Assembly: GCF_009914755.1 (NCBI RefSeq) | Contig: NC_060936.1 | Source: the human T2T-CHM13v2.0 reference genome, Homo sapiens | Direction: 5' to 3' (one strand) | DNA length: 64,000 nucleotides | In this document: positions 1 to 64,000 of the stretch, piece after piece | Layout: each line of letters opens with the position of its first letter | Numbering within the stretch: position 1 is the stretch's first letter | The notes under the pieces: generated by a model | Seen by the model: the letters and a program-made list of their open reading frames with translations, nothing else | Databases searched by the model: none | What the model was told of the DNA's origin: nothing | Made by a program: the position numbers and the translations under genes

Positions 1-1
1 A

Positions 2-281
<280 letters not shown>

Positions 282-382
282 AATAATAGAAACCAAAACT
301 GGGTTTTGATGTGATGAGTATCCCTATCAGAAACCCAAGCACCATTTTGGAAATGACCTATAGCTTATTTTTTACTCTAAAG

Positions 383-480
383 TAGGACCAATGAAGGAAT
401 TATTGGCATGCACTAAAGGAGATAGCAAGATGGGTCAGACACACATATGAGAGTCATTGGCAACACCCGGGTAATGTAAG
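383..480 (+). other. Candidate upstream non-coding IKZF4 exon
   Basis: T-rich tract + AAG/TAG tandem acceptor (382/385) and a strong donor AAG|GTAAGA at 481. Confidence 0.4.
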
Positions 481-1899
481 GTAAGATGTTGACTCTGACC
501 CCTTTCTTGTTTAAGGAGGGAAGGAGTTGGAATGGGTAAAGGCATTCAATATCTGCCACATGCTTGACAGAATGACAGGGATCAGGTAGACTCATTTAAT
601 TGGAAGAGACTTTATTAGAACAAAAGTCATGGCCTTGTGAGGAGCGAGCCAGTCCTCCTACCTCCTGCTCAGTTAAGCCTATTCAGAAAACCACTACTGA
701 GCAACAAGTACACTTGGGACCCTGCTTTAGTGCTGGGGAACACTCAGATGGATAAAATCCAGTCCCTACCATAAAGCAGGCAAATGAGAAACTACAAATC
801 CTGTGGAGCTCTTTTCAAACCTGTTTATGGAGAATATTGGATACTCATGGAGGTGATTTGCTTCACCGTGCTATGAAACCAAGTTTTCCCTGCTTTCAGC
901 AGATTGGCATGTCCTAGATAAGAAGTGGCCTCTGCACAGGATGGTTTTTGAATGGAAGTGGAGGCCAGGAACTCCTCCTCTGTACTTTGAGAATTTTAGA
1001 TGTCAGCAGCTACCTTAGAAAGGGAAAAGAGAAAGTCAAAGTAAGGCTACCATTAGCCCTGAAAAGTACCCCTCTTAGGACTGGGCATAGCTGCGCTCAT
1101 CACTGACCCATCTCTCCTGGAAGAGTCATATGGAAGCAGAGGGAAAGGCTGCAGCATGCAGCCCTCCCGAAGCACACTGCGGGCCTCCACAGGCCATCAT
1201 AGTTCTTCTGCTCCACGCCAGGTGACCTTCCCTCATCAGGCCACTTGATGAAAAGGGTATCTCTCCTGTTCTTCCAAGAGATTTGAATTCCTCACAGAAT
1301 GTGATTCAGAAAATCCATCTTTTCTCCCCTTTTCTCTTTTTAAAGGTACAGATCATTCCCTTCTGGGGCAGGGAAAAGGGGGAGATAAGCAGGAGTCTAT
1401 TAATTTATGGCACAGATAACCACCCCCTCCATTTTCCTATCTTTCAAGGGAAACAGAGTTGCTGAAACCCAGCTCCTGCCATTAATTGACTGAGCAGGGC
1501 TTGCCCCAAGTTTTCTGAGACTGTGAAATGTTTTAGAGAACTTTAGTAGAAAGGGATTCAGGGGTAGGCAGCCCGAAGTTTCACAGCCCCTCCCACCCCC
1601 AAATTCTTGGAATCAGAAAATGTAGTCTTCCAAAGTAGGTCAGTTTGTCAGTGAGCAGCTCCTCTGAAAGGGAAGGGAGCAGAGGCCTTGTCCTGATAGA
1701 GGGCGGATTCATCCAGGGCTTTCGGCTGCTGGGGCCCCAGGGGCACAGGAAGGGGGGGAAATGGGGAGACCGTACCAGCCTTTTTGCCCGGGATCTGAAA
1801 GGTCTCAGGGCCACGGAGCAACACTAGCCTGACACCAGACTCTGCTGGGCCCTCTCACTGCTGGAAAGGAGGAGGCTGTCAGTCCCCACATCTAGAGAG

Positions 1900-2339
1900 C
1901 AACCTTCCTCCTGGAGGAGGAGGGAAAGAGTTCGGTGGGGGAGGGGCTTTCTGCCTCTCTGAGAGCCTTGAAGCTGTCCGTGTCCTGGGCCCCATGACCT
2001 CTGGGGCCTTGGCTTCCCCAGCTGGCAGAGGATTGGGCCTTCCCTAGGGCCCCCCCTTTCTCCCTCCCACCCGCAGGCCCATCCATCTCTCTCTCTCTCT
2101 CTTGCACACACTCTTGCCTCTCTCAGGCATTTGTTGTGCAGTTCCTCTTTGTCTGCTGGGCACGAGGGGCAACAGCATCTGCCTTTCCCTCCCTGTGCAC
2201 ACACCCACCACCCACCCCCTTCACTGTCTTGGAAAAGGGATGCTGTAGCCTAGCATCTCCCCCACTATATACACATATACATTCTCTCCAGCCCCCTCCC
2301 CAAGCACATCCAAGCGTGCTCTCCCCTCTCCTTCTCTCC

Positions 2340-2389
<50 letters not shown>

Positions 2390-2562
2390 ACACACATACA
2401 CCCTGGGCTGAGCTGCTCTTGCTGGCTGCAGCCGTGGGCCTCTGCTCACCGTGCCGCTGCTGCTGCCTGCGAAATGACGGCGGTTCCCCTCACTTCCAGG
2501 AATCCACGCTTCCTGGAAGGTGAGTGGCTGGGCTCACCCCTGCCTGCCACTGAGACGCAGAC
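1900..2562 (+). promoter_or_regulatory. IKZF4: IKZF4 proximal promoter / 5'UTR, with STAT GAS sites
   Basis: Pyrimidine-rich region, CpG cluster ~2430-2670, GAS motifs TTCCAGGAA 2494-2502 and TTCCTGGAA 2510-2518. Exact TSS not determinable. Confidence 0.7.
2341..2386. repeat. Compound microsatellite (TC)10(AC)13
   Basis: Read directly. Confidence 0.97.
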
Positions 2563-16395
<13,833 letters not shown>

Positions 16396-19300
16396 CAACC
16401 TCTCCCTCTCTCCTCAGTCCACCACTCCACTGCCCTGACTACAGGCATTGATCCCTGTCCCCACCATTTCCCAAGGAGTTTTGCTTTGTAGCCCTCACTA
16501 CTGGCCACCTGACCTCACACCTGACCCTGACCCCTCCTCACCTATTCTCTTCCTCTATCCTGACCGATGTAAGCATTGTGATGAAACAGATCTTTTGCTT
16601 ATGTTTTTCCTTTTTATCTTCTCTCATCCCAGCATACTGAGTTATTTATTAATTAGTTGATTTATTTTTGCCTTTTTAAATTTTAACTTATATCAGTCAC
16701 TTGCCACTCCCCCACCCTCCTGTCCACAACTCCTTTCCACTTTAGGCCAATTTTTCTCTCTTAGATCTTCCAGCAGCCCCAGGGGTAGGAAGCTCCTCTT
16801 AGTACTAAGAGACTTCAAGCTTCTTGCTTTAAGTCCTCACCCTTTACATTATCTAATTCTTCAGTTTTGATGCTGATACCTGCCCCCGGCCCTACCTTAG
16901 CTCTGTGGCATTATATCTCCTCTCTGGGACTCTTCAACCTGGTACTCCATACCTCTTGTGCCCTCTCACTTTAGGCAGCTTGCACTATTCTTGAATGAAT
17001 GAAGAATTATTTCCTCATTTGGAAGTAGGAGGGACTGAAGAAATTCTCCCCAGGCACTGTGGGACTGAGAGTCCTATTCCCCTAGTAATAGGTCATATTC
17101 CCCTAGTAATATGAGTTCTCAAAGCCTACATTCAGGATCTCCCTCTAGGATGTGATAGATCTGGTCCCTCTCCTTGAACTACCCCTCCACACGCTCTAGT
17201 CCCTTCAACCTACCGGTCTATTAAGTGGTGGCTTTTCTCTCCTTGGAGTGCCCCAATTTTATATTCTCAGGGGCCAAGGCTAGGTCTGCAACCCTCTGTC
17301 TCTGACAGATTGGGAGCCACAGGTGCCTAATTGGGAACCAGGGCATGGGAAAGGAGTGGGTCAAAATTCTTCTCTTTCTCCTCCACCTCTCAAACTTCTT
17401 CACTATAGTGACCTTCCTAGGCTCTCAGGGGCTCCTTCAGTCCCCATCCTATGAGAAACTAGTGGGTTGCTGCCTGATGACAAGGGGTTGTTTCAGCCCC
17501 TCAGTCATGCTGCCTTCTGCTGCTCCCTCCCAGCAGGATTCACCCTCTCATTCCCGGGCTCCTGGGCCCTGTTCTTAGGATCAGTGGCAGGGAGAAACGG
17601 GTATCTCTTTTCTCTCTTCTAATTTTCAGTATAACCAAAAATTATCCCAGCATGAGCACGGGCACGTGCCCTTCACCCCATTCCACCCTTGTTCCAGCAA
17701 GACTGGGATGGGTACAACTGAACTGGGGTCTTCCTTTACTACCCCCTTCTACACTCAGCTCCCAGACACAGGGTAGGAGGGGGGACTGCTGGCTACTGCA
17801 GAGACCCTTGGCTATTTGAGTAACCTAGGATTAGTGAGAAGGGGCAGAAGGAGATACAACTCCACTGCAAGTGGAGGTTTCTTTCTACAAGAGTTTTCTG
17901 CCCAAGGCCACAGCCATCCCACTCTCTGCTTCCTTGAGATTCAAACCAAAGGCTGTTTTTCTATGTTTAAAGAAAAAAAAAAGTAAAAACCAAACACAAC
18001 ACCTCACAAGTTGTAACTCTTGGTCCTTCTCTCTCTCCTTTTCTCTTCCCTTCCTTCCCCTTCCATCTTTCTTTCCACATGTCCTTTCCTTATTGGCTCT
18101 TTTACCTCCTACTTTTCTCACTCCCTATCAGGGATATTTTGGGGGGGGATGGTAAAGGGTGGGCTAAGGAACAGACCCTGGGATTAGGGCCTTAAGGGCT
18201 CTGAGAGGAGTCTACCTTGCCTTCTTATGGGAAGGGAGACCCTAAAAAACTTTCTCCTCTTTGTCCTCCTTTTTCTCCCCCACTCTGAGGTTTCCCCAAG
18301 AGAACCAGATTGGCAGGGAGAAGCATTGTGGGGCAATTGTTCCTCCTTGACAATGTAGCAATAAATAGATGCTGCCAAGGGCAGAAAATGGGGAGGTTAG
18401 CTCAGAGCAGAGTAGTCTCTAGAGAAAGGAAGAATCCTCAACGGCACCCTGGGGTGCTAGCTCCTTTTTAGAATGTCAGCAGAGCTGAGATTAATATCTG
18501 GGCTTTTCCTGAACTATTCTGGTTATTGAGCCCTTCCTGTTAGACCTACCGCCTCCCACCTCTTCTGTGTCTGCTGTGTATTTGGTGACACTTCATAAGG
18601 ACTAGTCCCTTCTGGGGTATCAGAGCCTTAGGGTGCCCCCATCCCCTTCCCCAGTCAACTGTGGCACCTGTAACCTCCCGGAACATGAAGGACTATGCTC
18701 TGAGGCTATACTCTGTGCCCATGAGAGCAGAGACTGGAAGGGCAAGACCAGGTGCTAAGGAGGGGAGAGGGGGCATCCTGTCTCTCTCCAGACCATCACT
18801 GCACTTTAACCAGGGTCTTAGGTACAAAATCCTACTTTTCAGAGCCTTCCAGCTCTGGAACCTCAAACATCCTCATGCTCTCTCCCAGCTCCTTTTGCAT
18901 AAAAAAAAAAGTAAAGAAAAAGAAAAAAAAATACACACACACTGAAACCCACATGGAGAAAAGAGGTGTTTCCTTTTATATTGCTATTCAAAATCAATAC
19001 CACCAACAAAATATTTCTAAGTAGACACTTTTCCAGACCTTTGTTTTTTTGTGTCAGTGTCCAAGCTGCAGATAGGATTTTGTAATACTTCTGGCAGCTT
19101 CTTTCCTTGTGTACATAATATATATATATACATATATATATATATTTTTAATCAGAAGTTATGAAGAACAAAAAGAAAAAATAAACACAGAAGCAAGTGC
19201 AATACCACCTCTCTTCTCCCTCTCTCCTAGGGTTTCCTTTGTAGCCTATGTTTGGTGTCTCTTTTGACCTTTACCCCTTCACCTCCTCCTCTCTTCTTCT

Positions 19301-19500
19301 GATTCCCCTCCCCCCCTTTTTTAAAGAGTTTTTCTCCTTTCTCAAGGGGAGTTAAACTAGCTTTTGAGACTTATTGCAAAGCATTTTGTATATGTAATAT
19401 ATTGTAAGTAAATATTTGTGTAACGGAGATATACTACTGTAAGTTTTGTACTGTACTGGCTGAAAGTCTGTTATAAATAAACATGAGTAATTTAACACCT
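16396..19500 (+). other. IKZF4: IKZF4 3'UTR
   Basis: Alu-free tract from the stop codon to AATAAA at 19476-19481; AT-rich, TGTA-rich distal end. Confidence 0.85.
19476..19481 (+). terminator. IKZF4: IKZF4 distal polyadenylation signal AATAAA
   Basis: Multiple upstream TGTA elements (19387-19455) and a downstream GT-rich element (GGTTGTTTTTG ~19503). Confidence 0.85.
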
Positions 19501-20284
19501 CTGGTTGTTTTTGCAGACTTCCTTTGCCTTGCTTTTCTACTAAGAGGGAGGGGTCCTCCTTGCAGTATGTTATACCAACTACTGAACAGTTTAGGAGGTA
19601 AACAAAAACGAAGAATTTTCAGCCTAGACTGGGAAATGGAGGAGATTTTCCTACCAGGAAGGAGTGCCTTCAGGATAGGAGAGAAAGTCTGACTTGCCTG
19701 TCTACCCAAAGTAGAAATTAATCAAACATTTGTTGAGTACCTACTGTGCACAAAACACATTCTATGCCCAGGGTGAAATAATGCGAATGATGACAATCAT
19801 AGGGTCTACCACTGCTTGAGCATCTCATAAATGCTAAGTACTCATTGAATTGTAGAAACACCTACAAAAGGATGATCACAATTATTGGTAAAAAAATAAA
19901 AGCCCAAGAGAGAATAAATACCTTATCCAAGGCTCATCAGCCAGTAAGTGACAGAACCAGAATTTGAACCCAGGGGTGTGTGATCCAAAGCATGTGCTCA
20001 TCGCTTTATGCCAGGGAATGCAGCCAGTGAAACCCCTAAGCTAGAAAAATCCAAAGTAGGAACATAAATTTGTTTCTGTCTTAAATAGTAACTATTTTCT
20101 GTTCTCTTCACTCTGAACTTTTTTATGTTCTCTTCCATCTACCTCATTGCTATTCCATATAGTAATGTCTGCCTTCTGTTTTCCACAAGATTACAGTGAA
20201 GTGAAAATTAGAGACACTCCTATCTAGAGTCTATTATTTTCCATGTCCCACTGAAACTGGCAAATTCAAAGTCAAAACAGACAG

Positions 20285-21860
<1,576 letters not shown>

Positions 21861-21909
21861 AAGGCTTAAGTCTTTCCGATGGCTCTTCAGAGGTAAATGG
21901 AGCTTACAC

Positions 21910-22180
21910 ATAATCTTTCAATTAGGGGTCAGATTCACTAATGAGTGGTGAAATAATTTTCGTGGTTTTTGATCAGCATTTATTAAAATAGAGAACAGAA
22001 AGATTAAGTAAAAATAAAGAATAGAACATACCAGCACACCTATGACAAGGGTAAGTATCGTTTCATAAAGCTTGTGTTTCAGTTTTGCATGTGCATGTAA
22101 TCGTGTTTGTGTGTGTACTGGGTACCAATGTAAAATGTATTCGTGCTATGAATCTGGGTGAAAAACGTTTAAGTCATTAG
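21910..22180. mobile_element. Diverged hAT-Charlie/MER-type DNA transposon remnant
   Basis: AAGGGTAAGTATCGTTTC...GTACTGGGT..ATGTAAAATGTATT pattern recognised from memory; subfamily uncertain. Confidence 0.55.
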
Positions 22181-22699
22181 TCCAGGCTATTCCTCCATCC
22201 ATTTGTTAGGTGACATACAGCATAGTACAGCGGAGCCAGAATACCTACTGCACGTCAGTTCTTCAATCTTTTTTTTTAATTGATTTATTTATTTTTGAGA
22301 CAGAGTTTCGATCTTTTTACCCAGGCTAGAGTGCAGTGGCGCGATCTCGGCTCACTGGAAACTCCGCCTCCCAGGTTCAAGATTCTCCTGTCTTAGCCTC
22401 CTGAGTACCTGGGATTACAGGCGCCCACCACCAGGCCGGGCTAAATTCTTCAATCTTTAAAGTGAGGATAATAATAGTAGCTACCTATAGGCTTGCTCAA
22501 AGTTAAATGAGTTAATATTTATAAAGACGCTTACCACAGGGCCAGGCACTGTGCCAGAGATAAAAAGATGAATGAGAAATAGCCCCAGCCTCAATGCACT
22601 TCATTGTGGGATTTTCTCCATATTGGAAGGAGGGATTCACAAAATGCTTGTTTCCTCTCAGGCCTTCCTCTTCGTAATCCTACACCTACCTAGTAGAAG

Positions 22700-25219
<2,520 letters not shown>

Positions 25220-25265
25220 GGAGCTGAGTTCTTAAAGACTGAAGACAGGCTATTCTCTGGAGAAA

Positions 25266-25271
25266 AATAAA
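25266..25271 (+). terminator. RPS26: RPS26 polyadenylation signal AATAAA
   Basis: 47 nt after the stop codon, followed by GT-rich sequence. Confidence 0.92.
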
Positions 25272-25401
25272 ATGGAAATTGTACTTAATATTGCATGTTA
25301 AGTGTATCTGTGCCAGATAAGGTGGGGATTTTGTGTGTTAGACCAAGTGTGAAGTGACACACATTATTTTCATGGGGAAGAAAGCTTATTCATGTAATTT
25401 A

Positions 25402-25708
<307 letters not shown>

Positions 25709-26301
25709 CTATTTATGTAAATTAAACTTTAATTGTGGTCGTATGGTTGGCCTCACAATTCGCATAGCTGTGTGAAATGGAGATTAGGCATCTGAATTTT
25801 GGATTTAACCACATCAAGTTTAAGTTGGCATCCTAAAAATGGGTAAACATTAGGAGAATGAGGAAAAGCTATTAGTTGAGTGAGGAGCACATTGGGAAGT
25901 GACCTAAACTGAGGTGTTTATACCCCTGGAGGGGGAACTTGAATAGTGGATGTATGACTTGGATAGCTTCAGAGCATAAAAGGATTAATGTTCAGATGCT
26001 CATCTTCCTACCTTGGAAAAGACACTAAAGGCATTTCTAGAAACGAGACATCCCGGAAATATAAGGTAGAGAAAGGCTCTACCTTATTTTTGTCTGTATG
26101 ACAATAGTTTAATTTGTCCTAGAATTCAGGAAAAAAAAAATCTATTTGGGAGTAAATTGTTACTGACTTCGCCAGTGAAAGGTAACACCTGTATAGCTTG
26201 GAGATTTTAGACACTTGGGAGTCACCTGCACCCCTGCCCCCTTTCAAGCAGTTCTGCCTCAACCTCCCAAATAGCTGGGATTACAAGCATGCACCAGCTA
26301 G

Positions 26302-26520
<219 letters not shown>

Positions 26521-26999
26521 TGACTTGACTGTCAGTACACCAGTGTTTGTACTGGAATATCTGTGGCAAACCCGGAGTGTGTAAGAGCACTGAATGTAGG
26601 CGATAATCTATATCCTTCAGGGAGTCTCAAGACATCAGTGCCCCTTGCAACCTGATCACACCAAGGGTAAACAGGAAGTGATAGAAGAAAATTAAGAGGT
26701 CCAAGGCAAAAATGGGTACTGAATCTGAGTGATCCCAAAGTCCAGCTTGCTCAACAGAACCAGATTCAAATAGTAAATCGTGATTGTGGGTGTACTTACA
26801 GAGCTGATCCAAGATTCCTCTTGAAGTGTCTAGAGTCACAGCCTGTCACGTGGGTCCTAACTACTACCTCTTCTGTGGGTTTACAAACTCACAACATACT
26901 CTGCATTCTAAGCGCAGAGTATGTTGTTTGATTGTCTCCATAGATTCTACTTTCAAGAACCTAGCTGGTAAGAATTGACTTAGTTTTTCGTCTTAATAA

Positions 27000-27406
<407 letters not shown>

Positions 27407-28349
27407 TGATGATGAATCCTGGGTTCCAGAAAGCTGTGAAAGGGTTTCAGGAGATGGGGAAGAGTGCAAATGGGGTCAGAAAGGACTGCATGAGAACCAG
27501 AATCTGAGAGACGTGGAATGAGCTGGAGGCCTGGGCTTCTGGTGGTGACTGCACGAATAGGTGCAACTGAGCCATGGTGAACATCATGCTCACAAGCCAA
27601 GTGTGCAGTGTGACTTGGAGTCCCAACTCACTATCTACAGGCCCAGGGACCCTGACTTCACAGCTGCCTCCCAAGGCTATTTTCCTAACCTTTTCTCTCT
27701 ACTCTCTTAGATCAGTGTTGGACTCATCATTTCTGAAATATGAGAATGTGTGGGAAGGCAGCAAGGTGAGATAGGCCCAGAAACATTGGGAGGGGTGTGG
27801 GGAGCACTAGGAGAGGAGGAGATCGATTGGGGTGGGGAAGAGGAATACAGTCTCCCTCCCACATCCCTGGACCCCAGAAAGAAGTCCTGAAGACACATCC
27901 TTTTTTCTAGTATAATGCACTATTTACCCTGATTCAGGCACTCTGAATGAAAGGTGACTTCCGGATCAGGCGCCCTGGCTCACAGCTGTAATCCCAACAC
28001 TTTGGGAGGCTGAGGCGGGTGGGTCACCTAAGGTCAGGAGTTTGAGACCAACCTAACCAACACGGGGAAACCCCATCTCTACTAAAAAATACAAAATTAG
28101 CCGGGCGTGATGGCACGCGCCTATAATCCCAGCTACTTGGGAAGCTGAGGCAGGAGAATAGTTTGAACCTGGAAGTGGAGGTTGCAGTGAGCCAAGATCA
28201 TGCCACTGCACTCCAGCCTGGCGAAAGTGCGAAATTCTTTCTGGAAAAAAAAAAAAAGAAAAAGAAAATTGGGTGACTTTCTCAGGCTACAGTTAAAGAT
28301 GATGTCATGAGTAGTTAACCAGGCCTCATTGATGTTAGTACCTCGGGAT

Positions 28350-28560
28350 GACCATAGAGGGCAGTGTCGTGCAGGAGTTAAGAGCCCAGCTTCGGAGTCT
28401 GACAGACCTAAGTTTGAGTCCTTCCTTCGCTCTTTGGTAGCTTTGTGTGTAGCTTTGGGCAAGTTACTCTATCTAAACCTCCAAAAATTAATTTAAAAAC
28501 ACTTCACAAGAACATTTTGAGAACTAAATGAAATAATCTTTGCAAAGGACTTTGCAAAGA
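28350..28560 (+). mobile_element. MIR
   Basis: GTTAAGAGCCCAG...GGAGTCTGACAGACCTAAGTTTGAGTCC...TTGGGCAAGTTACT. Confidence 0.75.
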
Positions 28561-28635
28561 ACCTGCCAGATAGGCCGGGCGCGGTGGCTCACGCCTGTAA
28601 TCCCAGCACTTTGGGAGTCCGAGGCGGGTGGATCA

Positions 28636-28899
<264 letters not shown>

Positions 28900-28964
28900 T
28901 TACAAATGGCAGTGGTTACTATTTTTGGCCCAGTCTTACTCTGTAAGTCTTAAAAAAAAAATCA

Positions 28965-34297
<5,333 letters not shown>

Positions 34298-34996
34298 GGC
34301 TGGGCGTGGTGGCTCACACCTGTAATCCCAGTACTTTGGGAAGCTGAGGCAGGTGGATCACGAGGTCAGGAGTTCAAGACCAGCCTAGCCAAGAAGTGAA
34401 ACCCCGTCTCTACTAAAAATACGAAAATTAGCCGGGCATGGTGGCAGGCACCTGTAATCCCAGCTACTCGGGAGGCTGAGGTAGAAAACTGCTTGAATCC
34501 AGGAGGCAGAGGTTGCAGTCAGCCGAGATCTCACCACTGCACTCCAGCCTGGGCGACAGATCGAGACTCCATTTCAAAAAAAATAAACAACTAACATCAG
34601 TCACTTTCTTGGGATAGTCCCTCCTATCCGGGAAGTTAACTCAGGAGACCAAACTATAAAACTAAGGCTTGTTTCATCAGCACAGGATTAGGGCTGGAGT
34701 AGTAAATTGCTCCTCTACTCTAGGGACAGTTTTATCTAGGAAAGATAATCATTTCTGTATAAACACAACAAGCTCTCTATGACTCTATAAACAAGATACA
34801 CTTCTAGTAATCATTCTTTTTTGTTTTTGTTTCTTGGGGGTTTTTTATTGAGATGGAGTCTCACTCTTGCCAGATTGAAGAGCAGTGGCACCATCTCAGC
34901 TCACTGCAACCTCTGCCTCCTGGGTTCAAGCGATTCTTCTTGCCTTAGCCTCCCGAGTAGTTGGGATTGCAGGCATGTGCCACCATGCCCAGCTAA

Positions 34997-35140
<144 letters not shown>

Positions 35141-36089
35141 TGAGTAGCTGGGATTACAGGCACCCACCACCACGCCCAGCTAATTTTTTTTTTTTTTTTT
35201 TTTTTTTTTGGAGACAGAGTCTCACTCTGTCGCCCAGGTTGGAATGCAGTTGCGTGATCTCGGCTCACTGCAACCTCCGCCTCCCGGGTTCAAGCAATCC
35301 TCTGCCTCAGCCTCTCAAGTAGCTGGGATTACAGGCATCCGCCACCACACTCGGCTAATTTTTGTATTTTTAGTAGAGAAGGGGTTTCACCATGTTGGCC
35401 AGGCTGGTCTTGAACTCCTGACCTTGTGATCCACCTGCCTCGGCCTCCCAAAGTGCTGAGATTACAGGCGTGAAACACCGTGCCTGGCCTAATTTTTATA
35501 TTTTTAATAGAGACAGGGTTTCACCATGTTGGCCAGGATGGTCTCGATCTCCTGACCTTGTGATCCGCCCGCCTCAGCCTCCCAAAGTGCTAGGATTACA
35601 GGCGTCAGCCACCATGCCCGACCGTTTTCTAGTAATCTTTCTAAATTCTCCTCTTAAAAAACAATTACAGCATGTAATCCCAGCACTTTGGGAGGCCGAG
35701 GCAAGCGGATCAGGAGGTCAGGAGGTTGAGACCATCCTGGCTAACATGGTGAAACCGTCTCTACTAAACATACAAACAATTAGCCGGACATGGTGGCATA
35801 CGCCTGTAGTCCCAGCTACTCAGGAGGCTGAGGCAGGAGAATCGCTTGAACCTGGAGGCGGAGGTTGCAATGAGCCAAGATCATGCCACTGCATTCCAGC
35901 CTGGGCGACAGAGCGAGACTCCGTCTAAAAAAAAAAAAAAAAAATTACACATGCATTTGCTATGTTTGTGCATGGAATATTTCCAGAATGATTCTCAAGA
36001 AACTATTAACAGTTGTTGCCTCCAGGGAAAAGAAATGGGTGACTGGAGGGCAAATGGAAGAGAGATTTCTTTTTCAGTGCTGTGGTACT

Positions 36090-38030
<1,941 letters not shown>

Positions 38031-38077
38031 GCATGCATGTATGGGGGCGCATGGGAAGGATGCAGGTGGCAGGCAGT

Positions 38078-38600
<523 letters not shown>

Positions 38601-38803
38601 GGTTGCAGTGAGCCAAGATCGCGCCATTGCACTCCAGCCTGGGCAACAAGTGCAAAATTCTGTCTCAAAAAAAAAAAAAAAATTGGTCTGGGTGCACCAA
38701 TTTTACTAGTCCCTGGATGTTTCAAAGATAAATCAGATGCAGGCCAGGTGGCTCATGCCTGTAATCCCAACACTTTGGGAGGCCGAGGCAGAGGATTACT
38801 TGA

Positions 38804-39076
<273 letters not shown>

Positions 39077-39241
39077 TAGCCAGGATGGTCTCGATCTCCT
39101 GGCCTCGTGATCCACCCACCTCGGCCTCCCAAAGTGCTGGGATTACAGGCGTGAGCCACAGCACCTGGCCTCTTGCTTTCTTGCTTTCCTCTCTCTTTCT
39201 TTCTTCCTTCCCTCTCTCTCTTTTCTTTTCCTTTTCTTTAA

Positions 39242-39373
<132 letters not shown>

Positions 39374-39957
39374 TGAGTAGCTTACAGGCACCTGCCACCA
39401 CGCCCAACTAATTTTTATATTTTTAGTAGAGACAGGGTTCACCATCTTGGCCAGGCTGGTCTTGAACTCCTGACCTTAGATGATCCGCCTGCCTTGGCCT
39501 CAACTTAGACCTTAGCATCACCAAAAACTGTACCATCTTAGAAATTTCAACCCCAAATCTCCAATAATCTCCTTTTAGCTCACTTACTCAACCATGCCAC
39601 CTCAACAATTTGTGTCCTTCACGTTCACTGCAATCCATTGATCTTACCATTTCCCCAGCATCCAGCAGTCTCCACATATTTCTTCAAGAATCTTGGTTTC
39701 TTTAATGAGAAATGATAATTAGAGTTGGGCATAGTGGCTCACACCTGTAATCCCTGTGACTTGGAAGACTGAGGCAAGATGATCACTTGAGTCCAGGAGT
39801 TTGAGACCAGACTGGGGAAAAATAGTGCCCAATGGTCTCCACAAAAATAAAAAACTTGGCTGGGGGGCTGGGTGTGGTGGCTCACACCTGTAATCCCAGC
39901 AATTTGGGAGGCTGAGGAGGGTGGATCACCTGAGGTCAGGAGTTCGAGATCAACCTA

Positions 39958-40146
<189 letters not shown>

Positions 40147-40871
40147 TCAAAAAAATAAAAAGTGAAAAAAAACTTGGTAGGGTGCTGTGGCATGTACCCA
40201 TAGTTCCAGCTACTTGGGAGGATGAGGCAGGAGGATTGCTGCAGTAAGCTATGATTGGGTCACTGCACTCCTGCCTGAACAACAGAGTGAGACTCAACTG
40301 TAAAAGAAAAAAAAAGGTCATTAGAGACTACCATCTCTGCACCAGGATGCTCATTACTATTGAAGATGCTCATTACTATTGGGTTTGTCAAATTTGGGAC
40401 TACAAAACTACAAAAAGTCTGTGTTTTCTTTCTTCCATCAAGAGTCATGGTTCTTACGGACACAGAAATGGGAGAATTAGAACATTCCATAATTCCTTAT
40501 TTGTTTTATCCTACACAATACATTAAACAGTCTCAGAATAACTAGTAGTACTACCTTCGTCATTATGATTACTAAAAACATATTTAAACTTTTTTTGTAA
40601 ATGCTATTTCCTTTCTCCTTATTTTTTATGGTTATAATGTCTACATTATCAGATCATATGGCCATTACATACTATACTCTCTCTTTTACCTTCATTAGTC
40701 TCATTTCCATGAGTAACTAATATACAGTACTGACTCTCAGCCCTTCTGTTGACATCTCTCTAGTTGTCTGAAGTGCACTCTCTAGTGGATTTCTCAGGAA
40801 GGGGTCGTGGGAAAAATAATCCCTGAGTCCCTACATATTGATAACAATTTGTCTGTGCCCATTATCGTTGA

Positions 40872-41210
<339 letters not shown>

Positions 41211-41491
41211 TGAGTCACCACGCCTGGCTTGTTATTCCTTAAATATTTAAAATATGTCAGCTAGGTGCGGTGGCGCATGCCTATAATCCCAGCACTTTGG
41301 GAGGCCAAGGCAGGCGAATCACTTTGACATCAGGAGTTTGAGACCAGCCTGGCCAATGTGGTGAAACCCCATCTCTACCAAAAAAAAAAACACAAAAACC
41401 CACAAATACTAGCCAGGTATGGTGGCAGTTGCCTGCAATCTTTTTCAAATTACAATATTTGTCATTTTGGACTAATGAGATCACTTAATCA

Positions 41492-41722
<231 letters not shown>

Positions 41723-41813
41723 TTATTTATTTCTTCATTTATTTATTTATTTTAGAGATGAGGTCTCACTCTATTGCCCTGGCTGGAGTACAGGTGCAAG
41801 CCACAGTGCCTAG

Positions 41814-42053
<240 letters not shown>

Positions 42054-42133
42054 TAATTCGCCTGCCTCAGACTCCCAAAGTGCTGGGATTACAGGCATGA
42101 GCCATAGCACCCGACTTTATATCACCTTCTTAA

Positions 42134-42601
<468 letters not shown>

Positions 42602-43177
42602 TAGTAACTTTGTGTGGAATTTAACACGATACTCTTCTGTTGCTCACATTTATGTAAATTTAATTTTTCTGAAAGATTTCTTCAGATGGCTTTCCTATGT
42701 AGACTGAGCTCCTTCTTCTGTCTGTCGTTTTCTGGTAGTGTTCAAAAACATGATGTCTTGCTCTCTGAGGCTCTCTACCTCTACCCCACTTTTGTCCAAA
42801 CCTCTTTCTTTGTCTTTATTGTCCATGTCCTACTAAGTTTTTGGGATTTTTGTTTTTTTTTTTAAGACAGTGTCTCATTCTGTCTCCCAGGCTCACTGCA
42901 GCTTTCGCCTCCCAGGTTGAAGCGATTCTCCTGCCTCAGCCTCTTGAGTAGCTGGGATTACAGGTGTGCAACATCACGCCTGGCTAATTTTTGTATTTTT
43001 TGAGAGATGGAATTTCGCCATATTGGCCAGGCTGGTTTCAAACTCCTGACCTCAAGTGATCTGCCCTCCTTGGCCTCCCAATGTACTAGGATTATAGGTG
43101 TGAGCCACTGCATCCAGCCCATGTCCTACTAAGTTGTTTTGTTTTGTTTTGTTTTCTTTAGATGGAGTCTCGCTTAG

Positions 43178-43318
<141 letters not shown>

Positions 43319-44515
43319 TAACTGAGTCACTCGAAGAACAATGAGAGGACACAGAGATGTTTAGTTGGAGAAAAGAAATGTAAGGGGAGCCACACATGGT
43401 GTCATGCACCTGTAGTCCCAGCTACCCAGGAGGCTGAAGCAGAGGGAGGGGGATCCCTTGAGTCCAGGAGTTCGAGGTCAGCTTGGGCAACATAGCAAGA
43501 CCCCGTCTCTAAAAATTAAAAATAAAAATATTTTAAAGGCTGAGCACAGTGGCTTACACCTGTAATCCCACTACTTTGGGAGGCCAAGGCAGGCAGATCC
43601 TCTTGAGCCCAAGAGTCTGAGAACAGCCTTGGCAACATAGAGAAACCCCATCTCTACAAAACACCTAAAAATTAGCCAAGCATGGTGGTGCACACCCGTA
43701 GTCCCACCTACTCGAGAAGCTGAAGTGGGAGGATCACTTGGGCCTAGGAGGTTGAGGCTGCAGTGAGCTATGATTGTGCCACTGTACCCCAGCCTAGGTG
43801 ACAGAGCAAGACCTTGTCTCAAAATAAAATAAAATAAAACAAAATTAAATTAAATTAAAAAGAAAACTAAAGGGGAAAAGAGAGACATTTTCAAAGATCT
43901 GAAGGATTGTTATATACAAGAGGGATTAACCAGAGGTTAGAATTAGACTTGCTTGGTAGAAGTTATAGAGAAACACAACTGGTCTAAAATTTTTCTTCCT
44001 TCTTCCTTCTTTCCTTTCCAATTATTTTATTTTTGATCACATAAAACATGAAAAAAATATAAAAAGTACAAAAGAATGTATAGTAAAGTCTTGCATTCAG
44101 TTCCTCTTCCTAGAGCCAGTTTCTTGTGTATCCTTCAAGATACATTTTAAGCATATATAAACATTTTTTTATTCTTTAAAAAGAATTTAATATGCTTTTA
44201 GATAATGAAAATATTTCTTATTCTTGTAGCAGCAGTCTTGCAATGACTGTCTCAGGCATTTCCTGTCCTGGAGCTATTCAGGGGAAATAGACAAGAAATC
44301 ATCTGAGGTATATTTTTTTCTCTCTTGCAAATTATTTGTTGAAAAAACTGGATTGTACCTCCTTCCCTGTTCCAGGTGAAAAAGAAGAAAAAAAGAAAAA
44401 AAAAATGGATTGTTGTCCTATAGAATTTCCTGCATTCTGGATTTTGCTGATCGTGTGGCATCTTTCCTCTGTCCTATGGATTTTTTGTAAATTGGTATTG
44501 GATTGAAAGGTTTGA

Positions 44516-44860
<345 letters not shown>

Positions 44861-45194
44861 TGAATCACTGCGCCCAGCCAGTGAGTTCTTCCATCAGAAG
44901 ACACATAATATCCGGTATCTCTTTTTGTGATGGTCACAACTCCGGATGCTCAAAGCCTAAATCTATAAACTCATCAGAAGTGGACAAATGGTTGGCTGGT
45001 TGGGGTGGCTCACACCTGTAATCCCAGCACTTTGGGAGGCCCAGACGGATGGATCACCTGAGGCCAGGAGTTCAAGACCAGCCTGGGAAAAAAAGTGAGA
45101 CCCCCATCTTTACAAAAAATAAAAAATTCAGCCTGTTTGTCGCAGCTACTTGGAAGGCTGAGATGGGAGGATCACTTCAGTCCGGGAGGTCTAG

Positions 45195-45299
<105 letters not shown>

Positions 45300-45663
45300 T
45301 GAGGTCGGAAGTTTGAGATCTGCCTAACTTGGAGAAACCCCGTCTCTACTAAAAACACAAAAATTAGGGTGTGATGGCGCGCGCCTGTAATCCCAGCTGC
45401 TCAGGAGGCCGAGGCAGGAGAATCTCTTGAACCTGGGAGGTGGAGGTTGCGGTGAGCCGACATCACGCCAAAAAAAAAAAAAAAATGGCACAAGAAGTAT
45501 GCTGAGGAAACAGGCGGATGGTGGTATTCTCTCATTACTCTCTTTTGTTTTTCTTCTATTTCTTTTATCTCTGCTTTGGTCTTTATTATTTCCTTCCTTC
45601 TACCACTTTTGAGTTTAGTTTGCTCGTCTTTCTCTAGTTTGAGATATAAAGTTGGATTACTGA

Positions 45664-46268
<605 letters not shown>

Positions 46269-46641
46269 TGATATGTTGTGATTTCATTTGCATTCATCTC
46301 AAAGTATTTTCTAATATTCTTTGTGATTTCTTCTTTGACCCACTGGCTTTCAACAGATTGAAAACAGAAAACCAAAAGTTTGGTTATTTGAAAAAAAATC
46401 AATAAAATTAGCAAACACTTAGCTAAGAAAAAAGAACACAAATAATTAAAATCAGAAATAAAAATGAGACTGGGCATGGTGGCTCACACCTGTAATCCCA
46501 GCACTTTGGGAGGCCAAGGCGGGTGGATCACAAGGTCAAGAGATTGAGACCATCCTGGCCAACATGGTGAAACCCCGTCTCTACTAAAAATACGAAAATT
46601 AGCTGGGTGTGGTGGCACGTGCCTGTAATCTCAGCTACTCA

Positions 46642-46812
<171 letters not shown>

Positions 46813-46939
46813 CTAACAATATGAGAGGTGAAGGCAGGAGGATCATTTGAGCTCAGGAGTTGGAGTTCAGCGTGCACAACATAGTGAGACCTTGTCTCTA
46901 TACTATAAAAATAAAAAATAGACCAGGCGCGGTGGCTCA

Positions 46940-47098
<159 letters not shown>

Positions 47099-47239
47099 TC
47101 AAAAATAAAATAAAATAAAAAATAATAAAAATAAATAAATAAAAATGAAGACATTACTACCAACCATACAGAAATAGAAGGGACTATAGGAAAATACTAT
47201 GAGTATTCAAACGAAACCCTGGTTTCAACACTCCAGTAT

Positions 47240-48722
<1,483 letters not shown>

Positions 48723-48809
48723 ACTATATATAGGAAATTCCAAAGAATTTATAAGAAAGCTATTAAAGTTAAATGAATTCAGCAAAGTTGCTGTTATGAG
48801 ATCACCACA

Positions 48810-50915
<2,106 letters not shown>

Positions 50916-52557
50916 TTCAAATTCATATGGAATTAACCAGGGATCCAGAAAAGCCAAAACAACCTTGAAAAAGAACAAAGTTGGGTAACTCACACTTCCC
51001 AATTTCAAAACTTACTACAAAGCTACAGTAATCAAAATAATGTGTAACTGGCATATAAATAGACATATAGACCAACAAAATAGAATTGAGAGTCCAGAAA
51101 TAAACCCATATGTCTATGGCCAATTAATTTTCAACAAGGGTGCCAGGACCACTCAATGGGGAAAGGATAGTCTCTTCAACAAGTGATGCTGCAACAACTG
51201 GACATCCACATGCAAGGGAAGGAAGCTGGGCCCCCATTCACACCATATATAAAATTAACTCAAAATGGACCAAAGAGTTAAATCATAAAACTTAGGAGAA
51301 AACATAGGGGTAAATCTTCATGACTTTGAATTTGGCAGTTAATTTTTTCTTTTCTTTCCCTTTTTTTTTTTTTGTCACTCCAGCTTTCTTTCAATTGGCA
51401 GTTGATTCATTCTTTGTTTTTTCTTTGAGACAGAGTCTCGCTCTGTTGCCTGAGCTGGAGTACAGTGGCGCAATTTCAGCTCACCGCAACCTCCACCTCC
51501 TGGGTTCAAGCGATTCTCGTGCCTCAACCTCCTGAGTAGCTGGAACTACAGGCGCATGCCACCACACCTGGCTAATTTTGTACATATTTGGTAGAGACGG
51601 GGTTTCACCATGTTGGCAAGGCTGATCTTGAACTCCTGACTTCAGGTGATCTGCCTGCCTCGGCCTCCCAAAGTGCTGGGATTACAGGCATGAGCCACCG
51701 TGCCCGGCTTCATTCTTAAATATGACACCAAAAGTATAAGCAGCAAAAGAAAAAAATAGATAAATCAGATTTCATCAAAATTAAAAACTTAGCCAGACAT
51801 GATGGCATGTACCTGTAGTCTCAGCTACTCAAGAGTCTGAGACAGGAAGATCACTTGAGCCCATTAAGTTCAGGCCAGCCTGGACAAAAACAAAATTTCT
51901 TTATAAATTAAAAAGGCCAGGAGCAGTGGCTCATGCCTGTAATTCCAGCACTTTAGGAGGCTGAGGCAGGAGGCTTACTTGAGCCGAGTTTGAAACCAGC
52001 CTGGGCAACACAGTGAGATACCATCTCTAAAAAAATAAAATAATAATAGTAATAATAAATACAAATTTAAAAAAAAATTAGCCAGGCATGGTGGTGGGTG
52101 TCTGTAGTCCCAGCTATTCAGGAGGCTGAGATGGGATGATCACTTGGGCACAGGAGTTTGAGGTTACAGTGAACTGTGATCAGGCCACTGCACTCCAGCC
52201 TGGGCAACAAAGACCCTGTCTCAAAAGAAAAAAAGAAAACAGGTATTCAAGCAAGTATAAATACTTGTGCAAAATGTTCACTGTAGCACCATTCACAATA
52301 GCCAAAAGGTGGAAACATCACAAATGTCCCTCTACAGACAAATGGATAAACAATTTGCGGTAGCCAGGTGCTCATGGCTATAATCCCAGCACTTTGTGAG
52401 GCCAAGGCAGAGGGATTGCTTGAAGCCAGGAGTTCAAGACCAGCCTAGGCAGCAAAGCAAGACCACACCTCTACCAAAAAAAAAAAAAAAAAAGGGCCGG
52501 GCGCAGTGGCTCACGGCTGTAATCCCAGCACTGTGGGAGGCTGAGGCGGGCGGATCA

Positions 52558-52935
<378 letters not shown>

Positions 52936-53384
52936 TTATTAAAAAAAAAAAAAAAAATTTGTGGAACCCAGTGGAATGTTATTCAGTCATAAAAAGGAAT
53001 GAAGTATTACTCATGCTACAACATAGATAAACCTTGAAAACATGCTAAGTTGAAAGAAGTCAGACATAAAAGATTACATATTGTATCATTCCATTTATGT
53101 AAATTATCCAGAATAGGTAAATCCATAGAAATAGAAAGACTGGTGTTTGTCAGAGGCTAGAAATAGGGGGAGATAGGGAGGAACTGTCTAATGGATATAG
53201 GGTTTTATTTTGGGATGACAAAAATGTTTTGGGCTGTGCAGTGGCTCATGCCTGTAATCCCAGCACTTTGAGAGGCTGAGGCGAGCAGATCACCTGAGGT
53301 CAGGAGTTTGACACTAGCCCGGCCAATATGGTGAAAACCTATCTCTACTAAAAATACAAAAATTAGCTGGGCGTGGTGGCACCA

Positions 53385-54252
<868 letters not shown>

Positions 54253-54290
54253 AAGCTTTGTTTTACCAGGCAAAAATAACTCAAAAGTGA

Positions 54291-54542
<252 letters not shown>

Positions 54543-55344
54543 TGAACTCCTGACCTTGCGATCCGCCTGCCTCAGCCTCCCAAAGTCCTGTGATTAGAGG
54601 CATGAGCCACCGCGCCCAGCCTAAGATGAGATTTTAATATGTGACAAAATTCAAGGGAAAAAGTTCAGGACAAAAGAGAAAGTGTTACATAATGGTAGAA
54701 TAAACAAGAAAGCAAGAAAATATAACCACTGCAAATGTACTTGCCAATATAGATTCAGAATATACAAATACCTCTTCTAAATCTTCTTGTAAACAAGAAA
54801 AAAGAAACACAATATACAAATAGTAATAGTTAACTTTATTGAGTACCTTTGATGTGTCAGGCACGTGCTATAGGCTTTATATTTGTTTGTTTGTTTGTTT
54901 TTTGAGACAGAGTCTCACTCTGTCGCCCAAGCTGGAGTACAGTGATGCGATCTCAGCTCACTGCAACCTCCGCCTCCCAGGTTCAAGCTATTCTCCTGCC
55001 TCAGCCTCATGAGTAGCTGGGACTACAGGCATGCACCACAATGTCTGGTTAATGTTTTTGTATTTTTGGTAGAGACAGGGTTTCACCGCATTAGTCAGGC
55101 TGGTTGCAAACTCCTGACCTCGAATGATCTGCCCGCCTCGGCCTCCGAAAGTGCTGGGATTACAGGCGTGAGCCACCAGGCCTGGCCTTACCTAGGATTT
55201 CTTTATTATTTTTGTATGATGTAGAGATGGGGAGTCTGGCTATGTTGGCTAAGCTGGTCTTGAACTCCTGGCCTCTGCAATCCTCCCACCTCAGTTTGCC
55301 CAAATTGTTTGGATTTCAGGCATGAACCACCATGCCTGGCCTTA

Positions 55345-55488
<144 letters not shown>

Positions 55489-55810
55489 TCATCAGCTAAG
55501 AGTAAGGAAAGATAAAGGGATGCTGGAAAACTGCAGAGATTGTTCATAAATAAAGCCTCCCTTCTTTCATTTATTCAGTCAGGACAGCACCCAACAGAGG
55601 TGGCCAGTTACTTGGCAGCTTTATCTACTGTGTATATCCGGGATGCTTAGCATGACGTGTCCCTAAGTGTTGAAGAATCCATCGCATCTTGGGATCTAGC
55701 TGAGAGGGAAGGGTTGGGGTTGGGAAAATAGCAATAGATACAGCTAGCGTTCATTGAATGCTTCTTAAAGGTTGAGCACAGTAATTCAGAGCTCCACCTG
55801 ACTTTTCTCA

Positions 55811-56124
<314 letters not shown>

Positions 56125-56142
56125 AATCCAATCAACAGTCTT

Positions 56143-58225
56143 TTTTTTTTTTTTTAAGGTTTTTTTTTTTTTAATTTATTTTTTTATTGATAATTCTTGG
56201 GTGTTTCTCACAGAGGGGGATTTGGCAGGGTCATGGGACAATAGTGGAGGGAAGGTCAGCAGATAAACAAGTGAACAAAGGTCTCTGGTTTTCCTAGGCA
56301 GAGGACCCTGCGGCCTTCCGCAGTGTTTGTGTCCCTGATTACTTGAGATTGGGGAGTGGTGATGACTCTTAATGAGCATGCTGCCTTCAAGCATCTGTTT
56401 AACAAAGCACATCTTGCACCGCCCTTAATCCATTTAACCCTGAGTGGACACAGCACATGTTTCAGAGAGCATAGGGTTGGGGGTAAGGTCACAGATCAAC
56501 AGGATCCCAAGGCAGAAGAATTTTTCTTAGTGCAGAACAAAATGAAAAGTCTCCCATGTCTACTTCTTTCTACACAGACACGGCAACCATCCGATTTCTC
56601 AATCTTTTCCCCACCTTTCCCGCCTTTCTATTCCACAAAGCCGCCATTGTCATCCTGGCCCGTTCTCAATGAGCTGTTGGGTACACCTCCCAGACGGGGT
56701 GGTGGCCGGGCAGAGGGGCTCCTCACTTCCCAGTAGGGGCGGCCGGGCAGAGGCGCCCCTCACCTCCCGGACGGGGCGGCTGGCCGGGCAGGGGGCTGAC
56801 CCGCCCACCTCCCTCCCGGACGGGGCGGCTGGCCGGGCAGAGGGGCTCTTCACTTCCCAGTAGGGGCGGCCGGGCAGAGGCGCCCCTCACCTCCCAGACG
56901 GGGCGGCTGGCCGGGCGGGGGGCTGACCCCCCCACCTCCCTCCCGGACGGGGCGGCTGGCCGGGCGGGGGGCTGACCCCCCAACCTCCCTCCCGGACGGG
57001 GCGGCTGGCCGGGCGGGGGGCTGACCCCCCCACCTCCCTCCCGGACGGGGCGGCTGGCCGGGCAGAGGGGCTCCTCACTTCCCAGTAGGGGCGGCCGGGC
57101 AGAGGCGCCCCTCACCTCCCGGACGGGGCGGCTGGCCGGGCGGGGGGCTGACCCCCCCCACCTCCCTCCCCGACGGGGCGGCTGATCGGGCGAGGGGCTG
57201 AACCCCCACCTCCCTCCCGGATGGGGCGGCTGGCCGGGCGGGGGGCTGACCCCCCCATCTCCCTCCCGGATGGGGTGGCTGCCGGGCGGAGACTCTCCTC
57301 ACTTCCCAGATGGGGTGGCTGCCGGGCGGAGACTCTCCTCACTTCCCAGATGGGGTGGCTGCCGGGCGGAGAGGCTCCTCACTTCTCAGACGGGGCAGCT
57401 GCCGGACGGAGGGGCTCCTCACTTCTCAGACGGGGTGGTTGCCAGGCAGAGGGTCTCCTCACTTCTCAGACGGGGCGGCCGAGCAGAGACGCTCTTCACC
57501 TCCCAGACGGGGTCGCTGCCGGGCAGAGGCGCTCCTCATATCCCAGATGGGGCGGCGGGGCAGAGGCGCTCCCCACATCTCAGACAATGGGCGGCCGGGC
57601 AGAGACGCTCCTCACTTCCCAGATGTGATGGCGGCCGGGAAGAGGCGCTCCTCACTTCCTAGATGGGATGGCGGCAGGGCGGAGACGCTCCTCACTTTCC
57701 AGACTGGGCAGCCAGGCAGAGGGGCTCCTCACATCCCAGACGATGGGCGGCCAGGCAGAGACACTCCTCACTTCCCAGACGGGGTGGCGGCCGGGCAGAG
57801 GCTGCAATCTCAGCACTTTGGGAGGCCAAGGCAGGCGGCTGGGAGGTGTAGGTTGTAGTGAGCCGAGATCACGCCACTGCACTCCAGCCTGGGCACCATT
57901 GAGCACTGAGTGAACGAGACTCCGTCTGCAATCCCGGCACCTCGGGAGGCCGAGGCTGGCGGATCACTCGCGGTTAGGGGCTGGAGACCGGCCCGGCCAA
58001 CACAGCGAAACCCCGTCTCCACCAAAACCAGTCAGGCGTGGCGGCGCGTGCCTGCAATCGCAGGCACTCGGCAGGCTGAGGCAGGAGAATCAGGCAGGGA
58101 GGTTGCAGTGAGCCGAGATGGCAGCAGTACAGTCCAGCTTCGGCTCTGCATGAGAGGGAGACCGTGGAAAGAGAGGGAGACCGTGGGGAGAGGGAGAGGG
58201 GGAGGGGGAGGGGGAGGGGGAGGGA
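56143..58225 (-). mobile_element. Full-length SVA retrotransposon (probably SVA_D-like)
   Basis: On the minus strand: CCCTCC/CCCTCT head (58185-58224), Alu-like domain (~57800-58130), GC-rich VNTR (~56690-57800), SINE-R (~56190-56690), poly(A). 15-bp TSD CCAATCAACAGTCTT at 56128-56142 and 58226-58240. Confidence 0.97.
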
Positions 58226-58396
58226 CCAATCAACAGTCTTATAAGTAGATACAACAGTGTATAAACAAGGAAACCAAGGAAGATTTTTCTCTTTCAGAAC
58301 TCGGACCCTGAATACCAGGTTGAGCTGGAGCTGAGTGAGTAATAAAATGAAAGGCCCTTTAATGTGGGGGAGGGTAGGTAGGAGTGGAGACCCTTA

Positions 58397-58798
<402 letters not shown>

Positions 58799-58837
58799 CT
58801 AGGTGTTGTGGCAGGCACCTGTAATCTCAACTACTCA

Positions 58838-58936
<99 letters not shown>

Positions 58937-59532
58937 TCAGGAGAATGCCTTGAACCCAGGAGGCAGAGGTTGCAGTGAGCTGAGATCACGCCATTGCACT
59001 CCAGCCTGGGTGACAGAGCGAGACTCCATCTCAAAAACAAACAAACAAATAAACAAAGTAGCCAGACATTTTGGTGCCCACCTGTAGACTCAGTTACTAG
59101 GGAGGCTGAAGTGGGAGAATCACCTGAGCCTGGGAAGTTGAGGCTGCTGTGAGCCATGATTGCACCACTGCACTCCAGCCTGGGTGACAGAGGGAGATCC
59201 TGTCTCAAAAAAAGGAAAAAAAGCCAGGTGTGGTGGCTCACACCTGTAATCCCAGCACTTTGGGAGGCTGAGGTGGGTGGATCACCTGAGGTCAGGAATT
59301 AGAGACTAGTCTGGCCATCACAGTGAAACCCCATCTCTACTAAAAATACAAAAAATTAGCCGGGCTTGGTGGCGCACGCCTGTAGCCCCAGCTACTTGGA
59401 AGCCTGAGGCAGGAGAATCACTTGAACTCAGTAGTGAGCTGAGATCAGGCCACTGCACTCCAGCCTGGGTGACAGAAACAGAACAAGATTCCGTGTCAAA
59501 AAAAAAAAAAGCAACAGACCAGAAGGCCATGA

Positions 59533-59670
<138 letters not shown>

Positions 59671-61540
59671 TAAGTAGCTGGGATTACAGGTGCCCACCAT
59701 CATGCCCAGCTAATTTTTGTATTTTTAGTAGAGACGGTGTTTCACTATGTTGACTAGGCTGGTCTCGAACTCCTGACCTCAAGTGATCTGCCCGCCTCGG
59801 CCTCCCAAAGTGCTGGGATTACAGGCATGAGCCACCGCGCCCAGCCGAATGTTTTGTTTTTTAAGATGGAAGATATCCCAGCACTTTGGCAGGCTGAAGC
59901 AGGTGGATCATTCCAGCTTGGGCAACAAGAGCGAAACTCTGTCTCAAAAAAAAAAAAAAGAAAAGAAAAAAAAAGAGAGAAAGAAACCCTAGGTAAAAGT
60001 CTGAGCCCCACCTCCCAATCACCTGATCACCTCAACCACTGTCACCAGGTGGATGACCTTGGAGAGGTCACACACTTCTAGTTCTGTAAAATGGGGAGTT
60101 ATATTGCCTAAATCATATAATTTTTATGTTAAGTGACACATTCTCTAAGGCACTAAGTTTGAGGACATACTTTGTAAATGAAATGATATATGGAAATGTT
60201 TGTATATGTTAATGGTTTTGTTGTTGCTATTATTATTATGACTACTATACACATGGTCTGGAGAAAGCCAACCTCCCCAAAGCGGAGATTCTCCAGTAGA
60301 GAACAGGCCCTCTAGGTTGCATATCAATAGGGAGCATGTTTAAGGAATGTTAGCCGGTAGTCTTTGCTAGGTGTGAGGGGTGAAATTTTTCTTTATCAAG
60401 GCTCAACTGTTTTCGAAGTCTTCAGGCTTGAAGTTCTGGAGAAAACAACTAGGCTCTCCGGGCGAGATCCCGAATACCAGTTTAAGGGATTTGAAATGCA
60501 AGGCCGTCTGGGACTCCACTGCCACGGATGGGCACCAGGCGGCGCCGGTCGGATCCGTCCCGGGACTAGCAGGGCTTTGGGCAGCAACCCGCAGGGAGCC
60601 CGACCGCCTCTGGCCAGGTCCGGGCAGCTGGTGGGGGAGGTTCCAGAGGTCCACGCCATTCGTGGACGCAGTCTCTAGTGTCCTCTCCGCGTCCCACTTC
60701 ACTGCCCCATCCCCTTTCCTGCGAGAGCCTGGACTTGGAAGGCACCTGGGAGGGTGTAAGCGCCTTGGTGTGTGCCCATCTGGGTCCCCAGAAGAGCGGC
60801 GGGAACTGCGGCCGCCCGGACGGTGCGGCCAGACTCCAGTGTGGAAGGGGAGGCAGCTGTTCTCCCAGGCGGCCGTGGGGGGCAGCAGAGGGGACGGCGA
60901 CAGGTGCGGGAGCCCCTCCCGGGGTAGAAGTGGAAAGGCGGGCTCCGGGGTCTGTTCCCAGGCTGGAAACCACCCCCGCCCCCCATCCAAATCCCCGGGA
61001 GAGGCCCGGCCGGCGCCGGGTCTGGAGGAGGAAGCGGCCAGAGACAGTGCAATTTCACGCGGTCTCTGTGGCTCGGGTTCCTGGGCTGGGTGGATGAATT
61101 ATGGGGTTTCGAGTCTGGGAGAAACTGAGGTGGCCTGGACGTGAGGCAAAAAACACCCTCCCCCTCAAAAACACACAGAGAGAAATATTCACATTCTGAG
61201 AGAAAATCCACCAAGTGAACCAACCGGCTAGGGGAGTTGAGTGATTTGGTTAATGGGCGAGGCCAACTTTCAGGGGGCAGGGCTTTGGAGAGCTTTCCAC
61301 TCCCTCATTCATTACCCTTCCCTGGATCTGGGGGCTTTCGGAATCTCGACCTCCCCTTGGCCTATCTCCTGCAGAAAAATTAGGGTGAGCCCCATCCTCG
61401 ATCTGCTCCGCCAAGTTGCGGGACCGCGGGGCGTGGCACGCTCGGGGCAGGCGGTCCGAGGCTCCGCAATCCCCACTCCAGCCTCGCGCGGGAGGGGGCG
61501 CGGCCGTGACTCACCCCCTTCCCTCTGCGTTCCTCCCTCC

Positions 61541-61568
61541 CTCTCTCTCTCTCTCTCACACACACACA
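61541..61568. repeat. Compound microsatellite (CT)8(CA)6 near the ERBB3 start region
   Basis: Read directly. Confidence 0.95.
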
Positions 61569-61696
61569 CCCCTCCCCTGCCATCCCTCCCCGGACTCCGG
61601 CTCCGGCTCCGATTGCAATTTGCAACCTCCGCTGCCGTCGCCGCAGCAGCCACCAATTCGCCAGCGGTTCAGGTGGCTCTTGCCTCGATGTCCTAG

Positions 61697-62065
<369 letters not shown>

Positions 62066-64000
62066 TAATTGGTCTCCCCAGAAGAGGCTGAGGCCGAAAC
62101 AGTAGTTCACACTTCTGAGGGGCCCTGCAGGGAGGGGAGCAGGGAGCTTCATTCTGTAAACAGGAGGTGCTTGGAGGTGGGGGCCTTGGCGGGAAGGGTC
62201 TCGGTTTGCTCGCCAACCCCCTGCCCCCCACCCGCGCCGATTTCAGCTACCCCTAGTTTCGTTGTTTTGCCGACAGGGCGGAGCTACAGAAGGTTGGAGG
62301 GGGTTGTTGTTCTCTGGTGTTGGAAAAACAGGAGCGGCACCTCCTCTTCCGTGAGTGAGCCTGCCCTGGGGAGGTCTGAGATTAACCAGAGGGCCAAGTT
62401 CAGGTGACATCAGGCAGGAGGCCCAACAGAGGCTGGCGCCCCCTTTCCTCAGTATAGCAGAGCTTAAGCAACATCTCTTTGTCAAGACCCAGGTCAACAC
62501 AACTCATATTTATTGAGCATCTACTATACACAAGGCCCTGGGCCAGGAGCTGTAAGGGCAAGGATGTCCAGCCTCTGGTCTTTTCTCTCCCCAACCTGAG
62601 GATCAAGAGGGCACCTCTGCTACTTTCTAAGCCTCCTGCCTTGGGGAGTCCTTCCTGGGCTCAGCTTGTGCCTCCCGCCCCCATTTTGCTTATTGTCTGA
62701 CACTGTCTCTAGGACCCTAGACAGAGCCCCGGATTGCTCTTCTCCAGTCCTCCCCCGACTCCCATGCTATCTGAGCCCACCCCTTTGGGGTGTCTCTGGG
62801 ACCGTGGACACCTGAGGACTGAAGTTCTGTGGATCTCCTCCCCTCCCCTCAGATCTCAGCTTGGGGTTTGGCACAGCCAGGGCCCCTTCCCCAGTGTGGG
62901 AGTGGAAGAAACCACCTGTGCTTCCCTCACAGTTGCTGGGCCTAAATTTAGATCCTGGGATTTTTAGATGTGAACACTCCCAGCTGGTGGAGGGGGGTGG
63001 TCTGGGGACTGGCGTGGGAGGGAGCAGTGGAGTGACTGTATAACTGTCCCATCCAGACTCCTGCAATCTTCACCCAGAAACCCAGGAGTACCAGAGTCTG
63101 GCCACCCTCCCTGGGGAGGCAGGAGGCAGGCATGGTTGGGTCTCTTTACCCTTTATCTGGGTCCTGCAGCCTCTGGGCATCCGGCCCTGTCTCAGTCCTT
63201 CTATAGCCCCTTTGTCCTGGCTGTGATGGGGGTGGGGGATGTTGGAGGGGAGGCCTCTGGTTGAGGAGGGGCTGGAGATTCTGGCTCTATCCCACCCCTA
63301 GTGCTCTCTACCAAAGGAGGGCCTGTGACACTGCCCCTCCCTATGCTCCCGGTTCCTGGGTACAGCAGGGATTTTTATGATTCCCTTCCCCTGCCCTGCT
63401 CCCCAAGCTGCCTAGCTCCTCCCCAGAGGTGTTGTTTGTGCTCCCTTCCTGCCCAGGCCCTTTGCCCCCTGTTTGTGTAATATGGACTTTACCCTCAGGG
63501 TAGCAGGGAACTGGGCTACCTCTAACACTGTAGCCTTCCAAGCACAGACACAAAGTCTGCACAAACACTTATGGGCACGTGGGATAGATGGGGCCACCTG
63601 AAATACTTCCTGCAAGGAAACCCAACTATAGATTCCTGAGCCAGCAGGACCAATGTGTACGTGTTCGTGTGTACATTGTGTGTGTATGTGTGTGCCCACA
63701 CTACTACTTCCCTGTGCAGAAAGCTTGGCTCCTCCCTTATCTGGGGAGAAGTGTTGGCACTATAACTTGGGAAAGGGGGTATCCTGCCAGGAAGGGGATT
63801 GGGGTGGGGCTGTTCCAGAAATGACTAACCTTCCTAGTCTCTTTCATTTCAACCCAAGGACCCTGGAGTTCCCAGCTCCTCTGGAACTAGCTCTCTTTGC
63901 TGGGACTAGCCAACCTTCATGGGGAGTGATAAGGAGCCCTCCAAGGTCAAGAAGTCAGACTAGGGGTGTATGTTATAGGAGGGATTGGGGCCTCACCAGT

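What the first reader, a model, noticed from the sequence alone, without database searches (positions are those of the whole stretch)
2486..2527. Triple-duty element: tandem STAT5 GAS sites that also form an RNA hairpin hiding the alternative 5' splice site
Seen: TTCCAGGAA (2494-2502) and TTCCTGGAA (2510-2518) are two perfect TTC-N3-GAA sites 7 bp apart and reverse complements of each other. Pairing extends as CTCAC (2489-2493) with GTGAG (2520-2524), giving a ~14-bp stem with one bulged G that sequesters the alternative donor. The stem begins 12 nt after the upstream ATG codon. A third GAS, TTCTTGGAA, lies at 1604-1612. Established: tandem GAS sites bind STAT5 tetramers, Eos is IL-2/STAT5-linked, and a hairpin ~14 nt downstream of an AUG can boost its recognition. 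Inference: the same 40 bp may act at the DNA, splicing and translation levels.
Basis: partly seen in the sequence, partly recalled or inferred. Interest (0 to 1): 0.75.

Follow-up and report, generated by a model that had tools for sequence, protein, structure and literature searches.

The report
Paired STAT5 sites in IKZF4 exon 1
Two perfect STAT-type binding motifs sit 7 bp apart in the first exon of the human Eos gene (IKZF4) and are a plausible docking site for IL-2-activated STAT5, while the RNA hairpin they form looks mostly like a side effect of the motifs being palindromes.

Summary
The window holds 5 TTCNNNGAA motifs against about 23 expected. Three of them lie in 1604-2518, around the IKZF4 exon-1 promoter.

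**DNA level.** The pair has a 7-bp gap, which falls in a published secondary peak of STAT5 tetramer spacing. Only 5 loci in the 3.1-Gb genome have this TTCCWGGAA-N7-TTCCWGGAA layout. Mouse literature shows Ikzf4 is IL-2/JAK/STAT5-induced, that STAT5 ChIPs at its promoter, and that it is strongly STAT5-tetramer-dependent. No searched paper maps this site. I could not test human occupancy or cross-species conservation.

**RNA level.**
- The 9-10-bp core stem is robust, with pair probabilities of 0.73-1.00.
- The CUCAC/GUGAG extension is a minority conformer in long pre-mRNA (0.03-0.22).
- The alternative donor is the least accessible of 16 annotated donors, but two constitutive donors score almost as low.
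- Both other genomic inverted GAS pairs fold just as significantly, one with the same 9+bulge+5 shape.

**Verdict.** This is probably a STAT5 response element. The splicing and translation roles are untested speculation.

The parts
2494..2502 (.). GAS motif 1, TTCCAGGAA; 5' arm of the core stem
2503..2509 (.). 7-bp spacer TCCACGC between the GAS motifs (centre-to-centre 16 bp); loop of the hairpin
2510..2518 (.). GAS motif 2, TTCCTGGAA, the exact reverse complement of motif 1; 3' arm of the core stem
2489..2493 (+). CTCAC, 5' half of the stem extension. Pairs with GTGAG 2520-2524 in short contexts only.
2517..2525 (+). Alternative 5' splice site AAG|GTGAGT (exon 1970-2519 ends at 2519). It matches MAG|GTRAGT at 9 of 9 positions (consensus recalled).
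   Evidence: hub gene table
2549..2551 (+). Bases that pair with donor positions +4 to +6 (2523-2525) in long pre-mRNA context, with probabilities 0.79-0.91
2474..2476 (+). Upstream ATG (context tgcgaaATGa). It opens an 82-codon uORF in the MANE mRNA and a 45-codon uORF in the alternative-donor mRNA, both out of frame with IKZF4.
2563..2565 (+). Main IKZF4 start codon (585 aa). It is removed from the mRNA when the 2519 donor is used.
   Evidence: hub gene table
2647..2655 (+). MANE donor AAT|GTAAGT, the most accessible of the 16 annotated donors
1604..1612 (.). Third perfect GAS, TTCTTGGAA, about 0.5 kb upstream of the MANE transcription start at 2108
4810..4814 (+). TAATG: the stop of the MANE-mRNA uORF overlaps the ATG of the 532-aa short isoform

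Best explanation
The 25-bp unit 2494-2518 is most likely a cytokine-response element acting on DNA. It offers two consensus GAS sites with a 7-bp gap, in the 5'-UTR part of IKZF4 exon 1. That is about +390 from the MANE transcription start and sits on the start of another annotated transcript at 2500. The proposed mechanism is that tyrosine-phosphorylated STAT5 dimers, activated by IL-2 or GM-CSF, bind side by side here, possibly joined through their N-domains as a 'staggered' tetramer. This would raise IKZF4 (Eos) transcription, perhaps together with the single GAS at 1604-1612.

Because the two motifs are palindromic and in inverted register, the transcript inevitably carries a stable 9-10-bp hairpin. 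The hairpin covers the exonic half of the alternative donor at 2519/2520 and lies 12-16 nt downstream of an upstream AUG. I regard any effect on donor choice or on uORF initiation as a possible secondary consequence, not a selected function.

**Shown here:** the motifs, their spacing, their rarity, and the predicted structure.

**Taken from mouse papers:** STAT5 control of the gene.

**Inferred:** that this particular human site is the one STAT5 uses.
For: **Motifs and rarity**
- Two perfect motifs with a 7-bp gap.
- STAT5 tetramer sites genome-wide peak at gaps of 11-12 bp, with secondary peaks at 6-7 and 16-17 bp (passage of PMC4990345).
- 3 of the window's 5 GAS motifs cluster in 1604-2518, against 0.18 expected for 1500-2700.
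- Only 5 TTCCWGGAA-N7-TTCCWGGAA loci exist in 3.1 Gb.
- The region is single-copy, so it is not a repeat family.

**Mouse literature**
- IL-2R blockade lowers Ikzf4; constitutively active STAT5B, but not active STAT3, drives an Ikzf4 promoter reporter; STAT5 ChIPs at the Ikzf4 promoter (passages of bioRxiv 10.1101/2022.11.02.514868).
- A JAK inhibitor lowers Eos mRNA within 2 h in Tregs (PMC4831811).
- Ikzf4 falls by log2FC -4.07 (FDR 7e-19) and -3.62 (FDR 4e-24) in STAT5 tetramer-deficient cells (PMC10157487 text and supplementary tables).
- TTCCAGGAA, TTCCTGGAA and TTCTTGGAA are all sequences found under human STAT5A/B ChIP-seq peaks at other genes (PMC3907443).

**Hairpin as a by-product**
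- The 2 other inverted GAS pairs in the genome fold with z = -3.65 and -5.00. One has the same 9-bp stem, bulge and 5-bp extension.
- The minus strand folds at -23.8 against -21.9 kcal/mol for the plus strand.
Against: - No occupancy data for this human site were available.
- IKZF4 is absent from the text and the one held supplement of the human STAT5A/B ChIP-seq paper.
- Ikzf4 is absent from the 185-gene list of STAT5 tetramer sites in NK cells. That list also lacks Cish, and Eos may not be expressed in NK cells.
- The mouse reporter that responded to STAT5B contained 2 kb upstream of the TSS. An exon-1 element would not be in it, so the responsive site there may be elsewhere, for example an orthologue of the GAS at 1604.
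- Genome-wide, gap-7 GAS pairs are barely commoner than the reversed-pattern control: 542 against 476, and 5 against 3 for the strong type. Most such pairs are therefore chance.
- Tetramers matter most for weak, non-consensus tandem sites (PMC5673064 introduction). Two perfect sites could bind dimers independently.
- The tetramer-dependence of Ikzf4 in monocyte cultures may be indirect, because the cells differentiate differently.
- Conservation in mouse or other mammals could not be examined with the tools.
Confidence: 0.5

Rival explanations
1. The RNA hairpin is a selected splicing regulator. By sequestering the strong upstream donor (2519/2520), it directs splicing to the downstream donor (2649/2650). 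That keeps ATG 2563 in the mRNA and yields the 585-aa protein rather than the 532-aa short isoform.
For: - The alternative donor matches the recalled consensus MAG|GTRAGT at 9 of 9 positions, against 8 of 9 for the MANE donor, yet the selected transcript uses the MANE donor.
- The predicted probability that the 9-mer -3 to +6 is unpaired is 3.8e-6. That is the lowest of 16 annotated donors, and only 20 of 3224 plus-strand GT sites score as low. The MANE donor is the highest at 0.248.
- The core stem has pair probabilities of 0.73-1.00 in all 5 contexts tested.
- Using the alternative donor removes ATG 2563 and leaves ATG 4812 as the first in-frame start.
- Hairpins that mask 5' splice sites are an established mechanism (MAPT exon 10, SMN2 exon 7; recalled, not checked here).
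Against: - In 793-nt and 1131-nt pre-mRNA contexts the CUCAC/GUGAG extension has probabilities of only 0.03-0.22. Positions +1 and +3 are about 70% unpaired, and +4 to +6 pair elsewhere.
- Constitutive donors at 13774 (1.2e-5) and 6227 (3.7e-5) are predicted almost as inaccessible yet are used.
- Both unrelated inverted GAS pairs also show 4-5-bp stem extensions.
- There is no strand asymmetry and no G-U pairs, so nothing points to RNA rather than DNA.
- 17 loci in the window fold at least as stably.
- When two strong donors compete, the one nearer the acceptor is often preferred without any structure (recalled).
- No covariation data could be obtained.
Confidence: 0.2
2. Full 'triple duty'. 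The same 40 bp would be a STAT5 site, a splice-site mask, and a downstream hairpin that boosts initiation at uAUG 2474, so lowering translation of Eos.
For: - All the evidence listed for the other two readings.
- The stem begins 12 nt (14-bp form) or 16 nt (10-bp form) after the AUG. This brackets the 14 nt at which a hairpin raised initiation in Kozak's experiments, as summarised in PMC5666671.
- The uAUG has G at -3 and A at +4, only a moderate context, which is the situation in which such hairpins help.
- The uORF overlaps the main ATG out of frame (82 codons in the MANE mRNA; 45 codons overlapping ATG 4812 in the alternative mRNA), so its use would be repressive.
Against: - Three independent functions in one element need three independent selective constraints, and none is shown.
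- Controls indicate the hairpin is generic to inverted GAS pairs.
- No ribosome-profiling or reporter evidence for initiation at 2474 was found. No literature search was run on IKZF4 uORFs, so a published report cannot be excluded.
- A hairpin of about -22 kcal/mol could equally just slow scanning.
Confidence: 0.06
3. A coincidence with no function at any level. Two GAS-like palindromes arose by chance in a GC-rich 5' UTR, and IKZF4's STAT5 response runs through other sites.
For: - Gap-7 pairs are about as common as the reversed control genome-wide: 542 against 476, and 5 against 3.
- The finding was selected post hoc from a scan of very many windows.
- The STAT5-responsive mouse reporter lacked exon 1.
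- No paper found in 6 relevant searches names this site.
Against: - The expected number of gap-7 pairs in a 1.2-kb promoter/exon-1 region is about 2e-4, and about 2e-6 for the strong type.
- The site lies in a gene independently known to be STAT5-controlled.
- There is local clustering of 3 GAS motifs in a window otherwise depleted of them.
Confidence: 0.22
4. The motifs are used mainly by another factor that reads TTCCNGGAA or GGAA cores. Candidates are STAT3, STAT1 or STAT4, BCL6 as a repressor competing with STAT5, ETS factors, or Ikaros-family proteins including Eos itself.
For: - TTCC[A/T]GGAA fits the general STAT palindrome and resembles the BCL6 site. Each motif carries two GGAA cores, as bound by ETS and Ikaros proteins. 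All motif preferences here are recalled, not tested.
- Eos co-immunoprecipitates with active STAT5B (preprint passage), so an Eos-STAT5 complex on the Eos gene is conceivable.
Against: - Constitutively active STAT3 did not activate the mouse Ikzf4 promoter reporter.
- No binding data for any of these factors at this site were found.
- The STAT5 genetic evidence is specific: tetramer-deficient knock-in, IL-2R blockade.
Confidence: 0.12

Closest known systems
Tandem GAS elements bound by STAT5 tetramers (for example in Il2ra and Bcl2, as described by the Leonard laboratory; PMC5673064, PMC4990345)
   Same: - Two TTCNNNGAA motifs in tandem.
- A 7-bp gap (centre-to-centre 16 bp) lies in the published secondary spacing peak, the 'staggered' tetramer class.
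- The mouse orthologue's expression is strongly tetramer-dependent.
   Different: - Both motifs are perfect consensus, whereas tetramers are described as rescuing weak non-consensus sites.
- The element lies inside a transcribed 5'-UTR exon and over a splice donor.
- Occupancy is not shown.
Hairpins that mask 5' splice sites
   Same: A stable local stem overlaps an alternative donor whose use changes the protein isoform. The predicted accessibility of that donor is very low.
   Different: - Here the stem is built from two transcription-factor palindromes.
- Only positions -3 to -1 are firmly paired in long context.
- No mutational or probing evidence exists.
Kozak-type downstream hairpin that enhances recognition of a weak start codon (summarised in PMC5666671)
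   Same: A hairpin begins 12-16 nt after an AUG in moderate context.
   Different: Here the AUG is an upstream one opening an out-of-frame overlapping uORF. The effect has never been measured at this site.

Membership tests
STAT5 tetramer-type tandem GAS element | Two GAS or GAS-like motifs (TTCNNNGAA) in tandem | tested here: met
   TTCCAGGAA at 2494-2502 and TTCCTGGAA at 2510-2518, both perfect
STAT5 tetramer-type tandem GAS element | Gap between motifs in a preferred class (about 11-12 bp; secondary peaks at 6-7 and 16-17 bp) | tested here: met
   The gap is 7 bp, centre-to-centre 16 bp. The spacing classes come from PMC4990345.
STAT5 tetramer-type tandem GAS element | Cytokine-induced STAT5 occupancy at the site, lost in tetramer-deficient STAT5 | not testable with these tools
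   Only a mouse promoter ChIP-qPCR at an unspecified amplicon. The NK tetramer-site list lacks Ikzf4.
STAT5 tetramer-type tandem GAS element | Target gene expression depends on STAT5 tetramerisation | tested here: inconclusive
   Mouse Ikzf4 falls by log2FC -4.07 and -3.62 in tetramer-deficient GM-CSF monocyte cultures. This is gene-level, in another species, and may be indirect.
STAT5 tetramer-type tandem GAS element | Conservation of motifs and spacing in orthologues | not testable with these tools
   No vertebrate genome other than the window's own is held.
5' splice-site-masking hairpin | Donor nucleotides -3 to +6 lie inside a stable stem | tested here: inconclusive
   - The local fold gives P(9-mer unpaired) = 3.8e-6.
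- In 793-nt context, -3 to -1 are paired (P unpaired 0.04-0.08).
- +1 and +3 are 0.70 and 0.69 unpaired.
- +4 to +6 pair with 2549-2551, not with the hairpin arm.
5' splice-site-masking hairpin | Stem-breaking and compensatory mutations shift donor use; covariation in orthologues | not testable with these tools
   Needs minigenes or multi-species alignment.
Downstream hairpin enhancing start-codon recognition | Stable hairpin about 14 nt 3' of a start codon in weak context | tested here: inconclusive
   The spacing is 12 nt (14-bp form) or 16 nt (10-bp form, P 0.82 in long context). The context has G at -3 and A at +4, which is moderate rather than weak.
Known structured RNA family (Rfam 15) | Match to a curated covariance model | tested here: not met
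   No match at 2486-2527. Two sub-threshold lncRNA matches lie elsewhere in 1900-2900.

The most novel reading that the evidence does not exclude
The element may couple cytokine signalling to isoform choice. A STAT5 tetramer, possibly with Eos itself since the two proteins interact, would sit exactly on the DNA that encodes the alternative donor and the hairpin. IL-2 would then raise IKZF4 transcription and also change Pol II passage and co-transcriptional folding there. That would shift the ratio of 585-aa to 532-aa Eos and the use of the overlapping uORF. The uORF's UAAUG stop-start junction at 4810-4814 could feed terminating ribosomes into the short isoform.
Probability: 0.05. Interest if true: 0.75.

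Novelty: new member of a known kind. Interest (0 to 1): 0.38.

Why it matters
Eos (IKZF4) shapes regulatory-T-cell and TH2 programmes. IL-2/STAT5 control of the gene is published, but in the papers I could search the responsive site is not mapped to a motif.

A precise 25-bp candidate gives a direct target for base editing and for reading public STAT5 ChIP-seq tracks.

The case is also a useful caution. Palindromic transcription-factor sites in transcribed DNA automatically give significant-looking RNA hairpins, so structure alone is not evidence of RNA function.

Tried and rejected
- **Papers not held.** Soldaini 2000, Lin 2012 and the journal version of the Eos/STAT5 paper. The T-cell tetramer-site lists and the ChIP primers were therefore not seen, and the bioRxiv primer tables are images.
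- **The exact 25-mer** occurs in no searched paper.
- **Repeat or transposon origin** is rejected: the 141-bp region has one match in the genome, itself.
- **Known RNA family** is rejected.
- **A downstream alternative helix, GGUGAG 2519-2524 with CUCACC 2533-2538.** I considered it, but its pair probabilities are 0.00.
- **Stem extension as evidence of RNA selection.**
  - The analytic chance of 5 further Watson-Crick pairs in 3 registers is 0.003-0.004, or about 0.02 with G-U allowed.
  - This hairpin has the longest extension of the 15 perfect stems of 9 bp or more in the window.
  - However, both other genomic TTCCAGGAA-N7-TTCCTGGAA loci also show 4-5-bp extensions. I do not count the extension as evidence.
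- **Timeouts.** I replaced them with a chunked run and an analytic estimate.
- **NK-cell supplement** is uninformative for a T-cell or monocyte gene.
- **Not possible with these tools:** cross-species conservation and covariation, and MaxEnt-type donor scores.

Full report
**1. What is in the sequence**

- TTCCAGGAA occupies 2494-2502 and TTCCTGGAA occupies 2510-2518. They are reverse complements separated by TCCACGC.
- CTCAC (2489-2493) faces GTGAG (2520-2524).
- G2519 is the last base of the annotated alternative exon 1970-2519, so the donor reads AAG|GTGAGT.
- An ATG lies at 2474-2476 and a third perfect motif, TTCTTGGAA, at 1604-1612.
- The repeat finder reports the arms as a perfect 10-nt inverted repeat, 2493-2502 / 2510-2519. 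The single bulge can therefore be drawn at G2519 or G2520.
- All of this lies in the 5'-UTR part of the MANE first exon (2108-2649). It is 45 nt upstream of the main ATG (2563) and on top of the start (2500) of another annotated transcript (hub gene table).

**2. Is it more than chance?**

At the DNA level:
- The window contains only 5 TTCNNNGAA motifs, against 22.87 +/- 5.03 in dinucleotide shuffles. All 100 shuffles had at least 5.
- Three of the five lie within 1604-2518. Local composition predicts 0.18 motifs for 1500-2700, giving Poisson P(>=3) = 9e-4.
- In the window's own 3.1-Gb genome, perfect pairs with a 7-bp gap number 542, against 476 for the reversed-pattern control. That is about 0.011 per 64-kb window and 2e-4 per 1.2 kb.
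- The strong form TTCCWGGAA-N7-TTCCWGGAA occurs at 5 loci (control 3). Three of them are inverted repeats, including this one.
- So such pairs are not enriched genome-wide and most are accidents. One falling in exon 1 of a STAT5-regulated gene is nevertheless improbable by chance.
- The region is single-copy.

At the RNA level:
- The 42-nt segment folds at -21.9 kcal/mol, z = -4.09, with 0 of 200 shuffles as stable.
- By raw energy it ranks in the top 0.28% of 42-nt windows (89 of 31,979). Seventeen distinct loci in the window are at least as stable, most of them GC-rich.
- Of the 15 perfect stems of 9 bp or more with 3-12-nt loops in the window, it has the longest extension.

**3. DNA-level reading**

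- STAT5 tetramer sites favour gaps of 11-12 bp, with secondary peaks at 6-7 and 16-17 bp. A centre-to-centre distance of 15-16 bp is modelled as a 'staggered' tetramer (PMC4990345, passages; see also PMC11717359 and PMC5673064). The 7-bp gap fits the secondary class.
- All three nonamers found here occur under human STAT5A/B ChIP-seq peaks at other genes (PMC3907443 tables).
- For the gene itself, the evidence is from mouse:
  - Blocking IL-2 receptors lowers Ikzf4. Constitutively active STAT5B, but not active STAT3 or wild-type STAT5B, activates an Ikzf4 promoter reporter. STAT5 ChIP-qPCR is positive at the 'promoter' (bioRxiv 10.1101/2022.11.02.514868, passages).
  - A JAK inhibitor strongly lowers Eos mRNA in Tregs within 2 h (PMC4831811).
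  - In GM-CSF monocyte cultures from STAT5 tetramer-deficient knock-in mice, Ikzf4 falls by log2FC -4.07 (FDR 7e-19) and -3.62 (FDR 4e-24) (PMC10157487 text and supplementary tables S2-S4).

Against this reading:
- The reporter held '2 kb upstream of the TSS', which would exclude an exon-1 element.
- That preprint contains no occurrence of 'motif' or 'consensus', and its primer tables are images.
- IKZF4 is not mentioned in the human STAT5 ChIP-seq paper or its one held supplement.
- Ikzf4 is not among the 185 genes with tetramer-specific sites in NK cells. That list also lacks Cish.
- Six literature searches found no paper that maps a STAT5 site in IKZF4 to sequence. The exact 25-mer occurs in none.
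- Lin 2012 and Soldaini 2000 are not held, so their site lists could contain it.

**4. RNA-level reading**

- The core GAS-GAS stem is robust. Pair probabilities are 0.73-1.00 in all five contexts tested: three pre-mRNA lengths, the MANE mRNA and the alternative-donor mRNA.
  - It scores 0.22-0.69 in a 451-nt pre-mRNA context and 0.15-0.67 in the MANE mRNA.
  - It scores only 0.03-0.22 in 793-nt and 1131-nt pre-mRNA.
  - In those long contexts the register C2493-G2519 dominates at 0.82.
- In the 793-nt context, the donor positions behave as follows:
  - -3 to -1 are paired (P unpaired 0.04-0.08).
  - +1 and +3 are mostly free (0.70 and 0.69).
  - +4 to +6 pair with 2549-2551 (0.79-0.91).
- With local folding (window 120 nt, span 80 nt), the probability that the whole 9-mer is unpaired is 3.8e-6. 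That is the lowest of 16 annotated donors in the window, and only 20 of 3224 plus-strand GT sites score as low. The MANE donor is the highest at 0.248.
However, the constitutive donors at 13774 (1.2e-5) and 6227 (3.7e-5) are nearly as 'hidden', so the measure predicts use poorly.

**5. Controls that change the picture**

I fetched and folded the four other genomic TTCCWGGAA-N7-TTCCWGGAA loci.
- The two that are inverted repeats give z = -3.65 and -5.00, with 0 of 200 shuffles each. One has the very same architecture: a 9-bp stem, a one-base bulge and 5 more pairs. The other has a 4-bp extension.
- The two direct-repeat loci give z = -1.23 and -2.17.
- The minus strand of the IKZF4 element folds at -23.8 kcal/mol, slightly better than the transcribed strand.
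- The main stem has no G-U pairs that would mark the RNA strand.
- A significant hairpin, extension included, is therefore what any inverted GAS pair tends to give. It is not evidence of selection on RNA.
- No Rfam family matches.

**6. Coding consequences**

- In the MANE mRNA, the uATG at 2474 (context tgcgaaATGa) opens an 82-codon uORF. It runs out of frame across the main ATG at 2563 (context gcagacATGc).
- That uORF ends at TAA 4810-4812, which shares its last A with ATG 4812-4814, the start of the 532-aa short isoform (TAATG).
- With the 2519 donor, ATG 2563 is lost. The uORF becomes 45 codons and overlaps ATG 4812 out of frame.
- The transcript starting at 2500 has neither the uATG nor the 5' arm of the stem.
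- The stem starts 12 nt (14-bp form) or 16 nt (10-bp form) after the AUG. This brackets the 14 nt at which a hairpin raised initiation in Kozak's work, as summarised in PMC5666671.
- The geometry is permissive and nothing more.

**7. Verdict**

- The best-supported mechanism is a STAT5 (IL-2 / GM-CSF) response element made of two consensus GAS sites with tetramer-compatible spacing (confidence about 0.5). It is a new, unmapped member of a well-known class in a gene already known to be STAT5-controlled.
- The hairpin is real as a thermodynamic prediction, but it is largely an automatic by-product. A role in donor choice is possible (about 0.2). The full three-level model is unlikely (about 0.06). 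Pure coincidence remains substantial (about 0.22).
- Decisive evidence was out of reach here: ChIP tracks, mammalian alignment, and separation-of-function mutants.

Noticed in passing
window 4810-4814: The 82-codon uORF that starts at ATG 2474 in the MANE mRNA stops at TAA 4810-4812. That stop overlaps ATG 4812-4814, the start of the 532-aa short Eos isoform, in a TAATG stop-start junction. This arrangement allows termination-reinitiation in some viral mRNAs (recalled).
   Followed up: partly
window 1-64000: TTCNNNGAA is strongly depleted across the whole window: 5 found against 22.9 +/- 5.0 in shuffles and 16.7 from base composition. The cause was not examined. The high repeat content (45%) may contribute.
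   Followed up: no
window 2319-2401: A compound (TC)n / (CA)n microsatellite lies inside the IKZF4 5' UTR, about 90 bp upstream of the GAS pair: TC x14 at 2333-2360 and CA x21.5 at 2360-2401. It is likely length-polymorphic and could affect promoter or UTR behaviour.
   Followed up: no
window 2500: One annotated transcript starts at 2500, inside GAS motif 1. It lacks the uATG and the 5' arm of the hairpin, so it would escape both proposed RNA-level effects (hub gene table).
   Followed up: partly
L002 (G000:C13:102944929-102944970): An unrelated locus carries TTCCAGGAA-N7-TTCCTGGAA with the same 9-bp stem, one-base bulge and 5-bp extension (-13.1 kcal/mol, z = -5.0). It is a useful natural control, and its genomic context was not examined.
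   Followed up: partly
window 2226-2234 and 1443-1668: Six one-mismatch GAS-like sequences lie in 1400-2800, at 1443, 1513, 1532, 1543, 1660 and 2226. Four of them cluster in 1513-1551, just upstream of the perfect GAS at 1604. Their spacing to it was not analysed.
   Followed up: no
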